A DNA stretch of 64,000 bases, taken from the IMG/VR virus record IMGVR_UViG_2778261223_000007, positions 12,132-76,131 of that record; one strand, given 5' to 3'. Positions 1-64,000 of this stretch are shown here, piece after piece. Numbering within the stretch: position 1 is the stretch's first letter; each line of letters starts with the position of its first letter. The stretch comes from a virus (taxonomy: Duplodnaviria > Heunggongvirae > Uroviricota > Caudoviricetes). The notes under the pieces were generated by a model. That model was not told the DNA's origin. It saw nothing but the letters and a program-made list of their open reading frames with translations, and did not search any database. A program made the translations under genes and the position numbers.

Positions 1-1
1 T

Positions 2-1948
2 AAGGATACATTTTTATCCACTGACGAAAACACAAAACAAGTAAAAAAAGCTGTTGAAGACGGCACCAAAAAAACTGTCGATGCGATTCATTCTTTAGGT
101 GAGCAGCTACAAGGCGGGCGTGATGGTGAAGATGGTGTTGGTGAGCACGGGTATACTTCCCCGGCTGAATTTAATGCCCCTACCAGCAACACCATTGCAG
201 CGGATCTGAATATTGGTGGCAGCAACGCCAAAAACCGCAATTACCGGAATAATAATCTCGGCAACCTTGTTTTCGCTAATCAGGAAGGGGCGACGCTGGA
301 AGCACCAAATGCAAAAGGTGAACAACGTTTTGCGCGATTTAACACGCCTGAAGAAGGGATCAGGGCGCTGGCAAACCAGGTGTCAAGCTATTACAACGGC
401 ACCAGCGCCGCTGCTGGGTATCAGAAGCTACAGACGGTATCCAGTATTATTTCCAAATGGGCACCCCCAAAGGAGAACAATACTAATCAATATATTGATA
501 ACGTCAGCAAATATCTTGGCGTCTCGCCTAATGAAAAAATAGACGTCAGCAACCCAGAGGTTATGACGCAATTAGTTCGTGCAATAGCGACGAAAGAAGG
601 TGGAAACCCGGCGGTTAACAATGAGTTCATAAAGAATGCTCTTGGGGCATTTAACACAAATACTGGTCGATGGGAGGGACAATTCTCTGACGAAACATTG
701 GCGCGGATTAATAAAATTCAGAAAGAAAATGGTGGTCAGCTAATTGCCCGCGATTCGCAATATAGTGTTGGTCGCAAGATAAAATATGTTAATGGAAAAT
801 CTCCAGCTCAACCAGTTTTGAATGCCGTTCCGACAGCAACACAACAGCCAATTGAGGTTGCACAACATGCCCAGGCAGTCAAAAAGCCACAAAAAACAGG
901 CAATCAATCGCAACCGATTAATCCAGAGAACGTTGATGTTAATACTGGCTCTCCATCAAGTCTGCTTGAGAGATTAATCGCTATAAATGACAGCGGGGTA
1001 GGTAATTTATTTGGAGGTGCGGCTACCAGCCTTGCTGGTACAAGCCTTGGCCTGATTAAGGATTTTGCGTCGGCGACTTCGTTTGGTTCTATATCTTCGC
1101 TTTCCGAAAAAGCGAAAGGAATGGATCAGGCTCTTACTGAAAAGATATCCAGCTTAACCGGTAAATCTTTTGGATTTCAAAAAGCAAGCCAGGTAACTGA
1201 TATAAGAGACGCTTTACAAAAAAGACCAAAAGCTGAACGCGATATGCCTTCAGTGGATCTTCTTTCCGGTGTTTCTTCGGCAAGTGAGAGTGAAAAAATC
1301 CCTGTAAACTCAAGGGGGATTCCAGTTTATGACAATGGATACAAGGTAATTGATGGTGAAGATAAGGGGGTGCTTGGCTCTTTGTTTGACTCGTCATTAA
1401 CAGGTCTGAAACGTATTAGCTCTGCTGTGTTACCTGCAATTGGCGATAACGTTTCACGACTTATTGGTGGGGTAGATGGCACTGGCATTGTTAATGATTT
1501 GGTTTATCAGGCTACTGGGCAGAACTCAACAATTGCTAGGGCTATTAGCCCGCTTACCAGGAGCGCCGGTAGTTGGCTGAATAATGGTATTCAACAAACC
1601 GCAGATAGCATTAGAGGTATATCAAACGAAGCCAATAATGCCATATTTGGCTCTGCGTCAGCCGTGCAAGAACCTTTTCTTGCTATGCCACCACAGCTTC
1701 CTACTGTAACAGATCTCGCACGAAGCGGAATAAGACAACCATTAACTACTGACACTATAAATAACGATCCTGCTATGTTGAAGGCGCTGGATAACATCTG
1801 CTCTATCCTGAACGATCTTCTGAATGTGAACAAGAACAATACAAAAGGCGATCCGGATAAGGTTGTCAAAACATCGCAGCCGCAACCGCGACCACGTGCT
1901 AGCACAACTATTAATGACCCGTCGCTGGATGCTCTGCTTGAGGATTAA
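2..1948 (+). CDS. tail/baseplate-associated structural protein, C-terminal part (5' end lies outside window); possibly tape-measure or Sit-like injection protein
   Basis: Frame 2 is open from the window edge to the stop at 1946-1948; sits directly upstream of baseplate-like genes; Ser/Thr/Gly/Asn-rich. Function inferred from position only. Confidence 0.45.
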   Translation, partial: KDTFLSTDENTKQVKKAVEDGTKKTVDAIHSLGEQLQGGRDGEDGVGEHGYTSPAEFNAPTSNTIAADLNIGGSNAKNRNYRNNNLGNLVFANQEGATLEAPNAKGEQRFARFNTPEEGIRALANQVSSYYNGTSAAAGYQKLQTVSSIISKWAPPKENNTNQYIDNVSKYLGVSPNEKIDVSNPEVMTQLVRAIATKEGGNPAVNNEFIKNALGAFNTNTGRWEGQFSDETLARINKIQKENGGQLIARDSQYSVGRKIKYVNGKSPAQPVLNAVPTATQQPIEVAQHAQAVKKPQKTGNQSQPINPENVDVNTGSPSSLLERLIAINDSGVGNLFGGAATSLAGTSLGLIKDFASATSFGSISSLSEKAKGMDQALTEKISSLTGKSFGFQKASQVTDIRDALQKRPKAERDMPSVDLLSGVSSASESEKIPVNSRGIPVYDNGYKVIDGEDKGVLGSLFDSSLTGLKRISSAVLPAIGDNVSRLIGGVDGTGIVNDLVYQATGQNSTIARAISPLTRSAGSWLNNGIQQTADSIRGISNEANNAIFGSASAVQEPFLAMPPQLPTVTDLARSGIRQPLTTDTINNDPAMLKALDNICSILNDLLNVNKNNTKGDPDKVVKTSQPQPRPRASTTINDPSLDALLED

Positions 1949-1953
1949 TAAAG

Positions 1954-2328
1954 ATGCTTTATGAAATAGACGCAAGACTTCAAACGAATGAGAGCGGTGT
2001 CATTATTGCAGAAGGAAGTTCCGCAGCATGGATGGCCCGACTTGACGAGTGGCTACGAACCCCTGAAGGGAGTGTTTATGGTTTACCCTCTTGGGGGAAT
2101 CCAATGGAAGAATTTAAGCATGAACCATTCGGCTCTGAAACTTCGCACATAGTTGAAGTGGCTATTGAAGGGAGAATGATGAAAAAACTACGACAAGACT
2201 TGCCAGGTTTGGATGTGCAGGGGATTCGTTGCACATCAATTTCTGAAGATTCTTTATTAATTAGTTTTTATGCGAAAGGTGGGAGCATGGATATTGTTAT
2301 GCAGAAATCAAGTGGGGTGGGCGCGTGA
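1954..2328 (+). CDS. baseplate wedge protein (gp25/W-like)
   Basis: 124 aa, tightly packed in tail operon; segment EWLRTPEGSVYGLPSWGNPMEEFKHEP resembles gp25/GPW-type baseplate proteins (from memory). Confidence 0.4.
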   Translation: MLYEIDARLQTNESGVIIAEGSSAAWMARLDEWLRTPEGSVYGLPSWGNPMEEFKHEPFGSETSHIVEVAIEGRMMKKLRQDLPGLDVQGIRCTSISEDSLLISFYAKGGSMDIVMQKSSGVGA

Positions 2329-3755
2329 CGATTACAGAATTACTGGACAAATTTAACGCCAAGTTAAATGAAAACACATGGTGGTCACGATTTGTAAATA
2401 GTCAGTTTGTGCAGATGCACGCTATATTCGGATCACAGCTTATTTATATTGCCCGTACATTTGCAAGCCGCGGCCTCACTGAGGGACTTATTTCAACGGC
2501 TACGCGCCGCTCAAGTATTTTAGCGGTTGCTGAAGACCGTAGCTACGTAGGGCGATTTGTTAGTGCTTCATACGGAACAACGTCTATAACCAATAAAACT
2601 GATCGGGATATTACGTTACCAGCCGGGGCTGAATTGCTTGCCAATGACCAAACACCTTTGGCAATTATTAACAGTGTTGTAATTCCTGCTGGAGGAACTG
2701 TTTCTGGCGTAGAAACTAAACAGCATGAAGCTGTTAGCGTTACATTTGATATTGAGAAGGAAACTTTATTTCTGACATTGTTGCTTTCCAGAGAATTAAC
2801 AAAAGAAGTCTCTAGCCTGGATGTTTATGTTATTACAGATGGCGTAGAAGAAAAATGGACATATAACCCATTATTTAGAATGTCCAGAGACAAGAGTAAG
2901 CACTATTCATTGGCATATAAACCTACAGAACAACTTGGAGTCAAGTTTGGTGATGGTTCTATGGGTATGATGCCTCCAGCAGGCTGTCAGGTTCGAATCG
3001 ATGTTATGGCTAGCCTTGGCGACTATACTTTGGCTGAAGGACAAAAGTTAGAACCGGCTGGAAATATCGCTCAATATGTGGAGTCACTAGAGTTTAAAAC
3101 TGATTCGATCATTACCGGTGGTAGTGGTATGGAAACTACAGAAGAAACTCGAAATCGTGCTCAGTATTATGTTGCATACGATGAACAAGTGGTATGGGGC
3201 GGTGATTATCGCCAATTCATTCAGAATGTTGTTCATGGAACTTCATGGTTGAACGTTTGGGGCGAAGCGTTGCAAGAGAAAATAACTGGGTTTGACGTTC
3301 GAAACATCAACAAGATTTTCTTTTGCGGACATAAGCCAGGTGTAAGCCAGGCTCAGCTAAAATCAGAAATACTGAAAGCTCTAGAGAATGTTCCAAATGA
3401 GTTGAACAAGCGGTTTGAGTATGTAGATACAAATGAACAACCATTTACTATAATATTTACAGGTATTGCACGTAAAAATGTTCTGATAGACGACGCTCAA
3501 AATGCTATTAAAGCAGCGTTGGAAGAAAATTTTGGTCGTGATTCGTCATCATTCAGTTTATTACTACAGAGTGATGATGATTCTCAGCAATGTTATGCAC
3601 AGGTAAAAGTTAAAGATATTTGGCGAGTAATAGAGTCGCTGGATATGTTTCTCTCTTATGACATAACAATACAAAATATGAAAGATGCAGTTTACTTTAA
3701 TGACTTCATTTATCTTGACGTGAAATCTTCAACGTTCAGCATTTCTTACCCGTAA
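2325..3755 (+). CDS. baseplate J-like protein
   Basis: 476 aa, GTG start overlapping upstream stop (translational coupling); W-J-I-fibre gene order typical of myovirus baseplate modules. Confidence 0.4.
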   Translation: MTITELLDKFNAKLNENTWWSRFVNSQFVQMHAIFGSQLIYIARTFASRGLTEGLISTATRRSSILAVAEDRSYVGRFVSASYGTTSITNKTDRDITLPAGAELLANDQTPLAIINSVVIPAGGTVSGVETKQHEAVSVTFDIEKETLFLTLLLSRELTKEVSSLDVYVITDGVEEKWTYNPLFRMSRDKSKHYSLAYKPTEQLGVKFGDGSMGMMPPAGCQVRIDVMASLGDYTLAEGQKLEPAGNIAQYVESLEFKTDSIITGGSGMETTEETRNRAQYYVAYDEQVVWGGDYRQFIQNVVHGTSWLNVWGEALQEKITGFDVRNINKIFFCGHKPGVSQAQLKSEILKALENVPNELNKRFEYVDTNEQPFTIIFTGIARKNVLIDDAQNAIKAALEENFGRDSSSFSLLLQSDDDSQQCYAQVKVKDIWRVIESLDMFLSYDITIQNMKDAVYFNDFIYLDVKSSTFSISYP

Positions 3756-3765
3756 TGAGGTTAGC

Positions 3766-4611
3766 ATGAAAGATAATTGGCTTAAGGAACGATTAACTAA
3801 AGTAAAACAGGATTCACATCTCTGGAGTGCATTTATAGACGCTTTACAGGATGTCTGGAATGAGGCAGTAGAACCAATATTAACAAGAATAAGTAACAGA
3901 AAATCCTTCTTCACTATGGACAGTGAGGACATGGATGCCCGCATTGCTGAATACGGGCGTTTTTTCGTTATCACTGAAAAAGATAAGGCTCGTAGGCCAA
4001 TGCTGCTGGCACAACGTTTAGATGAAGTGCACTTTAAAGGCACTATCTTGCCAATTGAGCAGACATTCTGGCGTGAATTCGGTTGTATTCCTGTTAGTTG
4101 GGAACCGCTGTATGCACCTGTAAATATAGAAAAACACCCCTATGGTTCATATTTTGCGACCGAAATAGAAATACCTACGGCACAGGCTCAATTCGGTGAG
4201 TTCTTCCTGACATCAAGGGGGCTGGTCGTTGTTGATCAGAACAAGCTATATCGCTCATATGGAGAGCAGGATAAAGAAGCCGCTGTACAGAAATTGTTAT
4301 CTGACTTCGAAACAGTAATAGCCCCTTTATTGCCATTGCATATTGTTTTTGATGGCGTCTCGTTTCGGCTTAGTGCTGTATTCCCTGAAGTGGCAGAAAT
4401 ACTAAATTGCTTGTCTACGGATGTTTCGGTAATTGAAGGTGTTTATGTTACTGAGAGTATGGCTGATATGCTATCCCGTAGTGATACCTCCTGCCAGGTA
4501 GACAATATTTCTCTTAACGCCATACCGAACCGAACGGCAGAAAAGCAATTACATCTTGATGTAACCCCACTCGATGCGTGGCCTTTGGATTACCACCTTC
4601 AACCTGTTTAA
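3766..4611 (+). CDS. baseplate/tail protein (I-like)
   Basis: 281 aa ORF with ATG start, between J-like gene and fibre genes; hairpin follows the stop. Confidence 0.35.
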   Translation: MKDNWLKERLTKVKQDSHLWSAFIDALQDVWNEAVEPILTRISNRKSFFTMDSEDMDARIAEYGRFFVITEKDKARRPMLLAQRLDEVHFKGTILPIEQTFWREFGCIPVSWEPLYAPVNIEKHPYGSYFATEIEIPTAQAQFGEFFLTSRGLVVVDQNKLYRSYGEQDKEAAVQKLLSDFETVIAPLLPLHIVFDGVSFRLSAVFPEVAEILNCLSTDVSVIEGVYVTESMADMLSRSDTSCQVDNISLNAIPNRTAEKQLHLDVTPLDAWPLDYHLQPV

Positions 4612-4705
4612 TAATTCCTCCCCCGCATTTGGGGGAAGAACAACGGAAATCACAAACTGAGCATACTCTCCTTTGGTTCATTGCTTATGAAGGAGCTATG
4701 TTCGT

Positions 4706-5152
4706 ATGGCTGAAAATTTAAAGGCAAGAGATGGTAACCGCCTGTATAAGGCACAATTGCTTTCCTACTATTATTCACGCCGCGCTGAGTCGGCGATCGG
4801 CAAAGGTGCGCGTTTTGTTATCTCTAAGGCGTATTGGTGCAAATCTAGTCTGGTAACTGCTAATGGTGCAGGAGGCTGGAATATAGCGGACATTCCACTC
4901 GATTTTAAATTGAGTGACGCTCAACAGTTTGCTGTGTCCGATCTGATATTGTCCAGCGTGGATGGGATTATCACTATCAATGCAGCCTTCCCACAAGAAA
5001 GAATGCCGGATAACACGCCTTACGATTTTAACACGCTTGTGCTTGTTGATGCTGAGGAACGGGCTTTTGGTGTGCTTTGCACCCAGCAAGATACCCTCTA
5101 TAAAGGTAAACGTTACAGTATTCTCATGACAATCGAGCAAGTTGAGGGTTGA
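4706..5152 (+). CDS. tail-fibre-associated protein (P1 R-like position)
   Basis: 148 aa, stop overlaps start of tail-fibre gene (ATGA-type coupling). Confidence 0.35.
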   Translation: MAENLKARDGNRLYKAQLLSYYYSRRAESAIGKGARFVISKAYWCKSSLVTANGAGGWNIADIPLDFKLSDAQQFAVSDLILSSVDGIITINAAFPQERMPDNTPYDFNTLVLVDAEERAFGVLCTQQDTLYKGKRYSILMTIEQVEG

Positions 5153-8100
5153 TTATGGGGGCTGATAAAACGAACAACATAATGACACTATCCTCTGGTG
5201 TCTCACAGCCTTTGCTTGCTGATGTTCAATATTTCGAACTCTATAGTAGTTCGGCTCTTAACAGAAAACTTAAAAATATTGTTTTGCCTGGCTTTTACTG
5301 TGGATTTGAACCAGTTCCCGGCACAGGGTTGAGTGTTCGTATAACTTCTGAAAACTCAGAAGGTAAAGGGGCTGCTTCAGTAGATGTAAATAATGTTCAG
5401 ATATCCGTTCAGCAAATAGAAGATGTGACTGTCTCGGTAAAGGCTGGGGCTACCAACATTATTGTGCTGGAAGCCAATTTTGAACATGGTGTAAAAACGA
5501 CACAGGTAGATAGCGCATCTTCTGTCAGTGCTGCAAGAATTTACGCGCGTACGGACAATACTATTGGGCAGAATCAAATTGAATTATGTCGAGTTATCGT
5601 GCCTAACGGCGCAACGGCTGTGACTAAAGAAATGATTGTGCTTAAATACCGGGTTAACCGTGCTGTTGGTGTCGAATTCTCTAATGAAATAAGCAGTACA
5701 GAAGAAAGAAAAGCGGCTACACCTCTGGCTGTCAAAACTCTCCATGATTTGGTTGATACAAAAGCTCCGCTCGATAGTCCGCATCTGTCAGGTACGCCGA
5801 CTTCGCCGACACCTGAACCCGGTACAAACAACACACAGATCGCAAATGCGGCCTTTGTCTATGCTGCTATAAATGCGCTTATCAATGGTGCTCCGGGAAC
5901 GATGGACACGCTGAAAGAAATAGCGGCTGCGATCAATAACGACCCGAATTTCAGCACAACTATCAACAATGCCCTGGCTCTTAAAGCTCCTTTGGCAAGC
6001 CCGGCGTTCACAGGTACGCCGACAGCACCTACGGCCTCACAAGGCACAAATAGCACGCAGATTGCAAATACAGCCTTTGTTAAGGCAGCTATAACGGCAC
6101 TTATCAACGGTGCGCCTGGCACACTGGATACGCTGAAAGAAATAGCGGCTGCGATCAATAACGACCCGAATTTCAGCACAACTATCAACAATGCCCTGGC
6201 TCTCAAAGCGCCTTTGGCAAGCCCTGCATTAACGGGTGTCCCTACTGCGCCGACCGCCGCACAGGGCACAAATAATACGCAGATTGCTACGACCGCTTAT
6301 GTAAGAGCTGCCATATCCGCATTGGTTGGTTCATCACCAGAAGCTCTTGATACCCTGAATGAGCTTGCCGCAGCACTTGGCAATGACCCGAACTTTGCGA
6401 CAACAATGACAAATGCGCTGGCAGGCAAACAGCCTCTGGATGCAACTTTAACCGCGCTCGCTGGCCTTGCGACTGGTGCAAACAAACTGCCTTATTTCAC
6501 CGGTAAGGATACGGTAGCGCAGACTGATTTAACGTCAGTCGGTCGCGATATTCTGGCTAAAACAAGCACACTGGCCGTTATCCAATACCTTGGTTTAAGA
6601 GAACTCGGTACCAGTGGTGAAAAGATCCCCCTGTTGAGTACGGCTAACACATGGAGTGCGCGCCAGACTTTCAATGGCGGGATCACCGGGGCGCTGACAG
6701 GGAACGCCGACACCGCGACGAAATTGAAAACAGCCATAAACATTAATGGCGTCAGGTTCGATGGTTCGGCTGACATTAATATCAATACTCTGGTATCGCG
6801 TGGTCGCGTAACGGCTCTGGGGGCGAATGCACAGGGGACATCCGGGATTCAGCTGTATGAGGCATACAACAATGGCTATCCTTCCCCCTATGGCAATGTG
6901 CTTCACCTTAAAGGTGCCACCGCTGCTGGCGAAGGTGAATTATTCATTGGCTGGAGTGGCTCGAGCGGTGACCATGCGCCCGTACATATCCGTTCGCGGC
7001 GTGATACTGATTCTGCCAACTGGTCTGAATGGGCACAGGTCTATACGTCAAAAGATTCAGTTCCCGGCGTTAATGCCAAAGGGAATCAGGATACCTCTGG
7101 TAATGCGGCTACAGCGACCAAATTGCAGACGGCGTGTACTATCAACGGTGTCTCGTTTGATGGTTCTAAAAACATTGAGCTAACGGCGGAAGATTTAAAT
7201 CTTGAGCAAACCGTAGAATTAGCCGCAGGAGCATTGCAGAAAAACCAGAACGGTGCAGATATTCCGAATAAAGATAAATTCATACAAAACACAGGGGCCT
7301 GTCGTGCATTTAGCGGTCAGACTGATATCGATGGTTCACAAGGTGAATGGTCGACAGTTGCATTTATCTCGTGGCTGGAGAATAACGGAGCTTTCCGACA
7401 TCCATACTGGATGTGTAAAGGGTCATGGTCCTATGCCAGAAACAGGGTTATTACGGATACCGGTTGTGGAAATATCTGCCTTGCCGGAGCCGTGATTGAG
7501 GTTATGGGAACCCGCGGCGCAATGACCATACGCGTTACCACGCCGAGCACGTCCAGCGGTGGCGGAATCACTAACGCTCAATTCACTTATATTAATCATG
7601 GTGATGCTTACGCTCCTGGCTGGCGACGAGACTACAACACGAAAAACCAGCAGCCTGCATTTGCTTTAGGGCAAACAGGACGCAGGGTCGCAAATGATAA
7701 AGCTGTTGGCTGGAACTGGAATAGCGGCGTTTATGATGCAGATATCAGTGGCGCATCGACATTAATCCTCCACTTTAATATGAATGCGGGGAGTTGCCCT
7801 GCTGTACAGTTCCGCGTGAATTACAGAAATGGCGGTATCTTTTATCGTTCAGCGCGTGATGGTTATGGCTTTGAAGCTAACTGGTCAGAGTTTTACACCA
7901 CAACACGCAAACCCTCTGCGGGAGATGTTGGTGCATATACGCAGGCAGAATGTAACTCAAGGTTTATTACAGGTATTCGCCTTGGCGGTCTGTCATCTGT
8001 TAAGACATGGAATGGTCCTGGCTGGTCTGACAGGTCAGGTTATGTCGTTACTGGTTCAGTTAACGGAAACCGTGATGAATTAATTGATACAACTCAGGCA

Positions 8101-8154
8101 AGGCCAATTCAGTATTGCATTAATGGAACGTGGTATAACGCGGGGAGTATTTAA
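5149..8154 (+). CDS. tail fibre protein S (constant part 5149..6590 plus variable part Sv in current orientation)
   Basis: 1001 aa; three tandem 74-aa repeats (NNDPNFSTTINNALALKAPLASP...) typical of phage fibres; the cix crossover site lies inside the gene at 6578..6603; followed by tail-fibre assembly gene. Confidence 0.85.
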   Translation: MIMGADKTNNIMTLSSGVSQPLLADVQYFELYSSSALNRKLKNIVLPGFYCGFEPVPGTGLSVRITSENSEGKGAASVDVNNVQISVQQIEDVTVSVKAGATNIIVLEANFEHGVKTTQVDSASSVSAARIYARTDNTIGQNQIELCRVIVPNGATAVTKEMIVLKYRVNRAVGVEFSNEISSTEERKAATPLAVKTLHDLVDTKAPLDSPHLSGTPTSPTPEPGTNNTQIANAAFVYAAINALINGAPGTMDTLKEIAAAINNDPNFSTTINNALALKAPLASPAFTGTPTAPTASQGTNSTQIANTAFVKAAITALINGAPGTLDTLKEIAAAINNDPNFSTTINNALALKAPLASPALTGVPTAPTAAQGTNNTQIATTAYVRAAISALVGSSPEALDTLNELAAALGNDPNFATTMTNALAGKQPLDATLTALAGLATGANKLPYFTGKDTVAQTDLTSVGRDILAKTSTLAVIQYLGLRELGTSGEKIPLLSTANTWSARQTFNGGITGALTGNADTATKLKTAININGVRFDGSADININTLVSRGRVTALGANAQGTSGIQLYEAYNNGYPSPYGNVLHLKGATAAGEGELFIGWSGSSGDHAPVHIRSRRDTDSANWSEWAQVYTSKDSVPGVNAKGNQDTSGNAATATKLQTACTINGVSFDGSKNIELTAEDLNLEQTVELAAGALQKNQNGADIPNKDKFIQNTGACRAFSGQTDIDGSQGEWSTVAFISWLENNGAFRHPYWMCKGSWSYARNRVITDTGCGNICLAGAVIEVMGTRGAMTIRVTTPSTSSGGGITNAQFTYINHGDAYAPGWRRDYNTKNQQPAFALGQTGRRVANDKAVGWNWNSGVYDADISGASTLILHFNMNAGSCPAVQFRVNYRNGGIFYRSARDGYGFEANWSEFYTTTRKPSAGDVGAYTQAECNSRFITGIRLGGLSSVKTWNGPGWSDRSGYVVTGSVNGNRDELIDTTQARPIQYCINGTWYNAGSI
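5761..6426 (+). repeat. three tandem copies of a 222-bp (74-codon) unit inside tail fibre gene S
   Basis: Copies start at 5761, 5983 and 6205; copies 1 and 2 share long identical nucleotide stretches, copy 3 is diverged. Confidence 0.85.
6578..6603. other. cix-like crossover site (left): TTATCCAATACC-TT-GGTTTAAGAGAA
   Basis: 26-bp site of Gin/Hin/Cin type inside the fibre gene at the constant/variable junction; core dinucleotide TT matches the right site in inverted orientation. Confidence 0.7.
6592..6767. repeat. inverted repeat, left arm (~176 bp) at the inner side of cixL
   Basis: Reverse complement of 10679..10854 with only a few mismatches; encodes the shared first ~60 residues of Sv and Sv'. 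Confidence 0.8.
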
Positions 8155-8156
8155 TT

Positions 8157-8690
8157 ATGATGCACTTAAAAAATATTACTGCTGGCAACCCTAAAACAAA
8201 AGAGCAATACCAGCTAACAAAGCAATTTAACATCAAATGGCTTTATTCAGATGATGGAAAAAACTGGTATGAGGAACAAAAGAATTTCCAGCCAGACACT
8301 TTGAAAATGGTCTATGACCATAACGGCGTTATTATTTGTATTGAAAAGGATGTTTCAGCAATTAATCCGGAAGGCGCAAGCGTCGTTGAATTACCTGATA
8401 TTACAGCAAATCGCCGGGCTGATATTTCGGGTAAATGGATGTTCAAAGATGGCGTAGTGATAAAGCGAACTTATACCGAGGAGGAACAGAGGCAGCAGGC
8501 AGAGAATGAAAAGCAAAGCCTGTTGCAACTTGTCAGGGATAAAACCCAGCTATGGGACTCACAGCTACGGCTGGGTATCATTTCCGACGAGAATAAACAA
8601 AAATTAACCGAGTGGATGCTCTATGCGCAGAAGGTCGAATCCACAGACACCTCCAGCCTGCCAGTAACGTTTCCAGAACAACCAGAATGA
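8157..8690 (+). CDS. tail fibre assembly protein U
   Basis: 177 aa; N-terminus [22 protein letters not shown] is the classic Tfa/U-type start; immediately after the fibre gene. Confidence 0.8.
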   Translation: MMHLKNITAGNPKTKEQYQLTKQFNIKWLYSDDGKNWYEEQKNFQPDTLKMVYDHNGVIICIEKDVSAINPEGASVVELPDITANRRADISGKWMFKDGVVIKRTYTEEEQRQQAENEKQSLLQLVRDKTQLWDSQLRLGIISDENKQKLTEWMLYAQKVESTDTSSLPVTFPEQPE

Positions 8691-8694
8691 AACA

Positions 8695-8720
8695 AGGCCC
8701 GCTATCGGGCCTTAATTTTT
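8695..8720. terminator. bidirectional rho-independent terminator between convergent U and U'
   Basis: Hairpin AGGCCCG-CTAT-CGGGCCT followed by TAATTTTT. Confidence 0.6.
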
Positions 8721-9249
8721 ATTCAGGCTTTTGTGGCCATTCAGGATTTGCCGTATCCACACGGCTGACCAGAACACTATAGCGTTCCCATGACTCCAGT
8801 CGTGCGCGTTCCTCATCCGTCGCCATATTCAGCCTGACAGCGCGTTCCAGTGGCTGAATAACGTTTTCTGCTTCGGAAAGTAACGCGGCCTTTTGTGATT
8901 CGGCCTGTTGTTGTTGCTCGTCTGCCGTATAAATCCGTTTAACCACAGCTCCGTCCTTAAACATCCACTTCCCTGAATCATCGGCACGACGATTGGCTGT
9001 TATATCTGGAATCTCAACGACGCTAAAGCCTTCGGGATTAAGCGTTGAGGCATCTTTGGTTATGGCAACAATAATATTATTTTCGTCGTATACAATCTTT
9101 ATGGTGTCGTCCTGAAAGTTATTTACTTCTTCATACCAGTTTTTACCGTCTTCGGACCATAACCAGATAACATCAAAATTCTTTGTTAGCTGATATTGTT
9201 CTTTCGTTTTAGGATTTCCAGACTTAATATTTTTTAAATGCTGCATCAT
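8719..9249 (-). CDS. alternative tail fibre assembly protein U'
   Basis: 176 aa paralog of U on the opposite strand ([25 protein letters not shown]...), convergent with U inside the invertible segment. Confidence 0.8.
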
Positions 9250-10854
9250 TTACACCTGTGCGACGTTATACCATGTGCCATTGATGTATTTTTGTATTGG
9301 CCTGAAGATGGCTTCATCATCGCCATCTACTTCACCAATGATTCTTAATCCGGTAATTGCGTGTCCGGCTTTTTCATAACGACCACCACGCGCCATCAAT
9401 TGAACAACACGTGTGCCAAGTCGGACATCTCTCACATAGCGTGAGTCAAAATTGCCATAATTGCCGGGAATAACTTGCGCACCACAAAGCCAGTTACCGT
9501 TATTATCCATGTACGCCTGACCATCGGTGCCATTGGCTGTCCTTGAGTTATTAATCATGTAGATGCCAAATTGCTTGTTCCCCAGTCCACCTATCATGAA
9601 CTTTCGGTCGGCGTGATTCTGGCGAAGTAACGCCTGAGCGCTATCAGTGTTAACTATATTTTTCCCAAAGATAGCGTTGTTATCGCGCATCTGAATCCAC
9701 ATACCATTACTGCTGTTAATAGCAAAACGGTCTGAAAGTGTCTCCCCTGAAACATTAAGACCACGTCCCATCGAAACAGCGCCAGTAGCGTTATTAATCC
9801 ATAATGGCCTTAATCCGTTATAAGTCCCCATGTTGTCACCGGAGTTTGTCAACATGAAGTATGTATTTGAACCATCATTACGAATAAAGAATCCGTAATT
9901 ACCATAAGCAATACGTAGGCCGTTTGCTGATTTTGATATGACTTCGCCATTTACAATGGCATTGACAAGAACATACAAAGCATCCCATTTAAGATTCATC
10001 AGGTCTTTTGTTGTGGTACTTTGTTTGCTTCTCCATTTGAAATATTCATTGCCGTTGTCGCCTGTCTCAAACCACATGTATGAATCAGTATCGCTGTCGG
10101 CATCATTTTTAAAACCAATCTTCGCCCAGTCAGTATTCCGAATCCAGGCAAGGATTGAGTCGTTTTCAAAAGTAAGTCCACCGGACAAGGTATCGCCTGT
10201 CTTTTGAACCGCGTTATCAGCCTTGTTTACCGTTTCCTGTAGATTTAAATCTTCCGCCGTTAGCTCAATATTTTTAGAACCGTCAAACGAGACGCCGTTG
10301 ATAGTACATGCTATCTGCAATTTGGTCGCTGTAGCCGCATTACCAGAGGTGTCCTGATTCCCTTTAGCATTGACGCCGGGAACTGAATCTTTTGACGTAT
10401 AGATCTGTGCCCACTCGGACCATGCCGCAGCAGTGCTATCTCTTTTGGATCGAATGAAAGCAGGTGCATGAGCGCCATTTGTGCCACTCCAGCCAATGAA
10501 TAACTCACCTTCGCCAGCAGCGGTGGCACCTTTAAGGTGAAGCACATTGCCATAGGGGGAAGGGTAGCCATTGTTGTATGCCTCATACATCTGCAATCCA
10601 GTAGCAGCACCTTGCGTTGTACCGGTAAGCGCAGTAACGCGTCCTCTAGACGTAATTGTTGGTATCGAAATGTTCGTAGAACCATCGAACCTGACGCCAT
10701 TAATGTTTATGGCTGTTTTTAATTTCGTCGCGGTATCGGCGTTCCCTGTCAGCGCCCCGGTGATCCCGCCGTTGAAAGTCTGGCGTGCACTCCACGTGTT
10801 AGCCGTGCTCAACAGGGGGATCTTTTCACCGCTGGTACCGAGTTCTCTTAAACC
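9250..10854 (-). CDS. alternative tail fibre variable cassette Sv' (expressed only after inversion, no own promoter)
   Basis: Minus-strand frame is open from cixR to 9250; its first ~60 codons are identical to residues following the crossover point in S (STANTWSARQTFNGGITGALTGNADTATKLK...). Confidence 0.75.
   Translation of the reverse strand, partial: GLRELGTSGEKIPLLSTANTWSARQTFNGGITGALTGNADTATKLKTAININGVRFDGSTNISIPTITSRGRVTALTGTTQGAATGLQMYEAYNNGYPSPYGNVLHLKGATAAGEGELFIGWSGTNGAHAPAFIRSKRDSTAAAWSEWAQIYTSKDSVPGVNAKGNQDTSGNAATATKLQIACTINGVSFDGSKNIELTAEDLNLQETVNKADNAVQKTGDTLSGGLTFENDSILAWIRNTDWAKIGFKNDADSDTDSYMWFETGDNGNEYFKWRSKQSTTTKDLMNLKWDALYVLVNAIVNGEVISKSANGLRIAYGNYGFFIRNDGSNTYFMLTNSGDNMGTYNGLRPLWINNATGAVSMGRGLNVSGETLSDRFAINSSNGMWIQMRDNNAIFGKNIVNTDSAQALLRQNHADRKFMIGGLGNKQFGIYMINNSRTANGTDGQAYMDNNGNWLCGAQVIPGNYGNFDSRYVRDVRLGTRVVQLMARGGRYEKAGHAITGLRIIGEVDGDDEAIFRPIQKYINGTWYNVAQV
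10679..10854. repeat. inverted repeat, right arm (~176 bp)
   Basis: See left arm. Confidence 0.8.
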
Positions 10855-10868
10855 AAGGTTTAGGATTG
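10843..10868. other. cix-like crossover site (right): TTCTCTTAAACC-AA-GGTTTAGGATTG
   Basis: Inverted copy of the left site next to the 3' end of cin; resembles hix/gix consensus. Confidence 0.7.
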
Positions 10869-11420
10869 AAATGATGATGCCGGAAACTTCTTATAAAGCG
10901 TGGAAACAGCCACATCATAGATGATTGCAACCTGCTTACGAGGGATGCCCTTCTCCAGCAATCGCCGCATTTGCTGCCATGTTTCTTCTTGGTATTTAGG
11001 CCGACGCCCACCTATACGACCTTCTGCGCGAGCTGCATCAAGTCCAGCGCGTGTACGTTCAATGATAAGCTCACGTTCCATTTCTGCCAGCGCACCCATT
11101 ACGTGAAAGAAAAAGCGCCCCATTGGTGTACTGGTGTCGATGGAGTCAGTGAGACTCCGGAAGTTAATGCCTCTGTCACGCAGCTCTTCCACCAGCACAA
11201 CCAAGTGACGCATGCTGCGCCCAAGGCGATCTAACTTCCATACGACCAGGGTGTCACCTCTGGAAAGAATACGCAGAACCTTTTTTAACCCTGGGCGTTC
11301 AGCCTTTTTGCCGCTCGCCTTATCCTCAAAAATTAGCTCACATCCTGCGCTTTCAAGGGCGTTTCGTTGTAAAGCGGTGTTTTGGTCATTAGTTGATACG
11401 CGAATGTATCCAATAAGCAT
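10860..11420 (-). CDS. cin: serine DNA invertase (Cin/Gin/Hin/Pin family)
   Basis: 186 aa; MLIGYIRVSTNDQNT...VVWKLDRLGRSMRHL...SIDTSTPMGRFFFHVMGALAEMERELIIERT is near-identical in pattern to Pin/Cin invertases; adjacent to cixR. Confidence 0.9.
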   Translation of the reverse strand: MLIGYIRVSTNDQNTALQRNALESAGCELIFEDKASGKKAERPGLKKVLRILSRGDTLVVWKLDRLGRSMRHLVVLVEELRDRGINFRSLTDSIDTSTPMGRFFFHVMGALAEMERELIIERTRAGLDAARAEGRIGGRRPKYQEETWQQMRRLLEKGIPRKQVAIIYDVAVSTLYKKFPASSFQS

Positions 11421-11525
11421 ATGTCCCCCCTTGTATGTTAAGGGGGGAGATTCTAGAAGATGTCCTGTAAGGAAATAACAAACTGACTAAGTTAGTGGCG
11501 CATTAGATGTTATTTCTGGAGGGGT

Positions 11526-11852
11526 ATGTTTGCAGATTATGAAAATCTGGCTGTAGTAGTCATAACATCCCTACTAAGTGGAACCGGCGTATTCCTTCTC
11601 GGAGTTAGAGACGGGCGCATTTCTGCGTCCCTGCTCAATCTTGCGAGTGAATTGTTTACTGCGGTAACAGCCGGGCTTGCGGGGTATGGGGTGGCGGTTA
11701 GCCAAGAATGGCCTGAAGGTATCATTTTCTGCGTTGTTCTGATTGCCAGTAACAACGGTAGTGAAATTTTACAGGGCTTGAAGTCCAGAGCTAGTAACGT
11801 CTTGAATCTCTTAAGCGTAATAGCGAATGGGGGAAAAGGTGGAGAGAAATAA
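11526..11852 (+). CDS. small membrane protein, holin-like (P1 LydA-like by position and size)
   Basis: 108 aa with hydrophobic segments; first gene of the darA-like operon. Confidence 0.4.
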   Translation: MFADYENLAVVVITSLLSGTGVFLLGVRDGRISASLLNLASELFTAVTAGLAGYGVAVSQEWPEGIIFCVVLIASNNGSEILQGLKSRASNVLNLLSVIANGGKGGEK

Positions 11853-12298
11853 TGGGTAACTTTGGAAATTATTTCATTTTTATCATGGCATTTGTTGCCA
11901 TCATTGACCGTTTCATTTTTCGTCGCAAGAGTGTTGAGATTTTGAGTATTGGTGACGCTGTAGTGAAAGAATCCGCTATAGCATTTCCTGTTTCGCTACG
12001 TGTTAAGCGAAGCTGGGTGAGCAATGCTCAAATCGAATATTGGTTGCAAGACCTGAAAAATCCATCTGTGGTTATTTCAGGGAAAACGCGACCAGTTGAC
12101 GCCTCAAAACGCGGTGAGAGAGAAGAGTATTTGCTCATCGATACGAAATATCTTGAGCCAACGAAGTGGGATCTGAAAGTCACATTGACTAACGGTAACT
12201 GCCGACTGAATCCGCTTTATCGCATTTTCCCTATCAATGACTGCATAGAGCGCCAATTTACGATCGAAAAGCGTGAAGGAGACTGGGATGTCAAATAA
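11852..12298 (+). CDS. membrane-anchored protein (P1 LydB-like by position and size)
   Basis: 148 aa, N-terminal hydrophobic helix; start overlaps upstream stop. Confidence 0.35.
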   Translation: MGNFGNYFIFIMAFVAIIDRFIFRRKSVEILSIGDAVVKESAIAFPVSLRVKRSWVSNAQIEYWLQDLKNPSVVISGKTRPVDASKRGEREEYLLIDTKYLEPTKWDLKVTLTNGNCRLNPLYRIFPINDCIERQFTIEKREGDWDVK

Positions 12299-12908
12299 AA
12301 ATAATTATGTTCTTCTTAATTATGATGAGTTAAACGAAAAGGGGCTGTCAAAACTCGTCAAAGAAATCAGCAAAGGTGGTTACAAGATAGCGAGGGTGAT
12401 CCCTGCAAGTAATGGCAGGAAGAAAGATGGGATCATGACGCGCACGTTTACCCTTATTGGTATTGATGAACAGACAATGGAAGTTCAGGTTAACGATACC
12501 GGTGATATATCTGGGATCAAACTGAATGGTAAAACAGTACCGTTCAAGCCAGTAAAAACAATGTCGGCTTTGGGGCAATCTCTTGCGGCTTTATTTAATC
12601 GTGGAGCAACTTCTTTCCAGAAGTCACTAGCTCGAAAACTTGCTCGTGCAGCAAAAAATATTGATGACGGAAATAAGAAGCGGCAGGGAGTTAAATCTAA
12701 CGCTCAGAAATTAGCTGAAGCGAAAGAATCACGTGATGCACTCCGTGAAGATATCGCTAATGCTAACGACAAACTGTCTAAACTCCAGAGCAAGTCAGAC
12801 AAAGTAATGCAAGATACGGGTAATGTTAAAGCTGCCTTGTCTCAGGAAGTAGCTAAGACACGTGCTCTTAAAGAAGAAATCGCGCGCCTGGAGGATGAGC
12901 ATGATTAA
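12273..12908 (+). CDS. hypothetical coiled-coil protein in darA-like operon
   Basis: 211 aa, Lys/Ala-rich coiled-coil C-terminus; operon context only. Confidence 0.35.
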   Translation: MKETGMSNKNNYVLLNYDELNEKGLSKLVKEISKGGYKIARVIPASNGRKKDGIMTRTFTLIGIDEQTMEVQVNDTGDISGIKLNGKTVPFKPVKTMSALGQSLAALFNRGATSFQKSLARKLARAAKNIDDGNKKRQGVKSNAQKLAEAKESRDALREDIANANDKLSKLQSKSDKVMQDTGNVKAALSQEVAKTRALKEEIARLEDEHD

Positions 12909-14838
12909 CAATCCTTTACGAATTAATATTCAGTCTACTTTTGCTGATACGATCCCCGGCTATATGCCAAGTCGCTGGTCTTCAGAAGAATTAAGCGAAG
13001 ATGACCTGATTTTTGAGGCGGCGACCTTAGAAGATATTGAGCTTGCCTATATGGGCAATGAAATTCTGGTTGTGTCTGACGAAGCTATGTTTGAGTCCAT
13101 AACTACAACCAGAATTCGGTTAGCTCAAACAATGCGAGCTTTCGTCCGTGCGCTGAATCGTGGCCTGAATGGTACGAATATTATGGCAGGGACTGATGAA
13201 GCTGGGACCGATGAAAATGGACGTAATTGTATTGGTGGTGCGATTATCGGTCGTGTACGTCGGGTAGCTAATATCCCCGTTTTGACCGCGCAGATACCGC
13301 TTACTGACGGGCAGAGTACAAGCATAATTTTCCACTCTCCAACAGCTGACGGGGCAAAAATAAAGAGTAACGACGAGCTTGTTGCATTTCAGTTTTTACT
13401 TAATAAGCGTAACGTAACTCACGTTGTCGCCCCGATTGGTGGGAGAGATGTTTCTTTAAACCAGGTATGCCAGGCGCTATCTAATTTGATTGAGCGTAAC
13501 AGCGAAAAATTTAAGAAAGCAAAAGAGCGCCAGGACAAAATGAAGGCAGATATTGAGAGTTATCTCAATGAAGCAGATAAACTGGCAGAAGAACGGTCAA
13601 TAATGATTGATCAGGTGGAAGTTGCGCAACGAGGGCTGACTGAAAAGCGTGCTGCTCTTACGGAGATGCAAAAAAAACTTGATTCCCAGAAAGCCATCAA
13701 CGAGGAATTACAAGCAAAACGCGATAAATTGTTGTCTGCTAAAGGTGAAAAAACGAAAGAACGAGCGTTTAGTGACCAGCTGCGACATGTAAAACATAAT
13801 CTTGCCATTGACGGAAAAACAGTGCTGGATAATGGCGCTGAAGTTAATTATGTCACGTCCGGCAGTGATAATTTCGTTACGATAGTAGCACCTGAAGGTA
13901 AATTCAGTATTGATGCCAGTGCTGTCAAAGGAGGCAGTTTGGCAGATGCTGCAACCAAATTACTTAAAGCCTACCGAGAGCATAACGCAGATAAATATAA
14001 AGTTGATGTGTTACCAGGCCAGCAGGAAGACCCCGAACCACCACAGACAGACCCCGAGACGAACCCAGTATCACAACCAGAGAGCCAGGATGTAGGTAAA
14101 TACCACTATGCACTTCAATCTCGCCCGGCTGGTGTTGGTGCTGTGCCGGATGGAAATAAAGCCGTGCTTGATCGTCCTGACCAGGCTGATCAGTATTACG
14201 AATATGCTCGTCACGGTATCATTACGTATGACCGTAAACTGACAGATGAAGAAGTCAGCCAGTACGAGTTGCTCTATCTTCCTGATGAAGATGAGCTGAA
14301 AGATTTTGCAGGCCAATTGGTTGTGTCCAGCATGTCGAAACATATTGATGGCTATGTAGACCTGTTTGGCAGTGACCTGAAAACATTCAAGGCGCAAGTG
14401 AAAATTCTTTTCCGCAAAGCGTTTCCAAACGTGGCGTATCCACTTGGTGATGGGGAGAACCTTTTCATTATGGACGTATATAACGCCCTTCAAAATCATT
14501 CAAACGAAGTAACGCCAGAGCCTGAATTAGCACCTGTAGTTGAGCCAGAATCACACCCACAAACAGCACCAGAGCAACAGCCAACGCCGGAAGACGCTGA
14601 AGAAGCGGCAACTGAAGCTGATCAGGAAGCAGATAAAGCGTTGGAGTACCTTAAATCCGTCCCGGTGCAGTTTACATCTCGCGATCTGACGGTAATCAGT
14701 GCCGAACTTGACCATGTGCAGGAAGCTGCAAACGCTCTTATCAGTGCTGGTCGATACGACGAGAACGAATCAACGGTTGGCGCAGCAGTTGACTACCTGA
14801 TCAACATTCTGGCTGAAATTCAGCAGGGAGGTGCTTAA
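12901..14838 (+). CDS. darA: DarA-like head-associated antirestriction protein (candidate)
   Basis: ~646 aa from the ATG at 12901 (GGAGG 7 nt upstream); size and operon position match P1 DarA as I recall; Pro/Glu-rich linkers. Homology not verified. Confidence 0.4.
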   Translation: MINNPLRINIQSTFADTIPGYMPSRWSSEELSEDDLIFEAATLEDIELAYMGNEILVVSDEAMFESITTTRIRLAQTMRAFVRALNRGLNGTNIMAGTDEAGTDENGRNCIGGAIIGRVRRVANIPVLTAQIPLTDGQSTSIIFHSPTADGAKIKSNDELVAFQFLLNKRNVTHVVAPIGGRDVSLNQVCQALSNLIERNSEKFKKAKERQDKMKADIESYLNEADKLAEERSIMIDQVEVAQRGLTEKRAALTEMQKKLDSQKAINEELQAKRDKLLSAKGEKTKERAFSDQLRHVKHNLAIDGKTVLDNGAEVNYVTSGSDNFVTIVAPEGKFSIDASAVKGGSLADAATKLLKAYREHNADKYKVDVLPGQQEDPEPPQTDPETNPVSQPESQDVGKYHYALQSRPAGVGAVPDGNKAVLDRPDQADQYYEYARHGIITYDRKLTDEEVSQYELLYLPDEDELKDFAGQLVVSSMSKHIDGYVDLFGSDLKTFKAQVKILFRKAFPNVAYPLGDGENLFIMDVYNALQNHSNEVTPEPELAPVVEPESHPQTAPEQQPTPEDAEEAATEADQEADKALEYLKSVPVQFTSRDLTVISAELDHVQEAANALISAGRYDENESTVGAAVDYLINILAEIQQGGA

Positions 14839-15212
14839 TGACTATCTCTGTTTTAGACCGTCTGAAATTGGGTAAAGAGCTATCAGATTTAATGCAGGCG
14901 CAGAAAACCGCGCCAGTATTACAACGCGTCGCCATTGGTAAGCAGATTGTCGATCTGATGCTTAAACTGGGGTTGGGTACTGCCGCTCAACCGATGTCGG
15001 AACCGCAACCACAACCACAGTCTGATCCTGTTGCAGATGAAGTTCCTAAGATAGTGACTGACTTCCTGGGCGGCGTGTTCACAAAGTCCACACAAATGGA
15101 ATTTATTGATGCGCTGCGTGGGATCTCAAACTATGTTGGTGAGTTCCTTACGTTGGAGCAGGCTAAAGAGCAGACCATAAGCTGGGTGAAAGCCAACGGT
15201 TATGCCGGGTAA
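14838..15212 (+). CDS. hypothetical protein (DdrA-like position)
   Basis: 124 aa, ATG overlaps upstream stop; hairpin after stop. Confidence 0.35.
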   Translation: MTISVLDRLKLGKELSDLMQAQKTAPVLQRVAIGKQIVDLMLKLGLGTAAQPMSEPQPQPQSDPVADEVPKIVTDFLGGVFTKSTQMEFIDALRGISNYVGEFLTLEQAKEQTISWVKANGYAG

Positions 15213-15294
15213 TCAAAAGGGGGTGAAATGCCCCTTTCACTTCTCTGTTCTCACATAAATCACACTCTTTTTACACTCACAGCTTTCTCTATAG

Positions 15295-16671
15295 TTGGAG
15301 TGTATTTTGAACAAATCAGTTACTTCTGCGCTTTCCGAGGCCGCAGATATTAACAGCGTCATTGCTCTGGTTTCTTCATTAGAGAGGAAAGAAACACGCC
15401 TGGGGCGAAGTAGCTACGTAGTCACCAGCAAAGGTGCAGAGGTAAAGACGGCTTTTAAGGTCGTTGATGCCAGCAGTCTGATCATTTCGAACAACCTTGA
15501 CGGTACGATTAACCCGGCCTTCCCGGAAGAACTCCAACCACGAGATCGTACCCGGCTATCCAGCAAACTCCAGGTTAACCGTATTGCCTCCGATTTACGC
15601 CCGGCACAATTAACGGATTCCGGTATGAGCAGCCACGGAGCGCCGATAGTTGGTCCGGACAACGTTGTTGAATCCGGCAACGGAAGGAGTATGGGTATCT
15701 GGCGTGCCTATGAGCAAGGACAGGCGGATGAGTATCGCCAGTACCTGATCGACCATGCGAAAGAGTTTGGTCTGAATCCTGACGAAATTTCGCAAATGTC
15801 TATGCCCGTACTGGTGCGAGAAAGACTCACAGATGTAGACCGCGCTCAATTTGCCCGCGATTCAAACATTAGCGATCTGCAAGAGATGGCAGCAAGTGAA
15901 AAAGCGTATGCGGATGCGCAATTTCTCACTGAGAGCGTCATGGCGCTATTTAATCCTTCAGATGATGGAAATCTGCTGGCGCGGTCCAATGATGCGTTTA
16001 TTCGTGCGTTTTTGCGCGAAATTGGCGATACAGCGACGGCAGGCTTGCTTACTGCCGATGGGCGTCCCACGAAACAGCTTATCGATCGCATCCAGAATGC
16101 AATTTTTGCCAAAGCGTACAAGGATGAAAGGCTTGTTCGGCTGGTGTCGGAAGAGCCAGATCCGGAAATGCGTAATATCCTGATCGCATTAAATACGGCA
16201 GCCAGCGATTTTGCGCAAATGCAGTCGCTGTCTGGCGATGTTCACCATGACACGGTAACCGGACTGGTAGACGGTATAGAGCAATTGAATGGTCTGGATA
16301 AACAGGCTATTGCAGCGCTACAGGAAGCAATTAACCTTGTTCGTGAAGCAAAAGATAACGGTCAGGCAGTAGAAGAGGTGATCGCACAGCGTGGATTGTT
16401 TGGAGATAGCACTCCGGAAGCAGAAGCGCTTGCTCTGTTTATTGTTGCCAACAACCGAAGCGCTAAGCGAATGGGGGCCGCTTTCAAGAAACTGGCGCAA
16501 AAAATTAACGATGAACTTATTCACCAACAACAAGCGTTAGGCGATATGTTCGGCGGCGGAGATGTCGATCTGCGTAGCATTTTATCTGCCGTTTCTGATG
16601 AAATTGAGACTGAGTTTGGCGAAGGTAAAGGGTTAATTTTTTCTATGTTTGAGCCAACCTCTGTTGGGTAA
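15295..16671 (+). CDS. hypothetical protein (DdrB-like position); start uncertain (TTG)
   Basis: 458 aa open frame; no ATG near the 5' end. Confidence 0.35.
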   Translation: MECILNKSVTSALSEAADINSVIALVSSLERKETRLGRSSYVVTSKGAEVKTAFKVVDASSLIISNNLDGTINPAFPEELQPRDRTRLSSKLQVNRIASDLRPAQLTDSGMSSHGAPIVGPDNVVESGNGRSMGIWRAYEQGQADEYRQYLIDHAKEFGLNPDEISQMSMPVLVRERLTDVDRAQFARDSNISDLQEMAASEKAYADAQFLTESVMALFNPSDDGNLLARSNDAFIRAFLREIGDTATAGLLTADGRPTKQLIDRIQNAIFAKAYKDERLVRLVSEEPDPEMRNILIALNTAASDFAQMQSLSGDVHHDTVTGLVDGIEQLNGLDKQAIAALQEAINLVREAKDNGQAVEEVIAQRGLFGDSTPEAEALALFIVANNRSAKRMGAAFKKLAQKINDELIHQQQALGDMFGGGDVDLRSILSAVSDEIETEFGEGKGLIFSMFEPTSVG

Positions 16672-16796
16672 CATCAATGTAACTTAATGCTCTTTCTGTG
16701 CGTTCATCACATATCTGAAGATGGGCGCATAATTCATTTTTGTTCCTGTTTAATAATATGTAAACTAGCTGAAAATATAATGAATGAGGATAACCG

Positions 16797-17354
16797 ATGT
16801 CATCATTTACAGATTTGGTTTCAGCTCTTGCATGGCCATTGGTGTTTGTGTGGTTTGTTAATAAGTATGGGGTTGATATTAAGGAGTTAATAGTACGTCT
16901 GAGTAGATTCAAGATTGGAGTAGCTGAAGCTGAGTTTAATGCGGGACTAACCGCAGCAGAAGTATTAGCAACAGATGCATCAGTTGGGAATAGAAATATT
17001 AACAATGGTAATAATAACTCTGAATATATAAATAAAATCGCACAATTAGAGAGAATTGCTGATTTTTCACCTAGAGCTGCTATTATGGAGTCATGGTTGA
17101 TGGTAGAGGAGGCTGCCGGGCGCTCTGGTTTTATACAGGGAGGGTTAAAGCCGAAACGGAATCCAGAACTATTCATTGACTGGTTGATTCAAGAAGGAAA
17201 ACTTGAAGATTCCGCTGCTTTGCTGTTAAAACGGCTTCGCTCGCTAAGAAATGAAGCCGCGCACTTTCTGGATTTTGAAATCACCAGAAATGAAGCTGAA
17301 CGCTATATAAGACTTGCAGCGAAGGTTTCACAACTTATTGTTGATCCAGATTAG
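16797..17354 (+). CDS. membrane-anchored protein with C-terminal HEPN-like Rx4H motif (candidate toxin/abortive-infection protein)
   Basis: 185 aa; N-terminal hydrophobic helix LVSALAWPLVFVWFV; C-terminal LRSLRNEAAHF fits Rx4-6H; lies in a visibly AT-rich island. Confidence 0.45.
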   Translation: MSSFTDLVSALAWPLVFVWFVNKYGVDIKELIVRLSRFKIGVAEAEFNAGLTAAEVLATDASVGNRNINNGNNNSEYINKIAQLERIADFSPRAAIMESWLMVEEAAGRSGFIQGGLKPKRNPELFIDWLIQEGKLEDSAALLLKRLRSLRNEAAHFLDFEITRNEAERYIRLAAKVSQLIVDPD

Positions 17355-17398
17355 TTTTACTTACTTAGCTTTGATAATTTATAACATGGAGTATAGTT

Positions 17399-17731
17399 AT
17401 GAGAAATATAATCCTGGTTTGTGCTTTATTAGCTTCTGCATCAGTTTGTGCTGCGCCCTATAAGATAAAAATCCCTTCTGATCCAAAAGCTACTTATACA
17501 GTGCTGGATATTGGTCGTGAAGGTGAATATAAAACTATCATTACAAAAAGGGAAGGCCCATCTGGGACAGCATATTCGAAGAGAATATATAATTGCATGA
17601 CAAATGAAGTGAAGTATCTTGGTTCTGGGGAGACGCTTGAACAGATGAAAAATTCAAAACCTGATCCCAAAATGGGGGGGATTGTAAGTGGTTCCATCGC
17701 TGACTATGTGGGCAGGGAAGCGTGTAAGTAA
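17399..17731 (+). CDS. small secreted/periplasmic protein
   Basis: 110 aa with signal peptide MRNIILVCALLASASVCAAP; AT-rich island, downstream of the HEPN-like gene. Confidence 0.45.
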   Translation: MRNIILVCALLASASVCAAPYKIKIPSDPKATYTVLDIGREGEYKTIITKREGPSGTAYSKRIYNCMTNEVKYLGSGETLEQMKNSKPDPKMGGIVSGSIADYVGREACK

Positions 17732-17815
17732 TCATTAACAGCACCAATAAAACTCTCCTATCAAATCACATACTGATTATGCTGCCGCAAAACTGGAAAC
17801 AATTTGCGGTGATTC

Positions 17816-19498
17816 ATGGCAACGAAAGACAAAAACAAAGGCTTTCTGTCAGCATTGAAGAAAGCCTTCAACGGTGGTGATGTTACGCCCGCCGATCCGG
17901 TCGTTTTTACGAGCGGGCATAGTGTCGTTGCTCGTTCCGGCCTGTCTGCTTTACGTCCAGGTATACTGGGGAGCAACAGCGATGGCATGACGAGTGCAGC
18001 AGATTCAATTTCTTTATCCGCTGAACTGCCCGGCGAGCGCCTGCAAAAGTACAACATCCTGGAAACGATGGCTAAAAGCCCGACTATCTCGACGGCTTTA
18101 AACATTCACATTGCACATGCGCTTGCGCCTTCAAAAAAAACCGGACAAGCATTCATCCTTTCGCCAAAGGATGGTTCCGATGCTGAGGCAGTAAGTAGAT
18201 GTGAAGAGTTAACCGCTGATTTGGGGGCGATGATTAATGACGGACTTCCTTCATGGGCCATGATTATGGCTATCTTTGGGGTGTCTTATGTCCGACCTTA
18301 TGCTGAACAGGGCAGGGGGATAACAGGCATTGAGTCCAGTTATTACACTCTGCCACACTTCGTCCAGGAGTTTTATCGTGGTAGCCAGCTGGTAGGTTTC
18401 AGTGGTGATTACATTCTGGATACGCATAGTTTGCGCAGAGTAATAACCGAACCGTGGAATCTGGTTTCCATGAAAAATCCCTATTGGACGCCACAGCATA
18501 AAGTTATTCCGGTTAGCTACGGCACAAAAGGGTACTCACTGTTAAGTGATCAGGCTGATAAGCCGTTAATGGAGACGCAGAATTACGGAACTTCATTCCT
18601 GGAATACAGCTATGAACCTTACCTTAATTTATGTGCTTCGCTCGCCGCGCTGAAATCAACGCGAAATAATGCAGCCAAAATTGACCGCCTGATTGCTCTT
18701 ACGACGAACACACTGGACCCGGTTAATGCGGCGAACTATACGCGTGGCGTCAGCCAGGCATTGAAGCGTCATAGTGACCTGGTGGCGCAAAGGTCGATTA
18801 ATGCCAACGCTATTCCGACTGTGCTTAACCATCTGATACCTGTTATGGGAGACGGGAAGAACGGCATCACCATTGATACGCAATCCATACCCGCAGATAT
18901 CAGTGGTATCGAAGACGTTATGTTTCACCTCCGGCAGCTTGCTGCAAGCCTCGGCATTGACGCAACAATGCTTGGCTGGGCTGATCAGATGAGCGGAGGG
19001 CTTGGAGAAGGCGGCTGGCAGCAAACTGCTATCCAGGCTGCATTGCGTGCGAACTGGATCAGACAGGCCGCCCAGCGAACTATTTATCGGCTTCTGGACA
19101 TTCACCTCGCTTATAAATACGGCAAGGTTTACACCGAAACAAACCGCCCTTATGACGTGCAATTCAACTCAATGAACACTGCTATCCAGGAAGAGGAAAA
19201 CCGAGAACTGGATGCACGCGCCAACTTTGTTGCTGTCATCTCCCAAATTATGGACCAGATCCAGAACAACCCGAAACTGGCTGGTAGCGACGCGTTTATG
19301 CGTTATCTGTTCACTGAGCAGTTGCACATCGACGATGACACTCTCAACACCATGATCAAAGAGTTTAAGGCGAATGAATCAGAGCAAAACAACGAGCATG
19401 GTATGTACGAATCCGCGCCGTTGTCGTCCGGTGACGATCCGGAAAACTGGACGCCAGAACAGTTAATAAACTTTGCAAAATTTGTGATGAGCAATTAA
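17816..19498 (+). CDS. phage structural protein, possibly portal (P1 Prt-like by size)
   Basis: 560 aa ORF followed 14 bp later by a 332-aa ORF; assignment by size and arrangement only. Confidence 0.3.
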   Translation: MATKDKNKGFLSALKKAFNGGDVTPADPVVFTSGHSVVARSGLSALRPGILGSNSDGMTSAADSISLSAELPGERLQKYNILETMAKSPTISTALNIHIAHALAPSKKTGQAFILSPKDGSDAEAVSRCEELTADLGAMINDGLPSWAMIMAIFGVSYVRPYAEQGRGITGIESSYYTLPHFVQEFYRGSQLVGFSGDYILDTHSLRRVITEPWNLVSMKNPYWTPQHKVIPVSYGTKGYSLLSDQADKPLMETQNYGTSFLEYSYEPYLNLCASLAALKSTRNNAAKIDRLIALTTNTLDPVNAANYTRGVSQALKRHSDLVAQRSINANAIPTVLNHLIPVMGDGKNGITIDTQSIPADISGIEDVMFHLRQLAASLGIDATMLGWADQMSGGLGEGGWQQTAIQAALRANWIRQAAQRTIYRLLDIHLAYKYGKVYTETNRPYDVQFNSMNTAIQEEENRELDARANFVAVISQIMDQIQNNPKLAGSDAFMRYLFTEQLHIDDDTLNTMIKEFKANESEQNNEHGMYESAPLSSGDDPENWTPEQLINFAKFVMSN

Positions 19499-19511
19499 CC
19501 GGAGGGAAATA

Positions 19512-20510
19512 ATGCAATCACTGAATACTGTTACGGATCGCTTCTCCCTGGTAGAGAAAATCCGCAAACACACACCGCAGAACAACCGAAATTACGTCAT
19601 TCAGTCGGTACGAGACACATTCAACTCGCCAGAAACAAAAGAGCGTATCGCGCTGGGTGAGATGTATGGTTATTACGGTCATGGTCGCCGGGCGATGCAC
19701 TATAACAAAACGAAAAGCCTGAACTTGCCGGAAGTCTCTGTTGTGATGGTAGATGGGAAGCCTGTTGTATTGGAGAACGTGCCGTCAAACAGGACTATCG
19801 ACATTTCGATTGACGACAACGGCATTGTTACGCATACGCAGGAAATACTGGATACAGACACCGGGCGTATTGTTCAGGGCATGATTAATTCTGGTGCTGG
19901 TGGTTGGTCGTGGGCTACATCTGGTCCAGATTCATCGGTATCCCTGGTAAAGTCTTTCCACGGCTTTGATTACGTAACTGTGCCTAACTATATCAGCCTC
20001 GACAAGAAAAGCCTGATGCTTGAATCAGCAGAAGAGCGCGATGCGGCTATTCATGCAGCACTTATCGAACAAGGTTTTACCGATAACGCTGCTACGGATC
20101 TGGTTCACCACTTTTCAGCAATGAAAAATCAGCAAGCCATGCTCGAATCTGCACATCGTGAAGCCCTGGAATCAGAATTGATGCTCCTTGAAGTGGAAAA
20201 CATACAGCTTCGAGATAAGCTGCGCGCTCAAACAGCGATGATGGAAAGCCAGGGGGAAAATGCAAAGCAATGCCGCCGGATTTTGCGTGACGCTATCCAG
20301 GAAATGCCTGTTTTTATCAGCGCAGAACAGCGCCGGGCGCTTTGCCGTATGCAGTCTGAAGATGATGCCCGCATAGTGGCTGCGATGCTTGAATCTCTTG
20401 GGGCAAATGCTACTTATGGCTTACCGGTATCAGGCAAGAAAGAACCAGAGTTATCACCGAAGGAGAACAAAAACACCACCCCGTTACTCTTCGTTTCTAG
20501 AAGGGGGTGA
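19512..20510 (+). CDS. phage protein, possibly prohead protease/scaffold (P1 Pro-like by size)
   Basis: 332 aa; coiled-coil C-terminal half; RBS GGAGGG upstream. Confidence 0.3.
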   Translation: MQSLNTVTDRFSLVEKIRKHTPQNNRNYVIQSVRDTFNSPETKERIALGEMYGYYGHGRRAMHYNKTKSLNLPEVSVVMVDGKPVVLENVPSNRTIDISIDDNGIVTHTQEILDTDTGRIVQGMINSGAGGWSWATSGPDSSVSLVKSFHGFDYVTVPNYISLDKKSLMLESAEERDAAIHAALIEQGFTDNAATDLVHHFSAMKNQQAMLESAHREALESELMLLEVENIQLRDKLRAQTAMMESQGENAKQCRRILRDAIQEMPVFISAEQRRALCRMQSEDDARIVAAMLESLGANATYGLPVSGKKEPELSPKENKNTTPLLFVSRRG

Positions 20511-20522
20511 TTGCCTTGTTAA

Positions 20523-20539
20523 GTTAAATTTCTAACATA
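20523..20539 (+). promoter_or_regulatory. operator-like motif GTTAAATTTCTAACATA
   Basis: Member of the dispersed TTTCTAACA motif family; upstream of RepL-like gene. Confidence 0.5.
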
Positions 20540-20624
20540 GTGTATTTATATACACTGTTGATCCTGGTGGATGGGATCGAGTAGGATCGCGGTCACTGCT
20601 CCGGTAGCGACTGCCAAAAAAGCA

Positions 20625-20648
20625 AAAGCCGCTGAGAAGCGGCTTTTT
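20625..20648 (+). terminator. rho-independent terminator
   Basis: Hairpin AAAGCCGCT-GAGA-AGCGGCTTT followed by a T-run. Confidence 0.6.
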
Positions 20649-20710
20649 GGGTGTATAAATCCACTGCCATAGATTTATACGGTAGATAGATTTTTTCACG
20701 GAACTATCTG

Positions 20711-21673
20711 GTGAGTATTTTAAATTCAGTTTCAGTAACTTTCAACACTTCTGAGTATAAAAACAACACTGAATACCACAAAAAAATCAAAGGTCATCAG
20801 TTGAGTTTTTTTGCTCGTCATAGCGGTCTTCTTTCCCCTTCACATAGCGCCATTATTGCCGAGTTCGCCAACCTGGCAGGGTCTACCGATGAATACATGA
20901 TCCGTCGCTCATATGCTGATATGTCCGAGATTACAGGACGCAGTATTTCTACTGTGCGCCGGGCATTTGCTGAAGCGACGAAGTGCGGAATGCTTGTTAA
21001 GCAACATCAGGTAGCGAATAACAATGCCCAGGTGTGTAACGTATATCGGTTTACGACACAATTTCTCCACTTCATTCATGTAGCAATGGAGATAGGGGGT
21101 AAGCAGGGCATCAAATTTGCCAACGCCACAAAACTGGTTAAGCAGTTGATTTCAAAGGTTCGTTATTTTTTTGAAACTGGGAACCCCCTGTTCAAATTGA
21201 ACAAGTCCCCCCATGTTCAAAATGAACAGCCAATAGAAAATAAGAGTCACTCTATAGCCAAAAGAAGAGAAAGATCATACGCGGTTCAGCCAAAGGCTTC
21301 ACCAGCAGATAGTTCTCAAACGGATAACGGTGTACTGGATAAAAAACCAGTAATCAGGGAAGAACATACCAACCACTGCCTGGCGGCGGCAAAAGCGAGA
21401 GCTGCAAAGCGTCGTTCAGACGAGGGGCACGCAAAACGGCAGGCTCTGTATCGTACCGCTGAAAAGCTGGCAAAAAAATTTGCATGGATACGTAGTGCCG
21501 CTACCGCAGTGAATAAGCCTAAACAATCCAATGCCCTGGATTTCTCAATGGATTATTCTGGCTCCCAGGGGTGTGCAACCATTGGTGAAGCCTTTGACCT
21601 GATGAAACAGCGTGGCTATCGGTCTGAATTTGACCGGGAGGATTGGTCAATCCCTGCGGGATTTAGGGGATGA
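20711..21673 (+). CDS. putative replication initiator with winged-HTH (RepL-like)
   Basis: 320 aa, GTG start; HTH-like segment YADMSEITGRSISTVRRAFAEATKCGMLV; operator-like motif upstream at 20523..20539. Confidence 0.35.
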   Translation: MSILNSVSVTFNTSEYKNNTEYHKKIKGHQLSFFARHSGLLSPSHSAIIAEFANLAGSTDEYMIRRSYADMSEITGRSISTVRRAFAEATKCGMLVKQHQVANNNAQVCNVYRFTTQFLHFIHVAMEIGGKQGIKFANATKLVKQLISKVRYFFETGNPLFKLNKSPHVQNEQPIENKSHSIAKRRERSYAVQPKASPADSSQTDNGVLDKKPVIREEHTNHCLAAAKARAAKRRSDEGHAKRQALYRTAEKLAKKFAWIRSAATAVNKPKQSNALDFSMDYSGSQGCATIGEAFDLMKQRGYRSEFDREDWSIPAGFRG

Positions 21674-21725
21674 CCTGTGTGTCTACAAAGCATCCCAATG
21701 ATCGGAAAATGCCCGCTCGATGATT

Positions 21726-21744
21726 TATGTTAGAAAATTAATTT
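21726..21744 (-). promoter_or_regulatory. operator-like motif (rc AAATTAATTTTCTAACATA)
   Basis: Motif family member; upstream of immI-like module 1 promoter. Confidence 0.5.
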
Positions 21745-21811
21745 GCTGTTTCTAAATCGGAATGTATGATCTGCATCATCGACTGAAGTCATCCATTGCT
21801 GAAATTTTTAG

Positions 21812-21840
21812 TTGATCTTCCATGTTTTCAGGCTTATATT
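21812..21840 (+). promoter_or_regulatory. sigma70-like promoter (-35 TTGATC, 17-bp spacer, -10 TATATT) for immI-like module 1
   Basis: Seen directly; start site would fall just upstream of the first antisense target repeat. Confidence 0.4.
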
Positions 21841-21996
21841 CATGCCGTCGTAGCAAATTCTGCGACCAGGTTTGACAGCCTGAATGTTAGTGCGGACAAC
21901 CGCAGATTTCCGATATTGCGGTATTTTTGTGTCCGTAAACCGCGTTACGCCCGAATTATGGTGGGGCGTGATGGGGAGGCTTCGGCCTGCTGGTTT

Positions 21997-22016
21997 CACT
22001 AACGCCAGTCTGTCAA
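21997..22016 (+). ncRNA. candidate c4-like antisense RNA core (CACTAAC-N6-CTGTCAA)
   Basis: Complementary to two repeats TTGACAG...GTTAGTG at 21871..21892 and 22039..22075, the second overlapping the RBS of the icd-like ORF. Exact RNA ends unknown. Confidence 0.35.
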
Positions 22017-22086
22017 CCCTGTCACGTCCTGCCACCTGTTTGACAGCGGGTAGCAGGTTGTTAAACCTGTTAGTGAGGCCGTAACT

Positions 22087-22311
22087 ATGGTTAATGCCAA
22101 TCCTTGCTCACGTCCAGAATTCATCTGGCGTTTCCACTCCCTGCAAAAACACTGCGATCACTTCGCAATTGCCGCAACCGAAAAAGAAGCCCGTTCTCTG
22201 ATCCCTGATCAGCATGGTGTTCTTACTGGTCGTTTCTCTACTTCCCCACAACCAAACACTAATCCCTGGTATCGCAATATTACCAATCCCGGCATTGCGG
22301 AGGCACACTGA
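22087..22311 (+). CDS. Icd-like small protein (immI-like module 1)
   Basis: 74 aa; stop overlaps the antirepressor start (TGATG); paralog at 58280..58495 shares the EFIWRF...QKH...AATE.EARS...VEAH pattern. Confidence 0.5.
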   Translation: MVNANPCSRPEFIWRFHSLQKHCDHFAIAATEKEARSLIPDQHGVLTGRFSTSPQPNTNPWYRNITNPGIAEAH

Positions 22312-23018
22312 TGGATATCTGCATTCTTGAAAAGCCATCAATGACCAGCATTGAGATCGCGGAGCTGGTGGGAAAACGTCATGACAATGTGAAGCGTACC
22401 ATTGAAACATTAGCCGAATCCGGCGTTATTGTTCGTCCTCAAATTGAGGATGAACCAAAAATAGATGTAATGGGGCGTTCTCGATTAATTCAGGTGTTCC
22501 GATTTAGCGACGAGCAAGGCAAACGAGACAGCATCATTGTAGTCGCACAGCTTTGTCCTGAGTTTACTGCCCGGCTGGTGGACCGCTGGCGCGAACTGGA
22601 AGAACAAGTACGCCAGCCGTTGACCGAAATAGAGATGATCGCCGCAATGGCTGCAAATGCAGTTCAGCAGCAAAAGCGGCTTCATGCTGTTGAGTCAAAG
22701 GTTAGCCAGGTCGCTGAAACCGTCGAGCAAATCAAGAAGGGCAATATGCCAGATGGCTACATTGGCTACCGCCAGCTGGCGGCGAAATGTGGCCTGACCG
22801 AAGCCAAATGCCGTAACCTGGTTAACGCTTACCGGATTCCCACCGATACACATGAGTTTTTAACTCCAGAGGGGGTATTGTCGCGTCGTTCCATCGTGGC
22901 CTTATCTCCCTTCATGAATGCTTTTAACCGGATGATGTCGGAGGCTGAACACCGAGGAAAACGCTGGTATCACCCCAAAATGGGGCAATTCCAGGTGATC
23001 GGTTGGGGAGGTGAGTGA
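22311..23018 (+). CDS. antirepressor, Rha-family N-terminal domain
   Basis: 235 aa; MTSIEIAELVGKRHDNVKRTIE matches the phage Rha regulatory-protein signature; paralog of 58495..59421. Confidence 0.6.
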   Translation: MDICILEKPSMTSIEIAELVGKRHDNVKRTIETLAESGVIVRPQIEDEPKIDVMGRSRLIQVFRFSDEQGKRDSIIVVAQLCPEFTARLVDRWRELEEQVRQPLTEIEMIAAMAANAVQQQKRLHAVESKVSQVAETVEQIKKGNMPDGYIGYRQLAAKCGLTEAKCRNLVNAYRIPTDTHEFLTPEGVLSRRSIVALSPFMNAFNRMMSEAEHRGKRWYHPKMGQFQVIGWGGE

Positions 23019-23215
23019 TGGACATCATGCAGGCGGTAAAAAAAATCAGGGAAGGACAGGCTGAAGTGTGCCGCCGTAAAGCATGGAGTGTTGGTGTATG
23101 GGCCTGGCCTGATAATTACTCTACTACCGGATGGTTTTGTATTAATGGACTCCAGATCCGGGAAGTTGATTTATCGACGGCTGATATAGTCGGTAATGAT
23201 TGGATCGTGACTTGA
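23015..23215 (+). CDS. small DUF2829-like protein (split-off C-terminal domain of antirepressor)
   Basis: 66 aa, GTG start overlapping upstream stop; aligns with the C-terminus of the fused paralog at 58495..59421; ends DLSTADIVGNDWIVT. Confidence 0.45.
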   Translation: MMDIMQAVKKIREGQAEVCRRKAWSVGVWAWPDNYSTTGWFCINGLQIREVDLSTADIVGNDWIVT

Positions 23216-23223
23216 AGCGTGAT

Positions 23224-23248
23224 GCCCCGGCCTGGCCGGGGCTTTTTT
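23224..23248. terminator. terminator hairpin between convergent genes
   Basis: CCCCGGCC-TGG-CCGGGG followed by CTTTTTTC; a near-identical hairpin occurs after the paralogous antirepressor at 59434..59455. Confidence 0.55.
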
Positions 23249-23733
23249 CATGCCTCATTAGTTGAGGTTGCTGCGTCTCCGACTGGTAACAGAGCGGTAT
23301 TGCGTGGTTCGCCAGCAGGCCAGCGATAGCCAGACACTCTTGATGTTGGGAATGCGCGAATATTAACCGCATCCCCCTGGTTCCCACCCAGGACAAGCAG
23401 ATCGCCATTGGCGCGGCGTCCGACAACGAAGCCTACGTGCCCACCGCCTACACGGGTAAATACAACGATACATCCGTATGCCGGTGTATCTAATTTCTCG
23501 CCCCAATCCAGATAGGATTTTGCCGACTCAAATCTTGTTGAGCGGATGCCTACACGTTCCAGCATTGCACCGACAAATGCTGCGCACCACGGCGTTTCAT
23601 CGTCTTTAATTCCGCCGCGCTTGATGTCGCGCCAGAACTGAACGATTTCAGGGTTGTGTTTAGCGCCTTTTATTTCAGTCAGGCCAATGTGCTTACGGGC
23701 TTCAATTAGCCAGCGAGGTTCAATGTTTGCCAT
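23248..23733 (-). CDS. NlpC/P60-CHAP-like amidase family protein (TIGR02594-like)
   Basis: 161 aa; conserved Cys (TPWCAAFV) and His (GGGHVGFV) arrangement typical of this family (from memory). Confidence 0.5.
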   Translation of the reverse strand: MANIEPRWLIEARKHIGLTEIKGAKHNPEIVQFWRDIKRGGIKDDETPWCAAFVGAMLERVGIRSTRFESAKSYLDWGEKLDTPAYGCIVVFTRVGGGHVGFVVGRRANGDLLVLGGNQGDAVNIRAFPTSRVSGYRWPAGEPRNTALLPVGDAATSTNEA

Positions 23734-23884
23734 ATTTTTCTCCCGGTCATGGGTTAATAAGTAGGCAAACTATGGGGAGTATGTGATTTTGACGGTAGTA
23801 TCGTCCCCCTGAAAATAACATTCTCCATACCCTCTCAACCGTACCGCATAGCGGAATTTTTTACGGTTTAGAGGGGGAAATCCT

Positions 23885-26800
23885 TTGGACAAACTACTTC
23901 ATTCAATCAGTGAAGCCTCCAGCTTAGGCGAACTGATTGAAATTGTTAGTCGGTTGCATAAATTACGTGCTGTTGCGACCTTTGGCGTCAGGAAAGCCGA
24001 TGGCGTCAGTATTCAGAAAACACGCCGGGCAGCAAATAATGCCGCAGTAAATCTTCTTAATTCCCTTCCGCCCGGCTTCGATGGGGCGAAATTAACTGAC
24101 GAACAACGTCAGATTCTTGCCGGGTATACCGGTGAAGGCGGCCTGACAGATGGTGAGGGCAGCCAATACGAATACTACACGCCACAGTTTATGGCTGAAG
24201 GTATATGGGATCTGTTTGCTGACTACGGTATTGATGGCGGGCACGTACTGGAACCATCAGCGGGCACAGGTATTTTCCAGGAGACAAAACGGCAGGGCAT
24301 GATAATGACCAGCGCGGAACTGTCTCCGATTTCTGGTCGAATAAACCAGCTTTTGCACCCGGAAGACGATGTGAATATCGGGGCGTTTGAGGCGCTGGCG
24401 GCGAAAGATGCAATGTATGACCACGCTGTTGGTAACGTACCGTTTGGTGAAGGGCGTTCCGGCGTTGCCGGGCTTGATCCGGCATATGCAAACGAGAAGA
24501 ACGTTGGCAATTACTTTGTGCTGCGCACGATCGACAAGGTTAAGCCTGGTGGGCTTATCGTATTGGTGGTGCCAAATGGCATGACCGATGGTACGAAATA
24601 TAAAAAATTGCGCGATAAAGTCAGCCGTAAAGCGGAATTTTTGGGCGCACATCGTATGCCTTCCGGTACGTTCAGCGAATCCGGTACAGATACCGTGGTG
24701 GACGTATGGGTATTGCGTAAACACCCGGAAACCTTCCTGGAGATGATCCCCGACACGGATGATTCAACACTCAAATCGGCAAACGTCCTTTGGGATACCT
24801 TCCTCAAAGGAAAATGGTTTACAACCGAAGGGAAGCGATTTGTTTACGGCGACATGGAACGTGCCAGCTTCCGCAATACCCTGGTGGTGAAAAAAGACGG
24901 TCGTGTATCCAATGAGTCGATGAAAACCGCGCTATCTCGTCGCTTTGATAGTCGCATCAATTGGGATTTGCTCGGCGTAACTACTCAGGCATGGCAGGGC
25001 GCGAAAGTGGGCGATAAACGCCTTGTAGGCGGTATCTGGCATGAGTTTGATGGTCTGAAATGGGTTAAGGACACGACAACCAAATCCTCCGCGCTTGATG
25101 TAAGTCGATATGGTGTTTCGACGTTTGGCGATCTGCAGATCGCGTTCCAGTCAACAAACGGGATTCTGGCTTTGTCATGGGACCAGATATCGGCGATCGC
25201 GTCCGACTATCCATCGGTTGTCAGTGATGAAGTGGCAGCAATGATTCGCTTTGCTGGCAAGCAGCGAGAAAAAGATAGAGAGCGCGTTATGCGCGGTGCG
25301 CTGATAGGGCAGTTGATCAACAAGGCACTTGATTTGCGTAACCTGGGGGTGAACGTTGATGACAAACTGGCAGATGCATCCCGCCTGGCGGCAGCAGAAG
25401 TTGCGAAGTATGGACCACCACACGCCATTAAGCTGAATGGGCTTGCTGAAGCTGGCGCTAAAAACTGGATGACGTTCACTGGCAATGTGAAACAGGATGG
25501 TTCCACTTCTGACCTTCTGGCAGGGCGACTTGATGTAACGGATGGTGCTGCCGGTATTGACTTTACACGTCCTGAACAAGTGATAGCACATCTTTTCAGT
25601 GATGTAGCCCTTAATCCTATAACGCTGGGAGACTTTCGTGAGGCGTTTGCTGGTGAACTGCCAGAGGACGACGACGCGGCCCTTGAATACCTGGCGAAAT
25701 TTGATGATATCGCTATTGATGGGTATGGCTGTCTGCTGCCGATGGACCGCGCCACCAGCGGCGATGTTGCAACCAAAACAGCACTGCTGGTGGGCTGGCG
25801 TGATGCGTCAACAGGTGAGCAGAAAGCGAACTTTGAGCGTCAGTTGGCGAAAATCGAAGAGAAACGCATTTTCACGCCACTAAATAAAGTCACCGTTAAT
25901 CTGAATGCCCGCTGGCTGGATCGCCGCTTGATAAAAGAGTTCTTGGCAGAGCAGGGCTATGACGAGTTTAAGTACACTGAACCTGATCTGAAGGTCGTCG
26001 ATGGCATTCTGGTATCTCCGGACGATTACGAAGGTAAGGACGGGGTATTTACCGGCTATCAGCTACGAACCGTAAACGGCAAAAACGGGAATGAGTTCAA
26101 GAAGGCCAACAATAAAGACGGCTTCCTGAACCAGTTAGAAAACTACCTGAACGGTGTTAAACCGCGTGGGCAGAACGCTAACGAGTACCTGGATAAAATT
26201 GCTCAACTGGAAGTTAGCTTTAACGACTGGTTACGCACCCACCCGCAGGCGGATCAGATAGCCCGTGACTATAACGACGCATTCAATGGTTTCATTCCGT
26301 TCACACATTCTGACGCACCGCTTGGCCTGGAAGGGATTAGTGGAAAGCGCATTCCTCTGACTTATCAGAATGAAGAAGTTCGGCGCTTGTCAGAAGATGG
26401 GCGTGGCATCATGGGATTTGGTACCGGGCTGGGTAAAACCACGACCGCGCTTGCGCTTGAGGCGTATAACTTCGAAACAGGTCGCACTAAACGCACGTGT
26501 ATTGTTGTTCCGAAGGCGGTTTATCAGAACTGGTATCACGAGGCACAGAGTTTCTACAGTGCTGATGCCTTCGCCAATATGATGTTTATCGGTTTGGATG
26601 AAGTTCGTGATGACAGCGGAAATATTCTGACCGCGCCGGTGCTTGATGAAAATGGCGAACCACGCCTCGACAGTAACGGGCAGCCTCTTACCAGAAATGT
26701 TGTGAAAGAGTCCTCCAGCGCCGTTATCGTTCAGCGTATGAACATGATCCCGTCGTCAAATTGGCGAACGGTCATCATGACAAAAGAACAATTCGCGTCT

Positions 26801-29800
26801 ATCCCGCTACGAGAAAAAACCATCGAGGAGAACTCACAGCAAGCTGTCTTTAATGCTGTGGAAATGGGGCGTCTTGACCTGGCGTCCGGTAAACACCGTG
26901 ATGCGCAGAAGAAGAACAAGATTAAGGATCAGGCCGCGAATACCGGTACAACGAAGAAGCAAAATATCCCGTACTTTGAGGATATGAACTTCGATAGCGT
27001 GATTGCCGACGAGGGGCATAACTACCGCAACTCCTTTAATGCCGGGCGTGAAGCGGGACAACTGGCATATTTGCCTAACCCGGCAGTATCCAAGATGGCC
27101 CGCGACATGGCTGTAAAAGCTGCGTACATGATGAAACGCAACAACGGGCGTGGTGTAGTCATGCTGACGGCAACACCGCTGGTGAACAGTCCGATTGATG
27201 CCTTCAACATGCTGTCTACTGTCATTCCGCAGGAAGAGTGGATGCGTATGGGCATCATTACGCCTGATGATTTCGTTCGTGTGTTTGGCAAAACAGCCAC
27301 AGTTCAGGTCCAGAAAATTTCCGGGGAAGTGGAAGAGAAGCAGGGGCTGGTGGGCTTCCAGAACCTTGACGGCCTGCGTGGTATTTTCCATCGTTGGGCC
27401 ACTCTGAAGACTGCTGCAGATGTCGGAGCGACGGTTAAAATTCCCGACATCATCGAGAACACCTTGCAGATCCCGATGACAGGGGAGCAGGAGACTGCTT
27501 ATGAAGAGCTTCGTAAGCGTGCTCAGGAGTTAAGTCGCAATGATGAGCTGACAGTCGATGAAAACGGGCATATCACTAACGACAAACCGGATGATTTCAT
27601 CTTCTCCATCATCCGTGACATGGATAAGGTTGCTATAGACCCGGATCTGTATGCCAGTGCGATTACATTCCAGTTCCCCGTTGAGCTTGCAGACCAGGTA
27701 AAAGCTATTGCTGATGCCTTGCCAAAAGTAGCTGGCGGTAAAGTGGCAGATGATGTTGATGAGGCCGAGGAAGACGGCGCTGGCGGGCTGGTCAGTACGC
27801 GTACCAGCAAGGTAGTGAAGACCGCTTTTAGTGAACATCCGACGCATGTTGAAATACGTGCCAGCATTGAACTGGAAGCTGAAATACTGAAGGCCATTGC
27901 GGCTGCCGGCATTGATATGCAGCAGGTATCGCACCCCATCCCGCCGAAGTATGCCGCGCTGATCGAAAATCTTCGTGAAGGTCTGAAGAACGGTAAGCAG
28001 ATCGTCTTTATTGATGAAAAAGCCCAGCACCAGAAGCTGCGCCGTATTATCGCCAGTGCACTGCAAATGCCGGAGCAGGAGATTGGCATTATCAATGCGA
28101 CGACAGTTAGCCAGGCTGGTGGCATCAAACTGAAGAAGGTGAATAAGCCGACCGAACCTACTCCAAACAAAAACGGTGAATACAAAGAAGGGGCATGGGA
28201 AACCTACTACAGCAAACTTGCCCAATATGAGGATTATCTCTCCGCTAAAAATGATGCTGGCCTTGAGGGCATGGAAGGTATTGCCGCCGACTATAACGAA
28301 GGTCGCACGCGCATCATAATCTGTAACAAGAAGGCTGAAGTAGGTATTAACCTGCACATCGGGACAACCGATATCCACCACCTGACACTACCCTGGACAC
28401 CAGCCAGTATCGACCAACGAAATGGGCGCGGTGCGCGCGTAGGTTCACCGCAAGAAAAGGTCAATGTTCACTACTATTGTGGCAAAGGCACATTCGATGA
28501 CTTCCGTCTGGATACGCTTAAACGTAAGAAAGACTGGATCAAGATGGTGATGACCTCCGACATGTCAGAGATCGCCAATGGTGATGCGGATGATGCTGAT
28601 GAACGCGCCATTATGCTGGCGGCAAACCCGGAAGAACGCCGCGCAATCATGGCTCGCCAGGCGCAAGAGCGTGAAGAACGTCTGAAACTGAAAGCACAGC
28701 GCGAGGCCAACAATGCTCTCGATATCTACCTGAAAGCGGCAAACGCCGCCGGAAAAGATATCGGCATGATGGAGACAGAACTGAAAAGCGCGATGGAACA
28801 GATAGAGTATTACCAGCGAAATCTTGACGACCTGATAAAAGCGGGTACGAACAGGAATGGGCAAAAATACGCGCTTGAGCAGTTGAGTAGCTACAGAAAA
28901 CGTGCGCGGGTGCTGCGGTTTGCGATCACCAGGGCAAAAGACGCGGATACCATAATGAAACGCTCTCGTGGTGATGTGGAGCGCGCTATTAAGTCTGGTG
29001 TGCTGGATATCAGTATCGATGTTATTCAGAACCCACAGGAATATATGCGCACTGACAAGAATATCCTGTTGCATAAAGGTAGTTATTACCGTGCAGTCAT
29101 TGATGATCGCGAAACAACAGCGATTGTCCGGGTGGAAAAAATTGACGGTGAAAAAGCACAATACCTCTGCCGTATCGCCTGGCTGGATAGAGCAAGTCGT
29201 TACGCTCGAGCACCGGGGTCAATCGTTACATTGCCGTTTGACTCTGTGATTGAAGCGGTAACTTTTGAAGAGGGGGTAGCTGAATCGCGCGCAACGGCTG
29301 CGCGAGGTGTTCAGTGCCACCAGCTATCAACAATACTTACTCGCGATCAGTTCTATGATGCTATTCGCAATGGGGTAATGAATGTTATTGCTGGTAAACC
29401 TGGTAATGCATGGGGCGGTGGGTCAGCTATTAAATACTGGGCATATCGCACAGATGATGGTCAGATCGCGCTGTCATCGGCCTATGATGGCGTGATAGGC
29501 CAAAAAATCGGGCGAGCATCGGATATAGCACCTGAGCGATGGATATATCCTGATGGCAACGACGAGGCGCTGAAGCGTGAAGTGGCAAAAATACAAGCCA
29601 GTGATAACCCGCTGAATATCGTGGACGGCGAGGGATTCCTCCAGGCATTGTATGGGTATGATTACATCCAGGGAATGCAGGCATGGGGCGCACAGGCAAC
29701 GATGGATGATGTTGCCCAGGAGTTCGAAAACTGGATGGCTGGGCGTGGTCTGTCAGGTCGTTCGCTTAATAAAGTCACTTCTGAAGATATTCTTAGCTTG

Positions 29801-30721
29801 TTCCGCAAACCGTCCGGAGAAGGTCTGGAATCATTCTGGAGGACCGTGCTGGCATACCGTTTATTCCAGGGCAGGATGAAAGCCTTTAGCAATATCGATG
29901 ATATTGAACGGATGTTTAATCAGGTCAAGATCGCGAAAATTAAGGCGAAGATCGAAAAAACACGTTCTGCGCTGGTGGCCTGGCGCGATGCATTGTTTGA
30001 GCAATATAAATCACTCAGTGATGCAGATGGATGGGCGGCATTGGAACAGCTGGCGAATAATGGGGTAGATGGAGCGAAACTCGCCATTGTTCAGGCTGAT
30101 AACCCCCTGGAATCACCGGCAGCACAGTGGATTAAGGTGGGGGCTGTCATCAATGCATTTGATGAAAAACACATTAGTAAGGACGATTTTGCTGATGCTG
30201 TTTCTGTTAATCGCCTGGTAGAAATGGCTACCCGCCGCGCCCGTGAGTTGAAAGACGGCGACTATGTGAATGAGTTGCCGGATACGCTCAAATCGGCAAC
30301 GTGGCAGGACTATGTATCGCTGAAAAACGGCGGGGCCACTGAATCAGAGATCGCGGAAAGGCTTGAGCAGGCTGAAAGCAAAAGAGAAGAGCAGGCGGCA
30401 GTGGCTGAAGCCAGAGCTGATGAAGCGGCGAATGATGACTATATCATTGTGGTTAATGATAAGCCGATTCGCGCTAAGGCGCGTGTTCGCGGGCGCTGGT
30501 GGAGCGTCAGCGAGGACGTTGGCGCGGTTTATCTCATTGCCGACCAACCAGGTTCCTCGACAATACGGAACGCCAAAGACGCGATTAAGAAGATTGGCGG
30601 GCGTTTCTGGAATTTTGAAGCAAACCCGGTTGCTGATGTGAACTTTGACCGTCCTGCATGGATGGTATCTACGCGTTACTCGGTAGATGAACTGCGTAAA
30701 ATAATCGCCGATGCGGCCTAA
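23885..30721 (+). CDS. darB: DarB-like antirestriction protein: N6-adenine methyltransferase-like N-terminal domain plus SF2 helicase-like domain
   Basis: 2278 aa, TTG start with GAGGGGG RBS; MTase-like NVPFGEG motif; helicase Walker A GFGTGLGKTT, DEGHNYRN box, motif VI QRNGRGARVG; size matches P1 DarB. Confidence 0.8.
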   Translation: MDKLLHSISEASSLGELIEIVSRLHKLRAVATFGVRKADGVSIQKTRRAANNAAVNLLNSLPPGFDGAKLTDEQRQILAGYTGEGGLTDGEGSQYEYYTPQFMAEGIWDLFADYGIDGGHVLEPSAGTGIFQETKRQGMIMTSAELSPISGRINQLLHPEDDVNIGAFEALAAKDAMYDHAVGNVPFGEGRSGVAGLDPAYANEKNVGNYFVLRTIDKVKPGGLIVLVVPNGMTDGTKYKKLRDKVSRKAEFLGAHRMPSGTFSESGTDTVVDVWVLRKHPETFLEMIPDTDDSTLKSANVLWDTFLKGKWFTTEGKRFVYGDMERASFRNTLVVKKDGRVSNESMKTALSRRFDSRINWDLLGVTTQAWQGAKVGDKRLVGGIWHEFDGLKWVKDTTTKSSALDVSRYGVSTFGDLQIAFQSTNGILALSWDQISAIASDYPSVVSDEVAAMIRFAGKQREKDRERVMRGALIGQLINKALDLRNLGVNVDDKLADASRLAAAEVAKYGPPHAIKLNGLAEAGAKNWMTFTGNVKQDGSTSDLLAGRLDVTDGAAGIDFTRPEQVIAHLFSDVALNPITLGDFREAFAGELPEDDDAALEYLAKFDDIAIDGYGCLLPMDRATSGDVATKTALLVGWRDASTGEQKANFERQLAKIEEKRIFTPLNKVTVNLNARWLDRRLIKEFLAEQGYDEFKYTEPDLKVVDGILVSPDDYEGKDGVFTGYQLRTVNGKNGNEFKKANNKDGFLNQLENYLNGVKPRGQNANEYLDKIAQLEVSFNDWLRTHPQADQIARDYNDAFNGFIPFTHSDAPLGLEGISGKRIPLTYQNEEVRRLSEDGRGIMGFGTGLGKTTTALALEAYNFETGRTKRTCIVVPKAVYQNWYHEAQSFYSADAFANMMFIGLDEVRDDSGNILTAPVLDENGEPRLDSNGQPLTRNVVKESSSAVIVQRMNMIPSSNWRTVIMTKEQFASIPLREKTIEENSQQAVFNAVEMGRLDLASGKHRDAQKKNKIKDQAANTGTTKKQNIPYFEDMNFDSVIADEGHNYRNSFNAGREAGQLAYLPNPAVSKMARDMAVKAAYMMKRNNGRGVVMLTATPLVNSPIDAFNMLSTVIPQEEWMRMGIITPDDFVRVFGKTATVQVQKISGEVEEKQGLVGFQNLDGLRGIFHRWATLKTAADVGATVKIPDIIENTLQIPMTGEQETAYEELRKRAQELSRNDELTVDENGHITNDKPDDFIFSIIRDMDKVAIDPDLYASAITFQFPVELADQVKAIADALPKVAGGKVADDVDEAEEDGAGGLVSTRTSKVVKTAFSEHPTHVEIRASIELEAEILKAIAAAGIDMQQVSHPIPPKYAALIENLREGLKNGKQIVFIDEKAQHQKLRRIIASALQMPEQEIGIINATTVSQAGGIKLKKVNKPTEPTPNKNGEYKEGAWETYYSKLAQYEDYLSAKNDAGLEGMEGIAADYNEGRTRIIICNKKAEVGINLHIGTTDIHHLTLPWTPASIDQRNGRGARVGSPQEKVNVHYYCGKGTFDDFRLDTLKRKKDWIKMVMTSDMSEIANGDADDADERAIMLAANPEERRAIMARQAQEREERLKLKAQREANNALDIYLKAANAAGKDIGMMETELKSAMEQIEYYQRNLDDLIKAGTNRNGQKYALEQLSSYRKRARVLRFAITRAKDADTIMKRSRGDVERAIKSGVLDISIDVIQNPQEYMRTDKNILLHKGSYYRAVIDDRETTAIVRVEKIDGEKAQYLCRIAWLDRASRYARAPGSIVTLPFDSVIEAVTFEEGVAESRATAARGVQCHQLSTILTRDQFYDAIRNGVMNVIAGKPGNAWGGGSAIKYWAYRTDDGQIALSSAYDGVIGQKIGRASDIAPERWIYPDGNDEALKREVAKIQASDNPLNIVDGEGFLQALYGYDYIQGMQAWGAQATMDDVAQEFENWMAGRGLSGRSLNKVTSEDILSLFRKPSGEGLESFWRTVLAYRLFQGRMKAFSNIDDIERMFNQVKIAKIKAKIEKTRSALVAWRDALFEQYKSLSDADGWAALEQLANNGVDGAKLAIVQADNPLESPAAQWIKVGAVINAFDEKHISKDDFADAVSVNRLVEMATRRARELKDGDYVNELPDTLKSATWQDYVSLKNGGATESEIAERLEQAESKREEQAAVAEARADEAANDDYIIVVNDKPIRAKARVRGRWWSVSEDVGAVYLIADQPGSSTIRNAKDAIKKIGGRFWNFEANPVADVNFDRPAWMVSTRYSVDELRKIIADAA

Positions 30722-30757
30722 CAGATAAGGAGCGGCCCCAACTGGGGCCGAATTTGA

Positions 30758-31192
30758 ATGACGACATTAATTGACACTGTAAAACCGACGGAATCCTACC
30801 TTGAGGACATTTTGCCGCAGGCGCTCAATGGCAGGAGTGAAGAGGCGTTTCTGGATGCATATCTGAATGGCATGGTGGAAAGGCTGAAACGAGATCCACA
30901 GCTTTATCACCTTTATGGGCCGTGGTGGCCTGCGCTTAAAACGTTATTGCTGGAGCGCGGCGACATATCATTTGGACAAGTGGTAGATAGTGATGTGGCA
31001 GAGATCTACAAAATGAGTCGCCCGGCGCTTACGGTTTTGGCTGGGCATCTGTATTCGAGCGATCGCCTGGAAAATGACGCGGTATACAATCCTGTTCATG
31101 CTCTGGAAGTCGCACCTTATGCCGATGATACAGAGCCATACGTGTACACAAGTTACGACGAGTCTATAGAGAAATATCGAATTATGGGGTAG
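30758..31192 (+). CDS. hypothetical protein
   Basis: 144 aa ORF, ATG start 37 bp after darB. Confidence 0.45.
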   Translation: MTTLIDTVKPTESYLEDILPQALNGRSEEAFLDAYLNGMVERLKRDPQLYHLYGPWWPALKTLLLERGDISFGQVVDSDVAEIYKMSRPALTVLAGHLYSSDRLENDAVYNPVHALEVAPYADDTEPYVYTSYDESIEKYRIMG

Positions 31193-31194
31193 CC

Positions 31195-31455
31195 ATGCGA
31201 AAGAATCGTAGGTTTACGGTCGAAGACCTAAAGGAATATTCCATATCGAAGGGGTATATCCTTGAGTTCCACCGATACAAGAAGGTTTTTACGCTGCGAA
31301 AAGCAGAAAACCCTGCGAACTGGAGCTGGATATACTTTCCTCACACCGATGATAAGTTGGTAGAACTTGTTGATGATTTAACCTATGAAGGTTGGTTGAT
31401 CGCAATCGACAAGACAATCAAAGAATTATCCGAACAGGATAAAATAACCCTTTAA
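31195..31455 (+). CDS. hypothetical protein
   Basis: 86 aa ORF closely following upstream gene. Confidence 0.4.
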   Translation: MRKNRRFTVEDLKEYSISKGYILEFHRYKKVFTLRKAENPANWSWIYFPHTDDKLVELVDDLTYEGWLIAIDKTIKELSEQDKITL

Positions 31456-31777
31456 AAATAACAGGTTGGGTAAATGCCATGCGATTTACCCTCCTTGTTG
31501 ATTAAGGTCGCTCTTTACTCTAAAAGCAAATCCGACCTGTTGCATATAGACCATCCTTGAGTAGTATCTCTCTTGTTTTACAAATCTAACGTTGTTGTTA
31601 TTATTTCGCATATTTACTATCAATTGGTGTGTTAGAAAAATAGCGCGAAAGAGAAGGCGTCGCAGTGAATATTCTGAAACATCCCCACATGCCGCAGCTC
31701 TTAGAGAACTGGAGAAAAACCCAGATCTAATCAAAAGGAACCATGAGCATTACGAGCAGGTTCGCGTCCTGGACTGG

Positions 31778-32086
31778 ATGTATCGCAATATGCGTTATGT
31801 GTATGAGCATACTCACGCCACTCCAAACGGTGGCCTGCGAGGCATAAGGACGGCAATAAAAATGGTGGCAGAGGGCCAAAAGAAGGGATATCCCGATCTT
31901 TCTATAGACCTTGCTTGTGGGGGATACCACGGAATGCGCATTGAGATGAAACATGGGAGAAATCGCCTGACTCCCGAACAACTCGTCTGGATGACTCGCC
32001 TCACAGAAGCCGGTTACTACTGCTTTGAGGCGCGCAGTGCCGCTGAAGCCATAAAAGCTATCACGGAGTATGTTTGTCTTGATTAA
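31778..32086 (+). CDS. VRR-NUC domain nuclease (PD-(D/E)xK); N-terminus uncertain, frame open upstream to 31592
   Basis: GYPDLSIDLACGGYHGMRIEMKHGRNRLTPEQLVWM matches the VRR-NUC core (PDL...E.K...Q..W). Confidence 0.55.
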   Translation: MYRNMRYVYEHTHATPNGGLRGIRTAIKMVAEGQKKGYPDLSIDLACGGYHGMRIEMKHGRNRLTPEQLVWMTRLTEAGYYCFEARSAAEAIKAITEYVCLD

Positions 32087-32100
32087 ACGGAGAAATCGTT

Positions 32101-32301
32101 TTGCGTTTACATAACGTGGCAGAACTTATCCCTGCAGGAACTAATGCTATCGCTCGTCGTCGCTCATGGCAGCAGGCTCTATGTATTGAGATCTCGAAAC
32201 GTATCAATGGAAGTTTTGAAGCTCGCAATATTGTTACTGGCGATAAGGTTCACATAACCCCGGAAAGTGCAAGCGCTGATGATTGGGAGTTTGTACATTG
32301 A
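32101..32301 (+). CDS. small protein with DUF2829-like C-terminal motif
   Basis: 66 aa; AIARRRSW ... SASADDWEFVH resembles the R..W / D.W pattern of the other DUF2829-like ORFs; non-ATG start. Confidence 0.3.
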   Translation: MRLHNVAELIPAGTNAIARRRSWQQALCIEISKRINGSFEARNIVTGDKVHITPESASADDWEFVH

Positions 32302-32597
32302 GCAAAAAATATTATGTGAGTCTGGCGTTCGCTGACGATGCGGGGAGGACGCGGAGTATCACGTTGAGCACACCGGTTCAGGCTGTGACAGCGCCGTTAA
32401 TCCGTGAAGCTCTCAGAGAGCTGGAATTGGGTGAAAACTCGGCACTGTTGTCGGTTAGTTGGTTAGGGAAAATGTCAGAGAAACAATACGTGGATGGAGT
32501 TACCCCAATAACAGTAATGAGGCTACTTTCATTGCTGCAATGGGCCATCGTACCTGTATTTATCGCGTATCTTATTTATCAGGCTGCAACACAGTAA
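32283..32597 (+). CDS. tail-anchored membrane protein, hypothetical
   Basis: 104 aa; C-terminal hydrophobic helix LLSLLQWAIVPVFIAYLIY; rho-independent terminator follows. Confidence 0.4.
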   Translation: MGVCTLSKKYYVSLAFADDAGRTRSITLSTPVQAVTAPLIREALRELELGENSALLSVSWLGKMSEKQYVDGVTPITVMRLLSLLQWAIVPVFIAYLIYQAATQ

Positions 32598-32604
32598 TTG
32601 CATA

Positions 32605-32632
32605 AAAACCCGCCAATTAGCGGGTTTTTTGT
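32605..32632 (+). terminator. rho-independent terminator
   Basis: AAAACCCGC-CAATTA-GCGGGTTTT followed by a T-run. Confidence 0.65.
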
Positions 32633-32670
32633 TTATTGCATCTTCCGATACCGTCATCAAACTAATAAAA

Positions 32671-32689
32671 TATGTTAGAAAACTAATTT
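32671..32689 (-). promoter_or_regulatory. operator-like motif (rc AAATTAGTTTTCTAACATA)
   Basis: Motif family member; 20 bp upstream of the 32711 gene. Confidence 0.5.
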
Positions 32690-32710
32690 AACAAAGTGAC
32701 GGGAACAGCA

Positions 32711-33919
32711 ATGAGTCAACACACTGATACTTCTAATCTGGAAATTATCTCGACAGCAATTGAAACGCTGCGCACACAAATCGCTCTTATACAGAAACGG
32801 AATCCTGGTGATGACCTGTCAAAGCGACTGCACGAGAGTGTCATTGCCACTACAGATAACCTGGTGGCGGAAATCAACAAGCTGCTTGATGATGGGGCAG
32901 TTGATTACAATAAGCTGGTGGATCAGTTTGAGGAATACCAACAAGCCGTTAATGATGGCTTGATCCGTTTTTCACAAGTCACAGGCGTATCAGCGACAGT
33001 TGAAAGCCTGGGTGATGCAGTTAATCAATTTGCCACGAATATGCGTAATGAGATCGGCAATCTGGAAGCGCGTCTTGAACAGGCAAATACACTGCGTAAA
33101 TCTGCTGAAGCCGATTTGAACCGTTACAAAAAAGACTATCCGCCCACCCTGACAAAGCGGCTGGATGTTGCGGAGAAGGATAACCGCACGCTGAAAAGAG
33201 AGCGCCGGGAACTAAAAGAGCGTTTAACCAAGCTCAATCAGCAATGCATTGATTATCAAGGCGAAGGCGTCACACTGCGTAAAAAGTTGGCTACAGCGCA
33301 GAGCATTATCGAAACATTAAAGCGAGAGTGCTCACAGCTTGGTCACGATCTGAACCGTGCTTGTGGCATGGGACAAAGACCAGAGACATTTCCACTTATG
33401 TATGACGGAAGGGATGCCATTGCCTACATCCATGAGTATCCGCACGGCCTGGTTGCGGAAACTGGGCAGCGTGGCGAAGCACTGCTGACGGCTAATTACC
33501 ATCAACAAATCAGAACCAATCGCCTGTTAACGATGGATGTGATCCCATCGGTATGGGGAACGCCGCTTTACTATCGCCTGCCGGGCTTCGAAAAGGACTG
33601 GAATACCGACATAGACGAATGTCTCGCAGATAAAATTATGGCGTACCTGGAGACGGATTTTCCGCGCTTATATCGCCGGATTATGGACTCAAAGGATGCG
33701 CCAATCGATGAATTAAAAATGCGTCCGGAGACGCTGGAGGCAATCAAGCAGACGGAGTTTGATACTGTATTCAGTGTGGCCTGCATTCCAAGCTGTTTCC
33801 ATGAAAGCATTCCGTTCATGCAAGGAGATCGTCGTCAGGAAATCATTGACGCTTGCCGGGTATGGGCGAACGAATGGGATAAGAAGAATGGGGGTGTAGA
33901 AGATCTTTACGGGAAGTAA
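32711..33919 (+). CDS. hypothetical coiled-coil protein, bracketed by operator-like motifs
   Basis: ~403 aa from the ATG at 32711 (frame opens at GTG 32696); operator-like motifs at 32671..32689 and 33919..33938. Confidence 0.5.
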   Translation: MSQHTDTSNLEIISTAIETLRTQIALIQKRNPGDDLSKRLHESVIATTDNLVAEINKLLDDGAVDYNKLVDQFEEYQQAVNDGLIRFSQVTGVSATVESLGDAVNQFATNMRNEIGNLEARLEQANTLRKSAEADLNRYKKDYPPTLTKRLDVAEKDNRTLKRERRELKERLTKLNQQCIDYQGEGVTLRKKLATAQSIIETLKRECSQLGHDLNRACGMGQRPETFPLMYDGRDAIAYIHEYPHGLVAETGQRGEALLTANYHQQIRTNRLLTMDVIPSVWGTPLYYRLPGFEKDWNTDIDECLADKIMAYLETDFPRLYRRIMDSKDAPIDELKMRPETLEAIKQTEFDTVFSVACIPSCFHESIPFMQGDRRQEIIDACRVWANEWDKKNGGVEDLYGK

Positions 33920-33938
33920 TGTGTTAGAAATCTAAAAT
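33919..33938 (-). promoter_or_regulatory. operator-like motif (rc ATTTTAGATTTCTAACACAT)
   Basis: Motif family member; at the stop of the 32711..33919 gene. Confidence 0.45.
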
Positions 33939-35153
33939 CACAATTCGAATGTGTTGATTGTGAAGGTAACTTAACATAGAATTTTCCTTGCTGGTGGGCG
34001 GTACCCACGTTTCGCTTGCTGGGCTTGATAGTCACTTATTGGTTATTGTTCGCCCACCAGCATTTAACAAATTAAAGCGTTAGAAAAGTATAGTAACGCA
34101 AGAGCACGCTTTGGCACTGTGCAGGCAAAAGTTCAGCAGGTTTAGTGCGGAAAGTGGTTTCAGAGAGAGCACTTTGCGGAGTAAACGACAATACATGTTG
34201 AGCCACGGAAGGTCTTTTTAAGGTGTTCATTGATGATGGTCCGGCAGAGAGTAACGGTACATGCTGCATCTAATCATCAATGCACATCTTCAACATTAAG
34301 GAGGCATAGGGATTTTTGTGGCGGTTACCTTTTGCCCTGAGTCTCCTTAATGTTGCAGTAATGCACCTATGCGGATGTGGCCTTGCATTGTGTCTTGAAA
34401 GAATGGGGTAAGGCCGGGGATATCCCCAGGGGGAGGCACTCCCGCTGCAACGAACAGCCACAGACGGCAGTCGAGTGATGGGAACGTGAAAAGACTTTAA
34501 ACCTCGTTATGGCTGGCGTGGCAAACGCGACAACCGAGACAGAGCGGTGACGGGCGGAGAGAGTGCCGCATCAAGAAAGAAGCCGACTTGTGATCCCTTT
34601 CAGCGGGCATTTGAAAGTGAATCCAACTCAGGCAGTCGGCTTCTTTCTTGTGTGAGATGTAGCGTATTTGCCCATCTTCGGGTGGGCTTTTTTAGGGTTT
34701 TCGTCATGGTTAGCGACTTTGCGGCGGTTTAGAAACCGACCATTAAAGTAAATGCAAACGATGATCTGATGATGGTAGCGGCCTAAGAAGCCAGACGCCA
34801 CGGGGTATGAGTCGTCCCCCGTCAAAAAATCGACCGCAGAGTGTCCCCGTCTGTGTATTAGGGAACGGGGAGGCATAACAGGCAAGGGCGCTGGTGTGAT
34901 TAACCAGATGAATGAGAAGGGTCAGGTCTTTCTGGTCAGCGCCCTTACCTGTTACGTCCCTCCCGCGTAACAGCCATTGCTTAATGGCATCCTGGGGGAA
35001 TTTCTTGTAACGGGTATATCCCGTCATGCTGAAGGCGCTAATCACGCTGGAAGCCAGGGTTGTGCATCCCCTGTTACCGAATTGCAGCCAGGGCGCGGTG
35101 CGCCGAAAAGCATACGGAGGTGGAAGCCCTCGCCGGAGACGTACCCGGCAAGT

Positions 35154-35229
35154 GATGGTGTAGCTCAGCGGTTAGAGCGGTTGACTGTTAATCAACGGGT
35201 CGATGGTTCAAATCCATCCACCATCGCCA
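35154..35229 (+). tRNA. tRNA-Asn (anticodon GTT)
   Basis: 76 nt; acceptor stem GATGGTG/CACCATC, anticodon loop CTGTTAA, T-loop TTCAAAT, 3' CCA encoded. Confidence 0.85.
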
Positions 35230-35231
35230 AT

Positions 35232-35307
35232 GCCGGTTTAGCTCAGTTGGTAGAGCGCCTGCCTTGTAAGCAGGATGTCAGCGGTTCGAGTCCGTTAATC
35301 GGCACCA
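35232..35307 (+). tRNA. tRNA-Thr (anticodon TGT)
   Basis: 76 nt; GCCGGTTTAGCTCAGTTGGTAGAGC..., anticodon loop CTTGTAA, T-loop TTCGAGT, 3' CCA. Confidence 0.85.
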
Positions 35308-35308
35308 G

Positions 35309-35395
35309 CACAACAGGTAAGGGTATTTTGCGACGTCGGAGATCGCCGAGCTTGGCAGAGGGTTCGAATCCCTACGAAGTACCCTTACCGTTGTG
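35309..35395 (+). ncRNA. tRNA-like element: T-arm consensus (GGTTCGAATCC) inside an extended 16-bp hairpin
   Basis: Arms CACAACAGGTAAGGGTA and TACCCTTACCGTTGTG are reverse complements; cannot be folded into a canonical cloverleaf by eye. Confidence 0.3.
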
Positions 35396-35772
35396 ATGAA
35401 GTGCAGCTCTTTGAAGCAACCAGAAGATAAGCATCTGGCTTCACAACATAAACCGCAGGAACGACCAATAAACGGTAGTCCGTACGGAGAACACCCCGTT
35501 GAGGAAGAGGCCTGGCCGGAACCGTAACCGGCACTACAACGTTGAGAACACTGGCGTAACGGGGTCATATCCCAATCTACGAATAAATGTTGCGTTGCAG
35601 CGTGACAACCAGTGTTCTCAACGTTGTGGTGGATTCGCAGGCTGATGCGATAGCTTTCTTGGATGTTAGGGAAATGCGGCCGCAAATCTTCCCTTTCGCG
35701 AGCGGTGATCGTCCGTAGTCCTAATTGGCTGCACCGTATGCCGGAGATTCAGTACCGGCCACCACAACGGCC

Positions 35773-35859
35773 GGAGAGTAGGGCGCATGGTGCTCAAGCG
35801 GTCTTGAAAACCGTCCCATTGCGCAAGCGATGATGGTTCGATTCCATTACTCTCCGCCA
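35773..35859 (+). tRNA. type II tRNA, Ser-like (anticodon TGA), possibly degenerate D-arm
   Basis: 87 nt; acceptor GGAGAGT/ACTCTCC + G + CCA; anticodon arm GCGGTCTTGAAAACCGT resembles E. coli serT; long variable arm; T-loop TTCGATT. Confidence 0.5.
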
Positions 35860-36126
35860 GCGCAACGTTAAGAGTATTTGGCTAATTAAGCGAATGCCGG
35901 AAGCAGAACCGGATCACCAAATGCGTACAGGCGTCATCGCCGCCCAGCCAGCCAAGTGCTCTTACCATTGCGGTGAATGCGGCTAAGCGCACGCGGAACA
36001 GTTAAAACAATCCTCCTTAGTGGTTAAGTCAAAAATCCCGGCGTTAATTGTTAACTGGTTAACGTCACCTGGAGGCACCAGGCACCGCAACCTAATAAAT
36101 ACGTCATGTTTATTGAGGGATAACCA

Positions 36127-36561
36127 ATGTTCGGTAAATTTTTCGGTAAGAAAGTCGCTTCAGCAAAAGTAGAGCTGAAAAGGGTTGAGAATCGCGATCT
36201 GATGGAGGCCATTATCGGTGGCTGTTTGTTGGTGTCTGCCGCAGATGGTGAAATCGAAAAGGAAGAAACAGCGAAACTTGATCAGCTTGTCCGCTCTAAT
36301 CCTCGCTTAAGTCATTTTGGCAACGAAATTACCGCAACAATCACCCGTTTTACTGAGCAACTGGAAGCTGGTTTCCGTGTTGGTCGCATGAATATCCTTC
36401 GCGAAATTGAAGATATCAAAAATGATCCAAAAGAAGCGGAAGAAGTATTCGTTAACATGCTGACGATTGCAGAAGCGGACGGTGAAATCGAGCCAGCAGA
36501 ACACAAAGTACTGGAAGAAGTAGGCCGTCGTTTGGGCCTTCGTGTGGAAGATTATCTGTAA
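36127..36561 (+). CDS. tciA: TerB-like protein (tellurite-resistance/colicin-immunity family, P1 TciA-like)
   Basis: 144 aa; two repeats of the (A/E)ADGEIE motif (SAADGEIEKEE ... AEADGEIEPAE) typical of TerB; embedded among the tRNAs as in P1. Confidence 0.7.
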   Translation: MFGKFFGKKVASAKVELKRVENRDLMEAIIGGCLLVSAADGEIEKEETAKLDQLVRSNPRLSHFGNEITATITRFTEQLEAGFRVGRMNILREIEDIKNDPKEAEEVFVNMLTIAEADGEIEPAEHKVLEEVGRRLGLRVEDYL

Positions 36562-36725
36562 TGATTGGCAAGGCGCGTATTGCGTGCGCCATTGGTTTTC
36601 TCGTTTTGTCCGTGCTGGTGGATTTCACCAGCAAAGTGATGTCGGTGTTGGCTGATGGGGCACTGGTTTCAGTAGCTGTGGTATTGCTATTGCCGATTAT
36701 TAAAGCTGCGTTCAGGAACTCATGA
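36561..36725 (+). CDS. small hydrophobic protein (TciB-like position)
   Basis: 54 aa, ATG overlaps tciA stop; two predicted transmembrane stretches. Not in ORF track (below 60 aa). Confidence 0.35.
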   Translation: MIGKARIACAIGFLVLSVLVDFTSKVMSVLADGALVSVAVVLLLPIIKAAFRNS

Positions 36726-36835
36726 TGGATTTTTGGACGTATATTGATAAGAACCCTGGATGGTCTTTGCTATTTCTGCTTGTGATCGTATACGGAGTAG
36801 AACAAGTAGCGAAGAATCTCAGGCGTCGAAAATAA
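36722..36835 (+). CDS. small hydrophobic protein (TciC-like position)
   Basis: 37 aa, overlaps upstream stop; MMDFWTYIDKNPGWSLLFLLVIVYGVEQVAKNLRRRK. Confidence 0.3.
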   Translation: MMDFWTYIDKNPGWSLLFLLVIVYGVEQVAKNLRRRK

Positions 36836-36844
36836 AAACTAATT

Positions 36845-36920
36845 GGCCCCTTAGCTCAGTGGTTAGAGCTGGCGACTCATAATCGCACGGTCACCGGTTC
36901 AAGTCCGGTAGGGGCCACCA
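36845..36920 (+). tRNA. tRNA-Ile2 (anticodon CAT, lysidine type) or tRNA-Met
   Basis: 76 nt, near-identical to E. coli ileX over most of its length (GGCCCCTTAGCTCAGTGGTTAGAGC.GGCGACTCATAATCGC...GGTTCAAGTCC...GGGGCCACCA). Confidence 0.85.
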
Positions 36921-37374
36921 TATTTGGTTGTAACACGGCGTCTGGCACATGCGTCGTTAGCGGTCTGGTGACGTTAAAGGGGTTACCTTTTCCCCTAGCT
37001 CAGGCAACAAACCAGGTAGCCGGAATGTGCAAGCCCCGTTCATATCGTCGGACCGAGGATTCACCATCCTGGCGATTCGGTGTGACAGCCGGAAGAGCAC
37101 GGCGCACAACAGGAAAAGGCGTTTAATTAGCGTGAGCGCCGTTTCCGTTGTGGTAATTGCGGCTATGCGCTCGTGACGAAGCCATTTTCATTCACTACGT
37201 TCTGATAAGTGACGTCGCCAGGAGTGGCTAACCTGGCAGGTGGAGGCACCACCGCCACAACTCCTTTCAATTCATCATATAGCCGCTCAGGCTGTACCCC
37301 TTAATTAATACGAAGTTACGACATCACTACCGGCACTTCCGGGGGATAGTCGCGCGTGTAAAAAAGGAGACGTT

Positions 37375-37950
37375 ATGTTAATGGCGAACGATAACGCATA
37401 TGCAGAAGAAGATCTCATTTTGAGTGACTTCATAGGGAAGCGTGAACGCTGGACCCAAAAGCGAGAGGAACTTTACGCCTCATTAGTTCGCAAAGGCGTC
37501 AATATCGAAACCGCACAGAGCGGCGATATGACAGTGGTAAGCGTTGGATTGCACGGTGTAAGCGTGTCAGCAATCAATCATGAGCCATACGTTGCGTTAT
37601 CCGAGTCAATGGTAAGGTTAGTTAAGTTCCTGAAGTACACAGAAGCGAATAATGTAATCATTGGCAAAAAGAATATCCCTTTTTCCTCGGCTTTTTACTG
37701 GATGATGAAAGGGCTTGATGCCCGGCGGACATCATGGCCTAAAGGGAGCTATATATCGATGTTCCGTGGCAGCATTGGCAGCAAAGAAAAGCTCTTCGAA
37801 TTCTTGCCGGAAGAGGCATTCGATATTGTGGAAGGGTGCGATGTGATGGTGATGCCTCGCCTGGTAATGATGAATGGTGATTTACAGGCGCAGACAGACT
37901 GGTTTGCAACTGGTGTGGATATTATCGCGACTGACTGGGAGGCTTTCTGA
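37375..37950 (+). CDS. hypothetical protein with DUF2829-like C-terminal domain
   Basis: 191 aa, AAGGAG RBS; C-terminal AFYWMMKGLDARRTSWPKG ... DWFATGVDIIATDWEAF parallels the DUF2829-like ORF at 45597. Confidence 0.45.
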   Translation: MLMANDNAYAEEDLILSDFIGKRERWTQKREELYASLVRKGVNIETAQSGDMTVVSVGLHGVSVSAINHEPYVALSESMVRLVKFLKYTEANNVIIGKKNIPFSSAFYWMMKGLDARRTSWPKGSYISMFRGSIGSKEKLFEFLPEEAFDIVEGCDVMVMPRLVMMNGDLQAQTDWFATGVDIIATDWEAF

Positions 37951-38342
37951 TGTACGGGACTACCAAATTAAGCACTCAACAGGCCACCAATATTGAGTGG
38001 TCTATCGCTAACTGTAAGATCGTGTCATGCAATGCCACGCGTACTGATGTGGGCCATAAAAGCACTATAACAGGCTATCTAGTAATGACCACCAGGGGGA
38101 TGAGGGTTAGATTTCGTTGGAAAGCAGAGCAAGTAACGCCATTCAGAGAGCCATCAATGCCGCTGCAGGTTGAGCAGGATTATCTATGTTTACCAGAAAT
38201 AGATGGCGGAATGCTGGTGGAGTCTGATGGTAGTAAGGCTGATTTTGAAGCCAATTTGAAGCTGGCACAGGCCGTAATCAATAGTTATCGCGGACAGTGG
38301 ATCGCAAAAGTGAAACATGTTGTTCGTTTGTCTCGCTGGTAG
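37950..38342 (+). CDS. hypothetical protein
   Basis: 130 aa, ATG overlaps upstream stop. Confidence 0.4.
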   Translation: MYGTTKLSTQQATNIEWSIANCKIVSCNATRTDVGHKSTITGYLVMTTRGMRVRFRWKAEQVTPFREPSMPLQVEQDYLCLPEIDGGMLVESDGSKADFEANLKLAQAVINSYRGQWIAKVKHVVRLSRW

Positions 38343-38357
38343 TATTAGATATTTGGT

Positions 38358-38374
38358 ATTAATTTTCTAATACA
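38358..38374 (+). promoter_or_regulatory. operator-like variant ATTAATTTTCTAATACA
   Basis: Weaker variant of the motif, upstream of the Lpa-like gene. Confidence 0.3.
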
Positions 38375-38450
38375 ATCATCTTTTTGCCAGTCTATACAGT
38401 TTTAACATTCTCATTATCATCCCCTCGGTCATTTCCTGCCCGGGGGATTA

Positions 38451-38843
38451 ATGGAACAAATCAGCAGCGCAGAAATTGCGGATATCATGATCAGGGCTGA
38501 CTGCTATCTGACAGTCACTGAAATTACCACTCTCGCCAAAGAAAAATACCCTCATCTCCATGTTTCACGAGTAAGTGTAACTAACATCATTCGTCATTTT
38601 GTTCGTTCAAGCAGGGCAATCTGTGAGCTTGATGATCGTGTGTATCCACGAAAATACTGGTTGCATGGCCTGAACGGATATCAGTTCAAGGTGCGTGGGC
38701 GAACCCCGGAATACGGCAGTTTACTGGTTAAAAACTGTAGCAGGAAATCAGTCGAACAGGCGCGAAAAGAGCAACGAGAGCTGGTGGACATGGCGAATAA
38801 GCTGTGGAATGCCGCCGTTAAAAAGCGTGGTGTTGCTTTATGA
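38451..38843 (+). CDS. putative late-promoter activator (Lpa-like by position upstream of pacA)
   Basis: 130 aa; operator-like variant motif at 38358..38374 upstream; position only. Confidence 0.35.
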   Translation: MEQISSAEIADIMIRADCYLTVTEITTLAKEKYPHLHVSRVSVTNIIRHFVRSSRAICELDDRVYPRKYWLHGLNGYQFKVRGRTPEYGSLLVKNCSRKSVEQARKEQRELVDMANKLWNAAVKKRGVAL

Positions 38844-40204
38844 GTCTGGTTAATTGGGAGGAGCACCGCGCCCGCTTTATGGCGTTGCGTGAAGAAAAAG
38901 GGATCACTGTAAAGGAATACTGTGAGGAGCATGGCCTTAGCTTCAATACAGCCAGAAAGCATCTCAATATGAAAAAAAATGAGGTGCGGTCGCAGGTAAA
39001 GACAACAAAAAAAAGCACCAAATCACCTGAAAAAAAACGGGCGGGAAGAGCAACAAAAAAGCTGGAAGAGGGTGCAGAAAAAACAAAATTTACAGAAATT
39101 GACAATTCGCAGGGCGCAGGTTCTTTCCGAAGTATGCCGAGAAAGAAAACTTCGGATCATGAAAATAATTCAAATAATAACAATGAGATAAAAGAATCCG
39201 TCAGGAGATCATTGCGCGAAAAAATGGCGAAAATGATCCCCGAAGAAGATAAAAGCGCCCCAAAAATTGAGGGATCTTCTGCAATGATCCCTGACGGTGC
39301 TGTGCAGCGTGCCACATTGCCAACTACGAATGTGGCTCGCGATATGATGAAGAACGGCGCAGAAGAACACCTGCGGTTAGCAATTCAAATGGCGCAAGAG
39401 CGCGCACTTCAGTATCAAAGCATTGTTGATCAGGAGGCCGAACGTCTACAGGCGGAAATAGACGCCTTGGGCGATAAAGAGCCAGAAGGAATGCACCCTG
39501 GGCAGCGCCTTCTCGGTCTAATCAGTGACGCGGCCTACTACATGAATGATTTTATCAGTAGGTTGGCAGCTATATATCAGTCCGAACAAAAGCTGCGACA
39601 GGGGGATGAAAAGCTTCGTCAGAGCGCTCGCCAGCAAGCATTCAAAGAGGCTGAGGCCAGAGAAAAACTCGAATTAGCACGCCTACAGGCCGAACAGCGT
39701 GGCAAAGAGATTGAATATCGCATTGGCGCTGACGCACGCGCAGCCAGAGTTATCGCCGCCGCTATACGTATGCGTGAGCGCGAGGAACTGGATGATATCG
39801 GTGTTGCTGAATACATCGAGCGCCAGGGTGTCAGCGTCCCGGCTATCCTCGCGGCGCGCGCGGCGAAAGCTATCACTCTTCTCGAACCACCTGTTTCTGA
39901 CGTCAATGATGTTGATGATGAACAGCTGGACAAAGAGGCAAGGGAGTTTGCAACGCTTCAGGCTAACCATCCGCAATGGCTGGCAGAGCGCCGGGCGGAT
40001 GTGGCAACCATTGTTGAAGAATTGGGGTGCGGAGATTACGACCGCAATGGCGAGCGTAAAGCAGGAGAATTCGAGGCCAACGACGAAGAGCTGGATATTG
40101 ACCCTTCGGCAACGGCTGAAATTTACGGTGATTATGATGCATCTGATGCAGGGTATGACGCCGGAGATGATGATATCGCGATAGAACCGCCGGAGGATGA
40201 TTAA
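38840..40204 (+). CDS. pacA: terminase small subunit / pac-recognition protein (PacA-like)
   Basis: 454 aa; N-terminal HTH-like segment, highly acidic C-terminus; immediately upstream of and coupled to the large terminase gene. Confidence 0.55.
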   Translation: MSLVNWEEHRARFMALREEKGITVKEYCEEHGLSFNTARKHLNMKKNEVRSQVKTTKKSTKSPEKKRAGRATKKLEEGAEKTKFTEIDNSQGAGSFRSMPRKKTSDHENNSNNNNEIKESVRRSLREKMAKMIPEEDKSAPKIEGSSAMIPDGAVQRATLPTTNVARDMMKNGAEEHLRLAIQMAQERALQYQSIVDQEAERLQAEIDALGDKEPEGMHPGQRLLGLISDAAYYMNDFISRLAAIYQSEQKLRQGDEKLRQSARQQAFKEAEAREKLELARLQAEQRGKEIEYRIGADARAARVIAAAIRMREREELDDIGVAEYIERQGVSVPAILAARAAKAITLLEPPVSDVNDVDDEQLDKEAREFATLQANHPQWLAERRADVATIVEELGCGDYDRNGERKAGEFEANDEELDIDPSATAEIYGDYDASDAGYDAGDDDIAIEPPEDD

Positions 40205-41712
40205 TGGCTGGAGGGCGCAAGATTAAATGCGTCACCAGCGATCCACGCTGGCGCGATATGGTAATCAAATACCGCTACAACTTTACCCAAGCTGTTGTCG
40301 ATATTTTTGGGATGTTCCCCTCCCACCAGCAGCAGCAGATCATTCAGTCCGTGCAGGAAACGGGGAGTAGGACGACCGTCACGTCCGGACACGGAACGGG
40401 GAAGTCGTCCCTTACCGCGATGTTGCTGTTGATTTTCATGATCCTGTTCCCCGATGCCCGTGTCATCATTGTTGCTAACAAGATAGGCCAGGTAAAAACA
40501 GGCGTATTCAAATACGTTAAACAGTATTGGGCGAATGCAGTTAAGCGTCATGGGTGGTTGCAGACCTATTTTGTCCTCTCTGACACCATGTTTTATGAGC
40601 GCTCCCGTAAGGGGATTTGGGAAGTTCTCTGCAAAGGTTATCGACTCGGCAACGAAGAAGCGCTGGCGGGGGAACACGCGGCACATTTGCTTCTAATTCT
40701 GGATGAAGCATCTGGTATATCTGATAAGGCGATCGGCGTAATGACCGGTGCTCTTACTGAAGAAGATAACCGGATGTTGATGCTATCCCAGCCAACAAGG
40801 CCAAGTGGTTATTTCTACGATTCGCACCATTCTCAAGCAAAAACCCCAGACAACCCGAAAGGGATCTGGACAGCAATTGTTCTTAACTCGGAAGAATCAC
40901 CGTTCGTCACACCACAATTCATCAAGCAGAAGCTTCTGGAATATGGCGGGCGCGATTCTATTGAGTACATGGTCAAGGTGCTTGGTCAGTTCCCACGAGA
41001 AATTAACGGCTATTTGCTTGGTCGTGATGAATGCGATCGCGCTGCTCGCCGCAAGGTGTTGTTGGAGAAAAACTGGGGATGGGTGGCAACGGCTGACGTT
41101 GGTAATGGGCGAGATAAGTCGGTCCTCAACATCTGCAAGGTATCAGGTCACAGGGATAAGCGGCGCGTTGTTAACTTTAAGGTAATGGAGATGCCTGGCA
41201 CTATGGACCCATTGGCCTTTGCTGACTTCATATATAACGAATGTACGCCGGAAAAATACCCGAATATAACAATCGCGGTTGATGCTGATGGTTTTGGTTC
41301 TGATACGTGTGCGCAGTTGGTGCGTCGTGGTGCGAACCCGGTACGTATTCGGTGGGGAAAACCCATGTTTGCGAACAAAGACAGGGAGCGATTTGTTAAT
41401 CAGCGTGCCTACGCAAATATTATGGCGCGTGATGCCATAAAGTCAGGGCGTATGCGGATAGACAGTGACCCTAAAACGGCAGAGCAAGCGTCAAAAATCC
41501 CCTTTTTACTGAATGAAGAAGGGAAAATGGCGATGATGCGCAAAGAGCACATGCGGCAAAAGCTAAACATCAAATCGCCTGACCGATGGGATACCTACTG
41601 CTTCACTATGCTGGTGGACTATGTGCCTGCTAATGAAGATATTGGTGCCGAAATGGCAACTTTCCGAGATCAGGTTCTGGCGGATATCGAAATGCCGGAT
41701 CTGGATATATAA
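40204..41712 (+). CDS. pacB: terminase large subunit (PacB-like)
   Basis: 502 aa; Walker A TSGHGTGKSS, Walker B-like LLLILDEASGI, nuclease-domain acidic residues; overlaps pacA stop. Confidence 0.75.
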   Translation: MAGGRKIKCVTSDPRWRDMVIKYRYNFTQAVVDIFGMFPSHQQQQIIQSVQETGSRTTVTSGHGTGKSSLTAMLLLIFMILFPDARVIIVANKIGQVKTGVFKYVKQYWANAVKRHGWLQTYFVLSDTMFYERSRKGIWEVLCKGYRLGNEEALAGEHAAHLLLILDEASGISDKAIGVMTGALTEEDNRMLMLSQPTRPSGYFYDSHHSQAKTPDNPKGIWTAIVLNSEESPFVTPQFIKQKLLEYGGRDSIEYMVKVLGQFPREINGYLLGRDECDRAARRKVLLEKNWGWVATADVGNGRDKSVLNICKVSGHRDKRRVVNFKVMEMPGTMDPLAFADFIYNECTPEKYPNITIAVDADGFGSDTCAQLVRRGANPVRIRWGKPMFANKDRERFVNQRAYANIMARDAIKSGRMRIDSDPKTAEQASKIPFLLNEEGKMAMMRKEHMRQKLNIKSPDRWDTYCFTMLVDYVPANEDIGAEMATFRDQVLADIEMPDLDI

Positions 41713-41739
41713 AGCCCCGCGATGCGGGGCCGGTTGTGA

Positions 41740-42777
41740 TTACCAGAGCTTCGCGGCGTACTGCGTTTGGGGGAATGTGTATCCGTAACGTTCTTCGATT
41801 GCTTTGCCGTATTTTTTACGAGCTTCATTCAGTTTAATGCCGGTCAGGTCGTCTCCAGAGGCCATCATTACGTCTAACAATTCCAGATCCATTTTATCCA
41901 GCCTTGCCATTGCTTCACGTGATGTACGTATCTTACGCTCAATGATATGGCGAATAGCCGGATCGGCATCCTCCAGCATCTTAGCGGATTTCTGCTTAAG
42001 GCTTTCATTGCGAATATCGATGTTCCTTAAGATGTACGACTTCGCAACGTAGCTTGGCTGGTGTTTTTCCAGGTCACGAACACGATATAAGTTAAAATCG
42101 CCGAGAAGGCTGCAAGGTACCGATTCGACGCCAGAATAAATTGTAATGCTCCGGCGTTCACCAACATTATTGACAACGGGGATCGTTGTCTTCGGTTGTC
42201 TTGCGAAAACCAATGCGCCATGTGCGCCAACTCTAAAGCGAGAAAGGGCATTGCTGCCTTCGATGTTTGTTGTCAGCACAACATCTGTATATGCCTCTTT
42301 ACGCGCCCGGTAGATCTCGCCTTCAGGCTCAGCTTCAAAGAAGCGCTGTTCTTCTTCAAGAGCACCTACGATTTGAGAAAAAACCCTATTTTTCAGGCTT
42401 TTCTTTATGATTTTGTCGTATTTTTTTAGCAATTGTTCACGTGTAAATGTACGTGTTGTTGTAGCGCTTTGCACAACGACATGCGTGCTTTGATTGGTGT
42501 CCTCAATGATGAATGGGATCGGAGAATATACAGACTCAACAATGTTCGACGCTTTGCCGTCGGCATCGCGGCACATGTCAACGAAGGCTTTCCATTCAGC
42601 AAGACATTTTTCAGCTTCTTCTAATATGTTTTGGTCATGCGTTAATGCAACATGGCGGAATTCCTCGCCAGCATAACTGGTATCATGGAAAACAGAGTTT
42701 GCGACCACCAGCTCTTTCCACCGTTCAGCGGTTTGCAGGAACCGTTTGTACTCTTTCTCGATCGACTTCTTACTCAT
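41740..42777 (-). CDS. hypothetical protein at the immC-equivalent position (candidate repressor or immunity function)
   Basis: 345 aa, convergent with pacB; operator-like motif 42790..42807 overlaps its start region; no recognisable similarity to P1 C1 by eye. Confidence 0.5.
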   Translation of the reverse strand: MSKKSIEKEYKRFLQTAERWKELVVANSVFHDTSYAGEEFRHVALTHDQNILEEAEKCLAEWKAFVDMCRDADGKASNIVESVYSPIPFIIEDTNQSTHVVVQSATTTRTFTREQLLKKYDKIIKKSLKNRVFSQIVGALEEEQRFFEAEPEGEIYRARKEAYTDVVLTTNIEGSNALSRFRVGAHGALVFARQPKTTIPVVNNVGERRSITIYSGVESVPCSLLGDFNLYRVRDLEKHQPSYVAKSYILRNIDIRNESLKQKSAKMLEDADPAIRHIIERKIRTSREAMARLDKMDLELLDVMMASGDDLTGIKLNEARKKYGKAIEERYGYTFPQTQYAAKLW

Positions 42778-42789
42778 TATTCCTACTCG

Positions 42790-42807
42790 ATTTAGTTTTC
42801 TAACATA
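42790..42807 (+). promoter_or_regulatory. operator-like motif ATTTAGTTTTCTAACATA
   Basis: Motif family member; overlaps the start region of the minus-strand gene 41740..42777. Confidence 0.5.
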
Positions 42808-42987
42808 AAATTACTATGACAAATTTATGTCGAATAACAGAGTGAGTAAAGGATCGAACTGTGATTTTTTGTCATCAATTTTAGAAAACCAACCGTAGAA
42901 ACCACACTTCGCTAATTAAAGACCATGAAGGCAACGTGTTACTGGTCATCATCAATCTATGATGGATTAAAAAAAATCGGCATTTTA

Positions 42988-43019
42988 TAACTTTAAATAA
43001 TTGGCATTATTTAAAGTTA
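42988..43019. other. rox-type recombination site (32 bp: 14-bp inverted arms, 4-bp spacer TGGC)
   Basis: TAACTTTAAATAAT-TGGC-ATTATTTAAAGTTA is the reverse complement of the rox site as I recall it; 14/14 arm complementarity; 150 bp upstream of the Cre-family gene. Confidence 0.8.
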
Positions 43020-43028
43020 GGCTATAAT
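43001..43028 (+). promoter_or_regulatory. sigma70-like promoter overlapping rox (-35 TTGGCA, 16-bp spacer, -10 TATAAT)
   Basis: Seen directly; oriented toward the recombinase gene. Confidence 0.4.
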
Positions 43029-43171
43029 CATGTGTAGATGAACAGTATTGACATCACTGAAAATACGTGCATCCAATCAAAGGCTTGTATTTTGAAAATT
43101 AACTTATAGCTACCCTGTCATTTTTATATTTTTCGCGTAGCTTCATCTGTATATAGAGGTGAAATGGTTTC

Positions 43172-44200
43172 ATGAGTGAATTAATTATCTCTGGCAGTTC
43201 CGGTGGTTTTCTGCGCAACATTGGCAAAGAGTACCAGGAAGCCGCAGAAAACTTTATGCGGTTCATGAATGATCAGGGTGCTTATGCGCCGAATACTCTG
43301 CGCGACCTCCGGTTGGTGTTTCATTCCTGGGCGCGCTGGTGTCACGCTCGCCAGCTTGCCTGGTTTCCGATCTCACCAGAAATGGCCCGCGAGTATTTTC
43401 TTCAGTTGCATGATGCCGATCTGGCTTCGACCACCATTGATAAGCACTACGCCATGCTTAACATGCTGCTTTCTCATTGTGGCCTTCCGCCACTTTCGGA
43501 TGATAAAAGTGTTTCTCTGGCTATGCGGCGTATCCGGCGCGAAGCGGCAACGGAAAAAGGCGAACGAACAGGCCAGGCTATACCGCTGCGATGGGACGAC
43601 CTGAAACTGCTCGACGTCCTGTTGTCCAGGTCAGAACGGCTGGTGGACCTGCGCAACCGGGCTTTTCTCTTTGTTGCATACAATACGCTGATGCGTATGT
43701 CGGAAATCTCGCGTATTCGTGTAGGAGATCTGGACCAAACAGGTGACACTGTCACGCTACATATTTCACACACGAAGACAATAACGACCGCCGCCGGGCT
43801 TGATAAGGTGCTTTCCCGTCGCACTACTGCTGTGCTGAATGACTGGCTGGATGTTTCCGGGCTTCGTGAACATCCTGACGCGGTGCTGTTCCCGCCGATA
43901 CACCGTAGCAATAAGGCCAGGATTACGACAACGCCCCTTACTGCACCTGCAATGGAGAAAATATTCAGCGACGCCTGGGTGTTGCTGAATAAAAGGGATG
44001 CCACGCCAAACAAAGGGAGATACCGGACGTGGACCGGGCATAGTGCTCGTGTCGGGGCCGCTATCGATATGGCTGAAAAGCAGGTGTCTATGGTGGAGAT
44101 TATGCAGGAAGGAACCTGGAAGAAACCGGAAACACTTATGCGGTATCTGCGCCGTGGCGGTGTGTCTGTGGGGGCTAATAGCCGCTTGATGGATTCATAA
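43172..44200 (+). CDS. dre: Cre-family tyrosine recombinase (Dre-like)
   Basis: 342 aa; blocks SWARWCHARQLAWFP, AMLNMLLSHCGLPPLSDDKSVSLAMRRIRRE, WTGHSARVGAAIDMA...MRYLR align with Cre (catalytic R, H-x-x-R, Y); cognate rox site upstream. Confidence 0.9.
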   Translation: MSELIISGSSGGFLRNIGKEYQEAAENFMRFMNDQGAYAPNTLRDLRLVFHSWARWCHARQLAWFPISPEMAREYFLQLHDADLASTTIDKHYAMLNMLLSHCGLPPLSDDKSVSLAMRRIRREAATEKGERTGQAIPLRWDDLKLLDVLLSRSERLVDLRNRAFLFVAYNTLMRMSEISRIRVGDLDQTGDTVTLHISHTKTITTAAGLDKVLSRRTTAVLNDWLDVSGLREHPDAVLFPPIHRSNKARITTTPLTAPAMEKIFSDAWVLLNKRDATPNKGRYRTWTGHSARVGAAIDMAEKQVSMVEIMQEGTWKKPETLMRYLRRGGVSVGANSRLMDS

Positions 44201-44218
44201 ATTAAATTTCTAACACAT
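44201..44218 (+). promoter_or_regulatory. operator-like motif ATTAAATTTCTAACACAT
   Basis: Motif family member; immediately after the recombinase stop. Confidence 0.5.
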
Positions 44219-44261
44219 CTTTTTAGATTGATATCTTTGCTGTAAAGTACCCTCGCCTATT

Positions 44262-44618
44262 TTGGAGGGTGCTTTGCAGAGTCAAATCACGGAATCAAGA
44301 CGCTTCACGGTGGATGGTTACACCGTAACCTTCGCCGCTGGTGTTAAGAACAGTCATGCTGTCGTTGTATTCGGCATCATGACCGGGCTTGAGGCCGTCC
44401 CTGTGTTTACCCTCGAAAAAAACTGGCGAAATCTGGAGGAAGCAGAAAGCTACGTCCGGAAAGTAACCATCATTGCCGCCGAAAAACTCCTGGCCCACTA
44501 TCAGGAAAATTATCGCACTATGGTCGAGAAGATTAATCTCGCTTTCACTCGCCCCACTACCGGCTTTATTGCACCGGATACTAATGCAGGTCGATATCCG
44601 GCAAGGGGGCGTCGGTGA
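44262..44618 (+). CDS. hypothetical protein (TTG start)
   Basis: 118 aa; operator-like motif 44201..44218 directly upstream. Confidence 0.35.
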   Translation: MEGALQSQITESRRFTVDGYTVTFAAGVKNSHAVVVFGIMTGLEAVPVFTLEKNWRNLEEAESYVRKVTIIAAEKLLAHYQENYRTMVEKINLAFTRPTTGFIAPDTNAGRYPARGRR

Positions 44619-45091
44619 AAACTTATTACCCATCTCTGAATTGTTACCCGTCTTCCTATCCAGGATTGTCCGGGAAGCTGTTAGCTCTATTAGCTAAAGC
44701 ACCTACGGAATGGTTTAAGCCAGTCGTTATCAATCCACACTTCCTGGATTACGGATCTGTTCGCACTCGTAACGAACTCAAAAACCTACTGGCGCATGGA
44801 TTCATTCGACACCGTGCCGGTAAAGGCTATCAGTTATCGATTGCGCCAGAAGAGGCCGTGCGGCTATTCGCATATCGTGACAGCCAGACAAAAGCTCGGG
44901 TAATAGCTCAAATACTTCATAACGGCAGCACCTATGCCCGCCAGTTTGGCGGCGACACGTCGCAGTTCTTGCGGGCGGTGCGATCGCTGGAGGAGCAAGG
45001 AGTTATTGAAAGTTCCTGTCTTCCTGTTCCAACCGTTCCACATATCAAACGTCGGGTTTACACCTTCACGCAGAGAGCTAAAAAACAATGA
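44615..45091 (+). CDS. hypothetical protein, possible winged-helix
   Basis: 158 aa; overlaps neighbours by 4 nt on both sides. Confidence 0.4.
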   Translation: MKTYYPSLNCYPSSYPGLSGKLLALLAKAPTEWFKPVVINPHFLDYGSVRTRNELKNLLAHGFIRHRAGKGYQLSIAPEEAVRLFAYRDSQTKARVIAQILHNGSTYARQFGGDTSQFLRAVRSLEEQGVIESSCLPVPTVPHIKRRVYTFTQRAKKQ

Positions 45092-45582
45092 TTTACGTAA
45101 AAGTGAAACGCCTACATCCGGCAGCAAAACTTCCAGCTTATGCCACCTCCGGATCGGCGGCGATGGATTTTGAGGCTGTTGAAATAAAACCATGTGTCGA
45201 TAGCAATGGTGCAATTTCCTCAAGCTGGTGGGTGTACACCGGATTGGCTATGGAGATCCCGCCCGGCTGGTGTCTGAAACTCTATCCGCGATCCGGATTG
45301 GGCTGCAAAAAACATACTCGCCTGGCTAACTGCGTAGGAATTATCGACTCCGATTATCGCGGCGAAATCATGGCAAAACTGATTACTGATCCCGGCGGGG
45401 AAGGCGTTTGTCTCAAGCCTGGAATGGCTGTCATGCAAGGAATTTTTGAGCGTGTTGAACAAGTCTCACTAGTCGAGGTTGAGGAACTCAACGAAACGGA
45501 ACGTGGTGATGGTGGCTTTGGTAGCACATCGGAAGGCCACTTTGAAATTAAGCGTTCACCGCTTCAGTACGAAAAGTTATAA
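45088..45582 (+). CDS. dut: dUTP diphosphatase (dUTPase)
   Basis: 164 aa; motifs YATSGSAAMD, PRSGLG, GIIDSDYRGE, RGDGGFGSTS match the trimeric dUTPase motifs. Confidence 0.8.
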   Translation: MIYVKVKRLHPAAKLPAYATSGSAAMDFEAVEIKPCVDSNGAISSSWWVYTGLAMEIPPGWCLKLYPRSGLGCKKHTRLANCVGIIDSDYRGEIMAKLITDPGGEGVCLKPGMAVMQGIFERVEQVSLVEVEELNETERGDGGFGSTSEGHFEIKRSPLQYEKL

Positions 45583-45596
45583 GCAGAGAAAAGACT

Positions 45597-46037
45597 ATGA
45601 ATAACATGGCAACGAAAGAGCTTTTTAAGTTCCTTCCAAAATACAAAGCTCACAAAAAAAATGGAACCACGGTCATCATTACGGATGACAACGGCGTGAT
45701 GATTAATCTTACCGGGAGCGTAACTATTTCTGCTGGTGGCATCACCACCCAGCAAGAAGAAATCGACCTTGAAGCAGCCGACTTTTCTGACGCGCTGATG
45801 TGGCTGAAGGATGGCAAGAAAGTTGCTCGACGCGGGTGGAACGGCGAAAACCAATTCTGCTGGCTGGTTCCTGAAGGACAGTACCCGGCACGAATGGAAG
45901 CCATTAAGGGATATTTCCCCGGCGACCTCGTTCCGTATGGTGCTTATTTCGCCTTAAAAAATGCACAAGGTGTAGTTGTTCCGTGGGTTCCTTCTGTAGG
46001 CGACTTACTGGCATGTGACTGGTTTGTGGTGGAGTGA
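45597..46037 (+). CDS. DUF2829-like protein (Tad2-family fold candidate)
   Basis: 146 aa; ALMWLKDGKKVARRGWNGENQF ... PWVPSVGDLLACDWFVVE fits the DUF2829 pattern as I recall it. Confidence 0.5.
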   Translation: MNNMATKELFKFLPKYKAHKKNGTTVIITDDNGVMINLTGSVTISAGGITTQQEEIDLEAADFSDALMWLKDGKKVARRGWNGENQFCWLVPEGQYPARMEAIKGYFPGDLVPYGAYFALKNAQGVVVPWVPSVGDLLACDWFVVE

Positions 46038-46043
46038 TTTAAC

Positions 46044-46820
46044 GTGGAAAATACTAAAGCAATTCAATACCGCTTGCGTAATGGCCTGCTGGTGGCTGTT
46101 AACGCCGACATGTCACTGCCGTTTGACACGATTGAACGCACTATCATGACATATCTCGGCTTTAATGAAGAACTGAATGAAGAGCATGGCGTAGCTATAT
46201 GGAGCGATGCAGAAAGCGGCGTTCATCGTTACATCACCGCCAGGGGCAAAGACTACTCTCTGGAAGAACTGTTTACCCTTGCACAGTCTTTCGAATGTGT
46301 AGCATTAGACATGTTTAATGATCCTGCTATAGCGCAACGACTTATACGCGAGCTTGGGCTATCCGTTACACCAATTATCTTTAAGAATGGCAGCCTGACT
46401 GGCACATGGCGCGTAGAACGCATCTCAAACTACCTTCCATATAACCGACAGTTAAATGGAGTAATCTCCGGCGTTAATCAGCCCGTAGCGTGTGAAAATG
46501 TAAACCTGGTTGTCGCTGTTTTGGCAACCGCATGTCGTGTTATCGGTTTGGCTAAACAGGCATTTATTCATTTCCCAAATGGTGCAGAAGGTAGCGCAGA
46601 GATTATCGCGTGTGATTTCGAATTTACCTGGATGCTACGCGAATATCTGGACCAAACAGTATTCCGTGCCGAAGAACTGGATATGTATATCACGTCAACG
46701 ATTCCAGACGATGTGCGAGCAGAAGCAATCGCTACAGCCAGGGCGAAATGCCGTGCGGCGATTGCAGAACGGGCCAAAGAAGAACAGTCCAATGATACAG
46801 CGGCAGAAGAGGTGGAATAA
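46044..46820 (+). CDS. hypothetical protein
   Basis: 258 aa, GTG start; terminator hairpin after stop. Confidence 0.45.
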   Translation: MENTKAIQYRLRNGLLVAVNADMSLPFDTIERTIMTYLGFNEELNEEHGVAIWSDAESGVHRYITARGKDYSLEELFTLAQSFECVALDMFNDPAIAQRLIRELGLSVTPIIFKNGSLTGTWRVERISNYLPYNRQLNGVISGVNQPVACENVNLVVAVLATACRVIGLAKQAFIHFPNGAEGSAEIIACDFEFTWMLREYLDQTVFRAEELDMYITSTIPDDVRAEAIATARAKCRAAIAERAKEEQSNDTAAEEVE

Positions 46821-46824
46821 CAAA

Positions 46825-46854
46825 AAGCCCGCTTGGTATGGCGGGCTTCTTTTC
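46825..46854. terminator. terminator hairpin between convergent genes
   Basis: AAGCCCGC-TTGGTATG-GCGGGCTT followed by CTTTTC. Confidence 0.55.
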
Positions 46855-47049
46855 AAATACTGGAAGCACTTTGTCTGCTACCAAGCATTCTCTGTTTAAG
46901 CACAACCATTTCCTGACGGCATAACACAGCAATAGCGGTCCTGGCACCAATTTGCTTACCAACCAGGTATTGCTTTACCTCGCGGCGACTCACGCCATCA
47001 AGAAGCATCTTTAACGCTTCACGGGACAACTTGTTGTATTTACGTGCCA
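46853..47049 (-). CDS. small HTH-like protein downstream of doc (post-doc position)
   Basis: 65 aa from the ATG 6 nt after the doc stop; MARKYNKLSREALKMLLDGVSRREVKQYLVG. Confidence 0.35.
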
Positions 47050-47054
47050 TTAAT

Positions 47055-47435
47055 CTACTCCGCAGAACCATACAATCTACGTAACGTGTCGGCGACAGAA
47101 GATACAGATATCTCGCCAGTCGCAGCGCCTACAGTAAGGTCTGCCAGTTCAGGTGAATCAAATACCTGAACCCCGTTACGGCGTAGAAATAGCAGCGCAC
47201 TGTTTAGCGCGGTACGCTTATTGGCATCATTGAATATATGCCCTCTCGCTGTAGCCACCAGGTAGGTGGCGGAGACTTCGAAAAGGTCGCTGATCTCTTC
47301 GTAGGCAACTCTGGCCTGAACTCTCCCGATAATGGCCTCTGCCCTACCCGGATCTGACATTCCCGGCAGGCCACCGTAGCGGCTTATATTCGCATCATGA
47401 AGCGCAATAAGTTCTTCCGGTGATATATGCCTCAT
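47055..47435 (-). CDS. doc: Doc toxin (Fic/Doc family)
   Basis: 126 aa; sequence matches P1 Doc as I recall it ([25 protein letters not shown]...). Confidence 0.9.
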
Positions 47436-47656
47436 TATCGGTTAACCAGTTCCTTGTTGGTGGAGTCCAGGGTGTCAAACAGGGATGCAAATTCGGCATC
47501 CAGCGCCGCTTTTTTGTAGGCTTCAAAAGTAGCCTTGCTAACAATTACTGCTGGCTCACGGCCTCTGCGGGTGATTTCAACCTCTTCCCCGGCTTCAACA
47601 TTGTTGAGCACTTCAGAAAGGTTGCCGCGCGCGGTACGGAAGTTAATGGATTGCAT
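47435..47656 (-). CDS. phd: Phd antitoxin
   Basis: 73 aa from [17 protein letters not shown]...; stop overlaps doc start; matches P1 Phd as I recall it. Confidence 0.9.
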
Positions 47657-47764
47657 AAACACCTCGTGTGCTCGTTATGTGTACGCAATTATAGGTTTTA
47701 ATGATGCTGAATACCACTTCTTGGTGCCTTAAATCCTCGAGATGCAGTCTTGCAATTGCTGGGA

Positions 47765-48187
47765 TTAAGCAGAATAAGTGGTTGGAATTCTGAGCAGTAA
47801 TCCAATCTTGGCTATGTGCTCATATGGCAGCTCTCCGGTTTTACCGTCATGTATCGAGGCTATCAGATTCAATTCTTGCGCCGCTTTACGAATTTCAGTT
47901 TCTGATGGAACAAGGCGAAAACCGATGTGTAACATTTTGATATAGAAAGGTAATAGTTCGTACTTCACCCGTAACTGTGCTGCCGCATCTTTCAAATCAT
48001 GGATGATTTCTTGTTTTAAGTCAGAGCGGGGATTCGATAGCTTTGCTTGGTTAGACAATAACAGATGCGATATTTCCCCCAACTGTTCCTTGAATGAAAT
48101 GTAAGACTCAACCCCCTTGATGATGAGTCGACCTAGGACAAAAACGCTTACTCCAGTGACAACAGTGACAAAAGCAGACGAACTCAT
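47765..48187 (-). CDS. membrane-anchored hypothetical protein
   Basis: 140 aa, N-terminal hydrophobic helix. Confidence 0.4.
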   Translation of the reverse strand: MSSSAFVTVVTGVSVFVLGRLIIKGVESYISFKEQLGEISHLLLSNQAKLSNPRSDLKQEIIHDLKDAAAQLRVKYELLPFYIKMLHIGFRLVPSETEIRKAAQELNLIASIHDGKTGELPYEHIAKIGLLLRIPTTYSA

Positions 48188-48321
48188 TCGCGTACCTAAA
48201 AAGAGAATTATAACCTCATCTTATCTTCAAGTGAGTAACCGCGTCTAATGGGAGGAATCATTTAAATGGCCAGGGCGATATAGATCCAGTCATGCCTCTC
48301 TATGGTTTCTCTGAAAACAAA

Positions 48322-48711
48322 TCATATAGCAGGACTATCATCAAATTCACCGCCCCTGGCGTCATTGATAATGTGGGTGATCACACCAAAAACAGCATTA
48401 CTACCCGTGTAACCATCGTCATCTACTGGTAACGCCTCTTTCTTCCCGGTGCTTAAATCCTCCAGGTGCTGGCGCGGATACTTCCGGTATCTTTTTACGC
48501 GATATTCCCCCTCCATAGCGCATATAAGCAGTGAGCCATCAACCGGAGTAAGTGAGGAATCAACCACCAGCAAAGCACCCTGCAATATTCCCTCACGGTG
48601 ATGGCTATCAGCTGCCCGCATGAAGTAGGTTGCTGATGGATGTCTAATTAGTTGCTGATCAAGAGAAATTCGGCTTTCAACATAATCCGCCGCAGGAGAA
48701 GGGAAGCCCAT
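48322..48711 (-). CDS. humD: UmuD'-like S24 peptidase-family protein (HumD-like)
   Basis: 129 aa; GFPSPAADYVE ... GILQGALLVVD ... KRYRK pattern of UmuD/LexA C-terminal domain; LexA box 19 bp upstream. Confidence 0.75.
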   Translation of the reverse strand: MGFPSPAADYVESRISLDQQLIRHPSATYFMRAADSHHREGILQGALLVVDSSLTPVDGSLLICAMEGEYRVKRYRKYPRQHLEDLSTGKKEALPVDDDGYTGSNAVFGVITHIINDARGGEFDDSPAI

Positions 48712-48729
48712 AGCGTTTTACCTCAATGA

Positions 48730-48749
48730 TACTGTTTATTCATACAGTA
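48730..48749. promoter_or_regulatory. LexA (SOS) box TACTGTTTATTCATACAGTA
   Basis: Perfect CTGT-N8-ACAG palindrome between divergent genes humD (minus) and 48902..49252 (plus). Confidence 0.7.
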
Positions 48750-48901
48750 TACATTGAAAAGGCATAGTTTGTGAAAGCGGGGTTTGTAAGCAACGCCGCT
48801 GGCGGCAAGGTCTACGTTCACCTTGTCTCGCTCTTCCTGGCTTTTAGCTGCTATATTTCGATCTGACACAAGAAACCTCCAGGAGTTAGTGGATCAGGCA
48901 C

Positions 48902-49252
48902 ATGCACAATAACGTTCTCAATGTTAGCCGTTCAATTCAGACAATCAGAGACTGCACCAGTGTGGTGGCATCAATCCCATTGCGAAACAGCATAGACGAA
49001 CTGCAAATTCGTGTATTGAATCTGAATCAGGCTAATAAGCAATTGCGCTTTATTTTGACGCTGAAAAGTGAAACAGAGGGGATAAAGCACAGCGTAAAAG
49101 TGTTTTCTGAGGCCATTCTGCTTAATGGGAAGCTCCGGCATCTAGTAAGGCCAGAACGTCAATATCCTGACGTCCTGGCGCGTGAAAAAGACCTTCTTTC
49201 TGAAGTTCAGGATAGGGTGATCGATTTCGTCAAATGCTATCCCCTGCATTGA
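48902..49252 (+). CDS. hypothetical protein, divergent from humD (likely SOS-regulated)
   Basis: 116 aa, ATG start; shares the LexA box region. Confidence 0.4.
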   Translation: MHNNVLNVSRSIQTIRDCTSVVASIPLRNSIDELQIRVLNLNQANKQLRFILTLKSETEGIKHSVKVFSEAILLNGKLRHLVRPERQYPDVLAREKDLLSEVQDRVIDFVKCYPLH

Positions 49253-49358
49253 GGGCAGGTGTTCCCTTCCGCAAAGTAGGGAAAACTGCTATCAAGTTCA
49301 TCACACCATCTGCGATGGTCGTAGCACCAAAACGCCTCCCACGGTGCACGGAAATACT

Positions 49359-49511
49359 TCATCCACCAGGACACTCGATCAGGTATATCTGCTGGTGGCA
49401 GTTCTTCTGGCAATAATTTGCCTGATAATCCCGCGACAGCATTTTTTTGAGGCTCGCGTTCTCTTTTTCAAGCTCATCTACGCGCACCTGTAATTCAGCT
49501 TTCGTTGGCAT
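49359..49511 (-). CDS. small coiled-coil protein (candidate)
   Basis: 50 aa from ATG with GAGG RBS; overlaps 3' end of upstream gene by 17 nt. Confidence 0.25.
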   Translation of the reverse strand: MPTKAELQVRVDELEKENASLKKMLSRDYQANYCQKNCHQQIYLIECPGG

Positions 49512-50577
49512 GGTCCGCCTCATGCTTTTCAGCCACCAGCGGCAATAAAGCCCTGGCCATCTTATGAACCAATAGTGCATCAATAATGCCAAGCGTATGC
49601 CCCGGCTTAATGTTTAATGCCGCCTCAAGGTGACACCTTTCCAAGCCACTTTTCTCGGCTTGTTTATGATGATCTGGTGTAATAACGTCGCCCAAAACAC
49701 GGCTAATTCTTTCTCGTAATTGCTGGGTGCCCGCACTCTTGATCGCTGTATCGTGGAGACGGTTAACCAGTTCGCGATAAACATGCGGCTTAATTCGGAT
49801 ACGTTCACCGGTGACGCCCTTTCCTGGCGCTGGCACCGAACTATCCGGAATATCCGGATAGTTGCCAGCCAGTCTACGCAAAACGGCCTTAACAGCCTCA
49901 ATACGGTCATCATCGCAATTTTCCAGCGTATCTATGCGATCGAGCATGATGATGGCGTTATCAATATCAGGATTGCCGGTCCACTCATTACCGCGATTGG
50001 ATTCGGCAGCCTGGTTGCCGCGTACTGGTTGATTATCGGCTTTACCCAGTCTGTCGTTGCTGCATGAATGCCCTTCCAGCCAGGCCAATGCTTGTCGCAT
50101 GAAATACGCAATATGTTTGCCGTGGTAATCGTCTTCATCGATGTGAAAAGCGATACTGCGGATGTATTCAATTGCGTTTTCAATGGCCTCCGGCGTTATC
50201 GGCGCTGACATATTTTGATTTTGGAGTGCCAAGACGCGGCTGGCATCCTCAACACCTTTAACGGCATCTGCGCAGTAGTTATAGCGATTGCATTCCACTA
50301 ACTTCTGCTTGAGATTTTCAATTGCTTGCGCGACATCAGCCTGCAATTCCCGAACTGGCGGAGTAGCATATAACGGCACCCACTTTGGTGCTTTATCCCC
50401 GACCGAACGCTGATACCAGTCACCCGGTTTGTATTCATAAAACTCACCAACAGGCTCTGCTTCCAGCGATGCCAGCGCAATTTCATAAGCACGGCGCTCA
50501 ATATTGTCTCGAACGTCCAGACTGCCTATGCGCTCTTTGATTTCTTTAATCAGTTCTTTGTCGGTTAAAACGGTCAT
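49495..50577 (-). CDS. hypothetical protein
   Basis: 360 aa, ATG with GAGG RBS. Confidence 0.5.
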   Translation of the reverse strand: MTVLTDKELIKEIKERIGSLDVRDNIERRAYEIALASLEAEPVGEFYEYKPGDWYQRSVGDKAPKWVPLYATPPVRELQADVAQAIENLKQKLVECNRYNYCADAVKGVEDASRVLALQNQNMSAPITPEAIENAIEYIRSIAFHIDEDDYHGKHIAYFMRQALAWLEGHSCSNDRLGKADNQPVRGNQAAESNRGNEWTGNPDIDNAIIMLDRIDTLENCDDDRIEAVKAVLRRLAGNYPDIPDSSVPAPGKGVTGERIRIKPHVYRELVNRLHDTAIKSAGTQQLRERISRVLGDVITPDHHKQAEKSGLERCHLEAALNIKPGHTLGIIDALLVHKMARALLPLVAEKHEADHANES

Positions 50578-50587
50578 AATTTATGCC

Positions 50588-50824
50588 TCAGTTGTAGCCA
50601 ATCGGATTAACAGCAACAAGAACGCCGTCGGCGAATAAGTCTTTAATGAGGTGTTCGCTCGGCTTGCCTTTTTCGTACTCTTCAATAAGGTAAGTGTCGC
50701 CATTTTCATTGATATAAACAGGAAGGATGGAGCCGTTGATAAAGTAGGTTCCGTTATTGTCGAGGATTTTTGCCTCGGCGATTTGTTTTTTGGTAAAACT
50801 CTCTTCTTTTGTCAAAGTTGCCAT
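50588..50824 (-). CDS. hypothetical small protein (frame stays open upstream to 51043)
   Basis: 78 aa from the ATG preceded by AAGGA; MATLTKEESFTKKQIAEAKILDNNG... Confidence 0.4.
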   Translation of the reverse strand: MATLTKEESFTKKQIAEAKILDNNGTYFINGSILPVYINENGDTYLIEEYEKGKPSEHLIKDLFADGVLVAVNPIGYN

Positions 50825-51044
50825 ATCAGTTTCCTTGTATGGGTTAATTTTATTGTGTAGTGCCCCGAATGGTTTACACACTATATCGATATACAGGTCA
50901 ACTAACGGTTCAAATGCTTTCCCCACTAGAACAGTCACTAATATTGAGGATATCGGTATCAGCAGCACGATAAACAGAATGAGAAACAAGAGTTCTATAG
51001 CCCTGCTTCTTCGCGGATATTCTTTTCTGAATAATGTCGGCACA

Positions 51045-51260
51045 TCACTCTCCTTTGTTGATCCTCAAAATTTTATGACCTGGCGCAAAAGCACGCGTTT
51101 TGTCGGCGCTTATTCGCCAGCCATCCTTACGCGCCTCTTTTGCACAGCCAGCCCATGACGTACCGATATACTCACCGAAGTCTGGCGTTTGATATTTACC
51201 ATTTGTACACTGGCGACAATCACAGTAGAGATGCATGGTGTAACTTGCGGCAATAGCCAT
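51045..51260 (-). CDS. small Cys-rich (zinc-binding-like) protein
   Basis: 72 aa from ATG with AAGGAG RBS; YCDCRQC ... GC cysteine cluster. Confidence 0.4.
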   Translation of the reverse strand: MAIAASYTMHLYCDCRQCTNGKYQTPDFGEYIGTSWAGCAKEARKDGWRISADKTRAFAPGHKILRINKGE

Positions 51261-51439
51261 ATCAGTCTCCTTTAGTGCGCAGGTGGTTTTTCCAGCGGTT
51301 TTGCGCCGCGCTGCCCTTATCTCGGACTCCCTCTCTGGCAATTCCAGAAAATGAAAACAACACCACACGACGATTGCTAACTCTCAACCACTGGCTGGGA
51401 TAGCAAAGTCTGTATACACGGGAGATAAGCATCTTAGCT

Positions 51440-52087
51440 TTACGGTTTTTCATCGTTTTGCTCTCCTGCGTCTCCTTTGATGCAAATGCCAGCGACGCGT
51501 GGCACATTAACTTCCACGATGCGCACTGTTGGTTTGTACATCTCAATCGCTGTCAGCCAGTCAGCGCCAGTCATGCGCTTTTCTGCATCGCCATTAGTCC
51601 ACTTAACCGGTACACCAATAGCCTTCATCGCGATTTCTATTTCCCCGGCGATGGCGCTTTTTCCGCAACCAGTAAAACCAGAAACAACGACAAGAACTTC
51701 ACCTTTGGCTGGTTTTATTTCCCGTGCTTCCAGTTCTGCTATGCGCTTTTCTGATGCTTCAAGTAACGCCTGCTTATCGCGTAGCGCTTCTTCCAGTTCA
51801 GCAACATGGCATTCACTATCAATAAGGTTGTTCTCTGCTGCTTCCAGCTCAACACGCAGCTTCCCTACCGTTAGCGCAATATCCTCGTTCTCCTGATCGC
51901 GGCTTTTGATGTATTGCAGGTTTCTTTCCCGTTCATCCAACAATGCCAGCGCGATATCTGGCGAAAAGTGCTTCATAAAATCGTTAAGCGCATTAATTCG
52001 CTGATCGAAAGGCATTACAGGTGCTTCACCAGCAATTTTTGTTTTTTCAGCGATTTCACGAAGCTTTTGATAATCAATCTTGCTCAC
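51440..52087 (-). CDS. Ead/Ea22-like coiled-coil prophage protein
   Basis: 215 aa; central coiled coil and C-terminal SGFTGCGKSAIAGEIEIAMKAIG block resemble the Ea22/Ead family of lambdoid prophages (from memory). Confidence 0.45.
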   Translation of the reverse strand: MSKIDYQKLREIAEKTKIAGEAPVMPFDQRINALNDFMKHFSPDIALALLDERERNLQYIKSRDQENEDIALTVGKLRVELEAAENNLIDSECHVAELEEALRDKQALLEASEKRIAELEAREIKPAKGEVLVVVSGFTGCGKSAIAGEIEIAMKAIGVPVKWTNGDAEKRMTGADWLTAIEMYKPTVRIVEVNVPRVAGICIKGDAGEQNDEKP

Positions 52088-52373
52088 TGGTTGCCTCCGC
52101 TTCCCACGTTTTCAGACTTTCACCACAGAATGGGCAAAATGAAACTCGAATAGGCGATTTAGAAAATTCACCAGACCGCAGCATGATCAGGTCCTGTGAA
52201 TGAATTAATTCATGGTTATAGACTTTGTATTTCAGCAGGCCTTTTCGCGTCGTGTATTCAGCATCCTGCTCCAGAGATTGTGCCAGCGCCGCGCACGGTT
52301 CTATTTTTCTGCCATTAATCAAACAAGTGGAGATTCTGCACTTTGCAGCTCCGTCACCGTTACCTTGACTCAT
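52074..52373 (-). CDS. small zinc-ribbon-like protein
   Basis: 99 aa; CRISTC and CPFCGE cysteine pairs. Confidence 0.35.
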   Translation of the reverse strand: MSQGNGDGAAKCRISTCLINGRKIEPCAALAQSLEQDAEYTTRKGLLKYKVYNHELIHSQDLIMLRSGEFSKSPIRVSFCPFCGESLKTWEAEATSEQD

Positions 52374-52386
52374 TGCGTTGTTCCCA

Positions 52387-53382
52387 TCAGTTATTAAACG
52401 TGATCACTCCGCGCTCGATGGCGAAGTCGAAAAGCTGGTTAGCGGCTACATAAAGTCGTATGCCATGTGCTTTTTCCCATGCCCGGACATCGTTTTCTGC
52501 GCTTCTGGCGCAGTCATCGCAAAGAGGAACAGCCCAGCGGTCGTGTTCGTTTAACGAGCGGACGCGGTACATGAACGGGTGGTTAACTTTGCCACCGCAT
52601 CCGATGCACGGACGAGAAACCACAAACCGGAGATAAGCTGGGCTTTTACCGAGGACCACTTTTGGTCGGCGCATATAAAGCAGGCCGGAATCCTCATCTA
52701 CAGACAGGTTGACGATCTGCTCTGCGGTTATGTCCACCAGCTCGCGGGTACTGTGCTCCCAAGTGATATCTGATTCTTTCAGCGTACCGGTAGGGATTTC
52801 AGTTTTTGGCTGACAAAATGCAATGCGACCGGCTTCATCTGGCAGCTCATCTTTCAGATTCCGGCGAATGGCCCAAAAAGTGAGTTCAACCATGCTCAGA
52901 TCGCGTTCTGGCGGTAGTTTTAACTCGCTCGCAGCCCAGTTCATAACCCAGTTGGCGCGATTCAGGGATAACTGGTCGTCCAGCTTGCTGTACCCCTTCA
53001 TCATGTATTCCGCATCATGCTTCCAGCACAGGCGAACGGCAGAGCCGTTATAGAAATGAGTGGTTAGCTGGTGGCTACAATCGCGCTTATCGTGCGCCTG
53101 GCAATCGTGGATATTGGAACTTACCCAATGAACAAGCGAATCTTCACCGCCTAACGCGTTAAATACGCGCTCGCTTTGAAAAAACGGTTTCAGAGACTGG
53201 TTGGCAACCAGCGAATAATTCAGATCCACTACGCCATCTGGCGTGTTTTCAGCCTGTTCACGCGGAAGTGGGGAGATAATGAAACGGCGACCTGCGCCAA
53301 TGTAGTTACTGGTGGGCTTGTCTACCGGAAAGACAGCCACACCAGCTCCGTTTACGAAATGAGGTGTGATTATTGCACTCAT
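52387..53382 (-). CDS. DUF968-like prophage protein with C-terminal Cys cluster
   Basis: 331 aa; C-terminal PCIGCGG...HP...R...WAVPLCDDCAR motif; first gene downstream of a paired operator-like motif at 53422..53454. Confidence 0.45.
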   Translation of the reverse strand: MSAIITPHFVNGAGVAVFPVDKPTSNYIGAGRRFIISPLPREQAENTPDGVVDLNYSLVANQSLKPFFQSERVFNALGGEDSLVHWVSSNIHDCQAHDKRDCSHQLTTHFYNGSAVRLCWKHDAEYMMKGYSKLDDQLSLNRANWVMNWAASELKLPPERDLSMVELTFWAIRRNLKDELPDEAGRIAFCQPKTEIPTGTLKESDITWEHSTRELVDITAEQIVNLSVDEDSGLLYMRRPKVVLGKSPAYLRFVVSRPCIGCGGKVNHPFMYRVRSLNEHDRWAVPLCDDCARSAENDVRAWEKAHGIRLYVAANQLFDFAIERGVITFNN

Positions 53383-53421
53383 AATGTATACCGACTCTGT
53401 TTTGTTCCGAGCGGTAAAATA

Positions 53422-53454
53422 ATGTGTTAGAAAACTAAAATCAATGTTCTAACG
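53422..53454 (-). promoter_or_regulatory. paired operator-like motifs in inverted orientation (GTTAGAA ... TTCTAAC, 14 bp apart)
   Basis: Full motif at 53422..53441 plus inverted partial copy at 53444..53454; upstream of the minus-strand operon starting at 53382. Confidence 0.5.
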
Positions 53455-53480
53455 TAATTTTGAGTGCGTAAATGATTTGA

Positions 53481-54173
53481 TCAGACTTTAAGCTGCCCTC
53501 CCTTCACCTGCATTAGCGTCAGATTTCCGCAAAAAACCGCGCCCGTGTCTATGTAGTGCTGATTCCAGTATGCTTTTGGTCTTCGTACCGGTGTGTGCCC
53601 AAAGATAAAGCGATCTGCGCCTGTGATTTCTCCACCAATGCCATCTATCGAATCACCGACGCGACTGCGCGACCAGACAACATCAAAAAGCGACACATCC
53701 TTACCGAACTGGTACTCTCCACCTGGATAGTCGGCATGGGCTATAACGATAGTTTCATGCCCGGTGTTCAACTCAATGATATATGGCAGACGCTTTACCA
53801 GCTCCACCAGCGCCCAGGCTAATATTTCCTGATCAGTGTCCAGCATGAAGAACCATTGTCCGCCATTCATTAGCCAGTTATTCACGTTGCCATCAGGACT
53901 TAACGCATCAAGCATCAACCGCTCATGGTTCCCCATTACTGCCCTGAACCAGGGCATCTGCAATAGTTCCAGACATTCGACATTTTCAGTACCGCGATCG
54001 ATAAGGTCGCCAACAGATATCAGTAAATCCTGCGCCGGGTCAAAATCCACACGATGGAGTTCGGACATCAGTCTGGTGTAGCAACCATGCAGATCACCAA
54101 CAACCCATATGTTTCTGTAGCCAGAACCATCAATACGGCTATATAAATTCACTTCATGCATAGTCTGGATCAT
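53481..54173 (-). CDS. Ser/Thr protein phosphatase (calcineurin-like metallophosphoesterase, lambda PPase-like)
   Basis: Motifs GDLHGC, GDLIDRG, GNHE; start set at MIQTMHEV (GGAGAAGG RBS), which overlaps the upstream gene stop. Confidence 0.65.
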
Positions 54174-54481
54174 GCGGCAACCTTCTCCCGCAGCCAGATA
54201 CAAACTGGACCATCTTCAGTGTCATGAATAGAGCCAACAAACCAGCCTTCACCCTCTGGTCGCTCCGGTTCCCAGGCGGCAATATCGGGACCAGCTGCGT
54301 CCAGATCAAAATCATCTTCATCCATACTGCGAATAGTCCACTGAAGATTATTTTCCTTCATCCAGGCGTCAAATTCCTCAGTGGAAATATATTCACGACC
54401 TGCGCAAAACTTCTCATACTCCGGATGTGTCCAGCAGCCATATTCATCACGTTCTACCGGCATTTCTTTAATGATGCTCAC
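54170..54481 (-). CDS. hypothetical acidic protein
   Basis: 103 aa, operon context. Confidence 0.4.
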
Positions 54482-54702
54482 TCTTCATCCTCCAAGTCGG
54501 CAACGGCCTCCATCACATCAGAACCGCGAATAACCGCAAAAGCACGGCAGGCCATTTCAAACACCTGTTGTTCTTGCGGATGCGGTGACTCCCAATACTT
54601 AAAACCAGGTCGATGCTCGTAACCCATCATGGAATAAAAATCGCCAGCAAGTTCAATCGCGGCATCAACAAGTTCGCGATTTGTCATCGTCTGTTCTGTC
54701 AT
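54478..54702 (-). CDS. hypothetical protein
   Basis: 74 aa, overlaps neighbours in operon. Confidence 0.35.
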   Translation of the reverse strand: MTEQTMTNRELVDAAIELAGDFYSMMGYEHRPGFKYWESPHPQEQQVFEMACRAFAVIRGSDVMEAVADLEDEE

Positions 54703-54973
54703 TTGGTTTCTCCTGTCTGAACATCACTATCATCAGGTCGCCTTTTATCGCTATTCTGGCTGTTGTGCCTGGTTCAATGCGGCTAAGTTCAAATGCGTCA
54801 TAGAACGCTTCTAATGCCTTCTGGCGTAGTTCCTGTTTGCGCCGTTTTTTCCACTCTTTTAGGAAAATGGAACCCAGCCATCGCCAGGTACGGGACATGA
54901 TGTAAAGCCAACCGAGAAGTGCCAGACCGGTATTTAGGGCCGTATCGATCGTTATCGTGGTGTCGATATTCAC
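54665..54973 (-). CDS. membrane protein, hypothetical
   Basis: 102 aa; hydrophobic helix LALLGWLYIM. Confidence 0.35.
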   Translation of the reverse strand: MNIDTTITIDTALNTGLALLGWLYIMSRTWRWLGSIFLKEWKKRRKQELRQKALEAFYDAFELSRIEPGTTARIAIKGDLMIVMFRQEKPNDRTDDDKSRTC

Positions 54974-55251
54974 TGTGGTGGCTCCTGCTTTTCTGCCTTT
55001 AATACCATGCGAGAACCATCATCCAGCTCCCAATTAATTTCACCGCCTTCAGCCATGACTAGATGCCAAACGAGTTGTGCGGCCTCGTTGGTTACATCAC
55101 GACCGCGATCATTGCCGACACGACGTTTTGTTCCATCCCCTAAGTCACGCATTTTTGCCAACACGATGGTTTTTGATAGCGGTGAAAAACCAAGCTGTAG
55201 TCGTGCGGTATTACTCACTGTTTGCCTCCTTTGCGAAGCTGTTCCGCCCAT
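54970..55251 (-). CDS. hypothetical protein (start uncertain)
   Basis: 93 aa open frame; no clear RBS. Confidence 0.25.
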   Translation of the reverse strand: MGGTASQRRQTVSNTARLQLGFSPLSKTIVLAKMRDLGDGTKRRVGNDRGRDVTNEAAQLVWHLVMAEGGEINWELDDGSRMVLKAEKQEPPQ

Positions 55252-55703
55252 TCTTCAAGGGATTTCTCCGCATATTCACCGGACAGGCCATCAATCGGGT
55301 GCGGTTCATTAGCCAACTCTTCTTTCGCTGACAGAATCATGCGCGTAACGTCGAAAACTTCACGTAAAGACTTATTGATAAATCCGTGGTTGAAAGCAGC
55401 AGCAAGACGGCTTGCGGTATAGTTAATCCCCTCGTTGCGAGCCGCCGCACGAATTTCAGCCAGAAAAGCATCGGTGGCTGGAGTTTCGCTGTGGTGCAGG
55501 GCATCGTTGATAATCATTGCAGCAACTCCGGCCTGACCTGCATCCGTGACCGACACATGCTCAAGAGTTACAGCCATTGCATGTTTCAGCCCAGCATTCT
55601 CCGCCGCCAGCGCAGCACACGCTTTCTCAAGTCGGGAAATTTCCGTTACATACTCAGCGTTACGCTCTGCCAGTTGTGCGGGCGTTAAACCTTCAGACTT
55701 CAT
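55215..55703 (-). CDS. hypothetical protein
   Basis: 162 aa. Confidence 0.4.
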   Translation of the reverse strand: MKSEGLTPAQLAERNAEYVTEISRLEKACAALAAENAGLKHAMAVTLEHVSVTDAGQAGVAAMIINDALHHSETPATDAFLAEIRAAARNEGINYTASRLAAAFNHGFINKSLREVFDVTRMILSAKEELANEPHPIDGLSGEYAEKSLEEWAEQLRKGGKQ

Positions 55704-56010
55704 ACACTCTCCTTTCGAAATAAACGTACTGATTAATCATGCCTAGGGGCATTTCGAGTTTTTCCGCGATCTCACGGCGGGGAACACCACACCGATGAAG
55801 CTGCCGTGCCAGTTCTATATCGCCCTGCCGGTATTTGGCTGACGGGTGAAAGTCTCCTTTCAGAATCATGCAGATCCGCAGTTGCCGCGCTTTGGTTCTG
55901 ACAGCACTACCGGTACGCCCGATCAGCCTCCCAATACTCTCGACTGTCATAGTCCCGGCGCACTGGCGGAGTATCATGATTTCTGCCCTTCCCCATCCCC
56001 GCCAGCTCAC
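55693..56010 (-). CDS. putative HTH DNA-binding protein
   Basis: 105 aa; two HTH-like stretches (ESIGRLIGRTGSAVRTKARQL; RREIAEKLEMPLGMINQYV). Confidence 0.35.
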   Translation of the reverse strand: MSWRGWGRAEIMILRQCAGTMTVESIGRLIGRTGSAVRTKARQLRICMILKGDFHPSAKYRQGDIELARQLHRCGVPRREIAEKLEMPLGMINQYVYFERRVYEV

Positions 56011-56618
56011 GCAGAACTCCTTCTAACCAAAAGCACGCCATCTTCAGAAACAACGTTGCAGGACTTCAGGTAATTCATTGCCTCTTTCGGTAATGGATTC
56101 TTTGGATCGGCGTTTGCCAGGGATTTCGATAACCTCATGATAAATTTGATCATTACCTTCTGGCGGAGCTTGTGCTCATGAGATAAAGACAGGTAATAGG
56201 AAATGGTATGGGCTAAACGCTCACGAAGCTGTTCTGTGCCGTGATATACAGCAGCGATATCACACAGTGCATTGACCAGTTCCCGGTAAATATGCGGAGC
56301 AACCTGGCATTCAATGTTGGTTGGTGACTCATAAATTACAGTCAGCCCCAGCTTTTCAGCCAGCGCGTGCTCTGCACGAGCACCAATCGATTCCTCCCAT
56401 CGATTGAGCAAGTAGATCGCATCAGCAGAACGCACCATTGCCAGGCAAATATCCATGTATTCACTCTGACAAAGGCCACCAGGTAACACAGCTGGATTCA
56501 GAACGATATGCCCTTCAGCCATCAGCTCGCTCGCTTTCGCATTAAACGCAGCACGGTTGTAATCTGGATAACCAGTCATCGGCCCCGCGATGTAAATTTT
56601 CAAAACACGTTTCACCAT
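56007..56618 (-). CDS. DUF4406-like protein (nucleoside 2-deoxyribosyltransferase-like fold)
   Basis: IYIAGPMTGYPDYN motif; start set at MVKR, which overlaps (TGATG) the stop of the upstream small ORF. Confidence 0.45.
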   Translation of the reverse strand: MVKRVLKIYIAGPMTGYPDYNRAAFNAKASELMAEGHIVLNPAVLPGGLCQSEYMDICLAMVRSADAIYLLNRWEESIGARAEHALAEKLGLTVIYESPTNIECQVAPHIYRELVNALCDIAAVYHGTEQLRERLAHTISYYLSLSHEHKLRQKVMIKFIMRLSKSLANADPKNPLPKEAMNYLKSCNVVSEDGVLLVRRSSA

Positions 56619-56773
56619 CAAAATTTCCCCAAAATCGTGACGCAAAACATAAGCACTGCGAAAAGCTCAATACCAAGCTCAAGTAGCGCCAACGCCCCGA
56701 AAAACAACACATAGAACAGGCCAATCTCATTCACAGATGGCTGGTGGATCGCACTTAAAGCTATAAGCATCAT
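56618..56773 (-). CDS. small hydrophobic protein
   Basis: 51 aa, GGAGG RBS, coupled to downstream gene; not in ORF track (below 60 aa). Confidence 0.35.
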   Translation of the reverse strand: MMLIALSAIHQPSVNEIGLFYVLFFGALALLELGIELFAVLMFCVTILGKF

Positions 56774-56810
56774 GTCCTCCAAACAGTTATCAGGAATGAT
56801 ATTAATGTTT

Positions 56811-56829
56811 TGTGTTAGAAAATCAATTT
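56811..56829 (-). promoter_or_regulatory. operator-like motif (rc AAATTGATTTTCTAACACA)
   Basis: Motif family member; in the divergent region between 56773 (minus) and ref (plus). Confidence 0.5.
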
Positions 56830-56890
56830 TGAATATCTAATCATTTTGATCAATCATAGAAAAATCGCTGAAAAGTAAGAGGCAGCCATC

Positions 56891-57469
56891 ATGCAGAAAC
56901 AGAGCTATTGGGAGAAACAGAGACAAAAAGCCATGCAAAAATTGGCTGACCCAGCCTGGCGAGAGGAACAAAGGGCAAAGTGCCTTCAACAAGCTCAACG
57001 CCAGCAGCAGCGAGCGAGAGAAAAAGCCGCATCGCCTGAATATCGGCAAAAGAAAATTGAAAAAGCAAAGCAATATGAACAGCGGAGAAAAGATAAAGCT
57101 GTATCCGCTCCGTCCAAAAAAACACGCACGTCACGCGGCCTGAAAGGCAGATCACTCACAGCCGATGAACGCCGGATACAGACCGCTATCGGTGCTCTCC
57201 CCTGCATTGCCTGCCATATTCACGGGCAACATAGCCCAGTGGTATCCCTGCACCATATCTTCGGGAGAACGGCAGAGAACGCGCATAAATATGTCCTCCC
57301 TTTGTGTAAATGGCACCACCAGTACGCAGCGCCAGCCGAGGTCCGAGAACAATATCCCTGGCTGGTCCCTGTTCATGCTGACGGAAAAATAGGCGGAAAA
57401 GCAGATTTCATGCGGCACAATGCCGATGAAATGACGTTGTATCAGATGGCGATTGAATTGATAAATTAG
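56891..57469 (+). CDS. ref: HNH endonuclease, Ref-like (recombination enhancement function)
   Basis: 192 aa; basic N-terminus, then ALPCIACHIHG...SLHHIFGRT...LPLCKWHHQ HNH core and the AAPAEVREQYPWLVPVHADG block that I recall from P1 Ref; flanked by operator-like motifs. Confidence 0.7.
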   Translation: MQKQSYWEKQRQKAMQKLADPAWREEQRAKCLQQAQRQQQRAREKAASPEYRQKKIEKAKQYEQRRKDKAVSAPSKKTRTSRGLKGRSLTADERRIQTAIGALPCIACHIHGQHSPVVSLHHIFGRTAENAHKYVLPLCKWHHQYAAPAEVREQYPWLVPVHADGKIGGKADFMRHNADEMTLYQMAIELIN

Positions 57470-57480
57470 TTTTCTAACAT
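57463..57480 (+). promoter_or_regulatory. operator-like motif AAATTAGTTTTCTAACAT
   Basis: Motif family member; overlaps the ref stop. Confidence 0.5.
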
Positions 57481-57800
57481 TTTAAGTTGAATTGTAAATT
57501 TCTCCGATGTACATTCACTACCGATTGGCACACCGGTCAACTTTTTGAGACAAACTGTTTAGTTTTTCGTATTATTGCCGCCGCTATACCTATGGCGGTG
57601 CAATATAGGTGGCTGAAAAGCCCCCGTTGACTCACGGTGTTCCAGCCTTTATTGCGCCGCCACCAGACCGTGGAACAGTCGATGGCGGCTCCGAAAGCAA
57701 GGAGTCACTACACTATGAACAGCTACTGTCTTTTCCCATCACTCGTTGTCCGCCACTCACGCGATAATCTGCATTCTTTACTCGCGCTGGGGGTGTCAAA

Positions 57801-57968
57801 ATGACCGTTCGTTACCTCAACTTTCAAATCCAGAACATCACTGGCGGTTGCTATGACTGGTTTGTCACTCTCGGAAAAGAAGTGATCACCGGGAAGCTGG
57901 ATGAAGTGAAAACTAAAGCAATGGCCTACGCCTGCAAGCAAGCCCGGAAGAAATCCGCCAAAGCATAA
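57801..57968 (+). CDS. small ORF (candidate)
   Basis: 55 aa, GGGGG RBS; followed by terminator at 58073..58094. Confidence 0.25.
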   Translation: MTVRYLNFQIQNITGGCYDWFVTLGKEVITGKLDEVKTKAMAYACKQARKKSAKA

Positions 57969-58072
57969 AATACTGACTGTTGCGCCCTGGCATTATCGTG
58001 GGGTATATTTCTACGGCACCTTAGAAAAACGGGTGCCGGGATTGGAACCCCGGATAATGTCAAAGGCGACAC

Positions 58073-58094
58073 AGACGCCGAAAGCGTCTTTTTT
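58073..58094 (+). terminator. rho-independent terminator
   Basis: GACGC-CGAAA-GCGTC followed by TTTTTT. Confidence 0.6.
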
Positions 58095-58139
58095 GTGTCA
58101 TGCCATCGCACAGCCATACGTAGCGTTTAGCTCAGAGAT

Positions 58140-58270
58140 CAATGGTAGTGCTGGCTGGGCTGCCGAAAGGCAGGCCGGTTCCCTTTGACGCCGGTAGTTC
58201 CAACCCAGTCAGTGCTACCGCCATTGAGATTGGAACCTCACGCGGTAGCTCCTTAACTTAGTCAAAGGAG
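58140..58270 (+). ncRNA. candidate c4-like antisense RNA region of immI-like module 2
   Basis: CCTTTGAC at 58182..58189 is complementary to GTCAAAGG at 58261..58268, which overlaps the AAGGAGG RBS of the icd-like ORF; further pairs GTTCCAA/TTGGAAC and GGTAGTGCTG/CAGTGCTACC (with G-U pairs). Confidence 0.25.
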
Positions 58271-58279
58271 GCTGCCAAT

Positions 58280-58495
58280 ATGGCTACTATCCCTACCCCA
58301 ACTCATTCTGAATTTATCTGGCGTTTCTATTCCTGCCAAAAACACCTGTATATCTGCGTCATGGCTGCTACCGAAGCAGAGGCGCGCTCATACCTTCCCG
58401 AAGAACCCTGCATTTTTGCTGCTCGCTTCACTCTTGATGCGATGGAGATCCTCAATTACTGGAATCTGCCGATGAACTGCGTGGAGGCGCACTGA
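58280..58495 (+). CDS. Icd-like small protein (immI-like module 2)
   Basis: 71 aa paralog of 22087..22311; AAGGAGG RBS; stop overlaps antirepressor start. Confidence 0.5.
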   Translation: MATIPTPTHSEFIWRFYSCQKHLYICVMAATEAEARSYLPEEPCIFAARFTLDAMEILNYWNLPMNCVEAH

Positions 58496-59421
58496 TGAAT
58501 CTGTCCATCTCTCAAAAAGCGACAATGACCAGCATTGAGATCGCGGAACTGGTAGGTAAGCGCCCTGATAACGTTAAACGCACCATTGAACACCTGGCGG
58601 AACGGGGCGTAATATCTTTTCCTCAAATTGAGGAAAAGCCCACCGCAGGCCGCCCGGCGAGCTATTACGTCTTTGAAGGCGAACAAGGCAAGCGTGACAG
58701 TATCATTGTCGTCGCACAGCTTTCTCCCGAATTTACCGCCCGGCTGGTGGACCGCTGGCGCGAACTGGAGAATGCCCGGGTACAGTTAAAATCAAAAGCC
58801 GAAATCCTGGCTGAAATGGCGCAAATGCATCTTGAGCATGAACGCCGGATCAACGCCGTTAATGCCCAGGTAGCCGAAGTATCGGCACAAGTGTCCAAAG
58901 TCGCTGAAACCGTCGAGCAAATCAAGAAAGGCAATATTCCGGAAGGCTACATTGGCTACCGCCAGCTGGCGGCGAAATGTGGCCTGACTGAAGCCAAATG
59001 CCGAAACCTGGTTAACGCTTACCGGATTCCCACCGATACGCATGAGTTTTTAACTCCCGATGGTTTGCTTGCGCAACGCTCCATTGTGGCCCTGGCCCCC
59101 TTCCGGAAAGCCTTTAAGCAGGTGATGTCGGAGGCAGAACCACGCAATAAACGCTGGTATCATCCAAAGATGGGGATGTTTCAGGCAATCCACCATCCTG
59201 TGCCTGAAAGTCCAAAGGCAAACCTGTCGTTGCATACCGCCAGAGAGAGGATTAAAACAGGCTATGCAATCGTATGCCGTCGAGCATCCTGGCCTGAAGG
59301 TGTATGGGTGTGGCCCGAAGGTGGATCACGAAAGCACTGGCGCACTATCCGGGATGGGAAAATCCATGCGATTGATTTAGCTCCAGAGGATGTTGTTGCT
59401 ACGGACTGGATTGTTAGTTAA
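58495..59421 (+). CDS. antirepressor: Rha-family N-terminal domain fused to DUF2829-like C-terminal domain
   Basis: 308 aa; N-terminus MTSIEIAELVGKRPDNVKRTIE; C-terminus YAIVCRRASW...DLAPEDVVATDWIVS corresponds to the separate ORF 23015..23215 of module 1. Confidence 0.6.
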   Translation: MNLSISQKATMTSIEIAELVGKRPDNVKRTIEHLAERGVISFPQIEEKPTAGRPASYYVFEGEQGKRDSIIVVAQLSPEFTARLVDRWRELENARVQLKSKAEILAEMAQMHLEHERRINAVNAQVAEVSAQVSKVAETVEQIKKGNIPEGYIGYRQLAAKCGLTEAKCRNLVNAYRIPTDTHEFLTPDGLLAQRSIVALAPFRKAFKQVMSEAEPRNKRWYHPKMGMFQAIHHPVPESPKANLSLHTARERIKTGYAIVCRRASWPEGVWVWPEGGSRKHWRTIRDGKIHAIDLAPEDVVATDWIVS

Positions 59422-59480
59422 TTACTGTTGCCCCGGCCTGTCCGGGGCTTTAACTACTAAATAACCGGATTCTCCGCACG

Positions 59481-59765
59481 ATGAAGAAAATAGATTTCAC
59501 TTACTCTGCTGCCACAATCCAGCGACGTTTCAGTCTCATAAGGGAAGTGGAACTATCAAAAAACTGCTATCAAATTCTACTGGATGAAGAGTTTTCACTG
59601 ATGGTTATAGCAGAAAAATTGGCTATGCCGAATGACCGGCACAAGGTCATAGCCAGCCTGGATCTGGTGACAAACAGATACTGGGAATACGAGGAACTAC
59701 TTGAAGTTGGCTTGATACGCGAGATGATAGAACAGGCTGTTCCCCTCCACTTACAGCAACCATAA
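59481..59765 (+). CDS. hypothetical protein
   Basis: 94 aa. Confidence 0.35.
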   Translation: MKKIDFTYSAATIQRRFSLIREVELSKNCYQILLDEEFSLMVIAEKLAMPNDRHKVIASLDLVTNRYWEYEELLEVGLIREMIEQAVPLHLQQP

Positions 59766-59901
59766 TTGAAAGATCTTAACGATAGTCTGCCACGAATAGT
59801 TACTTCCACTGCCTAAAGTTATTTAATTGCATTACAAAGTGTAAATTAGTAACATTAGAATCTCACACAGCACTATAACTATATGTTTTTTATGTAAAAG
59901 G

Positions 59902-60261
59902 ATGATAATCGTGGCTACTAAAATTAAACTTGAAAACCCTCAAACTGGCGAATCAATCACCGGTTTTTATGGTTTTTCCTGGACTACATTCTTGTTTGGT
60001 GCTTTTCCAGCTTTGTTCAGGAAAGACTTTATAACTTTTATTGGGGTATTTGTAGTGATGCTGATACTGGCATTCCTCACAGCCGGAATTGGCCCGTGGA
60101 TTGCCTCATTTATCTGGGCGTTCATGTATAATAAATATTTCACCGTAAATAAGATAAAACAAGGCTTCATTTTTGCTGGTTCTCACACAGAAAATGAGTT
60201 GGCTGCTAGCAAGCTAGGATTGTCATTAAATCAAAACAACTGCAAAACTATTACCGAGTAA
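59902..60261 (+). CDS. small inner-membrane protein (candidate superinfection-exclusion-type moron)
   Basis: 119 aa with 2-3 hydrophobic helices; AT-rich surroundings. Confidence 0.4.
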   Translation: MIIVATKIKLENPQTGESITGFYGFSWTTFLFGAFPALFRKDFITFIGVFVVMLILAFLTAGIGPWIASFIWAFMYNKYFTVNKIKQGFIFAGSHTENELAASKLGLSLNQNNCKTITE

Positions 60262-60300
60262 AGCCAAAAAGCAGGCTTAATAGTAAGCCTGCTATGTCAA

Positions 60301-61134
60301 TCACGAATCTCTCTGACAATTCAGAAACATAAACGCCCGCTTGTCTGTTAAATCCGTAACATAATACTCTCTCATGCCTGTAGGTTTTATTCTACGAGCA
60401 TATACAAACTTATGAACTGGTTGTTTTTCCCCATAACTTACATCAGTCCTAAATTCATCAACCACGCTACCATCTTTTTCAGTTTCCTTTCTCACTAGCT
60501 GATTTTCTAATACAGGCTTTGATTCGTCCATGCCACTAAAAGCATCCTGACCTGTGCTGTTGCCTCGGTTTCCGCGTGGCAAATCCCATGAAAAATAAGT
60601 GCCATAGTCAGTAATCACACGATCCCATGTTCCGGAATCCCCCATATAGTTAGAACGCTCCCCCTTGTAAGTTACAGCCACCTTACAGGCATACGTTTCA
60701 CCATTATTTTTTTTATCATGTCCAGCCATGCTTGCAGGAGTTGCAGGGGAATTATGAATAGATGCGCTTACATCATCTTGCGTTAATTTCTCAACTGGAG
60801 CAAATTCATATATGGGTGTGCCGAGGCTATTTAAATATAACTTATATCTAACCCTAAGCGCACTTCCATCTGAGAATTCATACGTTCCCAGGCATTGGAG
60901 CTTATTGTTTTCTCTTATCTCATTGATCTGATTATAAGCATCAATTACAGAGATTGCTTCCTGCTCGTCCTTCAGCAGTTCATTATAATCATCGATTAAC
61001 ATCTGCCTAGTTTTAGGGGAATTGCAGTCAATTTTGCTAAAATCATAAGCAAAGGTGAGTGTGGGAACAAAAAGAGCAACAACAGTAGCTAGTATTGTTG
61101 AGGAAAATCTTTTTCCATTTTTTATAAAAAACAT
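60301..61134 (-). CDS. secreted protein / putative lipoprotein, hypothetical
   Basis: 277 aa from ATG with GGAG RBS; signal-peptide-like N-terminus; AT-rich gene. Confidence 0.4.
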   Translation of the reverse strand: MFFIKNGKRFSSTILATVVALFVPTLTFAYDFSKIDCNSPKTRQMLIDDYNELLKDEQEAISVIDAYNQINEIRENNKLQCLGTYEFSDGSALRVRYKLYLNSLGTPIYEFAPVEKLTQDDVSASIHNSPATPASMAGHDKKNNGETYACKVAVTYKGERSNYMGDSGTWDRVITDYGTYFSWDLPRGNRGNSTGQDAFSGMDESKPVLENQLVRKETEKDGSVVDEFRTDVSYGEKQPVHKFVYARRIKPTGMREYYVTDLTDKRAFMFLNCQRDS

Positions 61135-61427
61135 TTCATTAACTCCATACCTTACCATCTTAGCCGCGAGCGCGGTCCCTAAAACCATTAACTTCACTGC
61201 ACCGTCCTTCATGCAATCAAAATGACTTTTATGTTATAAAAATAATCAGCCAAATCAACATGATTTAGGCCAAATTTCTGTCAAAAAATAAAATCCACAA
61301 AAAGTGGTTGACACTATTTTGGAAATCACAAACTGCACATAATCCATCGCGCTAACGGCTCCCGTTGAAGGTTCTTTTGACGATTAACTTTCAGCCGAAG
61401 CGCGGTAGGGAGTCATAACGCCAAAGC

Positions 61428-61452
61428 AGGCCGCCATGTGCGGCCTTTTTTT
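61428..61452 (+). terminator. rho-independent terminator
   Basis: AGGCCGC-CATGT-GCGGCCT followed by TTTTTTT; no plus-strand CDS directly upstream. Confidence 0.55.
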
Positions 61453-61479
61453 GTATCCGTCATCCGTGGAGGAAGGACA

Positions 61480-62133
61480 ATGGAAAAGATCGCAATATTC
61501 AGCCTGACCACCAGCAAGCCTCAAATGCTCACTGCAATACTGAAAGACGGTGCTCTCATTATTAACGAAGTAAAACCCCTTCCCGCGTCAGCATTGGAGC
61601 AAAAGCAAAAAATTCCTCCAGCTATAGCAGCCCTGCGGAAAAGCAAATTTAAGGTACTGGTAGACGAAATTACGCCAACGATCTCCGCTGGCACCGGAGC
61701 AAGCCAGGTGACTCTCAAGACCCGTCATGCCGATGGCAGAGCAGCAATCATCGTCGGGATGGAAAGATACAGAGAGTTAAAACTCCAGAAGCTATTATCC
61801 CTGCCGCAAAATAACAAAGGTGCTTTCGAAATCCCTGACTCCATCGTTGACACCGAATACAACGGTAACGGAGAAGAAGTCTACCGGGTGAACTGGCAGG
61901 ATATCAGGCCGGAGCATATTTTGATGATCCTGTGTTGCTACGCGACCGTATACCACAATGTTGCCAGTGCGGATTACGTAGAGCAGATGACCGGTACAGT
62001 CGAGAAAGAGCAAAAAACAGGCATACTCGCTTCGTTCCTGTCCATTATTGGGCATGAAAAAGTTAAAGCAGGCACCTCCCAGCCAAAGTCACTGACTGGG
62101 AAAGAAGTTGATGAAGATACCGTGATACTTTGA
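61480..62133 (+). CDS. hypothetical protein
   Basis: 217 aa from ATG with GGAGGAAGG RBS; the longer frame from 61438 would begin inside a terminator hairpin. Confidence 0.45.
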   Translation: MEKIAIFSLTTSKPQMLTAILKDGALIINEVKPLPASALEQKQKIPPAIAALRKSKFKVLVDEITPTISAGTGASQVTLKTRHADGRAAIIVGMERYRELKLQKLLSLPQNNKGAFEIPDSIVDTEYNGNGEEVYRVNWQDIRPEHILMILCCYATVYHNVASADYVEQMTGTVEKEQKTGILASFLSIIGHEKVKAGTSQPKSLTGKEVDEDTVIL

Positions 62134-62461
62134 TCACATTAGTAGCTTTGTTAACTCCCTCAATACCAGGTAGAAGAGTAACAAAAATATTGACGCCAGT
62201 ATTTGCGTGGTCAATGAAGCGTTCATAAACAGATCAATTAGCATTAATAATTCGAAGATAACATCCATGTCATTCACTCCGTTTAATTTTTAATCTAATG
62301 CCAGCAAATGAAGCTGGCCCCCGCATAAAGATTAATGAAAGTCACTTGTCACCAGTGAGGGGATTTATGAACCACATCCCCCTGAACTGGTGGCCTGTCT
62401 GTTTCTCGCATTTCACACCCTGCATACAGTTTCCCCCAGGTTATGACTGAGAGGCTTTGTT

Positions 62462-62791
62462 ATGGGCTATAGCAGACTCGACGATAGGTACATTGAAGAC
62501 GATATTTTTCGTGCGCTGTTTCACCAGGAAATGATTAAGCGGGTATCGGAGTATCACTCTGATAATTTCCAGTACACGATAAAGATTGATGAAGTATATC
62601 GTTCAGACCTTGCAGCCTACCGGGCGTATGGCAATGCAGATTTGCGCTGGGTATTCCGGGTGCTGGTGGGCCATGAGTCAGAAATGGAAGAAATGCCCGC
62701 CGGGACCACGTTAACTCTTCCTGATGTGGCATGGCTGAGGAACAAGATCCGTGATTACGCGAGCGCGGAACCGGAGATAGAAAATGCCTGA
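62462..62791 (+). CDS. hypothetical protein
   Basis: 109 aa; overlaps downstream gene start. Confidence 0.4.
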   Translation: MGYSRLDDRYIEDDIFRALFHQEMIKRVSEYHSDNFQYTIKIDEVYRSDLAAYRAYGNADLRWVFRVLVGHESEMEEMPAGTTLTLPDVAWLRNKIRDYASAEPEIENA

Positions 62792-63926
62792 TTTCCTGAA
62801 AAACCAGGACGGGCGCTATATCACTGACGGCCTGTCCTCTAAGGACTTCACGCGTTTATTCGACCTTATCAGGAAAGAACAAACCCGTAAGCGCCGACAA
62901 GCTCACCGGACGCTGACGCCAGGTAGACTGAGGAACAAATCCGCCGAAGATATTCTCAAGTTAGGGAAGAAAAAAGGCGGCACGTTCTTCACGCGAGACG
63001 ACCTGAAAGGTTTCGAAAAGCTACGGAGTAAAACACGCGAAAAATATGACAGCAAGACGGCTGGCATCACATACGCCCAGCTGGTGGCATCCAGCCAGGC
63101 AATCGATATTAAGCGTGCAAATAACGCCGTGGATGACGGATCTGGTATCAAAAGAGCTACACCCGTATCTCTTCGCCACAACGTGATTAATATCCGCGTA
63201 GAAGCATCGAATATATCCGTCCACCAGCACCATATCGTCCGGATACGCTTTGAAGAATGGGATCAGATGGTCGATGACATCGCAGAAGACGATAAATCAG
63301 CTCTGAAAATCACTAAATCACTGTGCGCCGGGCGGGTGTCTTTCGATTGTGACTGTGGTCGTCATCAATACTGGTATCGTTACATCGCTACTGCGGGTAA
63401 CTTTGCCCTGGCCCCGCCAAAAGAATACGCCTATCCAAAAGTTCGTAACCCTAAGCTACAAGGCGTCGCCTGTAAACACGTGATCCACTCAATGACGCGG
63501 TTACAGTCCGCCAGTTGGCAAATGAGTATTGCTCGTGCGTTACAAAAGGCTGCAACGCAAATTGCATTTGGTGACGATCGCCGCCGTACAACCAAACACT
63601 TCTCAAAAGAAGACGAGAGGGAGTTTAATCGCAATCGCAACAGTAAAACAAACGTTGACGCTGCCAAGCGCGAATGGAGGCTCTATCAGAAGCGCCAGGC
63701 AGCTTTAAGTACAAAACTGGCAAAGGACAACGGCAAGATCGACAAGCTACGTGACCAATTGACCAGGGCCAGAAAGTTGTCAGACGCACAGAAAAAACGG
63801 GCGGCTGCAAAAGAAGCGGCCTTGCAACGAGAGAAACAGAAAAACAAGGAGCTTCAGCAACGCCTTGCCGATCAGTTCGCACTGAAGAAGCAGGCGTTCA
63901 TTGATGCGCTTGTCATGGCAGGATGA
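62784..63926 (+). CDS. hypothetical protein with basic coiled-coil C-terminus
   Basis: 380 aa. Confidence 0.45.
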   Translation: MPDFLKNQDGRYITDGLSSKDFTRLFDLIRKEQTRKRRQAHRTLTPGRLRNKSAEDILKLGKKKGGTFFTRDDLKGFEKLRSKTREKYDSKTAGITYAQLVASSQAIDIKRANNAVDDGSGIKRATPVSLRHNVINIRVEASNISVHQHHIVRIRFEEWDQMVDDIAEDDKSALKITKSLCAGRVSFDCDCGRHQYWYRYIATAGNFALAPPKEYAYPKVRNPKLQGVACKHVIHSMTRLQSASWQMSIARALQKAATQIAFGDDRRRTTKHFSKEDEREFNRNRNSKTNVDAAKREWRLYQKRQAALSTKLAKDNGKIDKLRDQLTRARKLSDAQKKRAAAKEAALQREKQKNKELQQRLADQFALKKQAFIDALVMAG

Positions 63927-64000
63927 ACCGCCCCGGAAATCCTGGAGACTAAACTCCCTGAGAAAGAGGTAAACAGGATGACTAAAAATACTCGTTTTTC

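Follow-up and report, generated by a model that had tools for sequence, protein, structure and literature searches.

Why should one plasmid prophage carry two immunity switches of the immI type, and does the second still work? The window, the whole 64,000-nucleotide stretch of DNA analyzed here, is ~99.9% identical to the Salmonella plasmid pYU39_89 and 94 to 97.5% identical to phage D6, and the element is a D6-like phage-plasmid with two complete immI-type switches. An earlier note stated that P1 has only one immI; this is right for P1 itself, but two are found in D6 and in several P1-like phages. The region at 57980-59450 (module 2) is a complete second immI-like operon that encodes an IsrK-type leader RNA, a C4 antisense RNA, an icd-like ORF, and a coupled 308-aa Rha-family protein, paralleling the operon at 21812-23242 (module 1). 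We favor the reading, at a probability of roughly 80%, that module 2 is a second, complete, and independently gated switch of the P1 immI type, in an IsrK/C4 form. Its parts are as follows.

57980 to 58009, + strand: predicted promoter, read off the sequence (−35 TTGCGC at 57980-85, 18-nt spacer, −10 TATATT at 58004-09)
58016 to 58094, + strand: IsrK-family leader RNA (Rfam RF01394, 62.7 bits versus a gathering score of 50)
58138 to 58225, + strand: C4-type antisense RNA (Rfam RF01695, full-length model, 77.1 bits versus a gathering score of 45)
58230 to 58271, + strand: target sites a2 (TTGGAAC, 58230-36) and b2 (GTCAAAGG, 58261-68), exact complements of a′ and b′
58280 to 58495, + strand: icd-like ORF, 71 aa (phrog_1426, E = 5.5e-41)
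58495 to 59421, + strand: Ant2, a Rha-type ORF of 308 aa (Pfam PF09669, 30.7 bits; phrog_63, E = 2.3e-64)
59224 to 59418, + strand: Tad2-like (DUF2829) C-terminal domain of Ant2, aa 244-308 (40% identity to the 66-aa ORF of module 1, E = 1e-17)
59431 to 59449, + strand: GC-rich hairpin GCCCCGGCCTGTCCGGGGC 3′ of ant2, followed by TTTAAC without a T-run and not called terminator-like

The ORF coordinates that the earlier note gave for both modules are all exact, as is its pairing of 58182-58189 with 58261-58268, where CCTTTGAC is the exact complement of GTCAAAGG and the target overlaps AAGGAGG. The start of module 2 does not lie at 58100, as had been thought, the isrK-family RNA being found further upstream.

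The candidate promoter has the same layout as that of RCS47 (TTGCGC, 18 nt, TATGCT, and then the isrK start); it falls below the threshold of a consensus scan, with a −35 hexamer that matches at 3 of 6 positions. Within the IsrK-type RNA lie the sites a1 (TTGGAAC, 58042-48) and b1 (GTCAAAGG, 58059-66), and the RNA ends in an intrinsic terminator (stem at 58073-58089, then T6). The carriage of a1/b1 sites, which would act as decoys, by an IsrK-type RNA is new. In the C4 RNA, CCTTTGAC (58182-89) forms the b′ loop and GTTCCAA (58197-58203) the a′ junction. The former complements both b2 and b1, and the latter both a2 and a1; we estimate a chance expectation of ~0.005 for an 8-mer from a 12-nt loop within a leader of ~70 nt. 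Site b2 overlaps the Shine-Dalgarno sequence AAGGAGG (58265-71) of the icd-like ORF, the stop codon of which overlaps the ant2 start (TGATG, 58493-58497). This ORF is annotated as Icd-like in both D6 and pYU39_89.

Module 1 is made up of the following parts.

21812 to 21840, + strand: promoter-like site (promoter scan)
21834 to 21886, + strand: c4-a1b1 element (Rfam RF03163, 54.4 bits, above the gathering score)
21954 to 22039, + strand: C4 RNA (Rfam RF01695, 68.8 bits, above the gathering score)
22040 to 22076, + strand: targets a2 (22040-46) and b2 (22069-76), 100% identical to P1
22087 to 22311, + strand: icd-like ORF, 74 aa (phrog_1426 match)
22311 to 23018, + strand: Ant1 core, 235 aa (Pfam Phage_pRha, 37.2 bits), ending in FQVIGWGGE
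23015 to 23215, + strand: stand-alone Tad2-like ORF, 66 aa from a GTG (phrog_7385, E = 1.8e-49)
23224 to 23248, + strand: intrinsic terminator (GCCCCGGCCTGGCCGGGGC at 23224-23242, then T6)

When aligned to the annotated P1 sites, a1 of module 1 is TTGACAG (21872-78) and b1 is GTTAGTG (21886-92); its C4 carries b′ TCACTAAC (21996-22003) and a′ CTGTCAA (22010-16). The element order is that of P1/P7 immI, i.e., a1/b1, C4, a2/b2 over the icd ribosome binding site, and icd overlapping ant. The RNA part of module 1 is 100% identical to that of P1, and the module 2 C4 passes the same Rfam model. Unlike P1, module 2 has a different a′/b′ pair, an IsrK-type terminated leader replaces c4-a1b1, and the place of the KilAC-type Ant1/2 is taken by a Rha-family protein that ends in a Tad2-like domain. 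The claim that the upstream RNA regions of the two modules differ is right for sequence and specificity, but both regions belong to one Rfam C4 family (77.1 versus 68.8 bits). Likewise, the downstream hairpins are similar in their stems, which are identical at 18 of 19 positions (GCCCCGGCCTGGCCGGGGC versus GCCCCGGCCTGTCCGGGGC), but the T-run and the terminator-like call are found only in module 1. TGATG overlaps join icd and ant in both modules and also ant1 and the 65-aa ORF, a version of the small module 1 ORF that starts at the ATG at 23018 and is the one annotated in D6.

That the two modules differ in antisense specificity, as the earlier note proposed, is supported. Each C4 loop and junction matches its own upstream and downstream targets only, and no loop complementarity of at least 6 nt was detected between either C4 RNA and the leader of the other module. 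Whole-sequence RNA duplex energies, which ignore intramolecular structure, were nondiscriminating, and exact-complement mapping and covariation were used instead. By exact-complement mapping, a′/b′ and their target pairs covary across eight related loci, for which the a′/b′ sequences include the following.

P1 and module 1: CTGTCAA / TCACTAAC
pF801-4: CTGCTAA / TCATGTAC
RCS47: GTCTCAA / CCTTTGAC
ASU11: CTGCGAA / TCCTTGATCG
L045: CTGTCAA / TTTCTTGAGTG

The a2/b2 sites of module 2 covary with a′/b′ in RCS47, 673R5, ASU11, pF801-4, L043, and L045. Nearly all of the loci have matching target sites both upstream and downstream; the exceptions are L043, which has no exact downstream a2, and 673R5, in which the downstream sites each need one G-U wobble. 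The C4 fold shows compensatory changes in 11 of its 23 pairs (8 loci). Because their recognition sequences differ, the two C4 RNAs are predicted not to cross-repress.

We propose that a single promoter would give rise to a transcript that opens with the IsrK-family RNA, including its a1/b1 decoys and intrinsic terminator. Read-through would produce the C4-family RNA, which, by analogy with P1, would be processed out of the transcript. The b′ loop and single-stranded a′ junction of C4 would then pair with a2/b2 in the leader; with b2 covering the icd Shine-Dalgarno sequence, icd translation would be blocked and so would that of the overlapping, translationally coupled ant2. Translational coupling is established for P1 icd and ant. 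It has also been established for orf45 and anrP of Gifsy-1 (PMC4825925). When C4 is absent, as in a fresh infection, or titrated by the IsrK-type decoy, the Icd-like protein and Ant2 would be made, and Ant2, putatively acting against the D6-type C1 repressor, would drive the element towards lytic growth. Module 1 would work likewise, with P1's own recognition sequences. No P1 C1 operator was found in the window at ≤3 mismatches to a consensus that is P1's and may not be that of the D6-type C1, and we therefore make no claim of C1 control.

The two modules differ in how the end of the antirepressor is encoded. Ant2 is laid out as a Rha-type winged helix (aa 11-93), a long helix, a conserved central domain (aa ~146-232), an 11-residue linker, and the Tad2-like domain. 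Its residues 1-232 are 66% identical to the 235-aa ORF of module 1 (E = 9e-111), and the icd-like ORFs, both matching phrog_1426, are 45% identical over 51 aa. As described previously, Ant2 is one 308-aa protein, while the C-terminal domain of module 1 is a separate 66-aa ORF that begins at the GTG at 23015. A sequencing frameshift in module 1 was considered and rejected: D6 and 15/15 module-1-type IMG/VR loci retain separate ORFs of 235 aa and 65 aa, and the split form also occurs in many distinct protein clusters (86 to 100% identity). The UGAUG stop/start overlap at the split, with GGAGG 8 nt upstream, indicates that this is a real gene boundary.

One of these two states had been taken for the product of a fusion or fission, and a fusion in module 2 is favored. 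Outgroup Ant cores, from Klebsiella phage ST16-OXA48phi5.3 and phage ASU11, end in FQ(A/V)IGW like module 1 and are without the Tad2-like domain, and other Tad2-like relatives are small stand-alone proteins. Fusion therefore appears the likelier origin of the Ant2 form, by parsimony with two outgroups, not by phylogeny. A DNA alignment across the fusion junction detected no homology, so the event is not traceable that way.

What is the small domain? Matches to Pfam PF11195 fell below the 25-bit gathering score (15.1 bits, E = 0.034, for the 66-aa ORF and 12.4 bits for the Ant2 C terminus) and cover nearly the whole profile in both proteins. A profile built from three sequences of the domain found, among 1.84 billion proteins, P0244 (E = 4e-4), which passes PF11195 at 37.4 bits; another profile-found relative, P0241, scores 23.9 bits. 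The AlphaFold2 (AF2) model of the small module 1 ORF is confident (pLDDT 93, pTM 0.77), and its Foldseek ranks 1 to 16 against the PDB are all Tad2 (probability 1.00, TMq 0.73 to 0.77), including 8SME, 8SMF, 8V3E, and 8WJE; the next match has a probability of 0.06. Its best BFVD matches are Tad2-like/DUF2829. For the Ant2 C-terminal domain, the fold evidence comes through this paralogue, the full-length Ant2 model (pLDDT 29 to 42 beyond residue 212) having been used for secondary-structure layout alone, with no fold search. By sequence, the small domain had no significant match among PDB chains; 4 of 6 matches in one search were DUF2829, which is a matter of consistency only. A protein homologue search with the 66-aa ORF returned just 3 near-identical or frameshifted proteins, and among 50,697 phage records a tblastn search with the domain matched D6 alone. 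On the strength of these models, the domain, part of Ant2 in module 2 but an ORF of its own in module 1, has a remote Tad2-like (DUF2829) fold, which is new here.

The predicted fold is shared with Tad2 (SPO1 Tad2, ModTad2, and HgmTad2/AcrIIA7) and consists of one helix and an antiparallel sheet. The motifs RxxW...G and D..a.DW are also shared; identity to the solved proteins is 13 to 17%, with a length of 65 aa here versus ~89 aa in Tad2. Within the Tad2-like subfamily found here, neither the Trp of RRxxW nor the C-terminal D...DW varies, and the gcADPR-contact residues of SPO1 Tad2 include W25, N26, W73, and D79. Unlike Tad2, the domain is fused to or cotranslated with an antirepressor, behind an immunity antisense RNA gate. 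In other ~90-kb plasmids, a C4 RNA lies directly before a stand-alone Tad2-like gene, an arrangement that is new here. With a pN/pS of 0.11 to 0.21, the C-terminal domain of Ant2 is under purifying selection; the stand-alone ORF of module 1, with few changes, has a pN/pS of 0.4 to 0.8, indicating weak constraint.

Two functions of the domain were weighed. It may have only the fold of DUF2829 and be no signal sponge but a tetramerization or partner-binding module of the antirepressor, or itself a small protein that inactivates a repressor, a possibility that we rate at somewhat less than even odds. Tad2 is a homotetramer, so the fold can serve oligomerization, and the Asn beside the conserved Trp, a contact in SPO1 Tad2 that is also present in AcrIIA7-type chains, is Ser or Pro here by a tentative mapping based on the RRxxW motif. 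Moreover, the domain always accompanies immI-like modules, in three architectures (fused to Ant, as a coupled third cistron, or as sole cargo behind C4), and in L045 the Tad2-like gene is the sole cargo of the C4 gate, as expected of a switch effector. However, the DUF2829 proteins tested to date bind nucleotide immune signals, separate translation of the stand-alone module 1 copy speaks for an activity of its own, and the domain shows no similarity to P1 Coi, a relationship that was considered and rejected.

Tad2 itself is a phage protein that sequesters bacterial immune signals. It is conceivable, though we think it unlikely, that the Tad2-like domain binds immune signaling nucleotides and is deliberately gated by the immunity antisense RNA, silent in the lysogen and made together with the antirepressor upon infection or induction. 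If so, a lysogenic host would keep Thoeris- or CBASS-type defense while the domain is silent, and the three C4-gated architectures would form a new regulatory class of antidefense genes. In a stronger form, the fused domain would make the antirepressor responsive to signals, and the plasmid prophage would leave the cell after an abortive-infection alarm. The position of a Tad2-like domain on or beside an antirepressor suggests an antidefense-type protein wired into the lysis-lysogeny switch, which would be new if confirmed.

The product of ant2 also permits a second interpretation, fairly improbable in our view, in which the RNA gate is as described and the Rha-family protein is a DNA-binding regulator of the Rha/Roi type, acting directly on promoters of the phage or the host, or else has an early function that is toxic to the host. 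On that view, module 2 would not be a second immunity I as P1 has it but a cassette for an early regulator under an RNA gate. Both Ant proteins carry Phage_pRha (PF09669) at the N terminus, Ant2 only marginally (30.7 bits versus a cutoff of 29.9). In Ant2, Pfam detects only Rha and HTH signatures (HTH_24 and Phage_pRha at the N terminus and, weakly, an HTH_AsnC type at aa 153-170), the AF2 model has two winged-helix-like units with a long helix between them, and many homologues are annotated "DNA-binding protein Roi." Neither Ant is related to P1 Ant1/Ant2, which have a KilAC domain (PF03374 in P1 Ant1), and Ant2 has no similarity to the KilAC-type Ant of RCS47. We use "antirepressor" as a family label for these reasons: Rha/Roi proteins are also annotated as DNA-binding regulators, and the Ants are unrelated to those of P1. 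Against the regulator function, phrog_63, matched by Ant2, is "anti-repressor Ant," and several related PHROGs are labeled anti-repressor. At the same gated position, P1, RCS47, and pF801-4 encode KilAC/ORF6N antirepressors, and the Gifsy-1 gene found there, anrP, encodes a product that induces the prophage (PMC4825925). An antirepressor behind the second RNA gate remains our preferred reading.

Phage D6 has both modules, one at 73.6-75.6 kb with 97.5% identity and the other at 19.6-21.3 kb with 94%. Among complete plasmids, 110 carry full-length module 1 and 92 carry full-length module 2, and a single record often has the two. This occurrence in D6 and ~100 complete plasmids places module 2 within the replicon, excluding a neighboring prophage, and likewise shows that the split is no frameshift artifact. 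We think it highly improbable that module 2 has no present role, as a redundant duplicate in decay or a remnant that hitchhiked through recombination, and that only module 1 works as immI: ant2 is frameshifted in some D6-like IMG/VR contigs that keep module 1 (L037 and L039-L041), the hairpin has no T-run, and the promoter is poor by consensus, but all parts are intact in the window, D6, and 92 plasmids, a′/b′ and the four target sites are exact and covary among relatives, the C-terminal domain is under the purifying selection noted above, full-length Ant2 (301 to 313 aa) spans >100 protein clusters (75 to 99% identity), and most DNA of the two modules is just ~45 to 70% identical in pairwise alignment, which excludes a recent tandem-type duplication. 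The frameshifts do indicate that ant2 is dispensable in at least some lineages.

An acquired or hybrid origin, as suggested previously, fits the front ends of the modules, since that of module 1 (c4, a2/b2, and the icd start) is 100% identical to P1 and that of module 2 is 89% identical to the second module of RCS47/JL22. Both homologies stop inside icd. The two modules recombine with each other, an observation that is new here. The second isrK-C4-icd modules of RCS47, JL22, and vB_EcoM-673R5 lie between pacB and c1. In RCS47 and JL22, DNA identity to module 2 is 87 to 89% from the isrK start to mid-icd (58015-58428), and in vB_EcoM-673R5 the match (80.3%) is confined to part of icd. RCS47 shares its b′ with module 2; its a′ departs from that of module 2 at two bases, for which changes in a1 and a2 compensate. 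Unlike module 2, RCS47 has a P1 C1 operator upstream. The cargo in these phages is ORF6N plus a KilAC antirepressor or ORF6N alone and has no similarity to Ant2.

The core finding was already known, as a second c4/icd region of pYU39_89 has been reported (PMC6799933). The D6 annotation has icd-like and anti-repressor genes at both loci, and D6 orf83/orf82 and orf19/orf18/orf17 and their pYU39_89 counterparts are essentially the same loci (94 to 99.9% identity). An IsrK-type RNA, separate specificities, a Tad2-like domain, and the split/fused relation are not mentioned in the D6 and pYU39_89 annotations or in the available part of the pYU39_89 text, the D6 genome paper aside.

In E. coli and Salmonella, P1- and D6-like elements are frequent as carriers; ~100 complete plasmids were counted here. 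Since module 1 has the exact C4 specificity of P1, a resident D6-like element should silence the ant of an incoming P1, and vice versa; module 2 is predicted to stay private in this cross-silencing. Two orthogonal RNA gates in one plasmid prophage would provide a natural test bed for how antisense specificity leads to heteroimmunity among P1- and D6-like phage-plasmids. In addition, the place of the P1 a1/b1 decoys is taken in module 2 by IsrK, which carries them. Work on Gifsy-1 had treated IsrK as an unusual self-activating sRNA, and the comparison joins these two literatures.

The Gifsy-1 locus isrK-orf45 (STnc1160)-anrP shows read-through and coupled translation, and its product AnrP induces the prophage (PMC4825925). 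Both systems have an isrK-family RNA with its own terminator and complementarity of IsrK to a downstream stable RNA, and in Gifsy-1, as is predicted here from gene position, read-through leads into a small ORF coupled to an antirepressor-like gene. Unlike Gifsy-1, module 2 has a separate C4 RNA followed by a 71-aa icd-like gene and resides on a plasmid prophage, and no Q-like antiterminator (antQ) is annotated upstream, where D6 and similarly pYU39_89 have a Ref-like nuclease and small hypothetical ORFs. The Gifsy-1 authors term IsrK a structural homologue of P4 seqA (PMC4825925). In P4 immunity (seqA-CI RNA-seqC), a processed RNA pairs with targets on both sides of itself, as is predicted here. 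P4 CI acts by premature transcription termination of the replication genes (as cited in PMC4825925); unlike P4, the b2 site of module 2 lies on a ribosome binding site, as it does in P1.

Module 2, the second immI-like operon (57980 to 59450), lies in a region with 97.5% identity to Escherichia phage D6 and 99.9% to the Salmonella Typhimurium ST213 plasmid pYU39_89, from which it differs solely by one extra T within a T-run. For module 1, the first such operon (21812 to 23242), identity to D6 is 94%. The sequenced D6 genome is that of a plasmid prophage, and its annotation has an Icd-like gene and an anti-repressor at both module positions, with orf17 as the small ORF after the first anti-repressor. 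From this identity and annotation, we assign the window to a D6-like phage-plasmid, with both modules in the phage replicon. As in D6, module 1 is flanked by a 2278-aa DarB-like helicase/methylase ORF (23885 to 30721, +) and, on the other side, a 161-aa peptidoglycan-hydrolase-like ORF (23248 to 23733, −). Three tRNA genes lie at 35154 to 35304 and 36845 to 36917 (+) (Rfam tRNA, 66 to 75 bits).

The earlier note had described a second module with an icd-like ORF and a Rha-type antirepressor, and this was confirmed, with every ORF located where it had been called. The icd-like ORF is indeed repeated in both modules (45% identity, one shared PHROG). Ant1, the 235-aa core of module 1, and Ant2, the 308-aa product of ant2 in module 2, both carry a Rha domain at the N terminus (Pfam). 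The proposed equivalence of the fused and split forms also held: Ant2 residues 1 to 232 match Ant1 (66% identity, E = 9e-111), and its last 65 residues match the separate 66-aa ORF of module 1 (23015 to 23215; 40% identity, E = 1e-17). The start of module 2 had been placed at 58100, but the true start is ~85 nt further upstream. Similar downstream hairpins had been claimed for the two modules; the stems agree at 18 of 19 positions, but the T-run typical of an intrinsic terminator follows the stem in module 1 only, and the module 2 hairpin does not, from its sequence, appear to be a convincing terminator.

The upstream RNA region had been called different in module 2. Its recognition sequences are indeed others, but an Rfam search at gathering thresholds placed it in the same RNA family as that of module 1. 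In alignment, module 1 is 100% identical to P1 from the a1/b1 region through c4, a2, b2, and the icd start, and the annotated P1 sites could therefore be transferred to it. The antisense RNA C4, its pairing segments a′ and b′, and their upstream (a1/b1) and downstream (a2/b2) target sites are arranged as follows.

RNA features and pairing sites of the two modules
21834-21886: c4-a1b1 element, module 1 (Rfam)
21954-22039: C4 RNA, module 1 (Rfam)
22040-46 and 21872-78: TTGACAG, complement of module 1 a′ CTGTCAA (sites transferred from P1)
22069-76, with an upstream copy at 21886-92: GTTAGTGA, complement of module 1 b′ TCACTAAC (sites transferred from P1)
58016-58094: isrK RNA, module 2 (Rfam)
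58073-58089, then T6: terminator of the isrK RNA, module 2
58138-58225: C4 RNA, module 2 (Rfam)
58197-58203: module 2 a′ GTTCCAA; complement TTGGAAC at 58230-36 and 58042-48
58261-68 and 58059-66: GTCAAAGG, complement of module 2 b′ CCTTTGAC

The pairing predicted earlier for module 2 proved exact: CCTTTGAC (58182-58189) is fully complementary to GTCAAAGG (58261-58268), which overlaps AAGGAGG, 8 nt 5′ of the start codon. Both upstream target copies of module 2 lie inside the isrK-family RNA, just 5′ of its terminator, indicating that the a1/b1 element of P1 is replaced in module 2 by an IsrK-type RNA. A 39-aa ORF annotated as "ash family protein" (RefSeq WP_071526433.1, pYU39_89) spans 58142 to 58261 (+), almost entirely over the C4 RNA gene (58138 to 58225); this protein family is probably spurious and built on a conserved RNA.

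Eight C4 loci were compared: P1/module 1, module 2, RCS47, 673R5, ASU11, pF801-4, and two further contigs, L043 and L045. Both a′ and b′ vary among them, and the upstream and downstream target sites vary complementarily in nearly all; an exact downstream a2 is missing in L043. For example, RCS47 has a′ GTCTCAA where module 2 has GTTCCAA, and TTGAGAC in place of TTGGAAC at both target copies. In the C4 fold, 11 of 23 pairs are kept across the eight loci via changes on both sides. No cross-complementarity of at least 6 nt was found between the loops of either C4 and the leader of the other module. The covariation pattern supports two functional, orthogonal gates. The same co-varying pattern has reportedly long been known from the heteroimmunity of P1 and P7, in work said to be that of Citron and Schuster in 1990. 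In module 1 (21846 to 22198), the stretch of c4, a2/b2, and the front half of icd matches P1 exactly or almost exactly, so immI specificity should be common to P1 and a D6-like resident, even though the ant cargo of the resident is unrelated to that of P1. The D6-like E. coli plasmid pF801-4 (L047, NZ_OY757137) carries at 704 to 2171 an a1b1-C4-icd module of a further specificity, with a′ CTGCTAA and b′ TCATGTAC.

For module 2, a promoter, with TTGCGC, 18 nt, and TATATT at 57980 to 58009 as the likely candidate, would drive the IsrK-type RNA; the same TTGCGC/18-nt/−10 layout is found in RCS47. On the model of P1 and Gifsy-1, read-through past this RNA would give C4 and the icd-ant mRNA, and C4 bound to a2/b2 would block the icd ribosome binding site. 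Since icd and ant overlap (TGATG), ant would then go untranslated too. By analogy with Gifsy-1, the IsrK-type RNA would titrate C4, freeing Ant2. Read-through and coupled translation have been demonstrated for Gifsy-1 isrK-orf45-anrP, where the short IsrK targets complementary sequences in trans and the prophage is induced by AnrP (PMC4825925). RCS47 (L003) has a P1-type C1 operator, ATTGCTCTAATAAATTG (2911 to 2927), ~40 nt (39 nt) 5′ of the −35 hexamer of its second isrK-C4 module; unlike RCS47, the window contained no P1-type C1 operator in a consensus search allowing up to 3 mismatches.

An artefact as the cause of the split in module 1 was ruled out, the split being present in D6 and in 15 of 15 module-1-type IMG/VR loci. 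The split Ant1 form also occurs in numerous protein clusters (86 to 100% identity), and the boundary between Ant1 and the small ORF is a TGATG overlap with GGAGG upstream. Module-2-type loci keep the fused form just as stably, with lengths of 308 or 313 aa. Beyond the D6 group, the closest Ant cores come from Klebsiella phage ST16-OXA48phi5.3, at 62% identity, and from phage ASU11, at 57.5%; both end in FQ(A/V)IGW, as in module 1, and lack the small domain (Ant2 residues 244 to 308); other relatives of this domain are small stand-alone proteins. By parsimony on these few outgroups, the simplest history would place the small gene behind ant first, the module 1 state, and fuse it later, the module 2 state. 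Alignment of the two modules revealed no traceable homology across the fusion-junction DNA. In four IMG/VR D6-like contigs (L037, L039, L040, and L041), ant2 is frameshifted, with the interruption near residue ~190, and module 1 is intact; the cause may be true pseudogenisation or misassembly.

The 66-aa ORF and the C-terminal end of Ant2 both match the whole Tad2-like profile (DUF2829, PF11195) weakly (E = 0.034 and 0.25, respectively), below Pfam's own score cut-off. A search of 1.84 billion representative proteins with a profile built from both window copies found seven proteins, including P0241 and P0244, which score 23.9 bits and, over the cut-off, 37.4 bits against Pfam Tad2-like. The AlphaFold model of the small domain (pLDDT 93) has Tad2 as all of its best 16 PDB matches (TM 0.73 to 0.77), the next match being noise, and its best viral-model matches are Tad2-like/DUF2829 proteins, some within larger proteins. 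Together, these sequence and model matches place the small domain as a remote member of the Tad2-like fold family. With a pN/pS of 0.11 to 0.21, the C-terminal domain of Ant2 shows purifying selection; the stand-alone ORF of module 1 gives 0.4 to 0.8, from very few changes. Possible roles include an immune-signal sponge, an oligomerisation module, and a switch effector.

The two closest stand-alone relatives of the small domain, P0241 and P0242, are encoded on 88- to 110-kb contigs, where a c4-a1b1 element and a C4 RNA immediately precede each gene and neither icd nor ant is present. In both, b′ is complementary to sequence immediately 5′ of the start codon.

C4-gated stand-alone Tad2-like genes
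L043, 2752-3291: c4-a1b1 and C4 directly 5′ of a stand-alone Tad2-like gene, 96 aa
L045, 2746-3207: c4-a1b1 and C4 directly 5′ of a stand-alone Tad2-like gene, 68 aa

L045 has an 11-nt b′ complement just 5′ of the start codon and a terminator after the gene. The occurrence of the small domain in three C4-gated arrangements argues that it belongs to the payload of the switch.

Between pacB and c1, the P1-like phages RCS47, JL22, and 673R5 have an isrK-C4-icd front end joined to ORF6N/KilAC cargo that is unrelated to Ant2. pF801-4 has a P1-type front end, of another specificity again, and a cargo in which an ORF6N domain replaces Rha and the other 211 residues share 95% identity with Ant2, Tad2-like end included. 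Homology between module 1 and P1 and between module 2 and RCS47/JL22 stops mid-icd in both cases. The DNA of modules 1 and 2 is ~45 to 75% identical over most of its length; a ~150-bp block in both ant genes (22717 to 22866 and 58907 to 59056) is 93 to 97% identical. Database proteins of 306 aa (P0114 and relatives) follow Ant1 over the N-terminal ~190 residues and then Ant2, and these recombinants cross over in that block. The homology breaks, cargo swaps, shared block, and hybrids indicate that RNA gate, icd gene, and cargo domains are swapped as separate pieces and that the two resident modules recombine with one another.

A second antisense-RNA and icd region has already been noted for pYU39_89 (PMC6799933). 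Because of that report and the presence of both gene pairs in the D6 annotation, the core of the finding is already known, and the system is of a well-understood kind. New here are the orthogonal C4 specificities with covariation, the IsrK carrying a1/b1, the recombination between the two modules, the Tad2-like identity of the split or fused domain, and the C4-to-Tad2-like modules elsewhere. In phage ASU11 (L009), an isrK and C4 pair (2359 to 2547) falls within a CDS (2302 to 2964) labelled "putative antirepressor", the annotated start of which is probably too far upstream.

Follow-up and report, generated by a model that had tools for sequence, protein, structure and literature searches.

The window analysed here (the whole stretch of 64,000 nucleotides) is a D6-like, P1-family plasmid prophage, with 99.6% identity to phage D6. 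The interval of interest lies in AT-rich DNA, with the GC content falling to 33–44% over positions 59750–61400 from about 50% on each flank, and adjoins an immI-type module in which C4 RNA (58138–58225) is followed by icd, ant and a pmgF-like gene. The two open reading frames (ORFs) of the interval are already annotated in D6, as orf80 and orf79. A first-pass annotation had recorded both the base composition and the immI-like neighbour, together with a membrane protein encoded at 59902..60261 on the plus strand, a signal peptide at the start of the minus-strand ORF 60301..61134 and the lack of any plus-strand coding sequence between 60261 and a terminator at 61428–61452, all of which were recovered here. 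The same annotation described the two ORFs as a divergent pair; they are instead convergent, tail to tail, and the true divergent pair is orf79 and mat. Our explanation, which we consider probable as a whole, is that the interval comprises two unrelated things: an exchanged cargo cassette at 59902–61134, and the promoter and 5′ leader of mat, with an attenuator terminator, at 61308–61479. The features of the cargo part are as follows.

59911..60261, plus strand: orf80 (D6 orf80), a small membrane protein of 116 residues from GTG 59911
60270..60293, both strands: bidirectional intrinsic terminator, AGCAGGCTTACTATTAAGCCTGCT between an A-run and a T-run, common to the convergent orf80 and orf79
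60301..61134, minus strand: orf79 (D6 orf79, annotated as 'simB-like'), a secreted protein of 277 residues
61048–61134, minus strand: orf79 signal peptide, residues 1–29, MFFIKNGKRFSSTILATVVALFVPTLTFA
60793–61044, minus strand: orf79 SimB-like cystatin/NTF2-like roll, residues 31–114
60304–60702, minus strand: orf79 all-beta C-domain, residues ~145–277, conserved, containing YFSWDLPRGNRGNSTGQD as a motif and a Cys close to either end
61135..61212, minus strand: upstream extension in the reading frame of orf79, the D6 annotation of which begins at GTG 61197

The longest ORF for orf80 begins at ATG 59902. The GTG at 59911 is more likely to be the start, because it has a well spaced AAGGA, agrees with a family consensus that opens with MAT.I and is the start annotated in D6. 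The AF2 model of the product (pLDDT 92) has an N-terminal beta-hairpin, two or three hydrophobic helices and a C-terminal helix, with predicted transmembrane helices at residues 43–59 and 63–86 and a hydrophobic segment before them; the Kyte–Doolittle profile is hydrophobic over residues 37–74. The protein matches PHROG 4915 and belongs to a family that is widespread in bacteria and that some sources name 'DUF2628', a label which UniRef gives to some of its homologues. The motif GFSWttFlFG.FPaLfR.D is common to orf80, DUF2628-type proteins and 'HrgC' p492 of jumbo phage 121Q, although a Pfam search of orf80 at E ≤ 0.1 returned no family and the DUF2628 model itself misses it at this threshold. 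We know of no member of the DUF2628-type small membrane proteins with a known function. Sequence identity is 60–73% to Enterobacterales chromosomal proteins and 54–57% to jumbo-phage proteins, and many Proteobacteria have such a homologue as a stand-alone gene of the chromosome. The family, as these matches describe it, is broad and chromosomal and has no link to phage exclusion.

The start of orf79 at ATG 61134 is preceded at 8 nt by GGAG, and a PHROG profile of 276 positions covers residues 1–277 from end to end. Residues 31–114 align with the whole of mature P1 SimB (52% identity over 84 residues, E = 3e-26), and the linker between this N-domain and the C-domain is of low confidence. BLASTP shows no similarity between orf79 and SimC, and a fold search against viral structures gives none either, so that a SimB–SimC fusion is ruled out by sequence and by fold. 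The C-domain is rare, being represented just 12 times in 1.84 billion proteins, each time with a signal peptide, and it is conserved while the N-domains in front of it are swapped among relatives. By these comparisons orf79 is a two-domain secreted protein, with a SimB-like N-domain and a rare beta-domain unrelated to SimC. It resembles P1 SimB in having a signal peptide and in being encoded near an immI (c4-icd-ant) module. SimB is a single domain of about 111 residues, whereas orf79, at 277 residues, continues into a further C-terminal domain of about 160 residues; the SimB gene lies within simA-simB-simC beside c4 and divergent from it, whereas orf79 lies downstream of ant/pmgF and divergent from mat. 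Both simA and simC are absent from the window (for a SimC homologue, by tblastn).

No Shine–Dalgarno sequence was found in the upstream extension 61135..61212. Within it, VKLMVLGTALAAKM shares homology with the beginning of the signal peptide that the alternative cargo of loci L007 and L008 encodes. The extension is evidently the 5′-end remnant of an ancestral cargo gene, marking the cassette-swap junction. The orf80–orf79 cassette is present in 56 plasmid records and the mat leader in 121; in loci L005–L008 the same slot holds unrelated secreted-protein cassettes. Plasmid pYU39_89 has simB without simA or simC, and the vicinity of simB is replaced in a sister plasmid (PMC6799933). Positions 59902–61134 would be one version of an AT-rich, horizontally exchanged cargo in a variable slot that runs from immI/pmgF to mat. 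Its predicted products are a small inner-membrane protein (orf80) and, from the convergent gene, a periplasmic two-domain protein (orf79), for which the likeliest role that we infer is an envelope function expressed in the lysogen, such as blocking the entry of incoming phage DNA.

A role in superinfection exclusion had been guessed at from the position of the two genes. The guess gains from the SimB-like domain of orf79 and from the other secreted-protein cassettes found in the slot; it loses in that a SimC homologue is absent and orf80 is not linked to exclusion. By annotation, SimB is a putative superimmunity accessory protein and SimC is the protein that confers superimmunity. For orf79 an exclusion role is plausible through its similarity to SimB. 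It is quite unlikely that orf80 and orf79 form a dedicated two-component exclusion system, with a membrane anchor and a periplasmic effector. The two genes do co-occur in all 56 plasmid records that have the cassette, orf79 is predicted to be periplasmic with its SimB-like domain, and secreted proteins are always present in the orf79 slot. However, the genes are convergent and hence separate transcription units, the orf80 homologues of chromosomes and jumbo phages stand alone with no orf79 partner, and relatives of orf79 occur without orf80 (L004 and L168). Moreover, the function of SimB is undemonstrated, SimC is missing here and the PADLOC defence-protein models match none of orf80, orf79, Mat and the alternative cargo proteins. 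Outside the cassette, orf80 and orf79 are not a conserved pair in the loci compared.

The leader of mat is conserved, structured and unannotated, and its terminator is of more interest than the cargo. The features of this part are as follows.

61308..61343, plus strand: mat promoter-like region, with TTGACA at 61308–61313, an ACAAAC box at 61328–61333 and the −10 hexamer CATAAT at 61338–61343
61357..61414, plus strand: structured domain of the leader, single copy in the window
61357–61363 and 61408–61414, plus strand: closing stem, supported by covariation
61366–61393, plus strand: predicted hairpin 1, its loop with the invariant UUUUGAC(R)A
61394–61406, plus strand: predicted hairpin 2, containing the invariant GCGCGG
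61428..61452, plus strand: intrinsic terminator of the leader, AGGCCGC-CATGT-GCGGCCT followed by T7
61480..62133, plus strand: mat, maturation control protein homologue of 217 residues, with the Shine–Dalgarno sequence GGAGG at 61468–61472

The TTGACA reported in the first-pass annotation is present at 61308–61313. The accompanying claim that it lacks a good −10 has to be revised, as CATAAT exists at 61338–61343 and is kept as a TAnnnT-like hexamer in every relative, 4 nt past the conserved ACAAAC box, but at a distance from TTGACA (24–26 nt; 24 here) that is non-canonical and over-long for a standard −35/−10 pair. A usable −35 is absent from this promoter. Late transcription in the P1 family involves the activator Lpa and host SspA. 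The Lpa box, present in P1 LPmat, is absent at D6-type mat, and a P1-type Lpa late promoter was rejected there, although the box is present elsewhere in the window. ACAAAC-type boxes are not enriched elsewhere (four matches, a number which 11 of 100 shuffles equal or exceed). A promoter inside the leader at TTGACG 61377 was also rejected, having no −10 at a workable spacing.

The strong terminator noted at 61428–61452 is real. It has a 7 bp stem with six GC pairs, a 5 nt loop and seven T residues, the hairpin having a predicted energy of −13.1 kcal/mol, and it is kept in relatives with changed stem and loop bases; a terminator scan of the region gave eight terminator-like sites against 2.5 expected. 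It is predicted to work in the plus direction only because the minus-strand tail reads GCTTTGG. The stem and loop are AGGCCGC and CATGT in the D6 type, AGCCGC and CTTTGA in the Enterobacter type, GGGGCCGC and AATC in the Klebsiella type, GGGCCGC and CTCGT in L168, and AGCCGCC and GCT in P1. A T-run ends the terminator in all five of these types, whereas in the L119 type it is interrupted (TTTCGCCTTTT); the terminator is also conserved in the L112/L113 type. The mat ATG at 61480 follows the T-run after only 27 nt, so that mat would be expressed by read-through of the terminator, and no −35/−10 was found between the T-run and this ATG in the D6, Klebsiella or P1 types.

The leader is nearly invariant in the 121 plasmids, and the block ~61345–61455 is nearly invariant in six diverged loci, where it is better conserved than the start of mat. 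Homologous leaders stand upstream of Mat proteins with 50–56% identity. A covariance model run with the filters off gives a single match in the 64 kb, and the idea of further copies ahead of other operons was dropped. In a model-fitted alignment with only 8–9 distinct sequences from few lineages, 86% of cells are paired in the full proposed structure compared with 36–54% when the partners are slid, and five pairs are changed on both sides compared with 0–1 in the slid controls. The closing stem is 94% paired (14–56% in the slid controls), with an outermost pair that is G–C, U–A or C–G, and RNAalifold finds it independently; the inner hairpins are not recovered by RNAalifold as a consensus across groups. 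An AA/AA mismatch is present in the closing stem of L113, and the minimum-energy folds of L113 and L119 differ. A cmscan of Rfam 15 over 55000–64000 at E ≤ 1 found nothing in 61300–61460, its only matches being C4, isrK and c4-a1b1 in the immI region.

An antiterminator pairing was sought by folding nascent leaders without the 3′ arm of the terminator; the 5′ arm then finds no partner in D6, Enterobacter or P1, and no alternative pairing is shared across groups. A riboswitch-like antiterminator was accordingly rejected, and any regulation of read-through would act via a factor on the leader or the polymerase rather than through an RNA switch. GCGCU at 61349–61353 could pair with AGCGC at 61399–61403, with one U–A to A–U co-change in the L006 group; the GCGC is palindromic, and this helix is broken in the L008, L015 and Klebsiella types and is sterically incompatible with the closing stem. 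Leader and terminator are both absent at the most distant Mat loci, those of Enterobacter kobei (where the upstream region was judged by terminator scan) and Vibrio, which indicates that mat does not strictly require the leader.

The P1 leader has no sequence similarity to the D6 leader, yet it has the same folded architecture. Its terminator lies inside the annotated mat coding sequence (NC_005856, 2716..3468). The annotated upstream ATG is out of frame in 16 of 28 P1-type loci, and the N-terminus of the short form of P1 Mat is flush with all other Mat N-termini in the alignment. With a predicted start at 2827 (MDKKICVV) rather than 2716, the reference annotation of P1 mat would become shorter by 37 codons; the leader RNA of P1 would extend from ~2703 to ~2815.

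In our best reading, the leader is a cis-acting transcription attenuator. Comparison of the loci shows, at the level of sequence, that all loci with this leader type, P1 included, keep the arrangement. Positions 61308–61479 would be the mat promoter and a structured 5′ leader of about 100 nt that starts near 61350. The closing stem of the RNA would enclose the invariant motifs, and the polymerase would then meet the strong terminator 27 nt before mat. Most transcripts would stop as a short RNA and mat would be made only by read-through, which would also express the baseplate genes 26/25 that directly follow mat in several relatives. The start site, the efficiency of termination and the control of read-through are all features that we infer. 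A more specific proposal, possible but still on the unlikely side, is that the leader represents an unrecognised class of phage cis-regulatory RNA of P1, D6 and Klebsiella-type prophages. A factor (for example Mat or a lytic-stage regulator) would bind the closing stem, UUUUGAC(R)A or GCGCGG, or would act directly on the polymerase, to turn the terminator off, and the RNA of about 100 nt might also act in trans.

The idea of a small RNA of about 120 nt, raised in the first-pass annotation, survives in that a short transcript is predicted to end at 61452, but its length would be nearer 100 nt (~61350 to ~61452), and a cis-acting mat leader is favoured over a separate RNA gene because the element always lies directly 5′ of mat (even at 34–56% Mat identity), is followed too closely by mat for a promoter to fit between them and is organized alike in P1. 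It is unlikely that the element is an independent small-RNA gene whose product, about 100 nt long, acts in trans with UUUUGAC(R)A as seed while mat is expressed by leakage through the terminator. In favour of such a gene, a −10 belonging to the element is present together with a strong terminator that has a seven-U tail, as is typical of Hfq-type small RNAs; the stems vary around invariant single-stranded motifs; and at the icd ribosome-binding site the loop could pair, with one G–U, with GUCAAAGG, the 'b' target of C4. Against this, mat would have no promoter of its own, the U-rich stretch before the terminator is absent and the window yielded no convincing target; in it, a G–U-tolerant scan proved overly permissive and the sole perfect 10-mer complement occurs in two inverted-repeat copies within coding sequence, at about chance level. 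The P1 leader loop, moreover, resembles the D6 leader loop and not P1 C4 b′ (UCACUAAC). The small-RNA and attenuator readings are compatible, as terminated leaders can also act in trans. We regard it as distinctly improbable that the hairpin is only an insulator or a constitutive damper, halting transcription that arrives from ref in P1 and Klebsiella-type elements or from immI or the cargo in D6 and fixing mat at a low level, with the conserved sequences being DNA sites such as operators or promoter elements. The presence of ref upstream of mat on the same strand in P1, Klebsiella-type and Vibrio elements would fit such a function, as would the C1 operator (Omat) that P1 has just upstream, the failure to find an antiterminator alternative, and inner hairpins that have no cross-group support while TTTTGAC and GCGCGG are invariant. 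However, D6-like elements offer little to insulate against, as their upstream gene is read from the other strand and orf80 is followed by a terminator of its own, and the element is still almost invariant. The compensatory changes in the closing stem make sense at the RNA level only, the fold is kept in P1 with unrelated sequence, and in Vibrio ref lies 70 nt from mat without any terminator.

P1 has been used heavily in genetics, yet little is understood of how its 'maturation control' gene mat is regulated. An attenuator would add a layer of control in the P1 family beyond repression by C1 and activation by Lpa, and a cis-regulatory RNA would provide a second, post-initiation checkpoint on the morphogenesis genes of the family. 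The leader would qualify as a candidate for a new RNA family, one carried by hundreds of plasmids of Escherichia, Salmonella, Shigella, Klebsiella and Enterobacter. The cargo matters less; its analysis points to a hot spot of secreted-protein cassette swaps in D6-like prophages, with the junction within the signal-peptide coding region, and defines a rare secreted domain in the C-domain of orf79.

Several known phage RNAs invite comparison with the leader. Like the C4 antisense RNA of P1 and P7 (Rfam RF01695), it is a small structured phage RNA with a long closing stem and two hairpins, and its loop in D6, GGUUCUUUUGACG, is similar to that of C4 in the same phage, GGUUCCCUUUGACG. However, the Rfam C4 model misses the leader even at E ≤ 1, the order of the hairpins differs, and C4 RNA is processed from a precursor whereas the mat leader ends in its own terminator. 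The P1 leader loop is unlike P1 C4 (a′ CUGUCAA, b′ as given above), which indicates that the loop does not track immunity specificity; the leader as a mimic or target of C4 was rejected and the resemblance in D6 judged a coincidence. The put RNAs of HK022 are cis-acting antiterminators that have no enclosing stem and act on distant terminators. By analogy, the leader resembles them in being promoter-proximal, with two adjacent stem-loops of about 60–70 nt upstream of terminators in a phage operon; however, a constitutive put-like action would render the adjacent mat terminator pointless. In phage lambda, pR′, 6S RNA and tR′ form the leader of the late genes that is subject to antitermination by Q. 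The mat leader may be analogous in its layout, with a promoter, a short transcript (~100–200 nt) and a strong terminator directly before genes needed late, which are expressed only via read-through. A Q-like antiterminator or a qut-type site was not identified for the mat leader, and lambda 6S RNA has no counterpart of its covarying closing stem and invariant internal motifs. The lambda terminator stands before the whole late region, whereas the mat leader precedes only mat, together with genes 26/25 in some relatives.

The 2.5 kb around the finding aligns with Escherichia phage D6, a P1-like plasmid prophage, at 99.6% identity in reverse orientation, and the intergenic part matches Salmonella plasmid pYU39_89 (CP011430) at 100% identity. 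In the sense of the window, the D6 gene order is icd, anti-repressor, a pmgF-like gene, orf80, orf79 and orf78, where orf80 is annotated as hypothetical, orf79, on the opposite strand, as 'similar to P1 simB' and orf78 as 'similar to P1 mat'. The first-pass annotation had placed two ORFs (59902..60261 and 60301..61134) in AT-rich DNA adjoining an immI-like module. Both ORFs exist, the GC content is 33–44% between 59750 and 61400 compared with ~50% on either side, and the placement is correct in view of the neighbouring C4 antisense RNA (Rfam), icd and anti-repressor (D6 annotation). The description of a divergent pair does not hold: orf80 and orf79 are convergent, and it is orf79 that is divergent from mat.

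58138-58225: C4 antisense RNA, just upstream of icd (Rfam)
60270-60293, both strands: bidirectional terminator common to the convergent orf80 and orf79

An Rfam match to the Hfq-binding sRNA isrK (62.7 bits; 58016-58094) lies directly upstream of C4, and a second C4-like element at 57588-57667 scores 40.2 bits, under the gathering score of 45, which suggests a duplicated or degenerate immI RNA module. Far from immI, GTCAAAGGAG at 13921-13930 (plus strand) fuses the C4 'b' target to a Shine-Dalgarno sequence in the exact arrangement of the icd start (58262-58271), making it a possible additional C4 target.

The ORF part of the region is ordinary and already annotated. The small membrane protein orf80 is a real ORF, although its start is more probably GTG 59911 than 59902, because an AAGGA is suitably spaced from it and homologs have a consensus that begins MAT.I. 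Its AlphaFold model is confident (pLDDT 92): a beta-hairpin at the N-terminus is followed by hydrophobic helices and, at the C-terminus, another helix. Hundreds of homologs are found, chromosomal in Enterobacterales and in beta- and alpha-proteobacteria (some with the source label DUF2628) and also in Rak2-like jumbo phages such as 121Q; a Cedecea homolog, 69% identical, is a stand-alone gene surrounded by metabolic genes. The Pfam, NCBIfam and PADLOC libraries gave zero matches to orf80, and homolog, neighbourhood and library searches found no tie between the family and phage exclusion.

For the secreted protein orf79, the first-pass start at 61134 is preferred over the longer D6 call on three grounds: a GGAG 8 nt before it, the N-terminal position that it gives the signal peptide, and the full-length alignment of a 276-position PHROG profile. 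Residues 31–114 align with the whole of mature P1 SimB (52% identity, E 3e-26). The remaining ~160 residues have no similarity to SimC by sequence or by fold, and simA and simC were not found anywhere in the window; pYU39_89 is likewise reported to lack both (PMC6799933). An alignment of 11 database relatives identifies the C-terminal domain as the conserved module and the N-terminal domain as exchangeable. An exhaustive search with the C-domain alone returned just 12 representatives among 1.84 billion proteins, in which the domain is found alone or behind differing N-domains; all 12 have signal peptides, a common motif ([YF]F.[YW]D..HGNRGDSTG) and a Cys close to either end of the domain.

Diverged D6-like plasmids carry different genes at the orf80/orf79 position. 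Among the comparison loci, the orf79-type C-domain follows a different N-domain in L004, an orf79 relative sits behind one extra gene in L168, and L005 has an unrelated 277-aa secreted protein whose halves correspond to two individual secreted proteins in L006, L007 and L008. This alternative cargo, which has no Pfam or PADLOC matches, is one fused protein in Enterobacter and two proteins in E. coli, Shigella and E. fergusonii plasmids.

L005 1497-2330; L006 1519-2693; L007/L008 1457-2543: alternative cargo, two-module secreted system

By sequence comparison, the slot is a cargo hot spot. The junction of the swap lies inside a former signal-peptide coding region (61165-61212, minus strand; ~2480-2543 in L007/L008), and the in-frame sequence that precedes orf79 (VKLMVLGTALAAKM) shows homology to the first part of the signal peptide in L007/L008. 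The cargo promoter, 5' UTR and first ~15 codons are common to plasmids with otherwise unrelated cargo proteins. An envelope-level role expressed in the lysogen, for example exclusion, is a reasonable inference for the cargo. The orf80–orf79 cassette is present in 56 plasmid records and the adjoining 345-bp intergenic region, with its leader, in 121.

The terminator at 61428-61452 is real (a 7-bp stem with six GC pairs, then seven T) and has no plus-strand CDS upstream, as first described, but it is not an orphan: it ends a conserved leader of mat. Across six aligned diverged copies ~61345-61455 hardly varies and is better conserved than the start of mat, and the Enterobacter copy keeps the hairpin with changed stem and loop bases. 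Among loci gathered via Mat homology, recognisable leader versions precede Mat proteins that are only 50–56% identical (the Klebsiella type, L112, L113, the L119 type and L168); the element is absent from the most distant Mat loci, those of E. kobei and Vibrio. At every leader locus only ~25–30 nt separate the end of the T-run from the start codon, too few to hold a promoter, and mat would therefore have to be expressed by read-through. No Rfam family matches the leader, and no mention of it was found in the literature searched. One CRISPRi study lists mat as essential, on the basis of the literature, and the sim genes as non-essential.

The TTGACA at 61308-61313 had been considered to lack a good -10. 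CATAAT at 61338-61343 is a good -10, although 24 nt separate it from the TTGACA. All leader versions have an ACAAAC box followed after 4 nt by a hexamer fitting TAnnnT or nAnnnT (CATAAT, CAAAAT, CATTAT, TAAAAT, TAAAGT, TACAGT, TATTGT or AATACT). Most have a TTGAC box 24–26 nt before the hexamer, which is too long for a normal -35; the Enterobacter type has no such box. The P1-type Lpa box is absent from the D6-type mat promoter, though present elsewhere in the window. One such late-promoter motif (AAGTGACTT-TCAT-TAATCT; ~62320-62346, minus strand), whose box is identical to that of P1 LPmat, is located between mat and gene 26. It faces a small hydrophobic ORF (62277..62134), and transcription from it would enter mat in antisense; a similar one is at ~3699 (plus strand).

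When each is folded by itself, the leaders of D6, Enterobacter, Klebsiella, L112 and P1 share one architecture: a closing stem of 7–10 bp surrounds two hairpins, the first with a large loop rich in U and the second short, and a linker then leads to the terminator. For the 58-nt domain, a covariance model finds a single copy in the window (61357-61414, 90.7 bits) and recovers the other leader types, P1 excepted. In the model-derived alignment 86% of cells are paired, compared with 36–54% when the partners are slid, and five pairs change on both sides, compared with 0–1 in the slid controls. Taken by itself, the closing stem is 94% paired (14–56% when slid), and its outermost pair is G-C, U-A or C-G. 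At the sequence level UUUUGAC(R)A and GCGCGG do not vary across leaders, which suggests that they are recognized by something.

To the observed position, conservation, closing-stem covariation and absence of a downstream promoter we add an inferred step, that the leader terminator would attenuate mat. GCGCU (61349-61353) and AGCGC (61399-61403) co-change to GCGCA and UGCGC in the L006 group. They might pair as an alternative or pseudoknot-like helix in competition with hairpin 2; against this, GCGC is palindromic and the pairing is broken in other lineages. No conserved antiterminator pairing was found in the leaders; any control of read-through would accordingly depend on a factor. In the window phage the leader loop resembles the C4 loop; this likeness is not mirrored in P1 and was therefore set aside as probably coincidental. 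No trans targets of the leader RNA rose above chance within the window. Two identical copies of the 16-mer CTATACGTCAAAAGAT, at 7041-7056 (plus strand) and 10387-10402 (minus strand), lie inverted with 3.3 kb between them and may mark an invertible segment, comparable to the P1 tail-fibre region. The 16-mer includes a 10-nt perfect complement of the mat leader loop, which is probably a chance match.

P1 has the same arrangement as the D6-type leader: the C1 operator Omat comes first, then TTGACA and the late promoter LPmat, and after a stretch of ~110 nt a GC hairpin and T-run, GGGGG and an ATG. The reference P1 record (NC_005856) starts mat 37 codons earlier, reading through the terminator hairpin.

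NC_005856 2716..2826 (L009, the P1 reference locus, 1317-1427): annotated 5' end of P1 mat, spanning the terminator hairpin

The ATG that follows GGGGG begins MDKKICVVS, in register with the N-terminus of every other Mat protein in the alignment. The upstream annotated ATG is out of frame in 16 of the 28 P1-type loci because of indels in the G- and T-runs, which makes the P1 stretch likewise a non-coding leader. The true start of P1 mat is probably the ATG at 2827 (MDKKICVV). The terminator part of the region is credible as a conserved, unannotated cis-regulatory mat leader of a known general kind, with a testable mechanism and an implied correction of the P1 reference annotation.
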